In this document: positions 1 through 64,000 of the stretch, one piece after another
Numbering within the stretch: position 1 is the stretch's first letter
Layout of the letters: every line of letters starts with the position of its first letter
Assembly: GCA_963848295.1 (NCBI GenBank)
Contig: CAWKDB010000010.1
Coordinates: 3,520,001 to 3,584,000, forward strand
Reading direction: 5' to 3'
DNA: 64,000 nucleotides
From: an uncultured delta proteobacterium
GTDB taxonomy: Bacteria > Myxococcota_A > Polyangia > Haliangiales > Haliangiaceae
The notes under the pieces: generated by a model
Databases searched by the model: none
What the model saw: the letters and a program-made list of their open reading frames with translations, nothing else
Told to the model about the DNA's origin: nothing
Position numbers and translations under genes: made by a program

Positions 1-461
1 AAGATCCGATCGAGGTGCTCGGTTGGATCGCGAACGAGTCGGTCGCGGTGCTGGTGTCGGACTACGACATGCCGGCGATGACCGGTGCGCAGCTCGCCGC
101 CAAGGCGAAGGTGCTCCGCCCCGAGACCGTGCGGATCTTGTTGACCGGGCAGCGAACGCTCGAGACCGCGATCGACGGGATCAACCAGGGTGAGATCTTT
201 CGCTTCATCAACAAGCCGTTCGATCCGGGCGGCCTGCGCAAGTCGGTGCTCGAAGCGGTCGAGCGCCATCGCGAGCTCGTGGCGCTCTCCGGTGATCGGC
301 AACGGCGCGAGCGCCGCGAAGCGCTGCGCGCCGCGCTCGAAGCGGAGTATCCGGGCATCTCGTCGGTGCCACAAAACGGGACACTCGACGTGACGATCGA
401 TCCGTGGAGCGAAGCGACGGCGATGGGCCTCGTCGCGCTCGATCGCAAGCTCGAGAGCTAA
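1..461 (+). CDS. Response regulator receiver protein with C-terminal extension (5' truncated by window)
   Basis: VLVSDYDMP...ILLTG...FINKPF receiver motifs; frame open to the window edge. Confidence 0.85.
   Translation, partial: DPIEVLGWIANESVAVLVSDYDMPAMTGAQLAAKAKVLRPETVRILLTGQRTLETAIDGINQGEIFRFINKPFDPGGLRKSVLEAVERHRELVALSGDRQRRERREALRAALEAEYPGISSVPQNGTLDVTIDPWSEATAMGLVALDRKLES
361..383. repeat. 23-bp exact repeat, copy 1 (CGTCGGTGCCACAAAACGGGACA)
   Basis: Identical to 11408-11430; core TGCCAC-N5-GGGACA is an imperfect palindrome. Confidence 0.85.
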
Positions 462-470
462 GCATGTAAG

Positions 471-968
471 ATGCCGCCACTTGGGATGGGGACCGGGGAC
501 ACAACCACTCGCGAGCCGATGCTCGTGACCCGAGTCGGCGGGTTGCTGTGCGCGCTGCCCATCGGCCACGTCGTGGAGACGATGCGCCCGCTGCCGATCG
601 AGCCGCTCGCGGCGATCGGTCCGGAGCTCGCGTTCGTGTCCGGGGTCGCGGTCGTTCGCGGCGCGCCGATCCCGGTGGTGGACGCGGCGCGACTGCTCGA
701 CCAGCCCGCCGGCGCGCAGAATCGGTTCGTGATCGTGCGAACGAGCTCTCCAGGCGGCGACGCGCGGGTCGCCCTGTGGGTCGACACCGTCCTCGACGTC
801 AGGGCGTTCGAGCGCGCGGCGATCGCGGAGCTGCCACCGCTGCTCCACGGCGCGAATCGCGACATCGTGTCGGCGATCGGTACGGTCGACCGCGCGTTGC
901 TCGTCGTGCTCGACGCCGGGCGCGTCGTCCCCGAGGCCTGGCAAGCGATCCGACGGAGCGACGGGTGA
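471..968 (+). CDS. cheW: CheW-like coupling protein (start may be 486 or 519)
   Basis: ALPIGHVVETMRP...GVAVVRGAPIPVVD CheW signature; first gene of the che operon. Confidence 0.85.
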   Translation: MPPLGMGTGDTTTREPMLVTRVGGLLCALPIGHVVETMRPLPIEPLAAIGPELAFVSGVAVVRGAPIPVVDAARLLDQPAGAQNRFVIVRTSSPGGDARVALWVDTVLDVRAFERAAIAELPPLLHGANRDIVSAIGTVDRALLVVLDAGRVVPEAWQAIRRSDG

Positions 969-2452
969 CCGCCGACGAGCTCGCTCATTTCGTCCGGCTC
1001 GCCGAGGCGAGCTTCGGGCTTCGCGTCGACGATCGGCCGGGGCACATGGCCGAGCTGTGCTTGCGTCGCGCCGGCTCTCACCGAGAGTCGGTGGCGCAGT
1101 ATCTCGCGCGCGTCGATGCCGGCGATCCATCCGAATTGCGAGCGCTCGCGACCGAGCTGACGGTCGGCGAGACCTACTTTTTTCGCCACGCCGAACAGTT
1201 TCACGCGTTCGCAGACGTGGCGTTGCCCGAACGAACCCGAGCCCGCGCTCGCGTGCGCGTGCTCTCGGCCGGATGCTCGTCCGGCGAGGAGGCGTACACG
1301 ATGGCGATGCTCGTGCGCGATCGCGTCGCCGAGCCGAACCGCGTCGCGATCCACGCCGTCGACATCAATCCATCTGCGCTCGAGCGCGCGGCCCGCGGCC
1401 GCTACTCGCGCTGGGCTCTGCGCGCCACCCCGCCCGAGCTCGAGCAGCGGTGGTTCCATACCGAGGGTCGCGACGTCATGCTGTCGCCCAACTTGCGCGG
1501 GGCGGTCGCGTTCGACGAGCGCAACCTGATCGACGAGGGTGAGCTGTGGGCACCCGGAACGTGGGACATCGTGTTTTGTCGCAACGTGCTGATGTACTTC
1601 ACCGAGCCCTGCGCCCAGCTCGTGATCGACCGCTTCACGCGCGCGTTGGCGCCGGGCGGATATCTGTTCCTCGGGCACGCCGAGACGTTGCGCGGCCGGT
1701 CCGACGATTTCGAGCTATGCCACACCCACGGCACGTTCTACTACCAGCGCCAGCCGGGAACGCAGGTCGCGTCGACGACGGTGGGCGTCGAGCGTACGGC
1801 CGGGGTCGAGCTGCCGCTCACACCGGATGTCGCGTGGTACGAGGGCATCCACGCGGCGACCCGACGCGTCCACTCGATCGTCGACGACGCCCTCGCGGCG
1901 ACACCCGCGCCCGCCGCCGATCCTGCGATCGCGTCGGCGCGTGACGCGGAGCTCGGCGGGATTCGCGATCTGTTCGGGCAAGAGCGCTTTGCCGAGGCGC
2001 TCGCCCGACTGGCCACGTTGCCCGCGGCGCTCGTGCGCGATCCTGCGGTGGTGATGCTGCGCGCGCTCGTGCTCACGCACGCCGGTCGGCTCGGCGAAGC
2101 GGAGACGGCGTGTCGCGAGCTGCTCGCCGCCGAGCCCACGAGCGCAGCCGGCCACTATTTGTTCGCACTGTGCCGCGAGAGCGCGGGCGACACCGCGGCC
2201 GCCGCGGATCATGCGCGGCGGGCGAGCGAGCTCGATGCGAGCTTCGCGATGGCTCGCGTCCAGCTGGGATTGCTCGCGCGGCGTGCCGGCCGTCGCGACG
2301 ACGCCGCGAAGGAGCTCGCGCACGCGGTCGCGCTGCTCGAGCGCGAAGACCCGGCGCGCCTCGCCTTGTTCGGCGGAGGGTTCGGTCGCCAGGCCCTGAT
2401 CGCGCTGTGCCGTTCGGAGCTGGCTGCAACCGGAGGTCGCGATGAGCGATGA
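965..2452 (+). CDS. cheR: CheR methyltransferase with C-terminal TPR (WspC-like)
   Basis: TVGETYFFR, SAGCSSGEEAYT, DIVFCRNVLMYF, GGYLFLGHAE; helical TPR tail; GTG overlaps the cheW stop. Confidence 0.92.
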   Translation: MTADELAHFVRLAEASFGLRVDDRPGHMAELCLRRAGSHRESVAQYLARVDAGDPSELRALATELTVGETYFFRHAEQFHAFADVALPERTRARARVRVLSAGCSSGEEAYTMAMLVRDRVAEPNRVAIHAVDINPSALERAARGRYSRWALRATPPELEQRWFHTEGRDVMLSPNLRGAVAFDERNLIDEGELWAPGTWDIVFCRNVLMYFTEPCAQLVIDRFTRALAPGGYLFLGHAETLRGRSDDFELCHTHGTFYYQRQPGTQVASTTVGVERTAGVELPLTPDVAWYEGIHAATRRVHSIVDDALAATPAPAADPAIASARDAELGGIRDLFGQERFAEALARLATLPAALVRDPAVVMLRALVLTHAGRLGEAETACRELLAAEPTSAAGHYLFALCRESAGDTAAAADHARRASELDASFAMARVQLGLLARRAGRRDDAAKELAHAVALLEREDPARLALFGGGFGRQALIALCRSELAATGGRDER

Positions 2453-2945
2453 CCGGGCGACCGCGATGCGCGCGCAGTTCGACCGCGCGTTCGCCGAGCC
2501 GCCCAGGCCGAGCGCGCCGACGATGCGTGACTATCTCCTGGTCCGGATCGATGGACAGCCTCACGCGGTCGCGATGAACGAGATCGCGTCGCTGCACGCC
2601 GATCTTCGCGTGGCGCGCGTCCCGACGCCTGCTCCCGAGCTCTTGGGTGTCGCCGCGGTGCGCGCCGCACTCGTACCGGTCTACGACCTGCGCCTCGCGC
2701 TCGGTGCATCGGCCACCGCGGTCCCGCGCTGGGTCGTGCTCGTCCGCGGTGCGGCCGCCGGCTTCGCCTTCGACGGGTTCGACGGTCACGCCCGCTCGGA
2801 CCAGCAGCAAGACCAGGCCGCCGCGAAGATCGTCGCGTTCGGAGGGCGAGCTCATTCGCTCGTCGCGCTCCGCGAGCTACTCGGGTCGATTCAAGCGCGC
2901 TGGATGAATTCGGTGGATCGCCGCGGGGCGATCGAGGAGACATGA
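2442..2945 (+). CDS. cheW: Second CheW-like protein
   Basis: VPTPAPELLGVAAVRAALVPVYDL; position in operon. Confidence 0.8.
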   Translation: MSDDRATAMRAQFDRAFAEPPRPSAPTMRDYLLVRIDGQPHAVAMNEIASLHADLRVARVPTPAPELLGVAAVRAALVPVYDLRLALGASATAVPRWVVLVRGAAAGFAFDGFDGHARSDQQQDQAAAKIVAFGGRAHSLVALRELLGSIQARWMNSVDRRGAIEET

Positions 2946-2946
2946 C

Positions 2947-4416
2947 ATGTTTCGGAACTGGACGTTTGGTCGCAAAGTCGGTGCAGGGTTCGCGGTCGCG
3001 GCTATCGCGCTCGCGGTCATCGCGGTCACCGGCTACCGCAGCGCGAAGTCATTGATCGCGAACGACGAGCTCGTCGAGCGCACCCAGCAGGTCCGCCGTC
3101 AGATCGCGGAGGTGCTCACCCAGATGGATAACGCCGAGACCGGCCAGCGCGGCTACGTGATCACCGCGCAGGATTCGTTCCTCGCACCGTATACCGCCGG
3201 AACCGCGGCGGTGAAGTCCGTGGTCGAGGAGCTGCGACGGTTGACGAGCGACAACCCGAACCAACAGGCGAGACTCGATCGCCTACAGCCGCTCATCCAG
3301 CGCAAGCTCGACGAGCTGCAGTCGGTCATCGATACGCGGAAGGCGTCGGGGCTCGAAGCGGCGGCGACCACCGTGTCCGCGGGTGAAGGCAAGCGCACCA
3401 TGGATGACGTGCGCAGCATCCTCGACGACATGGACCGGGAGGAGGTGACGCTGCTCGACACCCGACGTCACGAGGCCGAGTCGAGCACCGAGCTCACGAC
3501 CATCGTGATCGAATGGGGCAGCGGCCTGGCGATCGCGCTGACGATCCTGGTCGGTTGGCTGATCACGAGCTCGCTGTCGAAGCAGGTCGGAACTGCGGTC
3601 CGCCACATCCAGAGCTCTTCGACAGAGCTCCAGGCCGCCGCGAACCAACAGGCGAGCGGCTCGCGCGAGCAATCGACTGCGATGACCGAGATCGCGACGA
3701 CGATCAGCGAGTTGCTCGCGACGTCCCGGCAGATCGCGGAGAGCGCGCAACGGGTGTCGCAGATCGCAGGGCAGACCGCCGGTTCGGCTCGCGCGGGCGA
3801 TGCGACAGTCGGCAAAGGCAACGAAGCGATCGCGACCGTCCGGCGTCAGGTCGACCTCATCGTCGGCCACATGCTCGATCTCGGGAAGAAGTCGCAGCAG
3901 GTCGGTGCCGTGCTCGATATCGTCGCGGAGCTCGCCGAACAAACGAACATCCTCGCGATCAACGCGACGATCGAGGCGGCCGGTGCCGGAGAAGTCGGTC
4001 GCCGGTTCGGCGTCGTCGCCGACGAGATCCGCAAGCTCGCCGATCGCGTGGCCGGCTCGACCAAGGAGATCCGCACGATGGTCGAGGACGTGCGCAGCGC
4101 CGTCAACACGACGGTGATGGCGACCGAGTCGGGTAGCAAGGCCGTCGACCTCGGAGGCACGCAGGTGTCCGAGATGGCGGTCGCGTTCCGGCAGATCGCG
4201 AGCCTCGTCGGGACGACGACCGACGCGGCCCGAGAGATCGAGCTGTCGACCAAACAGCAAGCGACCGCGGTCGAGCAGGTCAACATCGCGATCACGAACG
4301 TCGCGCAAGCGACACGGGAGAACGAAGCGAGCGCGTCGCAGACGCTGCAGACGTCATCACAGCTCGCCCAGCTATCGAGCGAGCTCATGAAGATCGTGCA
4401 GGCGACGGCTGGCTGA
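2947..4416 (+). CDS. Methyl-accepting chemotaxis protein with CHASE3 sensor, no evident HAMP
   Basis: TM1, AETGQRGYVIT...FLAPY (CHASE3), TM2, hairpin tip QTNILAINATIEAAGAGEVGRRFGVVADEIRKLA. Confidence 0.93.
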   Translation: MFRNWTFGRKVGAGFAVAAIALAVIAVTGYRSAKSLIANDELVERTQQVRRQIAEVLTQMDNAETGQRGYVITAQDSFLAPYTAGTAAVKSVVEELRRLTSDNPNQQARLDRLQPLIQRKLDELQSVIDTRKASGLEAAATTVSAGEGKRTMDDVRSILDDMDREEVTLLDTRRHEAESSTELTTIVIEWGSGLAIALTILVGWLITSSLSKQVGTAVRHIQSSSTELQAAANQQASGSREQSTAMTEIATTISELLATSRQIAESAQRVSQIAGQTAGSARAGDATVGKGNEAIATVRRQVDLIVGHMLDLGKKSQQVGAVLDIVAELAEQTNILAINATIEAAGAGEVGRRFGVVADEIRKLADRVAGSTKEIRTMVEDVRSAVNTTVMATESGSKAVDLGGTQVSEMAVAFRQIASLVGTTTDAAREIELSTKQQATAVEQVNIAITNVAQATRENEASASQTLQTSSQLAQLSSELMKIVQATAG

Positions 4417-6302
4417 TGGCCTCGGACCCGTACAAGTACTTCCGGATCGAAGCGCACGACCTCGTCGATCAGCTCGGCAAGGGGCTGCTCGATCTCGAGA
4501 AGCGCGGCGATGCCGAGCTCGTCGCTCGCCTGTTGCGCCTGGCCCACACGCTCAAGGGTGCGGCGCGAATCGTCAAGCACCGCGAGCTCGCGGACCTCGC
4601 GCATGCGGTCGAGGACGCGCTCGCACCGTTGCGCGATCACCCGGTTCCTCAGCGCGCGGACGCGGCGTTCGCGCTCGTCGATCGCATGGCGGCACAGGTC
4701 GCCTCGCTCCCTGCACCGCAAGGCGGGACCGCGGCGCAGCCACCGTCGGCGGCGCCCGCACCGGTCGATACCGCACCGACGCTGCCGCGCGCCGATGCGT
4801 CGGCGATCGACGAGGTGCTCGGCGGCCTCGCCGAGGCTCACGCCCTGCTCGGTCGACTGCGAGCCGACCGCGACCCGGCGACGGTCGCCCAGCGCATCGA
4901 GCATCTCGACCGCGAGCTCGGCAACGTGCGACACGACGTCGAGCGGCTCCGCCTGCTCCCCGCGAGCTCGGTGTTCACCTCGCTCGAACGAACCGCGCGA
5001 GATAGCGCGCTGGCCGCGGGCAAGCGTGTCGAGTTCTCGGGCAAGAACGGAGAGGTTCGGCTCGACGCGCACGTGCTCAGCGTCCTGCACGGTGCGCTCG
5101 TCCAGCTCGTGCGCAATGCGGTCGCCCATGGCATCGAGGCCCCGGCCGGGCGTGGCTCCGCCGGCAAGGCCGTTGAAGGGAGAGTCGAGATCAGCTTCGA
5201 GCTCCGCGGCGGCCGCGTCGTCGTCACGTGCAGCGACGACGGGCGCGGGATCGACGTCGGTGCAGTGCGACGCGCGATGACGGCGCGGGGCGTGGCCGGG
5301 GTGAAGCAGATGAGCGACGACGAGCTCCTGCGGCTGCTGCTGCGCGGCGGAATCACGACCGCGACCGAGGTCAGCGAGCACGCCGGCCGAGGAATCGGGC
5401 TCGACGTGGTGCACGAGGCTGCCCGCGAAGTTGGCGGTGAGGTGACGGCGCGGACTACCGCAGGCGTCGGAACGACGATCACGATCTCGACCCCGGCGTC
5501 CCTCGCCGCGGTCGCGGTGCTCGCGGTGGAGGCGGGTGGCCAGGTCGCCGCGATCCCTCACGCCGCGATCCGGCGCGTCCTGCATCTCGCCTCCGATACC
5601 GTGACCCTCACGTCCGAAGGCTCGTGCGTCGCGTACGAGTCGACCACGATCCCGTTCGCGCTGCTCGGCCCGTTGCTCGGCGCGCGCGGCGAGCCCGGCC
5701 GCGCGATGGTGGTGCTCGACGGCGGCGGCGGGTTGATCGCGCTCGGCGTGGACCGTACGCTCGGGATCGAGGAGTCCGTCGTGCGAGCGCTGGCGTCCGA
5801 GGTCCCCGTCGATCCGATCGTGTGGGGCATCGCGCTCGATGCCGAGGGCCATCCGCGCGCGGTGCTCGATCCGATCGCGCTTGCCGCCGCGGCGCGACGG
5901 GCCCCCGTCGAGCTCGGGCCCGCGGTCGCGCGCGCACTTCCGATCCTCGTGGTCGACGACTCGCTCACCACGCGCATGCTCGAGCAGAGCATCCTCGAAT
6001 CGGCCGGTTACGCGGTCGAGGTCGCGACCTCGGGAGAGGAAGCGCTGGAGCGGCTGTCTCGAAATTCCTACGCGCTGCTGCTCGTCGATGTCGAGATGCC
6101 GGGCATGGACGGGTTCACGCTGATCGCCGAGCTGCGCTCGAGGCGCGAGCTCGCCGGGATCCCCGCGATCCTCGTGACGTCGCGCAACGCGCCGGAGGAC
6201 CGCAGACGCGGCGTGACGGTCGGTGCACAGGGCTACGTCGTGAAGAGTGACTTCGATCAAGTGGCGCTGCTCGCGATGATCGACCGGTTGGTGCACACGT
6301 GA
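4416..6302 (+). CDS. cheA: Hybrid CheA (Hpt-HATPase-CheW-REC; WspE-like)
   Basis: RLAHTLKGAA, QLVRNAVAHGIE, DDGRGID, GRGIGLDVV, C-terminal receiver. Confidence 0.92.
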   Translation: MASDPYKYFRIEAHDLVDQLGKGLLDLEKRGDAELVARLLRLAHTLKGAARIVKHRELADLAHAVEDALAPLRDHPVPQRADAAFALVDRMAAQVASLPAPQGGTAAQPPSAAPAPVDTAPTLPRADASAIDEVLGGLAEAHALLGRLRADRDPATVAQRIEHLDRELGNVRHDVERLRLLPASSVFTSLERTARDSALAAGKRVEFSGKNGEVRLDAHVLSVLHGALVQLVRNAVAHGIEAPAGRGSAGKAVEGRVEISFELRGGRVVVTCSDDGRGIDVGAVRRAMTARGVAGVKQMSDDELLRLLLRGGITTATEVSEHAGRGIGLDVVHEAAREVGGEVTARTTAGVGTTITISTPASLAAVAVLAVEAGGQVAAIPHAAIRRVLHLASDTVTLTSEGSCVAYESTTIPFALLGPLLGARGEPGRAMVVLDGGGGLIALGVDRTLGIEESVVRALASEVPVDPIVWGIALDAEGHPRAVLDPIALAAAARRAPVELGPAVARALPILVVDDSLTTRMLEQSILESAGYAVEVATSGEEALERLSRNSYALLLVDVEMPGMDGFTLIAELRSRRELAGIPAILVTSRNAPEDRRRGVTVGAQGYVVKSDFDQVALLAMIDRLVHT

Positions 6303-7350
6303 TCCGGGTGCTCGTCGTCGATGACTCGGCCACGGTGCGTGCGCGCCTCGTCGAGATCCTCGGCACCGCGTCGGACATCGAGGTGGTCGGCGAGGCCAGC
6401 GACGGCCGACGCGCCGTCGAGCTCACCGCCGCGCTGCGGCCCGACGTCGTGACGCTCGATCTCGCGCTTCCCGAAATGAACGGGTTCGCCGCGACCGAGC
6501 AGATCATGGCGCATCATCCGACGCCGATCTTGATCGTCTCGGCGTCGTTCAACCGGGGCGAGCTGTTCGACACCTACGAGGCGCTCGCGGCCGGGGCGGT
6601 CGACGTGCTCGAGAAGCCGGGGGATGACGACGACGAGTGGGAGCAGCGGTTCTTGTCGGCGGTGCGCATGGTCGCGAAGATCCGAGTGATCACCCATCCG
6701 CGCGCCCGGCTCGCGCCCTATGGCCGTGGCACGGTGCGCACGATCCCGCCGCCCGCGATCGGAGCAGCCCGGCGACCGGAGCTGATCGCGTTGGGCGCCT
6801 CGACCGGAGGGCCGGCCGCCCTCGCCGAGGTGATCGCTGCGATCCCGCGGGGAGTGCTCACACCGATCGTCGTCGTGCTTCATATCGGAGCGCCGTTCGC
6901 GACCGCGTTCGCGGACTGGTTGAGCGAACGCACGTCGCGGCGGACACGTGTCGTCGCCGATGGCGATGTGATCGAGGCGCAGGCGGGCCAGCTGTGGTTC
7001 GCACCTCCCGACCGCCACCTCGTGATCGAAGGGCGCCGGCTGCGCCTCGATTCGGGACCCGAGCGCCATCACTGCCGTCCGTCGATCGACGTGCTGTTCG
7101 AATCGATCGCGGCGTCCTACGCGGATCGCGCGGCCGGGTGCCTGCTCACCGGGATGGGGCGCGATGGCGCCGCGGGCCTGCTCGCGATCCGACGCGCAGG
7201 TGGGTTCACGATCGCGCAAGACGAAGCGACCTCGATCGTCTACGGCATGCCGCGGGAGGCCGCGCTCCTCGGCGCCGCCCAGCAGGTGCTGCCTTTGCAC
7301 GAGATCGGTCCGGCGATCGCGAGACTGACCGAGCTTCGCGAGGTCGAGCG

Positions 7351-7354
<4 letters not shown>
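6299..7354 (+). CDS. cheB: CheB methylesterase (REC + esterase)
   Basis: N-terminal receiver; GASTGG, RPSIDVLF, LTGMGRDGA, AQDEATSIVYGMP. Confidence 0.95.
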
Positions 7355-9312
<1,958 letters not shown>

Positions 9313-9327
9313 GGCTCGACGAGCGAC

Positions 9328-9333
9328 TATAAT
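9328..9333 (+). promoter_or_regulatory. Perfect -10 hexamer TATAAT upstream of the hybrid kinase
   Basis: TATAAT in a short intergenic gap of otherwise GC-rich DNA. Confidence 0.5.
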
Positions 9334-9344
9334 GGCCGAGTCAT

Positions 9345-11396
9345 ATGGGTGAGGGGGGATTGACGGCACGGAACGTAAGGATCCTGTTCGTCGAGGATTC
9401 GGAAGACGACGCGCTCCTGCTCATCCGCGAGCTGACGCGCGGCGGATACGCGGTCGATTCGCAGCGCGTTCACGCCGAGGACACGCTGCGCGATGCGTTG
9501 CGGCAACCGTGGGACGTCGTGATCTCGGACTTCTCGATGCCAGACTTCTCCGGGCTTCAGGCGTTCGAGATCCTCCGCGCGGTAGCACCCGAGCTTCCGG
9601 TGATCTTCGTCTCGGGCGTCCTCGGCGAGGAGCGCGCCGTGGAAGCGATGCGACTCGGGGCGCGGGACTACTTCGTGAAGGGCAAGATCAGCCGGCTGTG
9701 CGCCGCGGTCGGCCGAGAGCTCGGAGAAGCCGACAACCTCCGAAAGCGCCTCGAGGCGGAGCGCGCGCTCGCGCGGGAAGAGCGCCGCTATCGCAGCATC
9801 TTCGAGTCGGCGTCGGTCGGGATCATCGAGATCGACCTCGCGAGCATCGGGATCATGATCGATGCGATTCCGCCGGAACATCGAACGGACGTACGCGCGT
9901 GGCTGCGCTCGAGCGCCGATTCCGTCGGCCGGGCGGCTCGCCAGATCCGCGTGGTCGCGGCGAATCGGGCCGCGAAAGGGATGTTCGCGGTGGCCACGCT
10001 CGACCAGCTGAGCGCGTTCATCGCCGGTCGCGCGGCGGGGTCGAGCAGCGTGTGGGATCCGCTGCTCGAAGCGATCGCGCTCGGCAAGACCTCGTTCGAA
10101 CGCGAGGTCGAGATCGAGACCCCGGACAAGCACGTCGTCAACGTGCTGCTGTCCGCAACGCTCCCCGACGACCACGCGGATCTCGGGAACGTCGTGTTCG
10201 CGATCGTCGATCTCGCCGAACGCCGGCGGCTCGAAAACCAGATGCGGGCCGTGCAGCGGATGGAGTCCGTCGGCCGGCTCGCCGGCGGGATCGCTCACGA
10301 CTTCAACAACATCCTCGCCGTGGTCACGACCTATGCGGGCTTCGTGGCCGAAGACAACGGCCTGAGCGAACGCGCTCGCGAAGATGTCGCCGCGATCATC
10401 GGAGCGGCGAAGCGCGCGGCCACCCTGACTCAGCAGCTGCTCGCGTTCAGTCGTCGCCAGCGGCAGCATCCCGTGGTGCTCGACTTGAACGCGACGGTGC
10501 GCGGCTTTCACCTGATGATCCGACGCGTCGTCGGTGAGGACGTCCACCTCGCGCTTCACCTCGGCGATCGCCTCGGTCATATCCGTGCGGATCCGAGTCA
10601 GCTCGAACAGGTGCTGCTGAACTTGGTCGTCAATGCCCGCGACGCGATGCCGACCGGCGGGCGGCTCACGCTGGAGACCGCGAACGCCGAGCTCGGAGCC
10701 GACTACGGCCTCGACAAGCTCGCCGAGGTTCCACCGGGGAGCTACGTCTCGTTGACGGTCAGCGATTCCGGCACCGGCATGGACGAGGCCACGCGGTCGC
10801 GCGCCTTCGAGCCGTTCTTCACGACCAAGGCCGCAGGTAAGGGGACGGGTCTCGGCCTCTCGACGGTCTACGGCATCGTGAAGCAGACCGGTGGCTTCGT
10901 GTGGATCTATAGCGAGCCCGGTCACGGTACCGCGTTCAAGATCTACTTCCCACGAACCGAAGAGGCGCATCGGACGGTCGCGAAGCCGGCGTCGGTCTCG
11001 GTCGTCGACGGTACGGAGACCATCGTGCTCGCGGAGGACGAGGTCCAGGTCCGGCGTGCGCTCCGCCGGATCCTCGAGAAGCACGGCTATCAAGTCCTCG
11101 AAGCGTTAGATCCGGCGCACGCGTTGCGGCTGTGCGAGGAACACCCCGGGCCCATCGACCTGCTGCTGACCGACGTGGTGATGCCGAACATGAGCGGTAG
11201 CGAGCTCGCCGAGGGTGCGCGCGCGCTGCGCCCGCAGCTCAAGACGGTGTTCATGTCGGGCTACACGGCCACCGCGATCGTCGACCACGGCATGTTGGGC
11301 GCCGACGAGGCCTACCTGACCAAGCCGTTCACGCGAGACGAATTGCTGCAGCGCCTGCGCGAGGTGCTGGACAAGGGCGACCCGACGAGGTCGTGA
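9345..11396 (+). CDS. Hybrid histidine kinase REC-PAS-like-HK-REC (start may be TTG 9360)
   Basis: [35 protein letters not shown]; terminal receiver. Confidence 0.92.
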
Positions 11397-11407
11397 TCGC
11401 GGCTCGG

Positions 11408-11430
11408 CGTCGGTGCCACAAAACGGGACA
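11408..11430. repeat. 23-bp exact repeat, copy 2 (intergenic)
   Basis: Identical to 361-383. Confidence 0.85.
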
Positions 11431-11561
11431 TGTGGTCGGGCGGCGACCATCGCGCTTTACGTTTCTTCACATCGGTCGCGGCCACTCTCACTGGAACCCA
11501 ACGCAGCGCCGACTCCTCCGGACGGTGGAACGTGAGAGGCTGAGGTCATGTTTCACGCGGG

Positions 11562-14414
11562 TTGGGGCAGGGACTCGCGTTGAGGTTCACGCTTCGCTTC
11601 AAGCTGTTCGCGATCGTCGCGGTGTCGGCGGTCGCGCTGATCGTGTCGACGATCTCGAGCAGCGTCTCGGAACGTGCGGTCGAGGCTCAGGTCGACAGCA
11701 TCCGCGACACCTATCTTCCAAAGATCCGGCTGCGGCCCGAGCTCGAGAATGCGTTCGAGCATTGCGTCCGGACCATCCAGGGTGCGGCCGAGGCCGCCGA
11801 CGCGGACTTGCTCGTCCCGGCGTCGGGTGATCGCGAAGCCGTCCTCCGGCTGATCGATACGCGCGATGCGATGACGGTCGGGCAGAGCGCGGCGCTGAGG
11901 CTCGCATTCGACGACTACTTCGACTCGGCGATGAGCGTGTCGCGCCGGATGATCGCGGGCGAATCGGCGAGCGCGGTGGCACCGCAGGCGCAAGACATGC
12001 TGGCGAAGCGCAAGCGGTTCGAGAGCCTCATCGGTCAGACCACGGCGTTCGACGAGCACGCGCTCGACGAAGCCTTCGCCGCCACGAAAGCGGAGCAGAA
12101 GACGGCGATGGTCATCCGGCTCGTGGTCGGCGGCGTCTGCCTCGCCGCGATGCTCGCGCTGTCGCTGTGGATCGGCAGCGCGTTGTTCGCGAACCTCGGC
12201 GCGCTCGTGGCCGGGTTCGAGCGCTTCGGTCGCAAGGAGTTCGCGACGCCGATCGCTCCGACGAGCCAGGACGAGCTGAGCGAGGTCGCGACCCAAGCGA
12301 ACCGGATGGCCGACGAGCTGTTCCGACTCGATCTCGAACGCGCACAGAGTGAGTGGGTGAAGACCGGCCTCGCCGGGTTGAGCGACGAGCTTCGAGGCGA
12401 GCTCGATCCTCAGGAAGTTGCAGATCGCACCGTCACCTACCTCGCGCGCTACGTCCAAGCGCCGGTCGGGGCCTTGTACTGCAAGTCGGTCGAAGGATCG
12501 TTCGAGCTGCTCGGCAGCTATGCGGTCCCGGAGGGTCATGCGCCCCGCGAGTTCGGAATCGGCCAAGGCCTCGTCGGTCAGGCGGCGACGCGCAGCAAGA
12601 TCACGATCATCGAGGCTCCCGACGCGGCAAGTCTCCCGCTCCGATCCGGGCTGGTCGACACCAAGTCACGCGCGCTGGTCCTGATGCCGCTCGCGCGCGG
12701 AGCGGTGGTGTCGGGCGTGCTCGAGCTCGCCGCGATCCAACCCTGGCGCGAGCTCGACAGCGAGCTGCTGTCCTTGGCGAGCGAGATGATCGCGATCGCC
12801 TTGGAGGTCGCGGCGGCGCGCGCATCGACGAAGGCGTTGCTCGATCAGACGAGGCAACAGGCGCGGGAGCTGGAGCTCGCCGGTGCGACGCTCGAACAGC
12901 GAGCGACCGAGCTCGCGAGGGCCAGCGCCTACAAGTCTCAGTTCCTGGCCAACATGTCGCACGAGCTGCGAACCCCGCTGAACGCGATCATCGGCTTCTC
13001 CGAGCTCATGTACGACGGCTCGGTCCCGCTCGACGCCCAGACGACGCACGAATACCTAGGCGACATCCTGACCAGCGGTCGCCATCTGCTCCAGCTGATC
13101 AACGACGTGCTCGATCTCGCGAAGGTCGAGGCCGGCAAGCTCGAGTTCCAGCCCGAACCGCTCGAGCTATCTCGCGTGGTGCGCGAGGTGCTCGCGGTGT
13201 TGCGCACGACGAGCGCGAAACAACAAGTCGAGATCACGACCGAGCTCGATCCATCCGTCGATCGGCTCGTGCTGGATCCGGGACGGCTCAAGCAGGTCCT
13301 CTACAACTACATCTCGAACGCGCTCAAGTTCACGCCGCCGCGCGGTCGCGTGACCATTCGTGCGTCCGCCGAATCGACGGATCGCGTCCGCATCGAGGTC
13401 CAGGACACCGGGGTAGGGATCGCACCGGATGATGTCGGGCGGTTATTCGGCGAGTTCCAGCAGACCGACGAAGGCGCGCGCAGGCAGGGCGGGACCGGGC
13501 TCGGGCTCGCGCTGACGAAGCGGCTGGTCGAGGCTCAGGGTGGTGAGGTCGGCGTGCGCAGCACGGTCGGGATCGGGAGTACGTTCTTCGCGATCCTGCC
13601 TCGTGCGAGCGGAGCTCCGTCTCCCGCGCCGAGCACGCTCAAGGTCGTGCACGGCCGCGTCGGCGCGCCGACGATCCTCGTCGTCGAGGACGATCCCGTC
13701 GACCGCGACCGTCTCGTGGCCGCGCTGTCGAACGCCGGCTACGGTGTGGAGACCGTCGCGACCGGCGCGGAGGCCATCGACCGCGGCGCCACCCGCGCGT
13801 ACGACGCCATCACGCTCGACTTGCTGTTGCCGGACATGAGCGGGCTCGACGTCCTGCACCGCCTGCGCGAGGGTCCGAACGGCAAGGTCCCGGTCATCGT
13901 CGTCACGGTCGTCGCCGAGCCCGGGAGCGTCGCGGGCTTCGAAGTGCACGACGTGCTCGCCAAGCCGTTGGCCGAGCCCGCGCTGCTGGCGTCCCTCCGC
14001 AGCGCCGGCGTACACGCCGAGGGCGGGCGCGCGATCGTGCTCGTCGTCGACGATGATCAAGCCTCGCTCAAGGTCATGGCCGCGTCGCTCGGCCGGCTCG
14101 GCTACCTCGCGGTGTGCGAGCAAGACCCGGTGCGCGGGCTGCGTGCCGCCACGGAAGAACCGCCGTCCGCGATCGTGCTGGACCTGTTGATGCCCGGGAT
14201 GACCGGCTTCGAGTTCCTCGAGAAATTTCGCACCACCGATGCGGCGCGCAAGGTGCCGGTGATCGTGTGGACGAGCAAAGACCTCGCCGCGGAGGAGCTC
14301 GCTCGACTCCGCAGCGCGGCGCACGCCGTGATCTCCAAGGGTCACGACGGCACCGCGCGCGTGCTCGCGGAGCTCGCTGCCTCTCTCCCGCTACGGATCG
14401 CGAGGAGCTCGTGA
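11562..14414 (+). CDS. Membrane hybrid histidine kinase: periplasmic helical sensor-HAMP-GAF-HK-REC-REC (start may be 11580)
   Basis: Two TM segments, DELSEVA HAMP, GQGLVGQAA GAF, FLANMSHELRTPLN, two receivers. Confidence 0.92.
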   Translation: MGQGLALRFTLRFKLFAIVAVSAVALIVSTISSSVSERAVEAQVDSIRDTYLPKIRLRPELENAFEHCVRTIQGAAEAADADLLVPASGDREAVLRLIDTRDAMTVGQSAALRLAFDDYFDSAMSVSRRMIAGESASAVAPQAQDMLAKRKRFESLIGQTTAFDEHALDEAFAATKAEQKTAMVIRLVVGGVCLAAMLALSLWIGSALFANLGALVAGFERFGRKEFATPIAPTSQDELSEVATQANRMADELFRLDLERAQSEWVKTGLAGLSDELRGELDPQEVADRTVTYLARYVQAPVGALYCKSVEGSFELLGSYAVPEGHAPREFGIGQGLVGQAATRSKITIIEAPDAASLPLRSGLVDTKSRALVLMPLARGAVVSGVLELAAIQPWRELDSELLSLASEMIAIALEVAAARASTKALLDQTRQQARELELAGATLEQRATELARASAYKSQFLANMSHELRTPLNAIIGFSELMYDGSVPLDAQTTHEYLGDILTSGRHLLQLINDVLDLAKVEAGKLEFQPEPLELSRVVREVLAVLRTTSAKQQVEITTELDPSVDRLVLDPGRLKQVLYNYISNALKFTPPRGRVTIRASAESTDRVRIEVQDTGVGIAPDDVGRLFGEFQQTDEGARRQGGTGLGLALTKRLVEAQGGEVGVRSTVGIGSTFFAILPRASGAPSPAPSTLKVVHGRVGAPTILVVEDDPVDRDRLVAALSNAGYGVETVATGAEAIDRGATRAYDAITLDLLLPDMSGLDVLHRLREGPNGKVPVIVVTVVAEPGSVAGFEVHDVLAKPLAEPALLASLRSAGVHAEGGRAIVLVVDDDQASLKVMAASLGRLGYLAVCEQDPVRGLRAATEEPPSAIVLDLLMPGMTGFEFLEKFRTTDAARKVPVIVWTSKDLAAEELARLRSAAHAVISKGHDGTARVLAELAASLPLRIARSS

Positions 14415-14800
14415 GCGATGCGCCGGTCCACGTGTTGGTGGTCGACGACGTCGAGCTCAACCTCAAGCTCATCGCGGCGCTGTTGACCGCCAATGGTTTC
14501 GCGGTGCAGACCGCGACGTCGGCGGAGTCGGGGCTCGCGTTGCTCCAGGGCCAGCCGTTTCGCGTGCTGTTGATCGACCTCCGCCTCCCGGGCATGGATG
14601 GTCTCACGCTGACGCGCACGCTCCGCGCCGCCCCCGCATACCGCGACCTCGTGATCATCGCGGTCACCGCAAACGCGATGAAAGCCGACGAAGACAGCGC
14701 GATCGCGGCCGGCTGTGACGCGTTCGTGAGCAAGCCGATCAACACCCGCGGCTTGGTCCCGTTGGTCAAGGAGCTCCTCGCCAAGGGGCCGCGTCCATGA
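14411..14800 (+). CDS. Single-domain response regulator (DivK/CheY-like)
   Basis: VLVVDDVELN, IDLRLPGMDG, VTANAM, FVSKPI; GTG overlaps the upstream stop. Confidence 0.9.
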   Translation: MSDAPVHVLVVDDVELNLKLIAALLTANGFAVQTATSAESGLALLQGQPFRVLLIDLRLPGMDGLTLTRTLRAAPAYRDLVIIAVTANAMKADEDSAIAAGCDAFVSKPINTRGLVPLVKELLAKGPRP

Positions 14801-17712
14801 CGCCGACGATCCTGCTGGTCGAAGACAACCCGATCACCACCAAGCTCGTCCGCTTCACGCTCGAGAGCGAGCGGTTCGTGGTCGTCGACGCTGGCGACGG
14901 CGCCACGGCCATCCGGTGCTTTCGCGAACAACCGCCGTCGTTGGTGCTCCTCGATCTGCTGCTGCCCGACTTCGACGGTTTCGAGCTGTTAAAGCTCCTC
15001 CGCGAGCTGCCGGGTGCGGCGGATGTCCCGTTCCTCGCGTTCTCCGGGATGCTGTCGAAGTACGACGAGCAACGCCTGTCCGAAGTGGGCTTCGACGATG
15101 TCGTGACCAAGCCGATCGAGCCATCGCGCCTCGTGCAGATCGTCAAGGGCCACCTGCCTTGGAGCGAGCCGATGCCGGTCGTCGTCACGACCTCGGCGAC
15201 GAAGCTGTTGCTCCTCGCCGACGACGACGCGGTGCAACGCAAGATCGTCGCGCTCCGCTTGCAGCGTGCGGGGTTCCAGGTCGCGACCGCCTCGGACGGC
15301 CAGGACGCCCTCGAGAAAGCGCGAGCGCTCAAGCCGCACGCGATCGTCTCCGATGTCCTCATGCCGCGGCTCGATGGCTTCGGCCTGTGCATGGCGATCC
15401 GCAACGACCCAGGGCTCGCGCATACGCCGATCGTACTGATCAGCAACAGCTACCTCGATGCCGAGGACAAGACGCTCGCCCGCCGCGCCGGTGCCGACGA
15501 GATGTTGGTCCGGACTCCGGAGCTGCGCGACGTGATCGCGATCCTCAGCGCGGACCTGACAACCGCTGCGCGGACGCTGCGCACCCCCGTGCCGGTCAGC
15601 ATCGACCCCGAGCTCGAACGCGAGCGGATTCGCCGCATGATGAATCAGCTCGAGCGCCAGGCTTCGCTTCACGCCGGGCTCAATCAGCGCTGCTCGTTGC
15701 TGTCCGCCGAGCTCTCGGTGTTGAGCGGGATCTCCGAGGCGGTCGCGACCGAGGACGATCTCGAAGGCGCGCTTCACCAGATCCTCGCGGCGTGTTTCGA
15801 TGCCGGCGGAATCTCGCTCGGCACGTTGTACCTGACCTCGCCGGACGGCCTGCGCGGCGTACGGTTCGGAGTGATGGAGTCGTGGTCCGGCTCGGACATC
15901 GAGACGTTCTTCGGTCACCTCGAGATGCTCGAGGCCGCGATCTCGTCGCAGCGCCTGACCTGCGTCCCGTCGGAGGCGTTTCCCGAGGATCGCTATGCGA
16001 CGCTGCTCGAGCGCACCGGCTCGAGATCGGTCGTGATCGCGCCGCTCGGCCACAAGGGACAGGCGCTCGGTGCACTCGTCACGATGGCGCGCTCGCTCGA
16101 CGACCAGACCTCGGACCGCGTCGCGTTCTCTCAGGCGGTCGCCGGTCAGATCAGCCTGGCGCTCGCCCTCGCTCGCTCGTTCCAGGCCAAGCACGAGTCG
16201 GAGCGAACGGCGCGCGCGAACGCGACCGTGCTCCAGTCGATCCTCGACAGCATGGCCGAAGGGGTGATCGTCAGCGACGAGGCCGGAACGGTCACGCACT
16301 GGAACCACGCCGCGAACTCGATCCTCCGCCTGCCGGCAGACGTCATTCCGACGTCGGTCGTCGAACGCCCCGACTTTCCGATCGCCCGCGCGCTCCGTGG
16401 CGAGGCCGTCGATCGCGTCGAGCTCCGCCTCCACGACAAGGCGACGAACGAGGACAGCTGGCTCAGCGTCAGCGCCCGCCCGCTCGGCGATGATCCGCGC
16501 GTCGTGCACGGCGGGCTCGCCGTGTTTCGCGATGTGACGATCGAACGCGCGGCGAGCGCGCGCATGCTCGTGAACGAGCGGATGGCTTCGCTCGGGACGC
16601 TCGCGGCCGGCGTCGGGCACGAGATCAACAATCCGCTGATGGCCGTGCTCGGCAATCTCGAGATGGCGATCAACGACATCAAGCGCGCGCGACGCGAGGT
16701 CGGCGATCTCGAGGTCCTGAACGAGCTCGCCGAGGAGCTTCAGGATGCGCGCGAGGCCGCGGACCGGGTCCGCAGCATCGTCCGCGATCTCAAGTTGTTC
16801 TCGCGCACCGACGAGGAGACGTCCGGCGCGGTCGATGTCGAGCGCGTGATGGAGTCTTCGCTGCGCATGGTGTGGAACGAGATCAGGCATCGCGCGATGC
16901 TCGTGCGCGACTTCAAGCCGGTGCCGCAGGTCTTCGCGAGCGAATCCCGGCTCGGTCAGGTCCTGCTCAACTTGATCGTCAACGCCGCGCAGTCCATTCC
17001 CGAGGGCCGCGCGAATCAGAACGAGATCCGGGTCGGAACCTCGGTGATGGCCGACGGGCGCGTCCGGATCGAGGTGAGCGATACCGGCAGCGGAATGTCG
17101 CCGGAGGTCGCCGCGCAGATCTTCAACCCGTTCTTCACCACGAAGCCGATCGGCGTCGGGACCGGGCTCGGCCTGTCGATCTGTCACCAGCTGGTGAGCG
17201 CGCTCGGTGGCGAGATCATGCTCGACACCCAGCCCGGCGTCGGAACCACGTTCGCGGTGCTGTTGCACCCGATGGAGGCGCCGCAACCGCAGGCCACCGG
17301 CGGACCGATCGTGGCGCCGGCGCGCCGCCGCGGACAGGTCTTGATCATCGACGATGACGCCCTGGTCGCGAGCACGGTCCGCCGAGCACTCGGGCGAGAC
17401 CACGACGTGATCGGCCTGAACGACCCGGTCGAGGCCGCACGCCGGATCGTGAACGGCGGCGCGTTCGACGTGATCTTCTGCGATCTGATGATGCCGAACG
17501 TCACCGGGATGGATCTGTACGAGCAGATCGCGAGGCTCGCACCGGGGCAGGCGGCTCGGATGATCTTCATGACCGGTGGAGCCTTCACGACCCAGGCGCA
17601 GGACTTTCTCGATACGACGCAGAACGCCTTCATCGAGAAACCGATCAGCCTCGAGAAGCTCCGCGATCTCGTGACTGCGCGGATCCGCGCGAACGACGAG
17701 GCCGATTCGTGA
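14797..17712 (+). CDS. Hybrid histidine kinase REC-REC-GAF-PAS-HK-REC
   Basis: Two N-terminal receivers; LDSMAEGVIVSD PAS; AAGVGHEINNPL; NPFFTTKPIGVGTGLGL; terminal receiver. Confidence 0.92.
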   Translation: MTPTILLVEDNPITTKLVRFTLESERFVVVDAGDGATAIRCFREQPPSLVLLDLLLPDFDGFELLKLLRELPGAADVPFLAFSGMLSKYDEQRLSEVGFDDVVTKPIEPSRLVQIVKGHLPWSEPMPVVVTTSATKLLLLADDDAVQRKIVALRLQRAGFQVATASDGQDALEKARALKPHAIVSDVLMPRLDGFGLCMAIRNDPGLAHTPIVLISNSYLDAEDKTLARRAGADEMLVRTPELRDVIAILSADLTTAARTLRTPVPVSIDPELERERIRRMMNQLERQASLHAGLNQRCSLLSAELSVLSGISEAVATEDDLEGALHQILAACFDAGGISLGTLYLTSPDGLRGVRFGVMESWSGSDIETFFGHLEMLEAAISSQRLTCVPSEAFPEDRYATLLERTGSRSVVIAPLGHKGQALGALVTMARSLDDQTSDRVAFSQAVAGQISLALALARSFQAKHESERTARANATVLQSILDSMAEGVIVSDEAGTVTHWNHAANSILRLPADVIPTSVVERPDFPIARALRGEAVDRVELRLHDKATNEDSWLSVSARPLGDDPRVVHGGLAVFRDVTIERAASARMLVNERMASLGTLAAGVGHEINNPLMAVLGNLEMAINDIKRARREVGDLEVLNELAEELQDAREAADRVRSIVRDLKLFSRTDEETSGAVDVERVMESSLRMVWNEIRHRAMLVRDFKPVPQVFASESRLGQVLLNLIVNAAQSIPEGRANQNEIRVGTSVMADGRVRIEVSDTGSGMSPEVAAQIFNPFFTTKPIGVGTGLGLSICHQLVSALGGEIMLDTQPGVGTTFAVLLHPMEAPQPQATGGPIVAPARRRGQVLIIDDDALVASTVRRALGRDHDVIGLNDPVEAARRIVNGGAFDVIFCDLMMPNVTGMDLYEQIARLAPGQAARMIFMTGGAFTTQAQDFLDTTQNAFIEKPISLEKLRDLVTARIRANDEADS

Positions 17713-20483
17713 TCGCGCCGCGCCCGACGCTGACCGAGCAAGACCGCGCCGCGTTGCGCGCCTACTGGAAGTTCTTCGCGCAGTTTCGCGCCGGCGTCAT
17801 GGACGAGATCCGCCGGATCGCGCCGTCGATCGACGGACTCGATCGCGTCCTCGCGTTGTGCGACGACGCCAAGGACCTCAGCGCCGAGCATCGCGCGATC
17901 CACGAGGACGACTGGGCTCCGTTCGTCGACGAGCTCCACGCGCGAGGCACCGAGTACGCGCGCCGCGGGCTGCCGTACGCGGTGTGGTTCCGGCTCGCGA
18001 GCCTCGTGCGCGACCGCAACTTCGAGCTCCTTCACGAGCATCTCGGTGCGGCCGCGGACCGCGCGAGCGAGATCACGCGGGGCGTGAATCGGCTCTTCGA
18101 TCTCGGGCTCGAGGCGGTCGGTCGCGCGTATTTCGAGGCCAAGGACCAGCTCGCGCGGGAAGCGCTCGTGCGTTCGGAGCAGCAGCTCCAGCACGCCCAG
18201 AAGCTGGATGCGCTCGGGCGGCTCGCCAGCGGTGTCGCCCATGACTTCAATAACATCATCGGCGTCGTCCAGCTCAGCGCGTGCATCCTCGAGGATACGC
18301 TCGACGTCACCGACGCTCGCCGAGCCGATGCGACCGAGATCCGGCTCGCGTCAGAACGGGCCGCGAAGCTCACGCAACAGCTCCTGGCCTTGAGCCGGCA
18401 GGGAGCAGTCGCGCCGAAGCCGGTGATGATCGACGAGCTGATCGATGGGTTTCTTCCGACGCTGCGCCGGCTCGTCGGTCGGGGAGTCGAGCTCGAGCTC
18501 GAGCCCGGCGGCGTCCCCGCGGTGATCGTCGATCCCGGCCAGCTCGAGCAGGTCGTGATGAACTTCGCGGTGAATGCTCGCGACGCGATGCAGGGCAAAG
18601 GTCGAGTCGTGATCGAGAGCTCGACCGTCGATCTCGACGGAGCTGGCGCGGCGATCCACGGTCTCGCGGCGGGGCGCTATGTCGTCGTCGCGGTCACCGA
18701 CACCGGCCCGGGAGTCGACGCCGAGATCCAGAAGCGGATCTTCGAGCCGTTCTTCACGACCAAGGAGCTCGGCAAGGGCACGGGCTTGGGACTGTCGATC
18801 TCGCAGGGCATCATCGCGCAGGCCGGCGGGACGATCGAGGTCTACAGCGAGCTCGGTCACGGGACGACGTTCCGGATCTGGCTGCCGACCGCCTCGGACA
18901 CCGTCGTCGTCTCCGTCGACGACCTCCCGGTCGCGCCGCGAAAGCTGCAGCCGGTCACGATCCTCTTCGTCGACGGTCAGAGCGAGTTGCGGAGCCTCGT
19001 CTCGCGTCTGCTCCAAGCGGACGACTGCACCGTGGTCCAAGCCGCCACCGGTGCGGAGGCCCGCGGCGCGTGCGTGACCCACGACGGAGTCATCGACGTC
19101 GCGGTGATCGATGTCGCGTTGGCCGACGGCCGCGGCGACCTGCTGATCCGCGGGCTGCGCGAGCTGAGGCCGAGCCTCAAGTTCATCCTGATGTCGGGGT
19201 TTCCGGCGAGCGCGCTCGGGCCCAGCGGCGACGCGCCGGTCGAGATCCTCGCGAAGCCGTTCACGCCGCAGAGGTTGCGCGACGTGATCGCCGCGGCGAC
19301 GTCTGACGTGTGGCCGCGCCGACCCTCCGAGCCGAGTCTGCAGTCGCGCGTGTTGATCGCGGACGACGATCCGGCCCTGCGCAGGATGCTCACGCGGCTG
19401 CTCAAGCGCGCCGCGTTCGACGTCGTCGATGTCCCTTCCGGGCGCGACGCGCTCGCAGCGCTCGATGGCAAGCGCTTCGACGTCGTGCTCAGCGACATCC
19501 ACATGCCCGGCGGCGATGGGCTCGAGCTGCTGCGGTCGGTTCGCCGGATCGATCTCGACATCCCGGTGATCCTCATGAGCGGCAAGCCCGACGTGAAGAC
19601 CGCTGCCGCCGCGCTCGAGTTCGGCGCGTTCCGCTATCTCACGAAGCCGCTCGAGTCCGAAACGGTCGAGAAGATCGTGCGGCAGGCGGCGCGCGCCCAC
19701 GCGCTCGCTCGCGTCCGGCGTGAGGCGATGGCGCTCGGTGGATCCGGTCGGGTCGGGGCCGCCGATCGCGCGGGGCTCGAGGTTCGCTTCGAGCAGGCGC
19801 TCGACAAGCTCTGGATGGCGTATCAGCCGATCGTCGAAGCGCGCAGTGGCGCGCTGTTCGGCGTCGAAGCGCTGATGCGATCGCACGAACCGTCGATCCC
19901 CAACCCGATGGCGCTGCTCGATGCCGCGATGCAGCTCGCTCGCCTGCCGGCGCTCGGCCGGCGGACGCGCAACGCCGCAGGGACCGCGATCGCTGCGCGC
20001 GGCGACATCCCGTCGCTGTTCATGAACCTGCACCCCGACGACATCTTCGACGTCGACCTCATCGACGAGCATGCCGCGCTTACCCAGATCGCGTCGCGGG
20101 TCATCCTCGAGGTGACCGAGCGCGAGTCGTTGGTGACCAGCCCCGAGCTCGCGGTGCGGCTGCAGCGGTTGCGCGACCTCGGCTTCCGGATCGCGGTCGA
20201 TGATATCGGCGCGGGCTACTCCGGCCTGACGAGCTTCACCGATCTGACGCCCGAGATCGTGAAGATCGACATGTCGCTCGTCCGCTCGATCCACACGAGC
20301 ACGGTCAAGCAACGAACCGTCCGGGCGCTGTGCTCGCTGTGCCACGACATGGGGACGCTCGTCGTCGGCGAAGGCGTCGAGACGACGGAAGAGCGCGACT
20401 GCCTGCTCGAGCTCGGTTGTGACCTGTTGCAGGGCTATCTGATCGCGAGACCGTCGAGCGAGCTGCCGGGACTGATGTCGTGA
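17709..20483 (+). CDS. Globin-like sensor-HK-REC-REC-EAL fusion (kinase plus c-di-GMP phosphodiesterase)
   Basis: Helical N-domain LTEQDRAALR..RGTEYARRGL; AHDFNN; two receivers; EAL motifs VEALMR, EVTE, DDIGAGYS, KID, EGVET, QGYL. Confidence 0.88.
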   Translation: MIAPRPTLTEQDRAALRAYWKFFAQFRAGVMDEIRRIAPSIDGLDRVLALCDDAKDLSAEHRAIHEDDWAPFVDELHARGTEYARRGLPYAVWFRLASLVRDRNFELLHEHLGAAADRASEITRGVNRLFDLGLEAVGRAYFEAKDQLAREALVRSEQQLQHAQKLDALGRLASGVAHDFNNIIGVVQLSACILEDTLDVTDARRADATEIRLASERAAKLTQQLLALSRQGAVAPKPVMIDELIDGFLPTLRRLVGRGVELELEPGGVPAVIVDPGQLEQVVMNFAVNARDAMQGKGRVVIESSTVDLDGAGAAIHGLAAGRYVVVAVTDTGPGVDAEIQKRIFEPFFTTKELGKGTGLGLSISQGIIAQAGGTIEVYSELGHGTTFRIWLPTASDTVVVSVDDLPVAPRKLQPVTILFVDGQSELRSLVSRLLQADDCTVVQAATGAEARGACVTHDGVIDVAVIDVALADGRGDLLIRGLRELRPSLKFILMSGFPASALGPSGDAPVEILAKPFTPQRLRDVIAAATSDVWPRRPSEPSLQSRVLIADDDPALRRMLTRLLKRAAFDVVDVPSGRDALAALDGKRFDVVLSDIHMPGGDGLELLRSVRRIDLDIPVILMSGKPDVKTAAAALEFGAFRYLTKPLESETVEKIVRQAARAHALARVRREAMALGGSGRVGAADRAGLEVRFEQALDKLWMAYQPIVEARSGALFGVEALMRSHEPSIPNPMALLDAAMQLARLPALGRRTRNAAGTAIAARGDIPSLFMNLHPDDIFDVDLIDEHAALTQIASRVILEVTERESLVTSPELAVRLQRLRDLGFRIAVDDIGAGYSGLTSFTDLTPEIVKIDMSLVRSIHTSTVKQRTVRALCSLCHDMGTLVVGEGVETTEERDCLLELGCDLLQGYLIARPSSELPGLMS

Positions 20484-20547
20484 CTCGAACCTGACTACTG
20501 CGTGGGAAATGGAGACGAAAGATCATGTCACCACCGTGTGAACAGCC

Positions 20548-21905
<1,358 letters not shown>

Positions 21906-21906
<1 letters not shown>

Positions 21907-22352
21907 TGCGCGGCCGTCACATCTGGGTTCTCGCCGCGCTCGCATTCTCGGCAATTCTCGTCGGCCATCGCGAGGTTGCTGCCGGTGGCGACGACGGCTT
22001 CGTCATGATCGTGAACCCGCAGCTCAAGATCACCGAGGTCGATCGCGACTTCGTCCGCGACGTCTACCTCAAGAAGGTCACCGAGTGGGATCGCGGCGGC
22101 GTGGTGCACCCGGTCGACCTCGACAGCAAGTTCCCGGCACGCGAGCGGTTCACCCACGACGTGGTGCGCAAGACGCCCGCGCAACTCCGCAGCTACTGGA
22201 ATCAGCAGGTGTTCTCCGGCAAAGGCGTGCCGCCACCGGAAGTTCAGAGCGTCACCGCCGTGGTCGATTACGTGCTCTCGAACGACGGCGCGATCGGCTA
22301 CCTGCCGGCGAACGCCGATCCCGGCGGCGCGCGCGTCGTTAGACTCAGGTAG
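21906..22352 (+). CDS. Small exported periplasmic-binding-protein-like protein (PstS/PBP2-like)
   Basis: Signal peptide; VMIVNP..VRDVYLKKVTEW..YWNQQVFSGKGVPP..GAIGYL; ATG overlaps the porin stop. Confidence 0.75.
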
Positions 22353-22364
22353 CGCGTCGCGCGA

Positions 22365-22775
22365 TCAAGCCACCTGTTGGATCTGCATCGGCTCGCGGCC
22401 GATCGGTTGCGTGGGCGCCGACGCCTTCCGGTTCGACATCGTCGTGATGACGCGGATCAGCTCGTCCATCTTGAACGGCTTCGAAAGCGTCGCGTCGGCC
22501 TCGTTCGGGCCGAGATTGTCGTCTCCGGAGATCAGGATAAAGACCGGCGGATCTGCCATCCGGCGGGCCATCGCGAGCAGTTGCAGGCCGGTCACGTCGG
22601 GCATCCGGTTGTCGGACAGCACCACGTCGAACCACTCGCCCTCGCGCAACCTCCGCGCGGCCGCGACCGAATCGGTCTCGACCACCGGGTGGTGCTTGCG
22701 CAGCGCGCGCTCGAGGGCCGCCGCTACCCGCCGGTCGTCGTCGACGATCATGATCCGCAGGGTTCGGTCGGCCAT
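22365..22775 (-). CDS. Single-domain response regulator
   Basis: IMIVDDD, VLSDNRMP, ISG, LSKPF. Confidence 0.85.
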   Translation of the reverse strand: MADRTLRIMIVDDDRRVAAALERALRKHHPVVETDSVAAARRLREGEWFDVVLSDNRMPDVTGLQLLAMARRMADPPVFILISGDDNLGPNEADATLSKPFKMDELIRVITTMSNRKASAPTQPIGREPMQIQQVA

Positions 22776-22787
22776 GGCGACTCGTTG

Positions 22788-22804
22788 TCCACGAGTCGTG
22801 CCAA
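22788..22804 (-). promoter_or_regulatory. Sigma54-like -24/-12 element (TTGGCACG-ACTC-GTGGA)
   Basis: Perfect -24 box, imperfect -12 box; predicted +1 lies 2-3 nt before ATG 22775. Confidence 0.45.
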
Positions 22805-22920
22805 GCCTCTGGCCGCGCAAGCCACGGGAACTCCACGAAGCACGCCGACCCGGCAAGACCCATGGGTCAATGTTGACGGCACCAGGTCCTTCACGCGCCA
22901 GCGACGGTCGGATTTTGCAG

Positions 22921-22992
22921 TGAGGGCGGACGGACTCGAACCGTCAACCAGCGGATTAAGAGTCCGATGCTCTACCATTGAGCTACGCCCCC
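22921..22992 (-). tRNA. tRNA-Lys(CTT), CCA not encoded
   Basis: GGGGGCGTAGCTCAATGGTAGAGCATCGGACT-CTT-AATCCG...GGTTCGAGTCC..CGCCCTCA cloverleaf. Confidence 0.95.
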
Positions 22993-23020
22993 GATTGCTG
23001 CGCGTCTTTTTAGTTTTCAG

Positions 23021-23094
23021 TGAGTCCGGGGCGACTCGAACGCCCGACCTACGGGTTCGAAGCCCGGCGCTCTATCCATCTGAGCTACGGACCC
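23021..23094 (-). tRNA. tRNA-Arg(TCG), CCA not encoded
   Basis: GGGTCCGTAGCTCAGATGGATAGAGCGCCGGGCT-TCG-AACCCG...CGTTCGAGTCG..CGGACTCA. Confidence 0.93.
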
Positions 23095-23107
23095 AGTGCG
23101 GGCGAAG

Positions 23108-23137
23108 TAGATAAAGGCCTGAGTCCCCACCTGTCAA
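23108..23137 (-). promoter_or_regulatory. Sigma70 promoter of the tRNA pair
   Basis: TTGACA at 23137-23132, 17-18 nt spacer, TATCTA-like -10. Confidence 0.6.
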
Positions 23138-23271
23138 GTCACGAATACCTGTAGGTGAGCCTGTGACAGGTAGGAGACCGAGATCTTTGTCCTTCCCAGG
23201 CGAAACGCGCTTCATGTATACGTCGGGGGATGCGCGACACCCGTCGGCGCTCGCCATCGCTGGAGGCCCAC

Positions 23272-26200
23272 GTGTTCGTTCGCTCGACCAAGCTAGACGT
23301 TCTTATCTCGGCGCTGTTCGTGGTCACCACGAGCGCGTGTAGCGGTCTCACCGGTTGCGGCGCGTGCAGCGCGAGCGCGCCTCTGCCAGGCGGTTCGCTG
23401 CCGTCGAATCAAACGATCGAAGGCGGCGCGCAGATCCGCGTCACACCGGCGGGCTTCACGAAGCTCACGTCGATCCTCCCCGGCGTCATCAACAACGCGC
23501 TCGGCGCCGGCTTCTGCATCCCACACGGCAGCGTCGGCACGCCGACCGGCGGCTTCCTCGCGACCGGCGCAGAGTGGTGCGCGAAGAACGACGGTGCGTG
23601 CACGCCGGGCTGCGACGCGCAGGTGTCGCTCAACAACGTCAACGGCCTCGTGCTGAGCGTGACGAACCAGCAGACGCTCAACGTCCAGCTCTCGACCTCG
23701 CTCAACGCGACGATCCACCTGGACGGCCAGATCGTCGGTATCGGCGCCTCGTGCGACATGACCGCGACGTCGAACGACCTCGGCGGCAACTTCGACATCG
23801 CGTTCAACATCAACGCGACGACCGGAGAGCTCGGCATCTCGCTCGCCGACTTCAACAACTTCAAGCTCGACGTCAACTTCGGGAACTGCGGCCTGGTGTC
23901 GGACATCGCGAACGTCGCGACCGACATCATCAACGGCCTGCTCAACTCGTTCGTCGGCCAGCTGCTGACGCCGGTGCTCAACTCGTTCATCCAGGGCCTG
24001 CTGCCGAACCCGCTCGGCATCGAAGGCATGTTGGATGTCGGCTCGCTGCTGTCCGGCATCTCGCCCGGCACCACCGCCGAGATGGAAGCGCGGATCGTGC
24101 CAGGCGGCTACGTCGACCTCGTCGGGAATGGCATGAGCCTCGGCGTGATCACCGGCCTCAACTCCGACGCGGATCCGACGACCCGAACCGGCACACGCCC
24201 CGACGGCGTCCAGTACGCGAGCGAGCCCGCCCTGTGCGTGCCGCCGCTGCCGATTCCGCTGTTCGGCGGTGCGCCGTACAACCTGCCGCTGTCGTCGCGT
24301 AGCACGTTCTCGATGCTACCCGCCGACGAGTTCAACGGCTCGCCGGATCCCGCCGCCGATCTCGCGATGGGCATCTCGCAGACCACGCTCGACCTCGCCG
24401 GCCACCACGCGGTGACCTCGGGCGCGTTGTGCCTCGGCGTCGGGACGTCCGCGATCCCGCAGCTCAACGTCGGCGTCATCGGGTTGCTCGTGCCGTCGCT
24501 GTCGGAGCTCGATGACTCGGGCACGGCGCCGCTCCTGCTCGTGACCCGGCCACAGCGCGCACTGACGTTCACGATCGGCGACAACCAGGGCACCGACCCG
24601 GCGCTCACCATCGGGTTCTCGCACCTCGAGGTCGACTTCTACGCGTTCTTGTTCGAGCGCTACGTCCGCGCGTTCACGCTCGATCTGACGCTCAACGCCG
24701 GCATCCACCTCGACTTCGAGCAACAGCCGGGCATGCCCGCGGTGATCAAGCCGACGCTGCTCGGCATCGACGCCGCCGACGTCACGATCTCGGTGCTCAA
24801 CAGCGAGTTCGTCAAAGAGACGCCTGCCGATCTCGAGGCGGTGCTGCCGTCGGTGTTCTCGCTCGTGACGCCGCTGCTCGGCAACCTCCCGGACATCACG
24901 GTGCCGTCGTTCGCCGGGTTCTCGCTCAACAACCTATCGATCCAGAAGGTGACGACGAGCCAGGACTCGTTCCTCGCGCTGTACGCGACGCTCGGTGCAA
25001 GTGCGCCGTTCCGCGCGCTCGCCGAGCAAGAGCCGCTCGCCCAGGACGCGCTCGACAAGCTCGACGCCGACATCGCGGCCCCGCAGCCGCCGAGCACCGG
25101 CACGTCACACCTGTTGAACGTGTCGACGCCGGCTCCCGAGGTCGTGCGTGGCGCGCTCGCCGGCAAGCCCGACATGAAGCTGCCGACCGTGACGTTCGCC
25201 GCCGACCTGTACGACTCGGCGGGCCGCGAGCTCGAGTGGAACTGGAACTTCAACGGCGGTCTGTTCCATCAGTGGCAACCCGGCGGCGAGCTCGCGATCA
25301 GCGACCCGGCGTTCGCGTGGCAGGGCAAGTACACGATCGGCCTCAAGTCGCGCGTCAAGGGCGACTACCACACCGTCTCGGCGGTGACGACGACGCCGGT
25401 GATCATCGACTCGGTCGGCCCGCACGTCTACGTCGAAAAGGCGACGTGGGTCGGCGACACGTTGACGATTCCGGTCGAAGACATCGTGTCGCTCGACGCG
25501 GTTCAGGTCGCGTTCGGTCGCCCGGGCGAGATCGTGCCGGAGACCAAGTGGGAGAGCACGGCGACGATCGATCGCGCCGACGCGCAGTTGCTCGCGGTCA
25601 ACGGCGAGATCGCGGTGTTCGCGAAGGACGAAGCCGGCAATCAGACGACGACGTTCATCGCGCCGTTCCACGGCCAGGCCGGCACGACCGGTTGCGTGTG
25701 CGGCGTCGGCGGTCGGACGCCGACCACCGGTGGGCTCGTCATGGTCGGCTTCGTCGTCCTGCTCGTGCGGCGCCGCCGTAGGGGGTGGCTTCGACAAGCG
25801 GCGGCTCGCGTGATCCGTTCGCGCCAGGCGAAGATCGTCGTCACGGTCGCGATGTGGCTCGGTGTGTCCGCGGCGTTCTCGATGCAGCAGGGCTGCAGCT
25901 GCAACAAGAGCAACGGCTCGTGCGAGATGGTGTCGGATTGCAGCGATTGCCCGGCGGGCCAGCTGCCGTTCTGCATCGACAACATGTGCGTGTGCTCGGC
26001 CGATATTCCGCCGGGCCGGATCGGCGAGTACTCGCATATCGCCGCGGCGCCCGACGGCAGCGGCTGGGTCTCGGCCTACGCGTCGTCGCACGGCGACCTA
26101 GTCGTCACGCAAGTCACCGCGCCGGGTCGGATCGATGACACCGCGTGGGAGTGGGTCGACGGCGTGCCCGATGGCCCGGTGCTCGTTCCCGGCTCGATGA

Positions 26201-27261
26201 TCCGCGGCGGCGTCGCCGCGGACGGCCCGGACGTCGGCATGTACACCAGCATCGCGGTCGCCGCCGACGGCACGCCGATGGTCACGTACTTCGATCGCGG
26301 CACGATGGCGGCGCCCGCGGCCAATTTGAAGTTCGCGGCGAAAGTGAACGGCACGTGGATCACCGAGATCGTCGACATGGGCACCGGATCGATCAGCAAC
26401 AACAGCGGCTCGCTCGTCGGCATGTACACGTCGCTGACGTTGCGCGCCGATGACGGTCGCCCGGGCGTCGCGTACCTCGCGCACGTCGGCGATGCGATGG
26501 GCGGTCACGCGGAGGTTCGCTACGCGCAGGCCAACGTCGCGCTGCCGATGGGCCCGTCGGATTGGACGACCTACGTCGTCGACACCGCGCCACTGCCGGT
26601 CGTCGATCCGAACAACCCGGACGTCTATCCGCTGCCCGCGGGTCTCGGCTTGTTCATCACGTCGGCGCGCGATCCGAGCACGCAGGCGCCGGTCGTGGCG
26701 TACTACGATCGGGCCGCGGGCGAGCTCAAGCTCAACAAGCTCGATCCGGCGACGATGCAGTTCGGCACGCCGGTCGTGCTCGACGGCGGCAGCGGCGTCG
26801 ACGACGGTTGGAACCCGTCGCTGCAGGTCGACCTGACCGGCGTCGCGCACGTCGCGTACATCGATGCGACGAGCGATGCGCTCAAGTACGTCACCGAAGG
26901 CTCGCCGGTCGAGATCGTCGACGACGGCTACCGGATCGTCGGTCAGACCGTCGACGGGTTGCCGAAGCCGACGTTCGACATCCTCGCGGACGCCAGCCTC
27001 GTGCTGCCGACCTCGGTCGGCGCGGTGGTCGGCTACCAAGACGGCACGACCCAGGAGCTGTTGCTCGCTCAGCGCGCCGACAACGGGATGTGGACCCACG
27101 TCTCGCTCGCGGGCGCGACCAACCCGTGGCCGGGCGCGTACGGCTTCTTCGCGTCGGTCGCGATCGCTTCGAGCAACCTGCTGATCTCGAACTGGGTGAT
27201 CGATCAGCCGACGGACGACAACTGGATGGAAGTGTTCGCGAACGCGACGGTCATCCAGTAG
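23272..27261 (+). CDS. Large surface protein: lipoprotein signal, BPI/LBP-like region, internal MYXO-CTERM, second signal/lipobox, Cys-rich module, propeller-like domain
   Basis: GGAGG RBS before GTG 23272; lipobox TSAC; GCVC...VGFVVLLVRRRRR at 25690-25782; second hydrophobic segment ending QQGCSC at 25902. Confidence 0.8.
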   Translation: MFVRSTKLDVLISALFVVTTSACSGLTGCGACSASAPLPGGSLPSNQTIEGGAQIRVTPAGFTKLTSILPGVINNALGAGFCIPHGSVGTPTGGFLATGAEWCAKNDGACTPGCDAQVSLNNVNGLVLSVTNQQTLNVQLSTSLNATIHLDGQIVGIGASCDMTATSNDLGGNFDIAFNINATTGELGISLADFNNFKLDVNFGNCGLVSDIANVATDIINGLLNSFVGQLLTPVLNSFIQGLLPNPLGIEGMLDVGSLLSGISPGTTAEMEARIVPGGYVDLVGNGMSLGVITGLNSDADPTTRTGTRPDGVQYASEPALCVPPLPIPLFGGAPYNLPLSSRSTFSMLPADEFNGSPDPAADLAMGISQTTLDLAGHHAVTSGALCLGVGTSAIPQLNVGVIGLLVPSLSELDDSGTAPLLLVTRPQRALTFTIGDNQGTDPALTIGFSHLEVDFYAFLFERYVRAFTLDLTLNAGIHLDFEQQPGMPAVIKPTLLGIDAADVTISVLNSEFVKETPADLEAVLPSVFSLVTPLLGNLPDITVPSFAGFSLNNLSIQKVTTSQDSFLALYATLGASAPFRALAEQEPLAQDALDKLDADIAAPQPPSTGTSHLLNVSTPAPEVVRGALAGKPDMKLPTVTFAADLYDSAGRELEWNWNFNGGLFHQWQPGGELAISDPAFAWQGKYTIGLKSRVKGDYHTVSAVTTTPVIIDSVGPHVYVEKATWVGDTLTIPVEDIVSLDAVQVAFGRPGEIVPETKWESTATIDRADAQLLAVNGEIAVFAKDEAGNQTTTFIAPFHGQAGTTGCVCGVGGRTPTTGGLVMVGFVVLLVRRRRRGWLRQAAARVIRSRQAKIVVTVAMWLGVSAAFSMQQGCSCNKSNGSCEMVSDCSDCPAGQLPFCIDNMCVCSADIPPGRIGEYSHIAAAPDGSGWVSAYASSHGDLVVTQVTAPGRIDDTAWEWVDGVPDGPVLVPGSMIRGGVAADGPDVGMYTSIAVAADGTPMVTYFDRGTMAAPAANLKFAAKVNGTWITEIVDMGTGSISNNSGSLVGMYTSLTLRADDGRPGVAYLAHVGDAMGGHAEVRYAQANVALPMGPSDWTTYVVDTAPLPVVDPNNPDVYPLPAGLGLFITSARDPSTQAPVVAYYDRAAGELKLNKLDPATMQFGTPVVLDGGSGVDDGWNPSLQVDLTGVAHVAYIDATSDALKYVTEGSPVEIVDDGYRIVGQTVDGLPKPTFDILADASLVLPTSVGAVVGYQDGTTQELLLAQRADNGMWTHVSLAGATNPWPGAYGFFASVAIASSNLLISNWVIDQPTDDNWMEVFANATVIQ

Positions 27262-27320
27262 CTCGATTCCGACCGTCGAGGAAATTTGCGTCCAGCTCGG
27301 TGCGTTGTCATCGTTCGGTG

Positions 27321-28520
27321 ATGCGCGGAGCACTCGTCCTCGTACTGGCACTCGTCCTCGATCCTGCGCGTCGAGCTGCAGCTGATAGCTGCGAGCCCGA
27401 CGCCGGCCCGGCGCCGCAGAAAGATGCGCTGACGCTGACGAAGGCGAAGTTCGCCGACCTCCCGAGGTGGGCCGACGATCACCTCTCCGAGGCCGTTCCG
27501 TCGTTCTTGCAGTCATGCGTGAAGCTCGGCGAGCTCAAGGACAACGATCCGGTCGGCATCGACGGTCACGGCGGCAAGGCGAAGCAGTGGCGCCACGCGT
27601 GCGCCGCGGCCGCCAAGCTCAAGCCCGGCGACGATGCCGCCGCGCGCGCGATGTTCGAAGCCGAGTTCGTGCCTTTCGTCGTCGCGGGCAAGACCGGACC
27701 GCGAGGCAAGCTCACCGGCTACTACGTGCAGGAGATCCACGCGTCGCGCAAGCCGCACGGCGCGTTCAAGATCCCGGTGCTCGCGCGGCCGGCCGATCTC
27801 GTGATGGTCGACCTGACGCCGTTCATTCGCGATGCCCACGGACGCCACATCTGGGGCCGGCTCGACAAGGGCGAGCTCCGGCCGTACGCGACCCGAGCCG
27901 AGATTCGCAAGGGCGCGCTCGCCGGCAAGAACCTCGAGTTGATGTACGCCGACGACCCGGTCGACGTGTTGTTCGCGCAGATCGAAGGCTCGGCGAAAGC
28001 GACGCTCGACGACGGCACGGTCGCATGGCTCGAGTTCAACGGCAAGAACGGCCGATCGTACAAGGGCGTCGGCGGCGTGCTCAAGCAGCTCGGCGAGTCG
28101 AGCCGGATCGGCTTCACGATGCAAGGCATTCGCAAGTGGTTCGCCGAGCACCCGACTCGACTCGACGAGATCATCGATCAAGACGCGTCGTACGTGTTCT
28201 TCGCCGAGAGCAAGGTCGCGGGCGCGATCGGCTCGCAGAAAGTCGTGCTGACGCCACGGCGCTCGATGGCGGTCGATCGCGCGTTCATCGCCGCGTCGAC
28301 GCCGGTGTTCGTCGACACCCACGCGCCGATCGTCGGCTCCCCCGGCAAGGTCGAGCCATGGGATCACTTGCTGATCGCGCAGGACACCGGCGCCGGCATC
28401 GTCGGCGCGGTGCGCGGCGACATCTATTGGGGCGACGATCGCGACGCAGCCGAGCTCGGCGGACGGATGGGCGGGCCGGGGCGTTACTGGGTGCTGCTGC
28501 CGAACGGCGTGACGAAGTAG
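27321..28520 (+). CDS. mltA: Lytic murein transglycosylase A
   Basis: FADLPRW, LTGYY, FAQIEGS, SYVFF, RSMAVD, AQDTGAGIVGAVRGDIYWG. Confidence 0.92.
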   Translation: MRGALVLVLALVLDPARRAAADSCEPDAGPAPQKDALTLTKAKFADLPRWADDHLSEAVPSFLQSCVKLGELKDNDPVGIDGHGGKAKQWRHACAAAAKLKPGDDAAARAMFEAEFVPFVVAGKTGPRGKLTGYYVQEIHASRKPHGAFKIPVLARPADLVMVDLTPFIRDAHGRHIWGRLDKGELRPYATRAEIRKGALAGKNLELMYADDPVDVLFAQIEGSAKATLDDGTVAWLEFNGKNGRSYKGVGGVLKQLGESSRIGFTMQGIRKWFAEHPTRLDEIIDQDASYVFFAESKVAGAIGSQKVVLTPRRSMAVDRAFIAASTPVFVDTHAPIVGSPGKVEPWDHLLIAQDTGAGIVGAVRGDIYWGDDRDAAELGGRMGGPGRYWVLLPNGVTK

Positions 28521-28610
28521 CGCGTCTCGTTCGCGACAGCGCAGTCGCGAAGTCCGGAAACAGCCAGGTAACCGCGCGCTCAATCGCCCGCGATCATTCG
28601 CGGCGCGTGG

Positions 28611-28626
28611 CGGCATTGGACCTGCA
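28611..28626 (+). promoter_or_regulatory. Sigma54-like promoter CGGCAT-TGGAC-CTGCA
   Basis: GG-N10-GC spacing; predicted +1 about 28637, next to GTG 28639. Confidence 0.45.
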
Positions 28627-28638
28627 CTGAACGATGCG

Positions 28639-29282
28639 GTGTTGCAGCTCGTCGTGTCATTCGTGCTCGCCGCCACGTGACTGCGGTCGCGCAGCCGGCG
28701 CCGAGCTCGACCCAGCCGGCGCCGAGCTCTACCGAGCCGGCGCCGAGCTCATCCGATCCGCCGGTCGTGACGCCATTTGATAACGGGCGCCGCCTGTACG
28801 TCGCGCTTCGCGCCGGCATGATCGCGACGTCGTTCCATTCCGATTCATCCAATGCAGGCGATCAACCCAATCCTGCGATCCGTGTATCGGGCAGCGGCTT
28901 GATCGGCGACTTCGAGATCGGCATGGTGGTCGGACGCGTTGCGGTGATGGGCTACCTGGAGATCTCGCAACCCCAACTCGCGATGGCAACAGGGTGGGCG
29001 GCCGAGACCGGCCTTCGCGGTCGCTATTGCGCGGTCACGGGGCTGTGCATCGGCGGCGGCATCGGGTCGGCGGCCGGCCCGGGATATGGATTCGTGTTCA
29101 CTGCAAATGCCGACGTCGGCTACCGCTTGCCGCAAGTCGGGCCGACGGCGGTCGAAGTGATGGCGATCGTCGAAGGCGGGTACCTGCCAGGTCTGCCGGG
29201 TGTCGACGATCCGGACAACACCGACAGCACACCAGCCCACTCGACGATCTCTGGACAGCTCGAGCTCGGCGTCGTGTTCTGA
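28639..29282 (+). CDS. Putative small outer-membrane beta-barrel; probable frameshift near 28672 separates the signal peptide
   Basis: Main ORF 28677-29282 with amphipathic strands ending LELGVVF; upstream out-of-frame VLQLVVSFVLAA joins ..TAVA-Q if one base is added. Confidence 0.55.
28692..28754 (+). repeat. Three 21-bp tandem repeats encoding (Q/E)PAPSS(T/S)
   Basis: cagccggcgccgagctcnncc x3. Confidence 0.9.
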
Positions 29283-29539
29283 GCAGCGCCGGCGCGACAT
29301 CGGCGTCGCGATCGCGGTCGGAACCGGCTTCGAGCGGCTCGAACCCCGCGCAATCGCAGCGCTCGTGCTGGTCCTGGCCGTGCAAAAACGTCGCGTCGCT
29401 CGACGTCGAGCTCGGCACCCGTCGCGGCCGGTGGTCGGTGCTTAGCTACCTCGACTACGCGACCGCCGCGACCACGACGAGCGGAGCCAGCCTCGACATG
29501 ATTTCTTGCGACTCGCGCGCGGTCATCTGCGTCATCTAG
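29283..29539 (+). pseudogene. Possible decayed paralog fragment of the upstream barrel gene
   Basis: LDVELGTRRGRWSVLSYLDY resembles GDFEIGMVVGRVAVMGYLEI; no proper start. Confidence 0.3.
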
Positions 29540-29544
29540 GATGC

Positions 29545-30213
29545 ATGCTCCGCAGTTACTACCTGTTCTGGTTGGCGATCCCTAGCTTGCTGGCGCTCGC
29601 GACCGCGCACGCGTTCCTGCTGGTGATCGCTGTGGTCGCGATGTTGGGGTCGCGGTGGGTGCCAGACCCAGTTCTGATCATCCGCAACACTCGGCGTGCG
29701 CATAGCCTACGCGCGCAGGTCGAGATCAATCCCGCCAACGCGGTCGCGCGCGCCGAGTTGGCCGAGATCTGGCTCGAGCAACGCCGGCCGCGTCGCGCCA
29801 TCCCGCTTCTCGAGCAGGCACTCGAGCGCGATCCGGAGTCGGCCGAGCTGCACTACAAGCTAGGCGTCGCGCAGCTCCGCGCCCAGCGGACCGACGCCGC
29901 GCTGCGCTCGCTAGTCGACGCGGTGAGCCGTGAGCCGAAGCTCCACTATGGCGCCGGCTTGCTCGCGCTCGGCGACGCGCTCGTGGTTGCTCGTCGGTTC
30001 GACGAGGCGGTCGAGGCGTACGAGCGGCACGTCAGGATCAACTCGTCCAGCCTCGAAGGGATGTGCAAGCTCGCCAGCCTCGGCGATCGCGCGAACGACG
30101 CGGCGGCGGCGAGACGCTGGCGCCGCGAAGCGCTCGACAGCTATCGCGCGCTGCCGCGCTTCCAGCGTCGCAAGCAGACCTTGTGGTGGTTGCGCGCGAA
30201 GCTCGGGCTGTAA
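29545..30213 (+). CDS. Membrane-anchored TPR protein
   Basis: N-terminal TM segments; NPANAVARAELAEIWL, DPESAELHYKLG TPR repeats. Confidence 0.8.
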   Translation: MLRSYYLFWLAIPSLLALATAHAFLLVIAVVAMLGSRWVPDPVLIIRNTRRAHSLRAQVEINPANAVARAELAEIWLEQRRPRRAIPLLEQALERDPESAELHYKLGVAQLRAQRTDAALRSLVDAVSREPKLHYGAGLLALGDALVVARRFDEAVEAYERHVRINSSSLEGMCKLASLGDRANDAAAARRWRREALDSYRALPRFQRRKQTLWWLRAKLGL

Positions 30214-30247
30214 CGGCGACGCGGTCCGATCGCGCTCGGCCTCGTAT

Positions 30248-31852
30248 CTAAGGCTTCGCGAGCGAGAAATCGGCGTCGCCGCGTTTCCACCGGCCGTCGC
30301 CGTCGGCGTCGATCAAGATCGGCGCGGCGATCGCGAACGGCGTGACTCCCGGATGATTCCACCGGTCGCGCTGGTACGAGCCGGTGATCTCGAGCGGCAG
30401 CGGATCGTCGCTATCCGCGGTGACCACGAGCCACGTGTCCTTGTCGCCGACCCTGACCTCGCCAGCCCAGTGGTACTTCGGCCACGTCGGCGGGACCCAC
30501 AACGAGCGCACGAGGCGCGGGCCATCCGGCGTGCCGACGACGACTCGGACGCGATCGACGTGGACGAACTTCGCGTGCTGGACCGTGACGTCGAGCCACA
30601 CCGATCCGGTCTTTGCGACGAGCGATTGGCCAGGACCGACGGTCGCGCTCGAGGCATGGTCGCTCGCGACCTCGACATCGAGCCACGGTCCGGTGGTCGC
30701 GACGACGCGGTGAGCTCGGATCGCGGCGATGAACCCAGCTTGGTCGAACGGCTTGACTCGCGGATCGTCGACGAACACGTAGTTGCGCGCGGTGCCGTCG
30801 AGCACCCAGTTGAGATCGTGGGTATCGCTGTTGCCGAGCGGCGCGTAGATGTGGCCATGGTCGAGGAACGTGTAGTAGTCGCGTACCGATTCATCGATCC
30901 GGCGATCGCCTTTCAAGTTCGCGGCGCTGTAGCCCGCGAGCACCTCGACCGCGTCGAACGTCAGGGGAAACGGCGGCGGCCACGCGACGCCGTCCCAGTT
31001 CGTGTAGTCGAACAGCGCGTTCGAGCGGAAGCGCGGGTGGTTGACCTGGATGATCGGGTTGCCGCTGAACGCGTGCGCGGCCTTGAACATGGCTTCGGTC
31101 TCGAGCGGCACGATGTCATCGTCGGAAGGGCTACCGCCGCGCGGCTTGTCGCGCTCGACCTTGACCGGATAGATGCCGAGGTGAAATTGATCGGACGTCA
31201 GCTCGTTCGCCGGGATCGACACGACCGTATTGTCGAGATGAAGCGCGCGAATCTCGTCGTTGAGATCGCCGTTGACGTTGTGGTCGGACAGCCCGATGAC
31301 CTGGATCCCCGCGGCGACCTGCGCGATCACGCGCTGCGGGTTCGGCACGGTCGAGTCGCTCGACGCGTGCGCGTGAACGTGCAGATCGGCGGCGAGCGTG
31401 CCTTGCGGCGTGAACGCGCGCTCGAGTGGGATCGCGAGCTCGACCTTGCCGCGGTCCGCCGAGAGATCGACGGTGCCTTGCCACAGCTGGTACTCGATGC
31501 CGCGCCACGCCCACACCTTGTACTTGCCGTACGGGATCGCCGGCGACGGATCGCAATCGTCCGCGCCGATCGGCACCTCGGCCGTGCCGTTCGCCAGGAT
31601 CAGCCCGTCCCACGAGCCGACGACACCGGGCGCGATCTCGCATGCGCTCGCGCCCTGGCGCTGGTCATAGAGATCGAGCGTCCCCATGTGGAGCGCTTGA
31701 CCGTCCGCGCCGAACAACAAGACCCGCGCGCCGACGGGCTGATCGTGGTCGGTGACGCGCAGGGCCAAGATCGTCGCTGCCGGTCCGCTCGGCTTCGGCG
31801 GCCGATGGTGGCGGTGGCATGCCGCGAGCGCGAGCAGCGCGAGCGCCCGCAT
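30248..31852 (-). CDS. Lipoprotein PHP-family metallohydrolase (CehA/McbA-like)
   Basis: LALAAC lipobox; ADLHVHAHASSD, SDHN, NHPR, GNSDTH, TTGPW. Confidence 0.85.
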   Translation of the reverse strand: MRALALLALAACHRHHRPPKPSGPAATILALRVTDHDQPVGARVLLFGADGQALHMGTLDLYDQRQGASACEIAPGVVGSWDGLILANGTAEVPIGADDCDPSPAIPYGKYKVWAWRGIEYQLWQGTVDLSADRGKVELAIPLERAFTPQGTLAADLHVHAHASSDSTVPNPQRVIAQVAAGIQVIGLSDHNVNGDLNDEIRALHLDNTVVSIPANELTSDQFHLGIYPVKVERDKPRGGSPSDDDIVPLETEAMFKAAHAFSGNPIIQVNHPRFRSNALFDYTNWDGVAWPPPFPLTFDAVEVLAGYSAANLKGDRRIDESVRDYYTFLDHGHIYAPLGNSDTHDLNWVLDGTARNYVFVDDPRVKPFDQAGFIAAIRAHRVVATTGPWLDVEVASDHASSATVGPGQSLVAKTGSVWLDVTVQHAKFVHVDRVRVVVGTPDGPRLVRSLWVPPTWPKYHWAGEVRVGDKDTWLVVTADSDDPLPLEITGSYQRDRWNHPGVTPFAIAAPILIDADGDGRWKRGDADFSLAKP

Positions 31853-32451
31853 CACAGGTGGAATTCGGCGCCGGCGACGACCGCGGCGCCGAGCTGAGGC
31901 TCGGTCCCGAGATCGTGCGAGAAGAACCCGACGCCGACCGCGAGCTGCGCCTCGACGACGACCGCCACCGATGGCGACACCGCCGCGCGCATGCCGCCGC
32001 CAATCGTGAGCGGGATCGCAAAGCCCGTGAGATCGTCGCCGTGGAACCGCACGTAGCTGATCCCGAGCGAGGCATGTGCGAAGGGCCAGAGCTCGCCCTG
32101 GCCATGGAAGTAACGGCGTACCCCCGCTTGCAGCTGGAGCTCGACGCCGTCGAGTGCGCCGTGCTCGCACACGAAGTTGTTGTCGCGATCGCGGAAGCAC
32201 GCCGCACCGCCGCCGCCGAACGTGAACGCCGCGGCGCCATCGAACCAATCGCGGTCTGAAAGTTGGTAGAGATAGTGGCCGGCGAGCGCGAGGCCACCCG
32301 GCGTATCGCGGCCGCCGATCGCGAGGCCGACCGAGCCGCCGATCGCTTGCGACGTCATATCGGGCGGCGCGACCGCAGCGGGTGGTGGATCCGCGATCGC
32401 GACATGCGATCCGCCGAGCGCGAGCGCGATGGCGATCAGTCGCCGCGACAC
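31852..32451 (-). CDS. Small outer-membrane beta-barrel protein
   Basis: Signal peptide, amphipathic strands, AGAEFHL end, Cys pair in a loop. Confidence 0.65.
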   Translation of the reverse strand: MSRRLIAIALALGGSHVAIADPPPAAVAPPDMTSQAIGGSVGLAIGGRDTPGGLALAGHYLYQLSDRDWFDGAAAFTFGGGGAACFRDRDNNFVCEHGALDGVELQLQAGVRRYFHGQGELWPFAHASLGISYVRFHGDDLTGFAIPLTIGGGMRAAVSPSVAVVVEAQLAVGVGFFSHDLGTEPQLGAAVVAGAEFHL

Positions 32452-32783
32452 ACCATCACCGATTGGCCGGTATCGCCGTGACCGTCACGTGTCTTGCAGC
32501 CATAACCATCGCCGAGGAACGCGCAGTCGGAGTCTTGCGCGCACAAGAACTCGCACGCACCCGTGCCTTGCTCGTCGGCGCACGTCGCGCCGCTGTCGCT
32601 GTCGCAGTCGAGCGCGCTATCGCAGATCGTCGTGCAGAACCCGCCGGGCCAGTCCATGCCCGGCGGCAGGCACTCTTCGTCGCACTCCGACGCGAGGTCG
32701 CAGCGCGCGCCGAGTGAACGCGAGACGTCGCTGCTCTGACACGCGACGAGCGTGGTCACGATCACGACGAGCACCCAACGCAT
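32436..32783 (-). CDS. Small Cys-rich lipoprotein
   Basis: MRWVLVVIVTTLVAC; WPGGFCTTICDSALDC-type repeats. Confidence 0.8.
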   Translation of the reverse strand: MRWVLVVIVTTLVACQSSDVSRSLGARCDLASECDEECLPPGMDWPGGFCTTICDSALDCDSDSGATCADEQGTGACEFLCAQDSDCAFLGDGYGCKTRDGHGDTGQSVMVCRGD

Positions 32784-32821
32784 ACGGCAGGACGCTACCG
32801 CGCGAGACCCCGACGCGCCAG

Positions 32822-33457
32822 TTACCGCGCTCGCCGGCGACGACCTGCCCCGGCGGCGTGAGCGAGCGCCGAGATCAACGCCTCGGCGGCGCGAGGCGAA
32901 ACGCGCGCGGCCTCGATCAGCGGCTGCAACGATGTCTCGAGGTCCGCCGAGCCGCGCCACGGGCCGGCGGCGGCCCACACGCGCTCGAGCGCGCGCTGCG
33001 CCGCGACCTCGCCGATCAACACGGCAAACTGGGGCGTCGCGATCGAAGCGAGTCGCGCGAGCTCGCCGATCGTATACGCCGCGAGGCGACCTCCCCATAG
33101 TAACCAGTCGGCGAGCGCTTCCCATTCCGGCGCATCGACGATCGCAGCCTCCGGCGGCGCTTCCGGCACGCGGACGACGTTCGGTGCGACCGCGCCTTGA
33201 TCGGGCGGCGTGATCACGACATGGCGCTCGCTGTCGCGCTCGATGACGAGCATGCGCACGAACCGGCGTCGGATCCGCGCCGCGCTCGTCCGCGCCGCGA
33301 CACAGCCATCGATCGCGGTCGCCACAAACCCATCGAGCGAATGGCGCCGCAGCCGGCCGTCCGGCATGCGCAGCACGATCGCGGCAGGCTCGAGCTGGAG
33401 CTCGGCGCGCGCCGGCTTCCACGGCAGCGGGTCGCGATACAGTGCGGTCCGGCCCAC
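32822..33457 (-). CDS. Hypothetical protein
   Basis: Protein-like frame; extended -10 TGcTATCCT 6 nt before GTG 33457. Confidence 0.6.
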   Translation of the reverse strand: MGRTALYRDPLPWKPARAELQLEPAAIVLRMPDGRLRRHSLDGFVATAIDGCVAARTSAARIRRRFVRMLVIERDSERHVVITPPDQGAVAPNVVRVPEAPPEAAIVDAPEWEALADWLLWGGRLAAYTIGELARLASIATPQFAVLIGEVAAQRALERVWAAAGPWRGSADLETSLQPLIEAARVSPRAAEALISALAHAAGAGRRRRAR

Positions 33458-33491
33458 CCAGCAAGGATAGCAGCGTGGTTCGGGGTCGCGA

Positions 33492-34355
33492 CTACTTGGT
33501 TTTGGGGGCGGCCCGAGGGCCGCGCTTGCCCTTGCCGGACGCACCCTTGGCGTTCTCTGGAGGCACGGTCTTCTTCGATTGCAGCCGGCGAATCGCGCGT
33601 AACCGGAGCTGGCGGTCGAGCTTCGGCGTGAACACCTTCATCTCGACGTCTTGGAACGTGCCGTCCCGCAAGCTCGCATCTTCTTTCAACAGCACCGCGC
33701 GCAGCTGGTCGGGTGACTGCAGCGAGCGCAGCTTCGCGATCGTGGCGGTGTTGCGCAGCGCACGCGCGAGCCGGCCGAGGATCGGCAAGTGCAAGCGGTC
33801 GTACTTGAGGCCGAGCAAGAAGAACAAGTACGTCGGGTTGCCATCGGGAGCACCGAACGCGATGCCCTCCCACGACCGACCGACGATGATGAACGGCCGG
33901 GCGATCTTGCCCTTGTCCTTCGCCCGCGTGTGCAGGAACGCCACGCCGCCGTCCATCGCGGTCGACGACAGCGATTCGCGCTCGACCACGGCGCCTACGA
34001 ACCACGGCTTGTCGGCGAGCCATCCGTTGGTGTACGCGCGCGCCGCGAGCTCTTCGATCACGCCGATCGGCGTCTTCGCGCGTAAGTTCGGCACGATCGC
34101 CTGATCCGGTAGCAAGTCCTCGAGCGGCAGCTTCATGCCGTCCGGGATGTCGACGAAGCTCTCGTCCTCGCCGACCAGCTGTTGCTGGATCCAATCGTCG
34201 ATCACGCCGCGCTTGAAGCGCCATTGGCGATCGACCTGGAGCGACGGGATCTTACCCGCGGTGACGAGCTTGCCAACCGTCGCCTCGTCGAGGTGAAGGT
34301 AGTGCGCGAGCTCGCTCATCGTGAGCAGCGGCCCCTCGGATTGCTTCTTCGGCAT
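33492..34355 (-). CDS. Excisionase-like HTH fused to PTS EIIA (Ntr/Fru type) domain
   Basis: LLTMSELAHYL..GKIP..QWRF HTH; ERESLSSTAMDGGVAFLHTR with the phospho-His retained. Confidence 0.88.
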   Translation of the reverse strand: MPKKQSEGPLLTMSELAHYLHLDEATVGKLVTAGKIPSLQVDRQWRFKRGVIDDWIQQQLVGEDESFVDIPDGMKLPLEDLLPDQAIVPNLRAKTPIGVIEELAARAYTNGWLADKPWFVGAVVERESLSSTAMDGGVAFLHTRAKDKGKIARPFIIVGRSWEGIAFGAPDGNPTYLFFLLGLKYDRLHLPILGRLARALRNTATIAKLRSLQSPDQLRAVLLKEDASLRDGTFQDVEMKVFTPKLDRQLRLRAIRRLQSKKTVPPENAKGASGKGKRGPRAAPKTK

Positions 34356-34439
34356 CTAGTTTCCGCCGCCATAGTAGACCGGCCGGGCGGTTTGGGCCAG
34401 AACGCGCGCGCCACGCCTCGACAGCGTAGAATTTGCGGG

Positions 34440-35354
34440 ATGGCCGACAAGCCGGCGAAGCCGCGCCGCACGCGCGGGCGGTGGTCTCTGCGACGCGCTC
34501 GCGTGCTGGTTGGCACGAAGTTCTTGCTGATCGCCGGACTGGTCGGGTTCGTCGTCGTCGCTTGGCTCGCCGAGCAGATCGGCGGGCTCGAGCCGGTCGC
34601 GCTCGGGCCACTACTCAAGCTCGTGATCGCGGGTGTGCCCGCCGCGTTCTGGCTCGGGTTCTTTTACTTGCTCGATCGTCACGAGCCCGAGCCGAAACAG
34701 CTCGTGCTCGGCGTCGCGGTGCTCGGCGTGTTGATCGCGGGACCGCTGTCCGACTTCGTCCTCGCCCAGGCAGTCCCCGCTGAGACGCTGACCGTGCAGA
34801 GCACGTCGCCGCTGTCGTTCGAACGCGTGTTCGAAGCGGTGCTCATCATCGGGCTCGCGCAGGAGATGTGCAAGTACGCGGTCGTGCGCTACTCGATCTA
34901 CATGTCGCGCGAGTTCGACGAGCCGATGGACGGCATCGTCTACATGATGGCGTGCGGCACCGGGTTCGCGGTGTGGAAGAACTATCACTGGCTGTCGGGC
35001 AAGGATTCGAGCAACTTCGATCTGACGATCGCGGCCTCGCATGTCGCCGTCACGACGCTCGCTCATGCGTCGTTCGCGGGCGCGCTCGGCTATGTCATGG
35101 GCCGCGCGAAGTTCTCGCGGCGGAGCGCGACGGTGCGCGGCATCTTGTTGATGCTCGGCTTGCTCCTCGCGGCCGCGCTCAACGGTCAGTTCGAGCTCGT
35201 CGAGCGGTTCGTCGAGCAGGTCGGCATGACCCAGCACCCTTGGCGCGGCATCGGTTACGCGGCGCTGTACGCGTCGGCGGTGTTCATCGCGATCTGGTTC
35301 GCGGCGCAACGGTTGCTCGCGGTGTCACCGTTTCGGAAGGACAAGCCGGCGTGA
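34440..35354 (+). CDS. PrsW-family intramembrane protease-like protein with degenerate catalytic motifs
   Basis: DRHEPEP, QEMCK, FDEPMDGIVY, GFAVWKN, HASF. Confidence 0.8.
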   Translation: MADKPAKPRRTRGRWSLRRARVLVGTKFLLIAGLVGFVVVAWLAEQIGGLEPVALGPLLKLVIAGVPAAFWLGFFYLLDRHEPEPKQLVLGVAVLGVLIAGPLSDFVLAQAVPAETLTVQSTSPLSFERVFEAVLIIGLAQEMCKYAVVRYSIYMSREFDEPMDGIVYMMACGTGFAVWKNYHWLSGKDSSNFDLTIAASHVAVTTLAHASFAGALGYVMGRAKFSRRSATVRGILLMLGLLLAAALNGQFELVERFVEQVGMTQHPWRGIGYAALYASAVFIAIWFAAQRLLAVSPFRKDKPA

Positions 35355-37444
35355 CCGACGACGGCGAGCCCAAGCCGGAGCCCGAGCCCGCGAAGGTTCC
35401 GGAGATCGAAGCCGTCCCCGCGCCGCCGGTGTTACCGACGCCAGAACAAGCCGCGCTCGAGACCGCGCGGATCGTTAGCGAGATGGTCGACATCGATAGC
35501 GAATCGGGCGCGGTGATCGTCGCGGCGGCGGCGGCCGGGGCCGCGATCGCGGCGGCGCCTGCGAGCGATGACACGCGCAACGCCGATCCGGCGACGACGC
35601 TGAAGCTGTCACGCGAGCGCATCTTGCGCGCGATCTCCGAAGACGATCGAGCACAGGTCGCCAGCGATCCGGTGGCGATCGCGGCCGCGGCGATCACGCG
35701 GCTGCGCCGGCGCGCGACCACCGACCTGGCCGAGCTCCGCGAGCAGTACCACCGGCTCGACGGCCTCGTCGTGCTGTTCGCGTTCGCGATCATCGTCGTC
35801 GCGGGCCGGCTGCACCGCGACATGGTCACGCCCGATGTCCAGACGTTCGACCACCAAGGCCTGACGTTCGATCATCCGTCCGGCTGGGTCTCGAGCCCGC
35901 TCGCGTTGCCGGCGCCGCGCATCGCGCACGATCCGAGTGGCATCGCGCCACACGACGACGGCGTCTATCACGTCCAGCTCGACACGCTCGGCGGTAGCGC
36001 CCGGATCGAGGTGTTGATCGATCACAAGCCCGCGTGGTCGAACATCCAGATCGGGCTCGATCTCGCGCGGCGCACTCGCTACGGCGAGCAGTACGCGCAG
36101 GAGAGCACCACGATCCGCTCGATCGCTAACCACGATTGGTTTCGCACCGCCTACGTCTATGCCGACATCGCCGAGCAACGCGTGCCGGCGCGTGCCGGGT
36201 TCGCGGCGGTCGAATACGCGACGATCGATCGCGATCAGCTCTATGTCGTCACGCTGTTCGGCACCCCGCGCGAGCTCGCGGTGCTGGAGGCCGACGTCGC
36301 CCCGACGCTACGCGTGCAATCGGACATCGTGCTGCTCACGTCACAGACGACGGTGTTGGCCCGGCGCAAGTTCCCGCGCGAGGTCGGCCGCGCATTCGAC
36401 TCGACCGTCATGGTCGTCGTCGCCGATCTGATCGACGGGCGGTTGCGCGTCCGCGGCGCGGGATCGGGCGTGATCGTCGGCGCCGATGGCTCGATCCTCA
36501 CCGCGTATCACGTACTGCATGGCCAGGATCCGCGACTGCACGACGTGTTCGTGGTCGCGCGCTACAAGTCGCTCGACGCGCCGCCCCAGTTGCAGTGCGC
36601 GGGCCGGCCCAGTCGCAGCAAGTTCCTCGTCGATCGCGATCTCGCGCTGATCAAGTGCGATCTCGATCTCGACGGCAGGACCTGGAATCCGGCGACGAGC
36701 GGGGGCTTGTGGCCGACCTTGCCCGATGCGCGCGGCAGCGAGCTCAAGATCGGCCAGCTCGTGTGGGTGCTCGGCTATCCCGAGTCCGATGGCGGCGGGC
36801 TCACGCTGTCGCAAGGCAACGTCCAAGGCTGGACCGGGCTCGACGGCGCGACCGGTCGCGACTACATCAAGACCGACGCGTCGATCACGCACGGCAACTC
36901 TGGCGGCCCGGTCGTCGACAACGATGGCCGGCTGGTCGGCATCGCGACCGCCTTTCGCGCGATCGCGACCGACGAGGGCGGGACGACCGAGCTGTCCCAT
37001 ACCGGACTCGTGCGACCGATCCAGCTCGCGAGCCCGTTACTCGATATCGCCGCGACGGGTTGGATCCCGCGCGAGGGCTACAACAGCGCGGACGTCGCCC
37101 CGAGCGCGGTCGAGGCCGCGCCGGAAGGCGTGCGGATCTATACGACGGTGATCGATCACGCGACGAAGGCGCCGATTCGCGATGCGAACGTCGTCGTGTT
37201 GCGCGCCGGCATCGCGGCGAGCGAGATCGACATGAATCGGCTCGACGACCAGACGCTCGCCTGGGGCCGCACGAACGCCCAGGGCGAAGTCCGACTCAAG
37301 CAGCTCGTGCCGCCCGGCGACTACAGCGTGATCGTGCTCGCCGCAGGCTTCGAGCCGCTGATCGGTGATCGCGAGCTCCACATCGATGCGAACACGCCGC
37401 CGCGCATCGATCCGTGGACGACCGTCGAGCTGCTCGCCCGCTGA
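35351..37444 (+). CDS. Membrane-anchored trypsin-like serine protease with extra periplasmic domains
   Basis: GSGVIV, TAYHV, DLALIK, VLGYP, TDASITHGNSGGP; one TM; GTG overlaps the prsW-like stop. Confidence 0.88.
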   Translation: MTDDGEPKPEPEPAKVPEIEAVPAPPVLPTPEQAALETARIVSEMVDIDSESGAVIVAAAAAGAAIAAAPASDDTRNADPATTLKLSRERILRAISEDDRAQVASDPVAIAAAAITRLRRRATTDLAELREQYHRLDGLVVLFAFAIIVVAGRLHRDMVTPDVQTFDHQGLTFDHPSGWVSSPLALPAPRIAHDPSGIAPHDDGVYHVQLDTLGGSARIEVLIDHKPAWSNIQIGLDLARRTRYGEQYAQESTTIRSIANHDWFRTAYVYADIAEQRVPARAGFAAVEYATIDRDQLYVVTLFGTPRELAVLEADVAPTLRVQSDIVLLTSQTTVLARRKFPREVGRAFDSTVMVVVADLIDGRLRVRGAGSGVIVGADGSILTAYHVLHGQDPRLHDVFVVARYKSLDAPPQLQCAGRPSRSKFLVDRDLALIKCDLDLDGRTWNPATSGGLWPTLPDARGSELKIGQLVWVLGYPESDGGGLTLSQGNVQGWTGLDGATGRDYIKTDASITHGNSGGPVVDNDGRLVGIATAFRAIATDEGGTTELSHTGLVRPIQLASPLLDIAATGWIPREGYNSADVAPSAVEAAPEGVRIYTTVIDHATKAPIRDANVVVLRAGIAASEIDMNRLDDQTLAWGRTNAQGEVRLKQLVPPGDYSVIVLAAGFEPLIGDRELHIDANTPPRIDPWTTVELLAR

Positions 37445-37452
37445 CCTGGCCC

Positions 37453-37917
37453 ATGCGAGACAAGGCCGCGCTCAAAGCCGAGCTGATCGCGATGCTCGCC
37501 GCCGCGCACGACACCGCCCAGCGCGCCCATCGCGCGGCGCTCGAAGGTGCGACCCACTCCGAGGCGCGCGCCGAAAACTCGAAGGACACGCGCGGGCTCG
37601 AGCAGTCGTATCTCGCGCGGGGCCAAGCGCAGCGCAGCGCCGAGCTCGAGACTGCGGTCGCCGAGGTCACCGCGCTGGTGATCGAGCCGCGCACGCGCGT
37701 CATGGCCGGCGCGTTGGTCACGGTCGAAGAGGGCGATGCCGAGACCGAGTTGTTCGTCGCTCCTCATGGCGGCGGTAGCCTGCTTGCCGGTGGTGTGCAA
37801 GTCGTCACGCCGGTTTCGCCGCTCGGGCGCGCGCTGGTCGGCAAGCGAGTCGGTGACGAGGTCGAGGTCGTACTCCCGGGGCGGAGGCGTTCGCTCGTGA
37901 TCGTTCACGTCGCGTAG
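37453..37917 (+). CDS. GreA/GreB-family protein
   Basis: AENSKDTRGLEQSYLA; VTPVSPLGRALVGKRVGDEV. Confidence 0.82.
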   Translation: MRDKAALKAELIAMLAAAHDTAQRAHRAALEGATHSEARAENSKDTRGLEQSYLARGQAQRSAELETAVAEVTALVIEPRTRVMAGALVTVEEGDAETELFVAPHGGGSLLAGGVQVVTPVSPLGRALVGKRVGDEVEVVLPGRRRSLVIVHVA

Positions 37918-37965
37918 CGCATTTCATGCCTTGAACCACGACACCCGGCGGTCTATCCACTAGGC

Positions 37966-38880
37966 GTGAAACTCACCCTCGTCTTGCTCGTCGCTTGTAG
38001 CTCGCAACCGGCGTACCTGCCGAGCTCACCGATCGCGAGATGCCCATCGCCGCCGGCGGCGAGCCCGGTCGTCGCGTCGGCACCGGCGCAGCCCGAATCC
38101 GAGCCAGGGCGCGCCGGCGACCTCCGCGCGGAGCTCGCTCGCCTCGACCGCGAGATCGACGCGCTCGACAACGAGATCGCCACGTTTGCGCCGCCGGCCG
38201 CGAGCCGCGATGCCGCGATCATGGAGACGGCCGAGCGCGAACCGGCGATCGTGCGCGCGAGTCTCGACGGCGATCTCGCCGGCGCCCCGAGCGAGATGCG
38301 TCACATCGCGGCGCTATTCTACGCGCGGCGCGTGAAGCAGCTCGAGCTCGAACGCGACCTCGGGCCACGGATGCCCGAAGTCATCGCCGGGCGCAAGTCG
38401 ATCGAGTGGCTGCGCGACGCGTTCGAACGGCAGCGCGACGTCGAGCTCGCCGAGCTCCACGAGCTGCGCAAGACGTACTCCGAGCTTCGTCCCGGCGCGC
38501 GTCCCGTCGATGTCCGCAACGCGCGGCTGCGCGCGGAGATCGTCACATATGTCTCGGCGGCCGCGACCGGGCTCGAGCCGAGCGACGCGCCAGCCGAGAT
38601 CCGGATACCGGTCGAGCGCTGGTTCGACGGAGAGCACCGCCTCGCCGACGCCGGCACAGAGCTCGGCCCGAAGCATCCGGAGATGGTCGCGGCCGCTGCG
38701 TTACGCGATCAGGCTCGCGAAGACCTCGAGCGCGCGATCAAGGCGACCGCCGACGAGCTGCTCGCGCAGATCGCAGCGCCGGTCGCAGCGACGGCGGCGG
38801 TCGATCCCAGCAAGATCATGCGGCGTGTCGAGCTCGCCGCGCGCGCCCGCGAGCTACGCGCCGAGCTCGCCGCGCTCTAG
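37966..38880 (+). CDS. Coiled-coil lipoprotein with two Wzc-like LGPxxPE motifs
   Basis: LLVAC lipobox; LGPRMPEV and LGPKHPEMV. Confidence 0.65.
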   Translation: MKLTLVLLVACSSQPAYLPSSPIARCPSPPAASPVVASAPAQPESEPGRAGDLRAELARLDREIDALDNEIATFAPPAASRDAAIMETAEREPAIVRASLDGDLAGAPSEMRHIAALFYARRVKQLELERDLGPRMPEVIAGRKSIEWLRDAFERQRDVELAELHELRKTYSELRPGARPVDVRNARLRAEIVTYVSAAATGLEPSDAPAEIRIPVERWFDGEHRLADAGTELGPKHPEMVAAAALRDQAREDLERAIKATADELLAQIAAPVAATAAVDPSKIMRRVELAARARELRAELAAL

Positions 38881-38885
38881 ACTGT

Positions 38886-40103
38886 TTAGCTCGAGAACAC
38901 GTCGAGCTTGGCCTCGGCGTCGCGCAGCAGCTGCTCGTGCTGCGGGTCCGGCACCCCGCGCCGGCGGAAGAAGCCCATCGCGGTCACGATCGCGTCGGTG
39001 CCGACCAGCGTATCGAGCAACACGTTCGCGATGAGCGCGAGCACCGATGTCACCACGCGCCAGTAGCTGAAGTGCAGCTGGTGGATGAAGTCGGCCAGGC
39101 CGTAGACCATCAAGCAGGCCGACATGACGATGATGCCGATGTACGCGAGCCAGGTCTTGTGGATGCGATCGTGTGACTCCTGCTTGGACAGCGGCACGGT
39201 GAGCCGACGCCCGGCGACGCCGATGAACACCTGCGCGACGAGGATCCCCGCATTGCCGGCGACGAAGTGCCAGCTGCCGGTCACCTGGTACGGCAGCAAC
39301 ACGATGATGTACGCGAACAGCGCGTAGAACGGCGCCGCGATCATCATCAGCCAGCCCGGCGCGGTCGTGCCCGGGAACAGCAGCTTGGTCACGATCGACG
39401 CGCGGATCAGGCCGGGCATCAGCGAGATGACTTTAGGTCCGAGCGCGAGCAGCGCCTGCACGCCGTACGCGAGCCCGACGATCAGATGCGCCTGGCTCCA
39501 CGTGATCCCGAGATGGACGTTGCCGACCTCGGCGGCGCTGACGAGATCGTGCCAGCTGTCGAACGCGGTGCGGAACGGATAGAGGTACACGACGAACGGC
39601 GCGATGAAGTACAGCGACCATGCGATGAACAGCACGCGGCGTTGTCGTTTCCACTGCGCCCAGTTGCGCAGCTGATCGAACGCGACGATGCAGAACAGCG
39701 CCTCGGTGATCGCCGGGAACAACGTGAACGCGCGCCCGGCGGCCGGCAGCGCCCGGCCATCGAACGCTTCGATGAACCGCGACACCGACAGCGGGATGAA
39801 CAAGATCGCGACGAACAGCAGCACCGAGCGCCGCCACGCGAGGAACGCCTGCTGATCCGGATCGCGGATGTGACTCGCCTGCGCCAGCAGGTGCGCGCGC
39901 TCGCTCGGCAGTACCTCGTCGGGCTTGATGTCGAGCCGATACGCGCGGCGCAGCGACACGCCGAGAAAGCTGCCGGTGAACGTGTCGCCCGCTTTCGTGA
40001 CCGGCACGACGACGGCGGTCGCGAGCTCGGGCGATGGGGCGGGCTGCTCCGCGGGATCCGTCGGGACGCCCATGCCGTGTTGCGTGCGTCGCTCGTCGTC
40101 CAT
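38886..40103 (-). CDS. Polytopic membrane protein of unknown function
   Basis: About eight hydrophobic segments in a long ORF. Confidence 0.75.
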   Translation of the reverse strand: MDDERRTQHGMGVPTDPAEQPAPSPELATAVVVPVTKAGDTFTGSFLGVSLRRAYRLDIKPDEVLPSERAHLLAQASHIRDPDQQAFLAWRRSVLLFVAILFIPLSVSRFIEAFDGRALPAAGRAFTLFPAITEALFCIVAFDQLRNWAQWKRQRRVLFIAWSLYFIAPFVVYLYPFRTAFDSWHDLVSAAEVGNVHLGITWSQAHLIVGLAYGVQALLALGPKVISLMPGLIRASIVTKLLFPGTTAPGWLMMIAAPFYALFAYIIVLLPYQVTGSWHFVAGNAGILVAQVFIGVAGRRLTVPLSKQESHDRIHKTWLAYIGIIVMSACLMVYGLADFIHQLHFSYWRVVTSVLALIANVLLDTLVGTDAIVTAMGFFRRRGVPDPQHEQLLRDAEAKLDVFSS

Positions 40104-40226
40104 CGGCCGCCCAGATGTTAGCCGATCACCGCGTCTCGAGGAACGCGCCGGGCTCGTGCGGTGATTGCTCGCCGTAATGATGGCCGCGTCGTTGCTCGGC
40201 GGCGCGGGTCACCGCAAGATAACGGC

Positions 40227-40883
40227 GTGCGGGTCGCTGCGTGGATCTTCGTCGTCTGCGCGGTCGCGACCGCGATCGGCGTGTTCGTGCCCGCGCTCGA
40301 GGTCCGGGTCGGCGGTAACCCGCTGGCGAAGCGAACCTCGCTGTCGATCTATCGCGCGAACACGAACAGCGAGTTCATTCGCCGCCTCGTCGCCGGCTAC
40401 AAAGCGAGCTCGGGCAAGAAGCTGGGGACGGCGGTCGCCGCGGAATTGATGCCGCGCGTCGGCGGTAAGTTGCACGGGATGCTCGACGACGCGAATTCGG
40501 CGATGACGAGCCTCGACGACGTCAGCGACAGCGACGCGAAGACGCTAGCGCGCGTGCTCGCGATCGCGCTGTGGACGTTCATCGCGTTGCACGTCGCGAT
40601 GGCGCTGGTCGTCGGCGCCGACCTCGTGCGCGATCGGTTTCGCCGCGGTCGGTTGATCGCCGCGCTCGCGATGGCGGTCATCTCCGCGGCGGTCGGCATC
40701 GGGGTTCACGTCGGCTGCAGCATGGCGATCGCGGAAGCGAACGACGACCTCGGTAAGGATCTGATCGGCTACGGCGCCGGCGCGTGGCTGATCCCGATCG
40801 CAGCCGTCGGCGGGCTCGGCGCGGCGATCGCGTTGCTCGTGCTCCATCGTCGAGCGGGCTCGCCCGCCGCTGCTAGCGGATGA
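40227..40883 (+). CDS. Membrane protein (about 4 TM)
   Basis: Hydrophobic segments; stop overlaps the next start; start uncertain. Confidence 0.65.
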   Translation: MRVAAWIFVVCAVATAIGVFVPALEVRVGGNPLAKRTSLSIYRANTNSEFIRRLVAGYKASSGKKLGTAVAAELMPRVGGKLHGMLDDANSAMTSLDDVSDSDAKTLARVLAIALWTFIALHVAMALVVGADLVRDRFRRGRLIAALAMAVISAAVGIGVHVGCSMAIAEANDDLGKDLIGYGAGAWLIPIAAVGGLGAAIALLVLHRRAGSPAAASG

Positions 40884-42814
40884 GTGGTTCGCGGCGCCAG
40901 GTCGCGCTCTTGGTCGCCGGCGCCTTGATCCTCGCCGCCGCGGGTGTTGCGCTGTGGCTCGCAGTTCGGCAACCGCCGTCGCCCGACGTCGCGACCGGTT
41001 CGAGCGAGCAGCAGCACGAGCGCGCGGCGCCGGCGCCCGCGTTGCCAGCGGATGCAGGCACCGACGATGCTCACTCGCGTCGGATCACCGGGAGCGTCAA
41101 GCTGTATGGCAAGCCGCTGCCGAATGTCGACGTCGGCGTCGCGAAGCGGCAGGCGTGGCTGGTCAAGCTCGACCAACCGGTGCGTACCGACGCCGCCGGC
41201 CGGTTCGCGTTCGATGCGCCGACCGACAAGCTCGAGATCGCGGTTGCCGGCTACGATCTCGATCCCGCGGCGTTCGTCGCTGCGGGCAGCGCGCCGGTCG
41301 AGCTCGCTTTGATCGCGGTCGATCAGGTCGAGCTCAGCGGCCGAATCACGTTCCACGGCGCGCCGGTCGCGACCGGCCAGGCGTTCTTGCCCGGTGGCCC
41401 GTTCGCCGATGCCGACCGCGACGGTACCTATCGCATGCGCGGCGTCACGCCCGGTGTCCACATGATCGCTGCGTTCGATCGCGCGACCGGCCGCTGGTCG
41501 ACGTGGCGCGCGCTGAACATCGGGATTGGTGAGCATCTCGCCGCGATCGACATCGCGCTCGGGTCGACGCCGCTGCTCGATGTCGAGGTCGTCGATCGCG
41601 ACGGACATCCGATCGACGGGACGATCGTGAAGGTTCGGGCCGACGGAGCGAGTGACCGATTTCGGTTCACGAATCATGATGGCCACGTCACGATCGCGGT
41701 CTCCGAAGGCGACATCGAGGTCTCAACGTCGTTCGACTGGAACGCGAAGCTCGATACCAGTCGCAGCGTTAGCGCACACGGCGCCGACGTCACGATCCCG
41801 GTCCGGCTCGTCGTGCCGGGACGCGCCGGTCGAACGATTCGCGGCACCGTCCACACCGCGGACCATCAACCCGCTGCGGTCACGGTTACGGTCGCCGGCC
41901 AGTCGATCCACACCGACAGTCACGGCAAGTTCGTCGCGACCGACCTGATGGAGGGCAGCTACGACGTGCGGTTTGTCGATGCGTCGCTTGTCTTCGAGCG
42001 CAAGGGCGTCGCCACCGATACGGCGATCGATGTCGTGCTCCCGACGCCGGGCGCGATGGACATCAAGACCGAAGGATTCGGTGACCGCTGCGAGGCCGAG
42101 ATCCGCGCGCTGTTCGCGAGCGGGCCGAATCCGTTCCTCGACTTCGATTGCCGCGCCGGATCGTTCACCGCCGGCAACCTCGGAGCCGGTCGTTACTCGG
42201 TGAGCGTGAAGGGCACGAACGGGTACGCGTCCGCGCAGGTCGAGCTCGCCGTGGGCGAGACCCTGCACAAGACGCTCACCGCCGCGCGCGGTGTGACCAT
42301 CAGAGGCGTCGCCCGGCCATTTCTCGGCGGGGCGCCGGTCGCGGGCCTGAGCTGCACGAACGGCCGCACGAGCGTTGTCACCGACGCTGCCGGCGCGTTC
42401 GCGTTCACGAACGTTCCGCCGCAAGCCAGCTTTATCCAGTGCGACACGACGTTCGGCTCCCGCCGGCTCGCGGGCGAGCGCTGGTTGTCGGAGCTCGACG
42501 GCGACAAGACGATCGACCTCGGCGTCGTCGAGATCGCGACACCGGCTGCCGAGCACACGCTCGGCGCCCAGCTCTCGGGCTCGACCGGCTCGCTCGTGTT
42601 CAGATCGGTCGACGAGGGCGGACCCGCGGCGACCGCTGGCATCCTCGTCGGCGATCAAGTCGTGACCGTGGCCGGACAGTCGGCCGAGGGCGATGATGGC
42701 TGGGCGGCGCGGCTGTATCTGACCACGCGCGCTCGCGGCTCTTCGATCGATCTCTCGATCCGATCGCATGGCGCGGGTTACGTCGTTCCGATCACGATCC
42801 AGATTCCGCCGTGA
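40880..42814 (+). CDS. Membrane-anchored protein with carboxypeptidase-regulatory-like beta repeats and C-terminal PDZ
   Basis: Repeated ITG.V...TDAAGRF motifs; GGPAATAGILVGDQVVTVAG PDZ. Confidence 0.8.
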   Translation: MSGSRRQVALLVAGALILAAAGVALWLAVRQPPSPDVATGSSEQQHERAAPAPALPADAGTDDAHSRRITGSVKLYGKPLPNVDVGVAKRQAWLVKLDQPVRTDAAGRFAFDAPTDKLEIAVAGYDLDPAAFVAAGSAPVELALIAVDQVELSGRITFHGAPVATGQAFLPGGPFADADRDGTYRMRGVTPGVHMIAAFDRATGRWSTWRALNIGIGEHLAAIDIALGSTPLLDVEVVDRDGHPIDGTIVKVRADGASDRFRFTNHDGHVTIAVSEGDIEVSTSFDWNAKLDTSRSVSAHGADVTIPVRLVVPGRAGRTIRGTVHTADHQPAAVTVTVAGQSIHTDSHGKFVATDLMEGSYDVRFVDASLVFERKGVATDTAIDVVLPTPGAMDIKTEGFGDRCEAEIRALFASGPNPFLDFDCRAGSFTAGNLGAGRYSVSVKGTNGYASAQVELAVGETLHKTLTAARGVTIRGVARPFLGGAPVAGLSCTNGRTSVVTDAAGAFAFTNVPPQASFIQCDTTFGSRRLAGERWLSELDGDKTIDLGVVEIATPAAEHTLGAQLSGSTGSLVFRSVDEGGPAATAGILVGDQVVTVAGQSAEGDDGWAARLYLTTRARGSSIDLSIRSHGAGYVVPITIQIPP

Positions 42815-42887
42815 TCACTTCGGCAGCGTCCGCGACGCTACACGCCGCGAGGACCAATGCGATCGACCAGCGGTTCATGCGGCGAGC

Positions 42888-44363
42888 CTATCGCTTCACG
42901 AGCACATCGTCGATCGTCTGATCGAGGGTCTTCGCGGTGAACGGCTTCTCGAGGAACGCATCGGGCTCGTCCTCGCCGCCGAACCCGCGCCGGCCCTCGG
43001 TGTACCCGGACATCAGGATGATCGCGGCGGCTGGCTGAGTCTGACGCGCGATGGTGAGCACCTCGTAGCCGTTGCGAATCGGCATCATCACGTCGAGCAC
43101 GATCAGGCCGAACCCACCTTCGCGCAGCCGCGCCTCCGCTTCGCCGCCATCGCTCGCGAGCACGACGGTGGCGCCGCGGCGCTCGAGTAGGCGCCGAACG
43201 GTCGCACGGACCGACGGTTCGTCGTCGGCGAGCAGCACCCGAATGCCGGCGAGCGACGCGCGCTTGACGACCTGCCTGCTCGTCGATCGGCGCCGCGGGG
43301 GTGCACCCGGAACGACGCGCAAGCGCACCCGGAACCGCGCGCCCTGGCCCGGTGCCGACTCGACCTCGATGTCACCTCCGAGCCGCCGGACGATGCCGTG
43401 CACCGCCGATAGACCGAGGCCGTGGCGATCGGCTTTCGTCGAAAAGAATGGATCGAAGATCTTGGCGAGCACGTCGGCGTCCATCCCGACCCCGTCGTCC
43501 TCGACCTCGAGCTGCCACCACGTCGCGCCGTCGCGCGCGACGAGGCGCGTCCGCATCGCGACGTTGCCGCCCGGCCGCAGCGCGTCGGACGCGTTCGTGA
43601 CCAGGCTGGTCACGACCTGGCGCATGAGACCGGGGTCAGCTTCGACCGTCACCGAGCCTGCTTCTGGTGCAACGACCAGCGTCGCGTCCTCGCGCACGAT
43701 GCGCGAGAGCGGTTCTTTCGCATCGGCGATCAGCAGATCGGGATCGAGCTTGGTCGTCGCGAAGTGACCGCGCCCCGCGTAAGCGAGGAGCTGGCGAGTC
43801 AGCTGAGTCATCCGCTTTGCGGCCGCTTCGATCCGGCGCAGGGCTTCGCGCGTCGCCTCGCTGAGCGCGGGGTCTTCGCGCACCGCGCTGGCTTCGGCGA
43901 GCACGCTGACGAGCTGGTTGTTGAAGTCGTGGGCGATCCCACCGGCGACCAGGCCCAGGCTCTCGAGCCGCTGCTTCGAATCGACATCGGCGCGTGCGCG
44001 TGCGGCATCGTTCGCGCGCTTGTGCCGTGTGATGTCGATCGCGAACCCGACGACGACCGTGCGGCCGGCATCGCGCACCCACGCGACGTACTCGACCGCG
44101 CGCGGACCGTCGGGCGTATCGAACACGAGCTCGTCGCCGTGCGAGCCGCGTTCGCGCGCCGCATCGACGAGTCGAGCCCACTGGGCCTCGAGCTGCGGCG
44201 CGAGCTCCCAGACCTTGCGAGCGACGATGTGCTCGGCCGGCTTGCCGCACAGCCGCGCGAATGCTTGGTTGATCGCGGCGACCGTTCCGTCGAGCTCGAC
44301 GATCGCTCCCGCGATCGGGATTCGATCGAAGTCGACGATCGCAGCGACGGAGGGTTTCGACAC
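42888..44363 (-). CDS. PAS hybrid histidine kinase
   Basis: [22 protein letters not shown]-terminal receiver. Confidence 0.9.
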   Translation of the reverse strand: MSKPSVAAIVDFDRIPIAGAIVELDGTVAAINQAFARLCGKPAEHIVARKVWELAPQLEAQWARLVDAARERGSHGDELVFDTPDGPRAVEYVAWVRDAGRTVVVGFAIDITRHKRANDAARARADVDSKQRLESLGLVAGGIAHDFNNQLVSVLAEASAVREDPALSEATREALRRIEAAAKRMTQLTRQLLAYAGRGHFATTKLDPDLLIADAKEPLSRIVREDATLVVAPEAGSVTVEADPGLMRQVVTSLVTNASDALRPGGNVAMRTRLVARDGATWWQLEVEDDGVGMDADVLAKIFDPFFSTKADRHGLGLSAVHGIVRRLGGDIEVESAPGQGARFRVRLRVVPGAPPRRRSTSRQVVKRASLAGIRVLLADDEPSVRATVRRLLERRGATVVLASDGGEAEARLREGGFGLIVLDVMMPIRNGYEVLTIARQTQPAAAIILMSGYTEGRRGFGGEDEPDAFLEKPFTAKTLDQTIDDVLVKR

Positions 44364-44539
44364 GGTTGCGAAACTACGAATCGGTCAAGACCGACTGGCC
44401 ACGAGTGCTCGATCGGGTATTTGTCTCGAGCCCCGAGGCCGATCGGGCGAATCCTTGGGCCGAGGGGCCGCGCAACAGCTCAATAGCTCTGCGTACTTGC
44501 TCGGTGTTTCGTCGGCGTGGTACGCACCGTTTCGTCAGT

Positions 44540-46063
44540 ATGCCGTCACTGGATCGCGGAGCGATCGATGCCGATGCCGATCGCGTGGTCCGCAAGCTCA
44601 CTCGAGCAGGCCACAAGACCTACCTTGTAGGTGGATGTGTTCGCGACCTGCTCGTCGGGAGAACGCCGAAGGACTTCGACGTCGCGACCAGCGCCACCCC
44701 GAACGAGATCAAGGCGACGTTTCGCAACTCGCGGATCATCGGCCGCCGGTTCCGCCTCGCGCACGTCTTCTTCGGATCGAAGATCATCGAGACCGCGACG
44801 TTCCGCGCGAATCCGCGCGACGAAGAGGATCACGATCTCCTGATCCGGCGCGACAACGTGTTCGGGACCGAGGTCGAGGACGCTCGGCGGCGCGACTTCA
44901 CGATCAATGGCTTGTTCTACGACGTCGAGAAAGAAGAGGTCATCGATCACGTCGCCGGCCTCGCCGATCTCGAGGCCAAGCTCGTGCGCACGATCGGCGA
45001 CCCGGACATCCGGTTCCAGGAGGATCCGGTGCGGATGCTGCGCGCGATCAAGTTCGCGGCGCGGCTGGATTTCGGGTTCGAGCCGGCGACCTGGCGCGCG
45101 CTACTCCGGTGGCGCAGCGAGATCAGCAAGTGCGCACCGCCGCGCCTGCTCGAGGAGATGCACCGCTTGCTGCGCGGAGGGGCCGCGCGGCGCTCGTTCG
45201 AGCTGATGGTCGAGACCGGCGTGCTCGCGGTCCTGTCGCCGTACCTGGCCGGCCTGCTCGAAGGCCCGGGCGCACCGACGAAGGCGCCGCCGACCGAGTC
45301 CGCCGTGCCGCGGTCCACGATCGCGCGAATCGAGTACGACGAGGACGATCCGGCCGATCGCGATCCCGACGATCCCGCCGCGGAGGCGAGCCCGGAGCCC
45401 GACGGTGCGGATGCGCCGAGCGCCGCCGAGGTTGAAGGCGACGACCTCGACGACGAAGAGCAAGCGTGGCATCGGGTGTGGGCCGACGAGCCGCCGGCGC
45501 GTCCTGCTCACGCCACGCCGGTAAAGCTCAAGTTCATCGCCGGCTCGGGCGATCTCGCGAAGCGCCGAGAGCTCGCTTGGGCCGCGCTCGCGCAGATCGA
45601 TCTCGCGATCGCCGAGGGTCGCGATCCGTCGAATGCGGTCGCGTTCGGTGCGTTACTCGCGCCATTCCTGGGCGACGACTTGCGCGGCGGCGAGCTGCAG
45701 AGCGCGCTCCACGAGCTGTCGCATCCACTGATCTCGCAGCTCCACGTCACGCGCCGCGATAGCGAGCGCATGCGCTACTTGCTGGTCGCGCAGAAAAAGC
45801 TCGCGGTCGCGCGCCGCAAGGGCGGTCAGGCCGAGCTCGCCGGAGGCCGCGAGCAAGTCGACGACGCCGTCTCGCTCTATCAGATCCTCGAGCGCGCCGC
45901 CGGCAACGACCCGGGGCCGCCGCCGACCTCGGTGTCGCCCGGCGAGGGCCGCGACGCCGACGACGACGAGCCGGACGATCCGAACGCACCGCGCAAGCGC
46001 CGCCGCCGCCGCCGCGGTGGTCGTCGTCGTCGCAACGAATCGGTCGCCGCGCGGGGAGACTGA
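44540..46063 (+). CDS. pcnB: Poly(A) polymerase I
   Basis: VGGCVRDLL, KDFDVAT, PAP signature IIGRRFRLAHV, DARRRDFTIN, EDPVRMLRA. Confidence 0.9.
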   Translation: MPSLDRGAIDADADRVVRKLTRAGHKTYLVGGCVRDLLVGRTPKDFDVATSATPNEIKATFRNSRIIGRRFRLAHVFFGSKIIETATFRANPRDEEDHDLLIRRDNVFGTEVEDARRRDFTINGLFYDVEKEEVIDHVAGLADLEAKLVRTIGDPDIRFQEDPVRMLRAIKFAARLDFGFEPATWRALLRWRSEISKCAPPRLLEEMHRLLRGGAARRSFELMVETGVLAVLSPYLAGLLEGPGAPTKAPPTESAVPRSTIARIEYDEDDPADRDPDDPAAEASPEPDGADAPSAAEVEGDDLDDEEQAWHRVWADEPPARPAHATPVKLKFIAGSGDLAKRRELAWAALAQIDLAIAEGRDPSNAVAFGALLAPFLGDDLRGGELQSALHELSHPLISQLHVTRRDSERMRYLLVAQKKLAVARRKGGQAELAGGREQVDDAVSLYQILERAAGNDPGPPPTSVSPGEGRDADDDEPDDPNAPRKRRRRRRGGRRRRNESVAARGD

Positions 46064-46066
46064 CGC

Positions 46067-46917
46067 GTGCCGCTGCCCGGCAAGCTGACCTCCGAGCTCG
46101 TCGGCGAGCTGGTCGATGCCGGCTCCCGCGAGCACTACGCCGACGCCGCGCTGTACGACTACGAGTATCGCCGCCGCCGCGCCGACGTGACGTTCTATCG
46201 CAACCTGGCGCGCGAACGCGACGCGCGGCACATCCTCGAGCTCGGCGCCGGCTCGGGCCGCGTCACGCTGCCGCTCGCTCGCGATGGCCATCGCGTCGTC
46301 GCGCTCGATCAGGCGCCGGCGATGCTCGCGAAGCTGCGCGAACGAGTCGCCGCGGCCCCGGCGGCGGTCGCCGAGCGCATCACGGTAGCGCGCGGCGACC
46401 TGCGCGGGTTTGACGTTCACGGCGAGTTCCCGCTGGTGATCGCCGCGTTCAACGTGCTCGAGCACCTCTATACGCGCGGCGAGGTCGATGCCTGCTTGCG
46501 CTGCGTCGCCGATCACCTGGCGCCCGGGCGGCGTGTTCGCGTTCGATGTCCAGCTCCCCGATCTCGCGTGGCTGATCCGCGATCCGACGAAGCGCTGGGC
46601 GCAAGACCAAGTTCACCGATCCGTCGACCGGTCGCGCGATGTTCTATTCGACGAACCACGACTGCGATCCGATCAACCACATCGTGTTGATCCGGCTCTA
46701 CTACGAGCCCGTCGACGGCAAAGGCCCGACCAACATCGTCAAGCTGTCGCAGCGGAAGTTCTTCCCGGCCGAGCTCGAGGCGCTGATCGCCCATGCCGGC
46801 TTGCGCATCGTCGTGCGCTACGGCGATTTTTCTGGACGCCCGCTCGACGCCTCGGCCGAGAGCCAGGTGATCGTTTGCGAGCGTGCGCCGGTTCGCAAAT
46901 CGCGTCGCCGCCGTTAG
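46067..46917 (+). CDS. Class I SAM-dependent methyltransferase, split by two frameshifts (about 46527 and 46602)
   Basis: ILELGAGSGR; HLAPG/GVFAFD continues in a second frame; C-terminus with YGDF in a third frame. Confidence 0.75.
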
Positions 46918-47075
46918 TCCCCGACGAGGAATTCCCTTTTCCCGTCGAGGATTTGCGCTCCACCGGATCCTCGACGACGAATCAGTTATCCACAGGTTTT
47001 CCTCGACGGAGAATTTCGCCCCAGTGCGGCCGGGATGATCTCCGACGGAGAAAAAGCGATCTCCGACGAGCATTT
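46918..47075. repeat. Array of six TCyyCGACG-purine-rich-AT motifs (five forward, one reverse)
   Basis: CGACG cores at 46922, 46947(-), 46972, 47004, 47043, 47064. Confidence 0.7.
46986..46994 (+). promoter_or_regulatory. Perfect DnaA box TTATCCACA
   Basis: Exact consensus in intergenic DNA. Confidence 0.6.
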
Positions 47076-47145
47076 CCGGAGTTTTTGTCAGTCGGTTCGT
47101 GTAGCGTTCCGCGCACCCAATTACCCCCAGGGAGGGTTCAGCATC

Positions 47146-47493
47146 ATGGGCGAGAAGATTGCGAAGCTCGGAATCAAGCGTGACAACAACCTGATGTACT
47201 ACATCAAGACCGGCGACGTGTGGGCGACCCCGCGTAAGCAGCCGGGTCAGCCGAAGGGCAAGGCCGCGAAGGTCGCCCAGGCTGGCGTCGAGATGGACTA
47301 CAGCAAGTACCTCTACTACCTGGACGGCGACGGCGATGTCGCGCGCAAGGAGCGCCAGGTCGGTGGCAGCAAGCGCAAGAAGAGCGCGAAGGCCGCGCCG
47401 AAGAAGGCGAAGGGCGCGAAGAAGAGCGCTGCCAAGAAGACGGCGAAGAAGTCGGCGAAAAAGGGCGGCGGCAAGAAGGGCAAGCGCAAGTAA
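47146..47493 (+). CDS. Small basic protein: two internal repeats plus histone H1-like Lys/Ala tail
   Basis: GGAGGG RBS; KIAKLGI..YYIKTGDV and KVAQAGV..YYLDGDGDV; KKSAKAAPKKAK tail. Confidence 0.85.
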   Translation: MGEKIAKLGIKRDNNLMYYIKTGDVWATPRKQPGQPKGKAAKVAQAGVEMDYSKYLYYLDGDGDVARKERQVGGSKRKKSAKAAPKKAKGAKKSAAKKTAKKSAKKGGGKKGKRK

Positions 47494-47514
47494 CAGCGCT
47501 TCGGTTCGATCGTT

Positions 47515-47557
47515 GGGCTCGCGACGGAGCGCTCGGGTTCGAGTGCGTCGCGGGCCC
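47515..47557 (+). terminator. Long GC-rich hairpin after the histone-like gene
   Basis: GGGCTCGCGACG..GCGCTCG/CGAGTGC..GTCGCGGGCCC; weak U-tract. Confidence 0.5.
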
Positions 47558-47642
47558 TTCGCCGTTTCGGCGCTCCCGGCCCCACCGTTTGCGGCCTCGC
47601 CCGTTCGATCGCCAGCCCGATTTGCTGTAGCATTTTCGGGAG

Positions 47643-48836
47643 GTGGTGACCCTTCCTTTGTTGTCGCGCGGGCTTCGGCTCACGCTGATCGCCGGCATCA
47701 GCTTTGGCTACATCGCCTGGCATGGGCATTGGCACGACGCGTTCGCGAAGAAGGGTCACTCCGACGACTCGGGCGGCGACGACGATGACGACGACTCGGC
47801 CTCAGGCAGTGGCGACGACAGCGGCGATGACAACAGCGATAGCGACAGCGATAGCGACCAGGACGCCGACAAGGACCAGCCACCGGTCACGGCCGGCGGG
47901 CTCTACACGCTGAAGACCTACCCGGTGCGCGAGAACTCGCGGCCGCTGACGATCACGCATGGGATCACGCAGCTCCGGCTCGGGATCGGGACCGATCTCA
48001 GCGCGAAGGGCGCTTTCGGCTCCGCCGGCATCTCGCTCGAGGCCGAGTACGGCGTGAAGGACAACTTCATGATCGTCGGCGGCCTGACCGACGCCTATAA
48101 CTTCAACCAGTACTCCGCGTACTTCGGGTTCGAGGCGTCGCTGATCTACGATCTGCTCGACTTCCGCGCGGTCGCGAACCTGCACCGCACGGCGTTCTCG
48201 GATTATCAGAACTATTGCTCGCCGCACGTCACCGGCGATCCCGATGACAAGCTCGTTCCGGCGCCCGATGGGAGCCCTCAGTCGACGCTGATCGATCCGA
48301 CGACGTGCAAGAGCCCGGGGGCCGTCATCGCGAGTCTGCCGAACGGCAACTACGAGCACGGCGGTAACAAGTTCTCGATCGATATCGGCTTTCCGTTTCG
48401 CTATGCGTTCCGGCCGGAGATCGCGGTCGTGCTCTTGCAGACCCTGATGTCGATCGACTTCAATGGCACCTCGAAAGATCATGTCGTCCCGGTCCAGTTC
48501 GATACCGGGAACGTGGACGCGAACATGAACGAGATCTTCGCAACGGAGTACAACGCGGTCCCGAACGGCGCCAAACCGGACCTCAACCTGTCGGCCGGCC
48601 TCGCCGCGAACCCGATCCCTCAGCTATCGATAGTCGCGTTCGCCGCGTTCAAGATCCCGGACTTCGACACCTCGGCGGGCAACTTCGAGATCCCGGTCAC
48701 GCTGCGCATCGAAGCGTCGGCGAACCAGCAGCTCGACTTCGGTCTCGAGTTCACGTTGCTCAACGTGATCCCGCCCGATCCGCAAAGCCCGATCGACAAC
48801 CGGTATCTCTCTGCCTTCGTGCAAGCAAGGTTCTAG
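47643..48836 (+). CDS. Exported protein, probable outer-membrane beta-barrel with acidic N-terminal linker
   Basis: Signal-like N-terminus, D/S/G-rich tract, RPLT motif, amphipathic strands, terminal ARF. Confidence 0.7.
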   Translation: MVTLPLLSRGLRLTLIAGISFGYIAWHGHWHDAFAKKGHSDDSGGDDDDDDSASGSGDDSGDDNSDSDSDSDQDADKDQPPVTAGGLYTLKTYPVRENSRPLTITHGITQLRLGIGTDLSAKGAFGSAGISLEAEYGVKDNFMIVGGLTDAYNFNQYSAYFGFEASLIYDLLDFRAVANLHRTAFSDYQNYCSPHVTGDPDDKLVPAPDGSPQSTLIDPTTCKSPGAVIASLPNGNYEHGGNKFSIDIGFPFRYAFRPEIAVVLLQTLMSIDFNGTSKDHVVPVQFDTGNVDANMNEIFATEYNAVPNGAKPDLNLSAGLAANPIPQLSIVAFAAFKIPDFDTSAGNFEIPVTLRIEASANQQLDFGLEFTLLNVIPPDPQSPIDNRYLSAFVQARF

Positions 48837-48842
48837 GGCGGC

Positions 48843-50096
48843 GTGAAGATCTGCCCCCGCTGCTTCACGCGATTTCCGGACGGCGAGCGCTTTTGTCTGC
48901 ACGACTCGGCGGTGCTCGTCGAGGAAGAGGACATCGCTCGGCTCGGCAAGAACATCGGCAACTACCGGCTCGATCGGATCCTCGGTCGCGGCGGGATGGG
49001 CACGGTCTACTTCGGCGAGCACATCTACATCAAGAAGCCGGTCGCCGTGAAAGTGCTGCACCCGCAGTTCGCGCGCTACCAGGAAGCGATCCATCGGTTC
49101 TTGCGCGAGGCGCGCGCCGCGACCGCGATCAACCACCCGAACATCGTCGACGTCACCGACTTCGGCATCCTGCCCGAGGGGCCGGTCTACTTCGTGATGG
49201 AGTTCCTCGAGGGTAAGTCGCTCGAGGATCTGATCGAGAAGGAGGGCGCGGTCGAGCTCCACCGCGCGCTCAACATCGCGAACCAGATCGCGTTCGCGCT
49301 CGAGGCCGCGCACAACGTCGGCGTGATCCACCGCGATCTCAAGCCCGACAACATCATGCTGTTGAAGCGACCCGGTCGACGCGATCTCGTCCGGATGACG
49401 CCCGACCAGCAGTGGATCACCGAGCGCGAGGAATCGTACGACTTCGTCAAGGTCCTGGACTTCGGCATCGCGAAGGTGCTCGTCCAGGACGAGCTGCTCG
49501 CCGAGACCGTGCAAGGCGCGGTGTTCGGTACGCCCGAGTACATGTCGCCCGAGGCGGCGCGCGGCGAGGACGTCGACATCCGCGCCGACGTCTATTCGCT
49601 CGGCGTGATCCTGTTCGACATGCTGTGCGGCCGGCCGCCGTTCGAGGCGCCGCAGTCGAGCGAGGTGCTCGCGATGCACATCCACACCGCGCCGCCATCG
49701 CCGCGCGAGTTCGCGCCCCATCGCGAGATCACCGAGCAAGCCGAGGGCGTGATCTTGAAGGCGATGAACAAGGACGCGAACAAGCGCTACCAGAACATGG
49801 CGGAGTTTCGCAAAGACCTCGAAGGCGCGTACGGTTCGATCATGTACCGCCGTCGCGGTGCGCCGGTCCGCGGGCTCGAGCCGAGGGGCGAAGAGGCGCG
49901 GTCGACGAAAAAACGCCTCACCGAGGAGCTCGACGAGTGGATCACGACCGATCCATCGGGGCTGTCGGTCGAGCAGGCGCGGATGGTCGCTCTCGTCGAG
50001 ACCGCCGAGAAGGCGTTCACGCCGACGTCGATGTCACCGGCCGAGGCCGAGCGCCTCGCGAACGCACTCGACCGCGCCCTCGACGACGACGACTGA
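48843..50096 (+). CDS. Hanks-type Ser/Thr protein kinase with N-terminal Zn-ribbon-like motif
   Basis: CPRC..CLHD; LGRGGMGTVY, AVK, HRDLKPDN, DFG, GTPEYMSPE. Confidence 0.95.
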   Translation: MKICPRCFTRFPDGERFCLHDSAVLVEEEDIARLGKNIGNYRLDRILGRGGMGTVYFGEHIYIKKPVAVKVLHPQFARYQEAIHRFLREARAATAINHPNIVDVTDFGILPEGPVYFVMEFLEGKSLEDLIEKEGAVELHRALNIANQIAFALEAAHNVGVIHRDLKPDNIMLLKRPGRRDLVRMTPDQQWITEREESYDFVKVLDFGIAKVLVQDELLAETVQGAVFGTPEYMSPEAARGEDVDIRADVYSLGVILFDMLCGRPPFEAPQSSEVLAMHIHTAPPSPREFAPHREITEQAEGVILKAMNKDANKRYQNMAEFRKDLEGAYGSIMYRRRGAPVRGLEPRGEEARSTKKRLTEELDEWITTDPSGLSVEQARMVALVETAEKAFTPTSMSPAEAERLANALDRALDDDD

Positions 50097-50280
50097 GCCG
50101 CACGACGACCAAATTTCGGTCGCGCGAAGCACGAGCGAAATCCCTCACGGGGAAGGAGTCCCCCTGCGGGACGACTGAGAGCCGCCAACGATCGCGTCGC
50201 GTACGAGACCTTCGCAGTAGATTTTCCACGGCAAACGTCTGGCCTGGCCCGTACTGGGACATGCTAGCTTGCAGGGAGAC

Positions 50281-50526
50281 ATGTCTGCCAACCAAGCCAA
50301 TACGTCTGGACAGCTGACGCTCCGCAAAGACGTGAAGTTCAACGGAGTCAAAGTGTTCTCCGCGACGATGGTCGCGGATCGCGATCAGCTTGGCGAGAAG
50401 GTGACGAACTGGATCGGCAACCACCAGCACCTCAAGGTGACGGATCTCGTGGTCACGCAGTCGAGCGATGAGGCGTTCCACTGCATCGCGATCACGGTGT
50501 TCTACTGGGAAGAGCCGCGGCGCTAG
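50281..50526 (+). CDS. Small hypothetical protein
   Basis: GGGAG RBS; FNGVKVFSATM..LGEKVTNW..VVTQSSDEAFHCIAITVFY. Confidence 0.8.
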   Translation: MSANQANTSGQLTLRKDVKFNGVKVFSATMVADRDQLGEKVTNWIGNHQHLKVTDLVVTQSSDEAFHCIAITVFYWEEPRR

Positions 50527-50547
50527 CCAGGTCGAGGTCGCGCGGAC

Positions 50548-51621
50548 GTGACGCGCAAGCTCAATTTCTCGTCTGGCCCGGCGGTGCTGCCGGAGAGCGT
50601 GCTGCGGTCGGCGCAGGCGGCACTGTGGGATCTCGATGGCTCGGGCATCGGCATTCTCGAGCACAGCCATCGCAGCAAAGAGTTCGGCCGCGTGCTCGAC
50701 CGCGCCGAGGCGAACGTTCGCGAGCTCGCCGGCGTCGATGACGCGTGGGCGGTGTTGTTCGTCACCTCGGGCGCGACCCCGCACTTCGCGATGATCCCGA
50801 CGAGCTTTCTCGGCGCGGGCGCCACCGCCGACTACTGCCACACCGGCGTATGGTCGGGCAAGGCGATCGATGAGGCGCGCCGCGTCGGCACGGTGCATGT
50901 CGCGTGCAGCTCGGAGGCCGACGACTTCTCGAGCGTGCCGACCGCGATCCAGTGGTCGGCGGCGCCACGCTACTGCCACTACACGAGCAACGAGACGATC
51001 TACGGCACGGAGTGGAGCGCGCCACCGGCCGGTGCCCCCGCGCCGCTCGTGTGCGACGCGTCGAGCGATATCTTTTCGCGACCTTTGCCGATCGCCGGCC
51101 ACGGCCTGATCTATGCGGGTGCACAAAAGAACCTCGGGCCGTCCGGGATTTCGCTCGTGCTCGCGCGCCGCGATTTCTTGGCGAGCGAGAACCCCGACCT
51201 ACCGCCGCTGTCGCGCTACTCGACGTACGCGAAGGAGCGCTCGCTGCACAACACGCCGAACACGTTCGGGATCTGGATGATCGCGGAGGTCTGCGCGTGG
51301 ATCCGGAGCGAGGGCGGACTCGCGGCGATGGCGGCGCGCAACACGCGCAAGGCGACCGCCCTCTACGAGTTCCTCGACCGCAGCAAGCGGTGGCGCGCCC
51401 ACGCGAAGCCGGGCAGTCGCTCGCTGATGAACGTGACGTTCCGCGGCGACAGCGTCGAGCTCGAGGAGGCGATGCTCGCCCGCGCCGAGCACAGCGGGAT
51501 GTACGGCCTGCGCGGTCATCGCTCGGTCGGCGGCCTGCGCGCCAGCTTGTACAACGCGTTTCCCGAGGCGGGGGTCACCGCGTTGATCGACCTGTTGGCC
51601 GAGGTCGAGCTACGCCACTGA
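50548..51621 (+). CDS. serC: Phosphoserine aminotransferase
   Basis: NFSSGPAVLP, EHSHRS, NETIYG, YAGAQKNLGP, GHRSVGGLRASLYNA. Confidence 0.96.
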   Translation: MTRKLNFSSGPAVLPESVLRSAQAALWDLDGSGIGILEHSHRSKEFGRVLDRAEANVRELAGVDDAWAVLFVTSGATPHFAMIPTSFLGAGATADYCHTGVWSGKAIDEARRVGTVHVACSSEADDFSSVPTAIQWSAAPRYCHYTSNETIYGTEWSAPPAGAPAPLVCDASSDIFSRPLPIAGHGLIYAGAQKNLGPSGISLVLARRDFLASENPDLPPLSRYSTYAKERSLHNTPNTFGIWMIAEVCAWIRSEGGLAAMAARNTRKATALYEFLDRSKRWRAHAKPGSRSLMNVTFRGDSVELEEAMLARAEHSGMYGLRGHRSVGGLRASLYNAFPEAGVTALIDLLAEVELRH

Positions 51622-53793
51622 GAGGGCGCGCACGCGCTCCGCGAGCGACGTGTAGCGCCGCTTCGCGTCGACGTTGTTGACCGCGAGCTGGACGGCGCGC
51701 CGGCTGCCGACGATCACGACGAGCCGCTTGCCGCGCGTCACCGCGGTGTAGAGCAGGCTGCGCTGTAGCATCATGAAGTGCTGGGTCGCGAGCGGGATCA
51801 CGACCGCGGCATACTCCGAGCCCTGCGCCTTGTGGATGCTGACCGCGTACGCGTGCACGAGTTGGTCGAGCTCGTTGCGCTCGTAGGCCGCGCCGCGGCC
51901 GTCGAAGTCGACTCGCATCGCGCCGGCTTCGCTGTCGATCGCGTCGATCACGCCGATATCGCCGTTGAACACGTTCTTGTCGTAGTCGTTGCGCAGCTGC
52001 ATGACCTTGTCGCCCTTGCGAAACGAGCGGTCACCGCGCACGAGCTCGGGCGTGCCGGTCGCCGGGTTGAGCCGGTCTTGCAGCGCCCGGTTGAGCGCCG
52101 CGGTGCCGAGGTCGCCGCGGTGCATCGGCGCGAGCACCTGGATCTGGCCGATCGCGTCGAAGCCGAACCGCGCGGGGATGCGCTCGGCGACGAGCTCGAC
52201 GATCGTCGACCGAGCGGCCTCGAGGTCGTCGCGCGCGATGAAGAAGAAGTCGCTGTCCGGCGCGGCGTCGAGATCCGGGAGCTCGCCGCTGTTGATCCGG
52301 TGAGCCGACACGACGATCTTGCTCTCCGCGGCCTGGCGAAAGATCTCGGTGAGGCGAATCACCGTCGCGGCCTCCGACGCGATGACATCGGCGAGCACCG
52401 CACCGGGGCCGACCGACGGCAGCTGATCGATGTCGCCGACGAGCAGCAGCTGCGCGTTCGGAGGCAACGCGGTGACGACGGCGTGGAACAGCAGCGCATC
52501 GACCATCGACGCCTCGTCGACGACGAGCAGATCGAGCTCGAGTGGATTGCCGCCGTTGCGCTGGAACCCACCGGCCTGCGGCTGAAACTCGAGCAAGCGA
52601 TGGATCGTCATCGCCTCGACGCCGGTCGCCTCGCCGAGTCGCTTCGCGGCGCGTCCGGTCGGAGCGGCGAGCGCGACCTTGCGATGCGCGATGCGCGCGA
52701 GGTGGACGATCGCCTTGACGATCGTCGTCTTGCCGACACCGGGGCCGCCGGTGATCACGACGCACTTGTCGGTGAGCGCGGCGGCAACCGCTCGGCGCTG
52801 TTGCTTCGCGAGCATGACGCCGGTGACCGACTCGAAGACGCCGATCGCCGCTTCGACGTCGAGCGCGAGCGTGCGGCCCGGCGTGCGCGCGAGCTCCGCG
52901 AAGCGCTCGGCGGCCTCGACCTCGGCGCGATGCAGCGCGGGCAGCGCAGTGCACGGGCCATGCGCCGCGAGCAGCTCGCGCACGACCGTGCCGGCGGTGA
53001 CGAGCGCGCCCAGTCGCGCGGGCAACGGCTCGTCGGTCAACTGCAACAGCTCGGCCGCGTCCTTGACGAGCTCCACATCGGGCAAGAACATGTGGCCGTC
53101 ATCCGACGCGGTCTCGAGCGCATGCAACAGGCCAGCCTCGAGGCGCGCAGGCGCATCGCGTGCGATCCCGAGCTTCTCGGCGATCGCATCGGCGGAGCGA
53201 AACCCGATGCCCCAGACCTCGTGCGCGAGCCGATACGGATTGCTCCGCACGATGTTGATCGCGTCTTTGCCGTAGCGCTTGACGATGCGCGCGGCGAACG
53301 CGGCCGACACCCCGTGACCGCGCAGGAACACCATGACGTCTTGCACGTGACGGTGCGCGGCGAACGCTTCGGCGAGCTTGCCGGCGCGCATCGCACCGAT
53401 GCCGGGAACCTCGACGAGCCGCTGTGGCGAACGGTCGATGATCTCGAGCGTATCGATCCCGAAGTGGCCGACGAGCCGGCGCGCGAGCTCGGCCCCGATG
53501 CCGGGGATCAAGCCCGAGCCGAGGAACTTTTCGATCCCGACGATCGTCTCGGGTGCACGCATCTGATACGTCGCGACGCGAAACTGCCGACCGTACTTCT
53601 TGTCGACGATCCACTGACCGCGGATCCGCAGCGGCAGCCCTTCGGACAACCCGACAAGCTCGCCGACGATCGTGACCACCGTGCGATCGACGCCGATGAA
53701 TCGCGCGACGGTGAACGCCGACTCGTCGCTGTGAAACGCGATCCGTTCGATCGTTCCGTCGAGCGTCACCTCGGCGTTGGGCTCGGCCACCAC
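51610..53793 (-). CDS. recD2: ATP-dependent RecD2-like helicase
   Basis: N-terminal OB/HhH region; GGPGVGKT, APTGRAAKRL, DEASM, GDIDQLPSVGPG, HKAQGSEY. Confidence 0.95.
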   Translation of the reverse strand: MVAEPNAEVTLDGTIERIAFHSDESAFTVARFIGVDRTVVTIVGELVGLSEGLPLRIRGQWIVDKKYGRQFRVATYQMRAPETIVGIEKFLGSGLIPGIGAELARRLVGHFGIDTLEIIDRSPQRLVEVPGIGAMRAGKLAEAFAAHRHVQDVMVFLRGHGVSAAFAARIVKRYGKDAINIVRSNPYRLAHEVWGIGFRSADAIAEKLGIARDAPARLEAGLLHALETASDDGHMFLPDVELVKDAAELLQLTDEPLPARLGALVTAGTVVRELLAAHGPCTALPALHRAEVEAAERFAELARTPGRTLALDVEAAIGVFESVTGVMLAKQQRRAVAAALTDKCVVITGGPGVGKTTIVKAIVHLARIAHRKVALAAPTGRAAKRLGEATGVEAMTIHRLLEFQPQAGGFQRNGGNPLELDLLVVDEASMVDALLFHAVVTALPPNAQLLLVGDIDQLPSVGPGAVLADVIASEAATVIRLTEIFRQAAESKIVVSAHRINSGELPDLDAAPDSDFFFIARDDLEAARSTIVELVAERIPARFGFDAIGQIQVLAPMHRGDLGTAALNRALQDRLNPATGTPELVRGDRSFRKGDKVMQLRNDYDKNVFNGDIGVIDAIDSEAGAMRVDFDGRGAAYERNELDQLVHAYAVSIHKAQGSEYAAVVIPLATQHFMMLQRSLLYTAVTRGKRLVVIVGSRRAVQLAVNNVDAKRRYTSLAERVRALSVA

Positions 53794-53922
53794 GCAGCAT
53801 CTTACGTCCGCGCGCTGCGCCGCGGTAGCTCGCCGTCACTCGTACGCGTGCATCACGATGACGTTATTGTGCTCGCCACCCATGACCATGACGTCGACGG
53901 GATCGAACGTACTACGCGAGGG

Positions 53923-54207
53923 CTACTGCTGCGCCGTCGTCGGATGGTGGCCGTCGACGAACTCGACCGCGTCATCGCACGACAGCCGCTCGAACTCGAC
54001 CCGCGCCTCGGAATCGCCGAGGACATCGGGGCACTCCTGCTCGCAGCGCGCGAGATCGGCGTGTGGGTGATCCGGCTTGCAGTCGATGTAGTGCTTGCAC
54101 GCACCGTCGCAGGTGCCGGTGACCCGTTCCCCGACGAGCTGGCGAATCGCGCAGCCGGTGATCGCGCCGGCGACCGCGAGAGCGGCGACGAGGACGCGTC
54201 GCTTCAC
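53923..54207 (-). CDS. Small Cys-rich lipoprotein
   Basis: AITGC lipobox; CDGACKHYIDC..CEQEC. Confidence 0.75.
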   Translation of the reverse strand: MKRRVLVAALAVAGAITGCAIRQLVGERVTGTCDGACKHYIDCKPDHPHADLARCEQECPDVLGDSEARVEFERLSCDDAVEFVDGHHPTTAQQ

Positions 54208-54974
54208 GGCTTCGCTCCGTGACGACCGGCGCCGGCGGCGAACCGCGCGGCACCCGCGGCGCCTTCACCGAGCGCGCGACTTCCGTGCTCGAGCTCGAGC
54301 AGCAGCGCAGCGGGGAGATCGCGATCGTGTTGGAGATACGTGCTCATCCGATCGCCGCGCATCGCCGCTTGCGGCAGCTCGGCGAGCTCGCGCGCGAGTT
54401 GCTCCGCCGCCGCGCGCGCTTGGCCGGCGGGGACGACGCGATTGACCAACCCGAACGCGAGCGCCTCGTCCGCGGGGACCGCGCGGCCGGTCAAGATCAG
54501 ATCGAGCGCGCGCGACAGTCCGATCAACCGCGGCATCCGGATCGTGCCGCCGTCGATCAGCGGCACGCCGAACCGCCGGCAGAACACGCCGAGGATCGCG
54601 GTCTGCTCCGCGACCCGCAGATCGCACCACAGCGCGAGCTCCAAGCCGCCGGCAACGGCGTGACCCGCGATCGCCGCGATCACCGGCTTGCCGAGCAGCA
54701 TCCGCGTCGGTCCCATCGGGCCATCGCCGTCCGGTGCGACGCGATTGCCGCGACCTTCGGCGAAGCCTTTCAGATCGGCGCCGGCGCAGAACGTGCCGTG
54801 ATCGCCGAAGAGCACGCCGACGCGGGCCGCGTCATCGGCATCGAACGCGCGGAACGCATCGGCGAGCGCCTGCGCGGTGTCGCGATCGACCGCGTTCTTG
54901 CTCGCTGGCCGATCCAGGATCACGGTCGTGACCGGACCCTCGCGCTCGATGCGCACCGACGCAGACGTCGTCAT
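54204..54974 (-). CDS. Enoyl-CoA hydratase/isomerase family protein
   Basis: FCAGADLK, KPVIAAIAGHAVAGGLELALWCD, FCRRFGVPLIDGG. Confidence 0.93.
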   Translation of the reverse strand: MTTSASVRIEREGPVTTVILDRPASKNAVDRDTAQALADAFRAFDADDAARVGVLFGDHGTFCAGADLKGFAEGRGNRVAPDGDGPMGPTRMLLGKPVIAAIAGHAVAGGLELALWCDLRVAEQTAILGVFCRRFGVPLIDGGTIRMPRLIGLSRALDLILTGRAVPADEALAFGLVNRVVPAGQARAAAEQLARELAELPQAAMRGDRMSTYLQHDRDLPAALLLELEHGSRALGEGAAGAARFAAGAGRHGAKP

Positions 54975-55000
54975 CCGAGGTGATGGTAGCATCCGCCGCT
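54975..55000. promoter_or_regulatory. 26-bp divergent promoter with overlapping -10 hexamers
   Basis: TAGCAT (+, 54987-92) and TACCAT (-, 54988-83), each 8 nt from an ATG. Confidence 0.6.
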
Positions 55001-56122
55001 ATGGCCGCCGTAAAGCGCATCGCGATCCTGACAAGCGGCGGTGACGCACCTGGCATGAACGCCGCGATCCGAGCCACCGCGCTGGTCGGGCGGGGCCTCG
55101 GGCTCGATGTCCTCGGCATCGAGCGCGGCTATCGCGGCCTGCTCGACGATAGCTTCACCGAGCTCGGAGCCAATGATGTCGCGGGTATCCTGCGCGAAGG
55201 GGGCACGATCCTCGGGTCCGCGCGGTGTAAGGAATTCCATGAGAGGGCCGTGCGCGACCGGGCGCGCGCGGTCCTGGCGAGCCACGCGATCGACGGCGTG
55301 ATCGTGGTCGGCGGCAACGGATCGCTCACCGGTGCGCTCCACCTGGCCGATCCAGCGGAGGTAGGCAGCGGTCGGCCGCTCAAGGTCATCGGGATCCCGG
55401 CGTCGATCGATAACGACCTCGGGCTGACCGGGTTGTCGATCGGCGTCGACACCGCGATGAACACGATCGTCGAGGCTTGCGACAAGATCGCCGACACCGC
55501 GACCGCGCACGATCGCACGTTCATCGTCGAGGTCATGGGCCGCGATTGCGGCTACCTCGCGATGACCTCGGCGATCGCGGTCGGCGCCGACCTCGCGTTG
55601 TTTCCAGAAGCGGGCAAGAGCGATCAGGAGTTCGTCGATCAGATCGTCGACACCGTGATGGCGGTGCGGCAGCGGCCGTCGCGTCGCGCTCGCCGGGTCA
55701 TCGTGATCAAGGCCGAAGGCGTCGCGATGCCGGTCGACAAGCTCAAGGCCGCGGTCGACGCGAAGCTGCTCGCGCGCACGCCGGAAGGCGAAGCGAGCTC
55801 GATCGAGACGCGCGTCACCGTCCTCGGTCACGTCGTGCGCGGGGGCCGGCCGTCGGCGTTCGATCGGTTGCTCGGCAGCCGGCTCGCGAACGTCGCGGTG
55901 CGTGCGCTGCACGCGGGCGTCGGCCACAAGATGGCGGCGTGGATGCCGCCGGTCGAGCTGCCCGAGGAAGTCGGCACGCGATCGCCGGCCGACCCCTACT
56001 GTTGGCTCGTCGACCTGGCCGCGGTGCTCACCGAGACTGAAAATTTATTGAAGGGACGGAGTCCGCTCGCGCGCTGGAGAGCGGGGGCGTTCGAAGACAT
56101 CGAAGACGCGCTCTTGCTGTAA
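55001..56122 (+). CDS. pfkA: 6-phosphofructokinase (probably ATP-dependent)
   Basis: TSGGDAPGMN, GGTILGSAR, GGNGS, PASIDND, EVMGR, LGHVVRGG. Confidence 0.93.
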   Translation: MAAVKRIAILTSGGDAPGMNAAIRATALVGRGLGLDVLGIERGYRGLLDDSFTELGANDVAGILREGGTILGSARCKEFHERAVRDRARAVLASHAIDGVIVVGGNGSLTGALHLADPAEVGSGRPLKVIGIPASIDNDLGLTGLSIGVDTAMNTIVEACDKIADTATAHDRTFIVEVMGRDCGYLAMTSAIAVGADLALFPEAGKSDQEFVDQIVDTVMAVRQRPSRRARRVIVIKAEGVAMPVDKLKAAVDAKLLARTPEGEASSIETRVTVLGHVVRGGRPSAFDRLLGSRLANVAVRALHAGVGHKMAAWMPPVELPEEVGTRSPADPYCWLVDLAAVLTETENLLKGRSPLARWRAGAFEDIEDALLL

Positions 56123-56130
56123 GGTCGGGC

Positions 56131-57978
56131 GTGCCTTCTGAACCCGAGCTCCAGCGGCTGTTCGAGCGCACGCCGATCGGGATGTATCGCTCGGATGCCT
56201 CGGGTCGCTTGCTCGTCGCGAATCCGGCGCTCGTCGCGATGCTCGGCTACGACACCGTCGAGGAAGTGCTCGCGCTCGATCTCAATCGCGACGTCTATGT
56301 CGATGCCAGCGGTCGCGCACCGGTGCTCGAGGAGTATCGCCACACCGGCGTCGTCGACGGCAGTCGCGTGCAGTGGCGGACGAGGACCGGTCGGACGCTA
56401 TCGATCCAGCTGTACGGCCACGTCGTCGACACCGCGCAAGGGCTGATGTTCGACGCGACCGTGATCGACATGACCGAGATCGATGCGGTCGAGCGCGAGC
56501 TCGTGCGCCAGCGCGAGGAGCTCGAACGCACCGCGACGACGCTCGATCAGGTCGTGCGCCAGATGCCGACCATGTATTGGCTGATCGATCACGACATGCG
56601 GATCCTGCGTACCGGCGGCTCGGTCCAGCCGATCCTCGGCTATGCACCCGACAAGTTCATCGGCGTGACGCTCGAGCAGGTCCACGCGACCGAGCCGGGC
56701 TCCGTGTCACCGGTCGAGCCGCATGCGCGCGCGCTGCGCGGCGAAGTCGTCGAGTACCACACGGTCTATCGCCACAAGGAGCTGACGACCACGGTCGGCC
56801 CGCTGCGCTCGCGCGATGGCGCGATCGTCGGAGCGATCGGCACGTCGATCGACGTCACGGCGATCCGCCGGCTCGAACGTCGGATGATCGATGCGCAACG
56901 CGCCGAGAGCCTCGGGGTGCTCGCCGGCGGCCTCGCGCATGACTTCAACAATCTGCTCGTCGCGGTGCTCGGCAACGCCGACCTCGCGCTGCGGGAGATC
57001 CCCGCCGGCACGCCCGGGCGCACCGCGATCGAGAACATCCGGCAGGCGGGGCTACGCGCCTCCGAGCTGACGTATCAGCTGCTCGCGTACGCCGGGCGCG
57101 GAGGCACCGGCACGACGCGCGTGTCGCCGGCGGAGATGGTCGACGAGCTGTTGCGCATCGTCGGTGCGTCATTCCCTCCGGGCGTGACGGTGTCGGTCGA
57201 GTTCGAAGGCGATCCCACCGTGCGCGCCGATCCTGCGCAGCTGCGGCAGGTGCTGCTGAATCTGATCACGAACGCGCGCGAAGCGGTCGGCGAGCGCGGC
57301 GCGATCCGCGTCCATGGCCAACGCGTTCACGTCGACGGCCAACCGCATCCCGACGACATCATCTCGGTCTACGCCGGTAACTACGTCTCGCTCGAGGTCA
57401 GCGACGACGGGCCGGGGATGACCGACGTGGTTCGTCGCCGCGTGTTCGAGCCGTTCTTCACGACGAAGCAATCCGGGCACGGCCTCGGCCTCGCGGCGCT
57501 CGTCGGCATCGTGCGCGCGCACGGCGGTGGCCTGCGCCTGACCTCGTCGCCCGGCGCCGGTGCGGTGTTTCGGGTGTTGTGGCCCGCCGCTTCGACCGCG
57601 CCGGTGCGAGCACCGAGCCCGGAGCGCGCCGCGGCCAAGCACGTGCTCGTGGTCGACGACGAGGACCTCGTGCGCGATGTCGTCGCCCGCATGATCGAGG
57701 ATCTCGGCTACACCGCCGACACCGCCGCCGATGGAGCGTCCGCGCTCGCGATGCTCGACGAACGCGAGTTCGACGCGGTGCTCGTCGACTTGTCGATGCC
57801 GAGGATGAGCGGCGCGGACGTCGTCGCGGCGGTGCGCGAGCGCAAGCCGGGCTTGCCGATCATCTTGTGCAGCGGTTACGACCGCGACGGCCGCGGGCCG
57901 GTCGACGCCGACGCGTTCCTGCCCAAGCCGTTCCGCATCGAAGTGCTCGAGCAGACCCTCGCGAAGCTCTTTAACTGA
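56131..57978 (+). CDS. PAS-PAS hybrid histidine kinase
   Basis: Two PAS-like domains; AGGLAHDFNN; EPFFTTK; terminal receiver. Confidence 0.92.
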   Translation: MPSEPELQRLFERTPIGMYRSDASGRLLVANPALVAMLGYDTVEEVLALDLNRDVYVDASGRAPVLEEYRHTGVVDGSRVQWRTRTGRTLSIQLYGHVVDTAQGLMFDATVIDMTEIDAVERELVRQREELERTATTLDQVVRQMPTMYWLIDHDMRILRTGGSVQPILGYAPDKFIGVTLEQVHATEPGSVSPVEPHARALRGEVVEYHTVYRHKELTTTVGPLRSRDGAIVGAIGTSIDVTAIRRLERRMIDAQRAESLGVLAGGLAHDFNNLLVAVLGNADLALREIPAGTPGRTAIENIRQAGLRASELTYQLLAYAGRGGTGTTRVSPAEMVDELLRIVGASFPPGVTVSVEFEGDPTVRADPAQLRQVLLNLITNAREAVGERGAIRVHGQRVHVDGQPHPDDIISVYAGNYVSLEVSDDGPGMTDVVRRRVFEPFFTTKQSGHGLGLAALVGIVRAHGGGLRLTSSPGAGAVFRVLWPAASTAPVRAPSPERAAAKHVLVVDDEDLVRDVVARMIEDLGYTADTAADGASALAMLDEREFDAVLVDLSMPRMSGADVVAAVRERKPGLPIILCSGYDRDGRGPVDADAFLPKPFRIEVLEQTLAKLFN

Positions 57979-58102
57979 AGAGCCGAACACAAGTTGTTGA
58001 GAACGCTGCAAGGCTGCCGTCGCCGGTGCTGCGCACTCTTGCGGGGAGGTTGCAAAGTGTTAAAGCCCAACCACGGCGCGGCTAAATCACTATGCTGACC
58101 TC

Positions 58103-58810
58103 GTGACCGATCAAGCGCTGCCGTCTATCAAGGTCCTGCTCGTCGAGGATGACACCCGCCTCGCGCAACTCACCGCGCGCTACCTCGAGAGCCACAACGT
58201 GCTCGTCGCGGTGGCGGCCGACGGCCTCGAAGGCCAGGCCGAGGCGCTGCGTCGCCAATACGACTGCGTCGTGCTCGATCTGATGTTGCCCGGGCGCGAC
58301 GGTATCGAGGTCTGTCGGCAACTGCGCGGTCGGATCGACGTGCCGATCATCATGGTGACCGCGCGCGGCGAAGAAGCGGATCGAGTGCTCGGGCTCGAGG
58401 TCGGCGCCGACGACTACGTCACCAAGCCGTTCTCGCCGCGCGAGCTGCTCGCCCGGATTCGCGCGAACGTGCGGCGCGTGCGCGGTCAAGCCGGTCCCGC
58501 GCAAGAGACGATTCAGGTCGGCACGCTGATCCTCGATCCGGCGCGGATGACGGTCGAGCTCGAGGGCAAAGCGGTCGAGGTCACGGCGTACGAGTTTTCG
58601 ATCCTGCGCGCGCTCGCGCAACGACCGGGCCGCGTGCTGTCGCGCGAGCAACTGCTCGATCTCGCGAAGGGCTCGGCCGAGCTGTCGTTCGATCGTTCGA
58701 TCGACGTTCACGTCTCGCGCCTGCGCGCGAAGCTCGGCGACGATAGCCGCAACCCGAAGATCCTCAAGACCGTGCGCGGTGCGGGCTACTTGCTCGCCGG
58801 TGGCGACTAG
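58103..58810 (+). CDS. OmpR-family response regulator
   Basis: Receiver plus winged HTH (DRSIDVHVSRLRAKL, TVRGAGY). Confidence 0.95.
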   Translation: MTDQALPSIKVLLVEDDTRLAQLTARYLESHNVLVAVAADGLEGQAEALRRQYDCVVLDLMLPGRDGIEVCRQLRGRIDVPIIMVTARGEEADRVLGLEVGADDYVTKPFSPRELLARIRANVRRVRGQAGPAQETIQVGTLILDPARMTVELEGKAVEVTAYEFSILRALAQRPGRVLSREQLLDLAKGSAELSFDRSIDVHVSRLRAKLGDDSRNPKILKTVRGAGYLLAGGD

Positions 58811-60120
58811 TGACCAAGCCGCGGCGCAAGATCGCGCTCCGGATCTACGCGTTCACCGCGGCGATCGCGGTCGCGGCGATGGTCGCGCTCCTCGTGTTGC
58901 CGCGGTTCATCGGCAGCCCGCGCTATCTCGGGCCGCAGGCCGCGCTCGTCCAGAACATGGTCGATCGGTTGGCGCAACGCGATGCCGCGACTCGCGCCGA
59001 TCACGTCGCGCATCTCGCACTGCGGTTGCGCGCGAAGCTGACGATGTTCGACGCGCACGACAACGTGCTGAACTCGACGAGCGACGTGCTCGCGCCACCG
59101 ACCCCCGAAGAGCGGCGCACCCTCGCGGGCGACGAGAAATGGGCGATCAGCTGGGGCCGGATCGTCGTGCGCAGCGACGACGGCGCGGTGTTCGGCGTCT
59201 ACGAACCGGACGATCCGGGCCGCCCGTGGGGCCTGTTGCTCGAGCTCGCCGCCGGCGTGTTGGTCGTCGCGGGCGCGGCCTCGCTGTGGTTCTCGCGCGG
59301 CCTCGTTCGTCCGCTCGGTCGGCTCGCCGATGCGGCGCGGCAGTTCGGAGGCGGCGATACCGCAGCGCGCGCCCAGCTGCAGCGCGACGACGAGCTCGGC
59401 CAAGTCGGAGCGGCGTTCGATGACATGGCGGATCGCACGGCCGCGCTGCTCGCATCGCAGCGCCAGCTCATGGCCGATGTCTCGCACGAGCTGCGCACCC
59501 CGCTCGCGCGCATCCGCGTCGCGCTCGAGCTCGTGTCCGAAGATCCGGTGGCGGCGAAGGACGTGCTCAACGACGTCACGGGCGATCTCGACGAGATCGA
59601 TCAGCTGATCTCCGACATCCTCACGACCGCGCGGCTCGACGCCGATCCGACGCCGATCAAGCGCCAGCCGATGCCGGTCGGCGATCTCGCAGAGCGCGCC
59701 GCCGGTCGGTTCAAGGCGCGCCATCCGCAGCGCGAGCTCGAGCGAAGAGACGCGAACGGGTCGACCGCAGCCGAGGTCGACTGCGACCCCGTCTTGCTGC
59801 GCCGCGCGCTCGACAACCTCCTCGACAACGCCGCGAAGTACTCCGACGCGGCCGTCCGGCTCGAAGTCCGGCCCGACCAAGGTACGATCGTGTTCGAGGT
59901 CATCGATCGCGGCATCGGCATGTCGGCCGAAGAGCTCGAGAGCGCGTTTACCCCGTTCTGGCGCGCCGACCAGAGCCGGGCCCGCAAGACCGGTGGCGTC
60001 GGCCTCGGGCTCGCGCTCGCCCGCCGGATCGCGCGCGCGCACGGCGGCGACGTGACGCTCGCGTCGCGGCCCGGATCCGGCACCACCGCGCGTCTACAGA
60101 TTCCTCGGTTGCACGGTTAA
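58810..60120 (+). CDS. HAMP sensor histidine kinase (CpxA-like)
   Basis: Two TM segments, HAMP, DVSHELRTPL, NAAKY, GGVGLGL. Confidence 0.93.
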   Translation: MTKPRRKIALRIYAFTAAIAVAAMVALLVLPRFIGSPRYLGPQAALVQNMVDRLAQRDAATRADHVAHLALRLRAKLTMFDAHDNVLNSTSDVLAPPTPEERRTLAGDEKWAISWGRIVVRSDDGAVFGVYEPDDPGRPWGLLLELAAGVLVVAGAASLWFSRGLVRPLGRLADAARQFGGGDTAARAQLQRDDELGQVGAAFDDMADRTAALLASQRQLMADVSHELRTPLARIRVALELVSEDPVAAKDVLNDVTGDLDEIDQLISDILTTARLDADPTPIKRQPMPVGDLAERAAGRFKARHPQRELERRDANGSTAAEVDCDPVLLRRALDNLLDNAAKYSDAAVRLEVRPDQGTIVFEVIDRGIGMSAEELESAFTPFWRADQSRARKTGGVGLGLALARRIARAHGGDVTLASRPGSGTTARLQIPRLHG

Positions 60121-60188
60121 ATGTGGGTAGTTGCTTGGAAACAAATAGCAATATCCCCGCAACGCTCGGCTCGTAGCGCGGTATCACA

Positions 60189-61514
60189 ATGCTCAACGTG
60201 AAGCTGAATCCATGGATCTCTCGCGGGCTCGTGGCGGCGATCGCCGCCGGCGGGATCGTCGCACTTATCGTGACCAAGCCTTGGGCGAGCGGTGAAGCGC
60301 CGGTCACGTTCTCGACCGTCACGGTTACCAAGGGCTCGATCGCGGCACAGGTCACCGCGAACGGCACGCTGTCGGCGCGCACGACCGTCCAGGTCGGCGC
60401 CCAGGTCACCGGCCGCGTGGTCGAGCTCCACGCCGACTTCAACGATCACGTCACGAAGGGCGAGGTGATCGCGAAGCTCGACCCGAGCGTGCTGCGCGCG
60501 CAGATCCAGCAGGCGCAGGCGAACCTCGATCAAGCGGTCGCGAACCTCGCGAAGGCGCGCGTCGCGGAGATGGACGGCAAGCGCCAGTACGACCGCCAGG
60601 TCAAGCTGCGCGAACAACAGCTCGTCGCCGACCTCACGGTCGAGACCGCCGAGGTCACCTGGAAGAGCGCGGTCGCGAACACCGCGTCGATGGTCGCGCA
60701 GGTCGAGCAGGCGAAGGCCTCGCTCGAGCAGGCCAGGACGAACCTCGGTTACGCGACCATCACCTCGCCGGTCGACGGTACCGTGCTGACCCGGTCGTAC
60801 GACATCGGCCAGACCGTGCAGGCGTCGTTGTCGGCACCGACGCTGTTCACGATCGCCGAGGACCTCGGCCACATGCAGATCGATACGTCGGTCGCCGAGG
60901 CCGATGTCGGCCGCTTGCAAGACAAGATGAAGGCGACGTTCTCGGTCGACGCCTACCCGGGCAAGACATTCGACGGCATCGTGCGCCAGGTTCGCAACTC
61001 GCCGACGACGGTGTCCGGGGTCGTGACCTACGACGCGGTGATCGATGTCGACAACGAGAAGCACGAGCTGCGCCCGGGGATGACCGCGAACATCACGTTC
61101 GTGCTCGATCAAGTCGCCGACACGATCAAGATCCCGAACGCCGCGCTGCGGTTCAAGCCGACGCGCGACCAGATGATGGCGATCCGCGAGCGGTTTGGCG
61201 GCGGCAAAGGCAGTGGCAGCGGTCGTCACCACCACGATGGCTCGGACTCGGGCGACGGTGGCGCTCCTGCCATCAAGATCGACGGCAGCAGCGGCGCCTC
61301 GGGCGGTGGCATGAAGATGAACTTCGGCGACAAGAAGCCGGTGTGGAAGCTCGTCGATGGCAAGCCGAAGATGGTGCTGATCAAGCCGGGGCTGACCGAC
61401 GGGACGTCGACCCAGCTCATCGAAGGCGAGCTCGAGCCCGGCGACCAACTGATCACCGAGATCATCGGTCTACCGACCGCCCCTGCGAACAAGCGCAAGG
61501 TCGGAGCTTTCTAG
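60189..61514 (+). CDS. MacA-like periplasmic adaptor subunit
   Basis: VQVGAQVTGRV, ITSPVDGTV, EADVG, LRPGMTA, IPNAALRF. Confidence 0.92.
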   Translation: MLNVKLNPWISRGLVAAIAAGGIVALIVTKPWASGEAPVTFSTVTVTKGSIAAQVTANGTLSARTTVQVGAQVTGRVVELHADFNDHVTKGEVIAKLDPSVLRAQIQQAQANLDQAVANLAKARVAEMDGKRQYDRQVKLREQQLVADLTVETAEVTWKSAVANTASMVAQVEQAKASLEQARTNLGYATITSPVDGTVLTRSYDIGQTVQASLSAPTLFTIAEDLGHMQIDTSVAEADVGRLQDKMKATFSVDAYPGKTFDGIVRQVRNSPTTVSGVVTYDAVIDVDNEKHELRPGMTANITFVLDQVADTIKIPNAALRFKPTRDQMMAIRERFGGGKGSGSGRHHHDGSDSGDGGAPAIKIDGSSGASGGGMKMNFGDKKPVWKLVDGKPKMVLIKPGLTDGTSTQLIEGELEPGDQLITEIIGLPTAPANKRKVGAF

Positions 61515-61518
61515 TGCC

Positions 61519-62229
61519 ATGTCGGCGCTGATCGAGATGCGCGACATCGAGCGGACGTACGTGATGGGCGACAACCTCGTCCACGCGCTGCGCGGCGTCG
61601 ATCTCGTGATCGACCAAGGCGCCTCGATCGCGATTGATGGGTCCGTCGGGCTCGGGCAAGTCGACGATGATGAACTTGATGGGCTGCCTCGACGTGCCGA
61701 GCAAGGGCAGCTACCACCTCAACGGCAAGGACGTGTCGCGGCTGTCGCGCGCGCAGCTCGCCGAGGTCCGCGGTCACATGATCGGCTTCGTGTTCCAGAG
61801 CTTCAACTTGCTGTCGCGCACGACCGCGCTCGAGAACGTCGAGATGCCGCTGATGTACCAAGGCGTGCACGGCCGCGAGCGGCGCCGGCGCGCGTTACGT
61901 GCGCTCGAGCGCGTCGGCCTGGCAGATCGCGCGGATCACCACCCGAACCAGCTGTCCGGCGGTCAGCAGCAGCGCGTCGCGATCGCGCGCGCGCTCGTCG
62001 GCGAGGCACCGGTGATCATGGCGGACGAGCCGACCGGCAACCTCGACTCGAAGACGTCGTACGAGGTCATGGCGCTGTTGCAAGCGCTCGTCGACCAGGG
62101 CAAGACCGTCATCCTCGTCACCCACGAGCCCGACATCGCGCAGTACGCCTCGCGCGTCGTCACGCTCAAGACGGCCTGATCGTCGAAGATCGCAAGCAGA
62201 CGCCGCTGCGCGCGGATCAAGCGGCATGA
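61519..62229 (+). CDS. MacB/LolD-type ABC ATPase with two compensating frameshifts (about 61636 and 62170)
   Basis: ALRGVDL in one frame; [26 protein letters not shown] in another; C-terminus back in the first frame. Confidence 0.85.
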
Positions 62230-63457
62230 GCTGGATCACCACACTGCGGCTCGCGATCCGCGCGATGTACCGCAACCTCGTGCGTACGGTCCTGACGATG
62301 CTCGGCATCGTGTGCGGGATCGCGCGCCGTGATCGCGATGGTGTCGCTCGGCCGCGGCGCGCAGCAATCGGTGCGCGACGTGTTCACCGGCCAAGGGACG
62401 AACGTGCTCCAAGTCTTCAACGGTTCGGTGCCGACGAACGGCGCGGCCGGCGGCCTGGGCTCGCGGCAGTCGATCACGTGGGAGGACCTCAAGGCGCTGA
62501 ACAGCGGCGAGATCAGCACGATCAAGTGGGCGGTCGCGGTGCTGCAGACGCACGTCCAAGTCGCGTCCGAGGAGCAGAACTGGCTGACCTCCGTCGTCGG
62601 CACGACCGCAGACTGGTTCAAGATCCGCAACTGGGCGGCGGCCAAGGGCTCGATCTTCGACGAGGACTCGAGTCAGAGCAACGCCAAGCTGTGCATCCTC
62701 GGCGCGACCGTCGCGGCGCAGCTGTTCCCGAGCTCCGATCCGATCGGCCAGACCGTGCGCATCCAAGGTCAGCCGTATCAGGTCTACGGCGTGTTGACGA
62801 GCAAGGGTGCCGGTCCGATGGGCGACATGGATGACCTCATCGTCATCCCGATCAAGACGTATCAACAGAAGCTCTCGAAGGGGCTGGCGAAGTACATCCC
62901 GGGCCAGATCATGGTGTCGATGCAGCAGGACGATCAGGCCGATCACACGATCGCGGCGATCACCGCGCTGCTGCGCGATCGCCACAAGCTCGACACGACC
63001 CAGGACGACGATTTTCGCATCCGCAACCCCGCGGATCTGGCGAAAGCCGCGCAGGACTCGGCGACGCGGATCTCGATCTTGCTCGCGATCGTTGCCGGGG
63101 TGTCGCTGTTCGTCGGCGGCATCGGCGTGATGAACATCATGCTGGTCAGCGTGATCGAGCGAACGCGCGAGATCGGGATTCGGATGGCGGTCGGCGCGCA
63201 GTCCGATCGACGTGATGACCCAGTTCCTCGTCGAAGCGCTCGTGCTCGCGATCGTCGGCGGTGCGCTCGGCATCGGCTTGGGCTACATCGCGGCGAAGTA
63301 CGGCGCCGAGTACTTCCACTTCAAGATGTTCTTCCCGGCTTCGATCGCGGCGCTCGCGTTCGGAGTCGCCGGTGGGGTTGGCGTCGTGTTCGGGTTGTAT
63401 CCGGCGATCCGCGCATCGCAACTCGATCCGATCACTGCGTTGAGGTACGAGACATGA
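62226..63457 (+). CDS. MacB-type ABC permease with two frameshifts (about 62325 and 63203)
   Basis: RTVLTMLGI; GGIGVMNIMLVSVIERTREIGIRMAVGA; QFLVEA..GLYPAIRASQLDPITALRYE. Confidence 0.85.
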
Positions 63458-64000
63458 AGTCGCTAGTCGGTCTGTCGTGCATCCTTGTCGTCGCGTCGGG
63501 CGTCGCGCTCGCGCAACCCGGTATCACCTCGCCGCCGCCTCCGGCGCCGACCGCTGGCAGTGGCTCCGGCAATGCGCCGGCGCCGACCCCGGGCGCCGGT
63601 TCGGGCTCGGACGAGCAGCCGCAGTGGCTGCCCGGAATCCCGAACGTCACCGGCGAGGAGACCGCGCAACCCGGCAAGCTGTTGCTGTCGATGCAGCGCG
63701 CGGTCGAGCTCGCGTTGGAGCAGCACCCGACGCTGCGCCAGCAACAAGCGGCGGCCGAAGCGGCCTACGGTCGCGTCGCGCAAGCCGGCTTGCCGACGCA
63801 GCCGACGCTGACGCTCGCCGGCACGCTCGGCGCGTCGTCGCAACCGCAGAAGCCGTGCAACATCGGTGACACCGCGCTCAACTGCGGCGGGTTCGATACG
63901 CACCAAGAGTCGACCGGGTTGTCGGCGACCGCGGCGTGGAAGATCACCGATTTTGGTGTGACGCGGCTCAACGTCCGCGCCGCCGACCTCAACGCCGTCG
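63454..64000 (+). CDS. TolC-family outer-membrane efflux protein (3' truncated)
   Basis: Signal peptide; LSMQRAVELALEQHPTL..PTLTL; position after MacAB-like genes. Confidence 0.8.
   Translation, partial: MKSLVGLSCILVVASGVALAQPGITSPPPPAPTAGSGSGNAPAPTPGAGSGSDEQPQWLPGIPNVTGEETAQPGKLLLSMQRAVELALEQHPTLRQQQAAAEAAYGRVAQAGLPTQPTLTLAGTLGASSQPQKPCNIGDTALNCGGFDTHQESTGLSATAAWKITDFGVTRLNVRAADLNAV

Follow-up and report, generated by a model that had tools for sequence, protein, structure and literature searches.

A conserved internal MYXO-CTERM tag and second signal point to a likely envelope polyprotein in Myxococcota

Cutting of one chain at an internal signal to give two envelope proteins is known from Bradyrhizobium FbcH and from viral envelope polyproteins. 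These differ from the gene described here in carrying neither a sorting tag nor lipid anchors, and our literature search returned nothing relevant on FbcH. To our knowledge, bacterial envelope polyproteins are rare.

The closest described system is MYXO-CTERM sorting. According to the accessible part of Guo, Haft and Wall (2025, PMC11980579), MrtX cuts the tag of TraA, the cutting of MYXO-CTERM tags depends on their Cys, and Lgt is the lead candidate for lipidating that Cys. The gene described here shares with the substrates of this system (TraA, MXAN_4924) a Cys motif, a helix, an Arg cluster and an N-terminal signal, and its genome encodes a myxosortase, Lgt and a type II secretion system. 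In contrast to those substrates, its tag is followed by 492 residues, and the Arg cluster of the tag also forms the n-region of a second signal. The gene is a variant of MYXO-CTERM sorting and not a new category. The same paper calls internal MYXO-CTERM motifs rare or atypical and names MXAN_5598 of Myxococcus xanthus, whose N-terminal part it proposes, as an untested idea, to be processed and surface-anchored. MXAN_5598 is listed among vesicle and membrane proteins, without fragment data in the part of PMC4158809 that is available. In both genes the internal tag separates two protein units. The accessible part of PMC11980579 mentions neither a second signal nor a polyprotein for the internal tag, whereas the second unit of our gene is a predicted lipoprotein, as is its first; the domains of the two genes are unrelated, and the hinge of our gene is conserved across the phylum with repeated natural splits. 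The words 'internal', 'fusion' and 'polyprotein' are absent from the available text of bioRxiv 10.1101/2023.06.07.544157 and PMC3237569. A further parallel is an ArtA substrate of Haloferax volcanii, in which a central PGF-CTERM is cut and both fragments are detected (PMC6098224, as far as its accessible part goes). There too a gene fusion puts a tripartite tag mid-protein, but the fusion is strain-specific and to a NifU domain, with no second export signal and a different enzyme family. Across the literature searched, mostly outside subscription papers and in part as partial texts, no cleavage product is reported for any internal MYXO-CTERM, and neither the fused family nor a tag-plus-lipobox hinge is described beyond the remark on MXAN_5598.

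The window analysed here is a stretch of 64,000 nucleotides, and the features of the gene within it are collected in Table 1. A single uninterrupted plus-strand frame occupies positions 23230-27261, with 1,343 codons counted from the first ATG. The GTG at 23272 is the likelier start, with a Shine-Dalgarno score of -9.3 versus 0 for the ATG at 23230, and an identical database record (P0002) of 1,329 aa matches it. The nearest database homologues carry the source names Kofleriaceae and Myxococcales, with the lineage Myxococcota. The lipobox that the preliminary description had placed at the N-terminus recurs in most relatives: its Cys occupies the same column in 105 of the 119 nearest homologues, and an N-terminal lipobox was detected in 311 of 356 proteins that bear the hinge, by which we mean the internal tag, the basic loop and the second signal.

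Table 1 Features of the hinge-bearing gene, in window positions
Feature	Positions	Strand	Basis
Whole gene, ~1,329 aa, one frame	23272..27261	+	Longest ORF from 23230; Shine-Dalgarno; P0002
N-terminal lipoprotein signal, ending at Cys37 (numbering from 23230)	23272..23340	+	Sequence, homologue alignment
Predicted BPI/LBP-like double TULIP lipid-binding region (limits approximate)	23395..25005	+	Profile match
Probably two Ig-like beta-sandwich domains	25096..25674	+	Weak CEACAM1 profile match, E 0.017; beta-strand-like covariation pairs
Internal MYXO-CTERM: Cys motif (Cys822, Cys824), helix 1, five Arg	25690..25782	+	TIGR03901
Basic loop, predicted cytoplasmic; split point of relatives	25783..25833	+	Least conserved part
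Second hydrophobic helix and lipobox-like G-C-S-C (Cys889 = 25894-25896)	25834..25902	+	Cys conservation
Small six-Cys module	25921..25995	+	Sequence
Predicted seven-bladed beta-propeller	26005..27258	+	AlphaFold2 pLDDT 94.8, pTM 0.93

No promoter or terminator signal was found for the gene, and RNA run X20 yielded only pieces less than 90% alike. Genes for tRNA-Lys and tRNA-Arg lie just upstream (window 22920-23094, minus strand), and a gene for an MltA/3D-domain lytic transglycosylase, which was not recognised as a conserved neighbour, lies just downstream (27275-28520, plus strand). Farther upstream (20548-22352, plus strand), a secreted protein is encoded that contains a long Pro-Thr repeat and has a C-terminus resembling a barrel; the small protein after it has a weak PstS-like match. 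The gene neighbourhoods of fused genes revealed no functional partner; the same neighbours recur only inside individual groups (PfkB and nucleoside phosphorylase genes, poly(A) polymerase, kinases, MoxR/vWA). At five loci (L012, L029, L030, L035, L038) a further propeller-like gene lies directly 3' of the fused gene, and the three of these that were scanned have no Pfam or NCBIfam match.

Inspection of the hinge places the tag well inside the protein. As the preliminary description had it, the TIGR03901 match falls about 60% along the frame: it covers residues 821-851 (25690-25782), 61% along, and 492 residues follow. The match scores 20.6 bits in the genome search (cut-off 20), 19.0 when a 117-aa piece is scanned and 8.2 for the protein in full, and is real though borderline. 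The tag is C-terminal only in the split relatives described below, where it scores 18.0-23.6 bits, and not in the window gene. Twenty-one MYXO-CTERM matches in the genome exceed the cut-off; 19 end no more than 12 residues from the C-terminus, and the two internal ones belong to the window gene and to an MXAN_5598-like gene. Two weaker matches are likewise internal, one in a paralogue of the window gene and one in a DUF4266 lipoprotein fusion. The MXAN_5598-like gene (L003, G000:C10:1424409-1429397, plus strand) combines choice-of-anchor D repeats, an internal MYXO-CTERM and an AxA-type second signal with TraB-like barrel, TSP3 and OmpA domains downstream in the same frame; no fts genes were recognised by eye among its listed neighbours. 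The DUF4266 fusion (L004, G000:C10:4121662-4122815, minus strand) is a third kind of hinge, in which a secreted protein and MYXO-CTERM are followed by a canonical lipobox and DUF4266 (E 8.9e-19), with the frame broken upstream of the tag.

The uninterrupted frame across this joint does not reflect a faulty assembly. A stop or frameshift after the five Arg, which would have made two genes, was looked for and not found, and two further studies supplied contigs that span the joint free of indels: record 3 of X1 covers 25729-26020 with one substitution, and record 6 of X2 covers 25720-25890 and is identical. All 119 nearest homologues (the best 120 of 387 matches, minus the window's own; 55-64% identity) are fused, as is a close relative at 94% identity (L001), and fused homologues include proteins named for cultured species. 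By source name, cultured carriers are Bradymonas sediminis (P0272), Persicimonas caeni (P0281) and Labilithrix luteola (P0348). Because independent contigs bridge the joint and both Cys pairs of the hinge are kept in 118-119 of these 119 homologues, the joint is neither chance nor misassembly. The loss of a stop between two genes through assembly error, for which one could cite the metagenomic origin of the assembly and an apparent frameshift at another hinge gene, is against this in-frame coverage and hundreds of fused homologues a negligible prospect. A separate case is L008 (G116:C36), a gene fused through its hinge and frameshifted in the Cys-rich part; this is probably a sequence error, since a near-identical sister (L022) is intact.

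Homologues at large keep the fusion, a point that the preliminary description had proposed to check. Both halves occur in 367 of 437 proteins, a set in which three of the four underlying searches were length-filtered and so favour fused forms, and an automatic rule finds the hinge in 356 of the 367; eight of the remaining 11 have a hinge by eye, and three look like frameshifted gene calls. When the second half was searched without a length filter, the 150 top-ranking representatives comprised 75 fused proteins with the hinge, five fused proteins without an automatic hinge, one that is cut but retains the hinge, 59 that have just the second half (fragments for the most part, but also some complete stand-alone lipoproteins) and 10 repeat proteins that are unrelated. 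The hinge is present in all 37 fused ORFs read from genomes and is kept down to ~25% identity. The family was detected in 140 genomes out of 401 for the phylum and in 110 out of 251 for the class, and the queries used found no member in several taxonomic families; a related-locus search of genomes returned one locus only. The source genome holds a paralogue with the same hinge (L002, G000:C10:716478-722296, minus strand); before it comes another lipoprotein, whose start is Ig-like and which matches the TULIP profile weakly. Elsewhere, two fused genes stand in tandem, each with its own hinge (L034, G037:C220), and one family member is annotated 'respiratory nitrate reductase subunit gamma'.

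Conservation within the hinge is uneven. Among the 119 nearest homologues, Cys822 and Cys824 are present in 118 and Cys889 and Cys891 in all, whereas the loop has a mean identity of 28%, versus 61-70% in the flanking domains. Among the 356 hinge-bearing proteins the loop ranges from 2 to 50 aa with a median net charge of +6; as it has six residues or fewer in 51 of them, the Arg cluster appears to serve both signals.

In six genomes (L005, L006, L007, L052, L053, L059) the family is encoded by adjacent genes cut between the Arg cluster and the second signal, with overlapping stop and start in five and a short gap in one, which settles the question raised in the preliminary description of whether homologues are split here. 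The downstream gene has its own start and the same second signal, and each pair reads as an ordinary MYXO-CTERM gene with an ordinary lipoprotein gene after it. One further genome carries the halves unlinked on separate contigs (L009, L054), and each half has stand-alone versions (L010 and L066; L055, L057 and L058). In one of these (L066, G222:C8), a TULIP-like region leads directly to a terminal MYXO-CTERM with no Ig-like domains or propeller. Because candidates were picked for short frames (about nine of the first 40 loci fetched; 18 of 20 later ones, the others being one fused control and one filler), these loci overstate the frequency of splitting: the first 40 comprise 34 fused loci (35 genes), three split, one fused through the hinge and then frameshifted and two with the first half only, and 19 of the later loci comprise three split, four with a stand-alone second half, seven with the hinge in frame (two with frameshifts elsewhere), one with TULIP and tag only and four ending at contig edges. 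A tree of 46 first halves contains six changes between fused and split states, at least five of them forced by starred branches, and each of three split genes has a fused gene as its sister. This tree was built by a quick method without a mixture model, and a mixture-model tree agrees for those three genes. Since the tree is unrooted, its simpler interpretation, that a fused ancestor underwent fission, is not a demonstrated one.

Since some relatives split the gene exactly at this joint, the chain is likely cut in two. On balance we find it probable that the precursor is processed in the inner membrane to two separately lipid-anchored envelope proteins. The preliminary description had proposed a polyprotein threaded out-in-out, and comparison gives good support to that proposal through the splits at the joint, the lack of a conserved internal start and the encoded enzymes; the atypical second box weighs against it.

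That box requires closer inspection. The second signal has a basic n-region, a hydrophobic h-region and an invariant Cys, and it is internal, not at the N-terminus of the translation product. The layout described earlier (basic linker, hydrophobic stretch, QQG-CSC) holds up, with one correction: M-Q-Q-G-C departs from the usual lipobox consensus. The box of the window gene fails both a broad and a strict lipobox rule; the second boxes of 3 of 119 near homologues pass the broad rule and none passes the strict one, whereas 41 of 47 and 113 of 120 pass the broad rule in two distant groups, as do 56 of 80 representatives. Within the near clade, 99% have Pro at position -2, where the window gene has Gln, and helix 2 spans ~20 residues with conserved W, G, S and S. 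The second cut is therefore likely, but less sure in the window clade than in distant relatives.

The atypical box also makes a real, if fairly unlikely, rival of a scheme with one cut only, in which myxosortase frees the lipid-binding half and the propeller remains held in the inner membrane by the hairpin or by helix 2, with or without a lipid, such that the two products end up in different places. Pro at -2 occurs in just 3 of 131 N-terminal lipobox-like signals of the source genome, and the long, partly conserved helix 2 of the near clade is what a retained membrane helix might look like. Against this, the same [PQ]-G-C box occurs in ordinary N-terminal signals of split genes (L006, L007, L053), the Cys is invariant and distant relatives have canonical boxes.

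Two other readings dispense with a second cut in the long precursor. In one, translation starts again inside the loop, making the propeller lipoprotein independently of the long precursor. The window gene does have an in-frame GTG (residue 861), whose modest Shine-Dalgarno score, -5.0, might permit a restart in this one gene, and five of 37 fused genes reach -5 or better; however, 13 of the 37 lack any in-frame ATG, GTG or TTG in the usable stretch, and the mean best score at the junction is -1.6, versus -2.1 at internal controls and -6.7 at true starts, while the three split genes scored have ribosome sites at -9.8 to -13.1. A hidden internal start across the family is not supported, and we regard this reading as very improbable. 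In the other, nothing is cut, and the gene encodes a two-helix inner-membrane protein with two large periplasmic domains whose signals are relics of gene fusion that now serve as anchors. The dominance of the fused form agrees with such a protein, as does the fact that, in the accessible part of PMC11980579, myxosortase is tested on terminal tags only. It is nonetheless an improbable account, given that both Cys motifs are invariant over the phylum while the loop drifts, that repeated splits give working-looking separate genes and that cutting of internal tags is known from other systems (PMC11980579 refs 45-46; PMC6098224; both sources in part).

The enzymes needed for two cuts are encoded in the genome. 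A myxosortase core (Mrt_core) match of 103.8 bits, against a cut-off of 100, lies at C10:866k in one of six CPBP proteins, and all five other carrier genomes have Mrt_core over the cut-off. Two LspA, three Lgt and two GspD matches also exceed their cut-offs; the two LspA matches lie side by side (G000:C2:1059164-1060247, minus strand) and the three Lgt matches elsewhere. These LspA and Lgt paralogues might handle atypical boxes. The myxosortase match is barely over its cut-off, and the MYXO-CTERM match is borderline.

For processing into two lipid-anchored proteins, we infer the following sequence of events from the arrangement of signals. Sec would export part 1 until helix 1 stops transfer, the basic loop would stay cytoplasmic, and helix 2 would restart export with part 2, an out-in-out path that would leave both conserved Cys motifs on the periplasmic side. 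Myxosortase would cut at the first Cys motif, which would also be lipidated; at the second, Lgt would add the lipid and LspA would make the cut, and the hairpin between them would be discarded. Lipid would then be attached to both ends of part 1, through its N-terminal Cys and its MYXO-CTERM Cys, and this part would probably reach the surface via the type II system, while part 2 would be a lipoprotein. Fusion would guarantee co-production, as coupled genes do in split relatives. We also weighed an inter-chain disulfide between the CxC of the two motifs but rejected it, because this CxC is equally present in stand-alone propeller lipoproteins.

Pfam and NCBIfam gave no domain for either half; the fold of the first half is assigned from profile matches and that of the second from a model. 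Against human BPI, a profile built from 36 diverse first halves scores E 3.1e-7, with both TULIP domains aligned, the second weakly, and against LBP E 0.037; it has six PDB matches up to E 2, of which the other three are to an unrelated channel (E 0.28). In the Atlas, the top match of the first half (0.92) is a cluster bearing PF02886, and the first half falls below the Pfam gathering score for PF01273/PF02886. These matches predict a BPI-like double TULIP, probably followed by two Ig-like domains. Two tandem lipoprotein-like genes of the source genome (G000:C10:1998827-2003472, plus strand) have weak TULIP matches (A3 profile, E 0.008; PF01273, E 0.015), and the genome may hold a small TULIP repertoire.

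For the second half, the preliminary description had noted a Cys-rich module followed by a repeat region. Both were recovered: six further Cys are followed by ~420 aa in which the two GMYTS copies correspond to predicted propeller blades, and the AlphaFold2 model is composed of a small Cys module and a seven-bladed propeller. In relatives, the six-Cys module is enlarged to long Cys-rich repeats. The best fold match is CylK (Z 32.3, rmsd 3.2, 325 aligned), which scores above the lectins BP39L (Z 29.1) and PLL (Z 27.7), all at 11-17% identity. Because many generic propellers follow close behind these three, no function can be assigned to the propeller. Ten proteins (P0183, P0195, P0205 and others) carry 10-17 repeats of the same blade motif in a layout unrelated to the fused family. 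Mutual-information covariation across 216 fused sequences (effective 124) yielded some intra-domain pairs, with inter-half pairs inseparable from phylogeny.

The two halves thus resemble human BPI/LBP on the one side and PLL, PHL, BP39L and CylK on the other in profile or fold, at very low identity. In Bdellovibrio, TipA holds lipids and TipB opens TipA (bioRxiv 10.1101/2025.09.09.675085). The likeness is that of a BPI-like double TULIP in a predatory bacterium with a partner from an overlapping downstream gene; myxobacteria and propellers are not mentioned in the available part of that preprint. From the fold and this analogy, the protein could tentatively be assigned the binding or moving of lipids at the envelope by a lipid tube, with the propeller as a binding partner.

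If the conserved hinge does serve both as tag and as lipoprotein signal, myxosortase would work mid-chain and Sec would restart after a tag. Because the downstream fragment is large, the questions raised in the accessible part of PMC11980579 (cut site, lipid, lipidating enzyme and order of steps) would become directly testable, as an internal PGF-CTERM made possible for archaeosortase, and natural fused and split alleles would provide built-in controls. Annotation calls for caution, as such genes are read as single hypothetical or membrane proteins. In a broader and rather doubtful view, the tag-plus-signal hairpin would be a general polyprotein device of Myxococcota, and a three-anchor, doubly tethered, BPI-like lipid-extracting tube with its lectin-like propeller would form a machine with which predatory myxobacteria and Bradymonadales capture lipids at the surface, in parallel with TipA/TipB of Bdellovibrio. 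The gene also suggests that predatory Myxococcota have a family of BPI-like proteins that has yet to be described.
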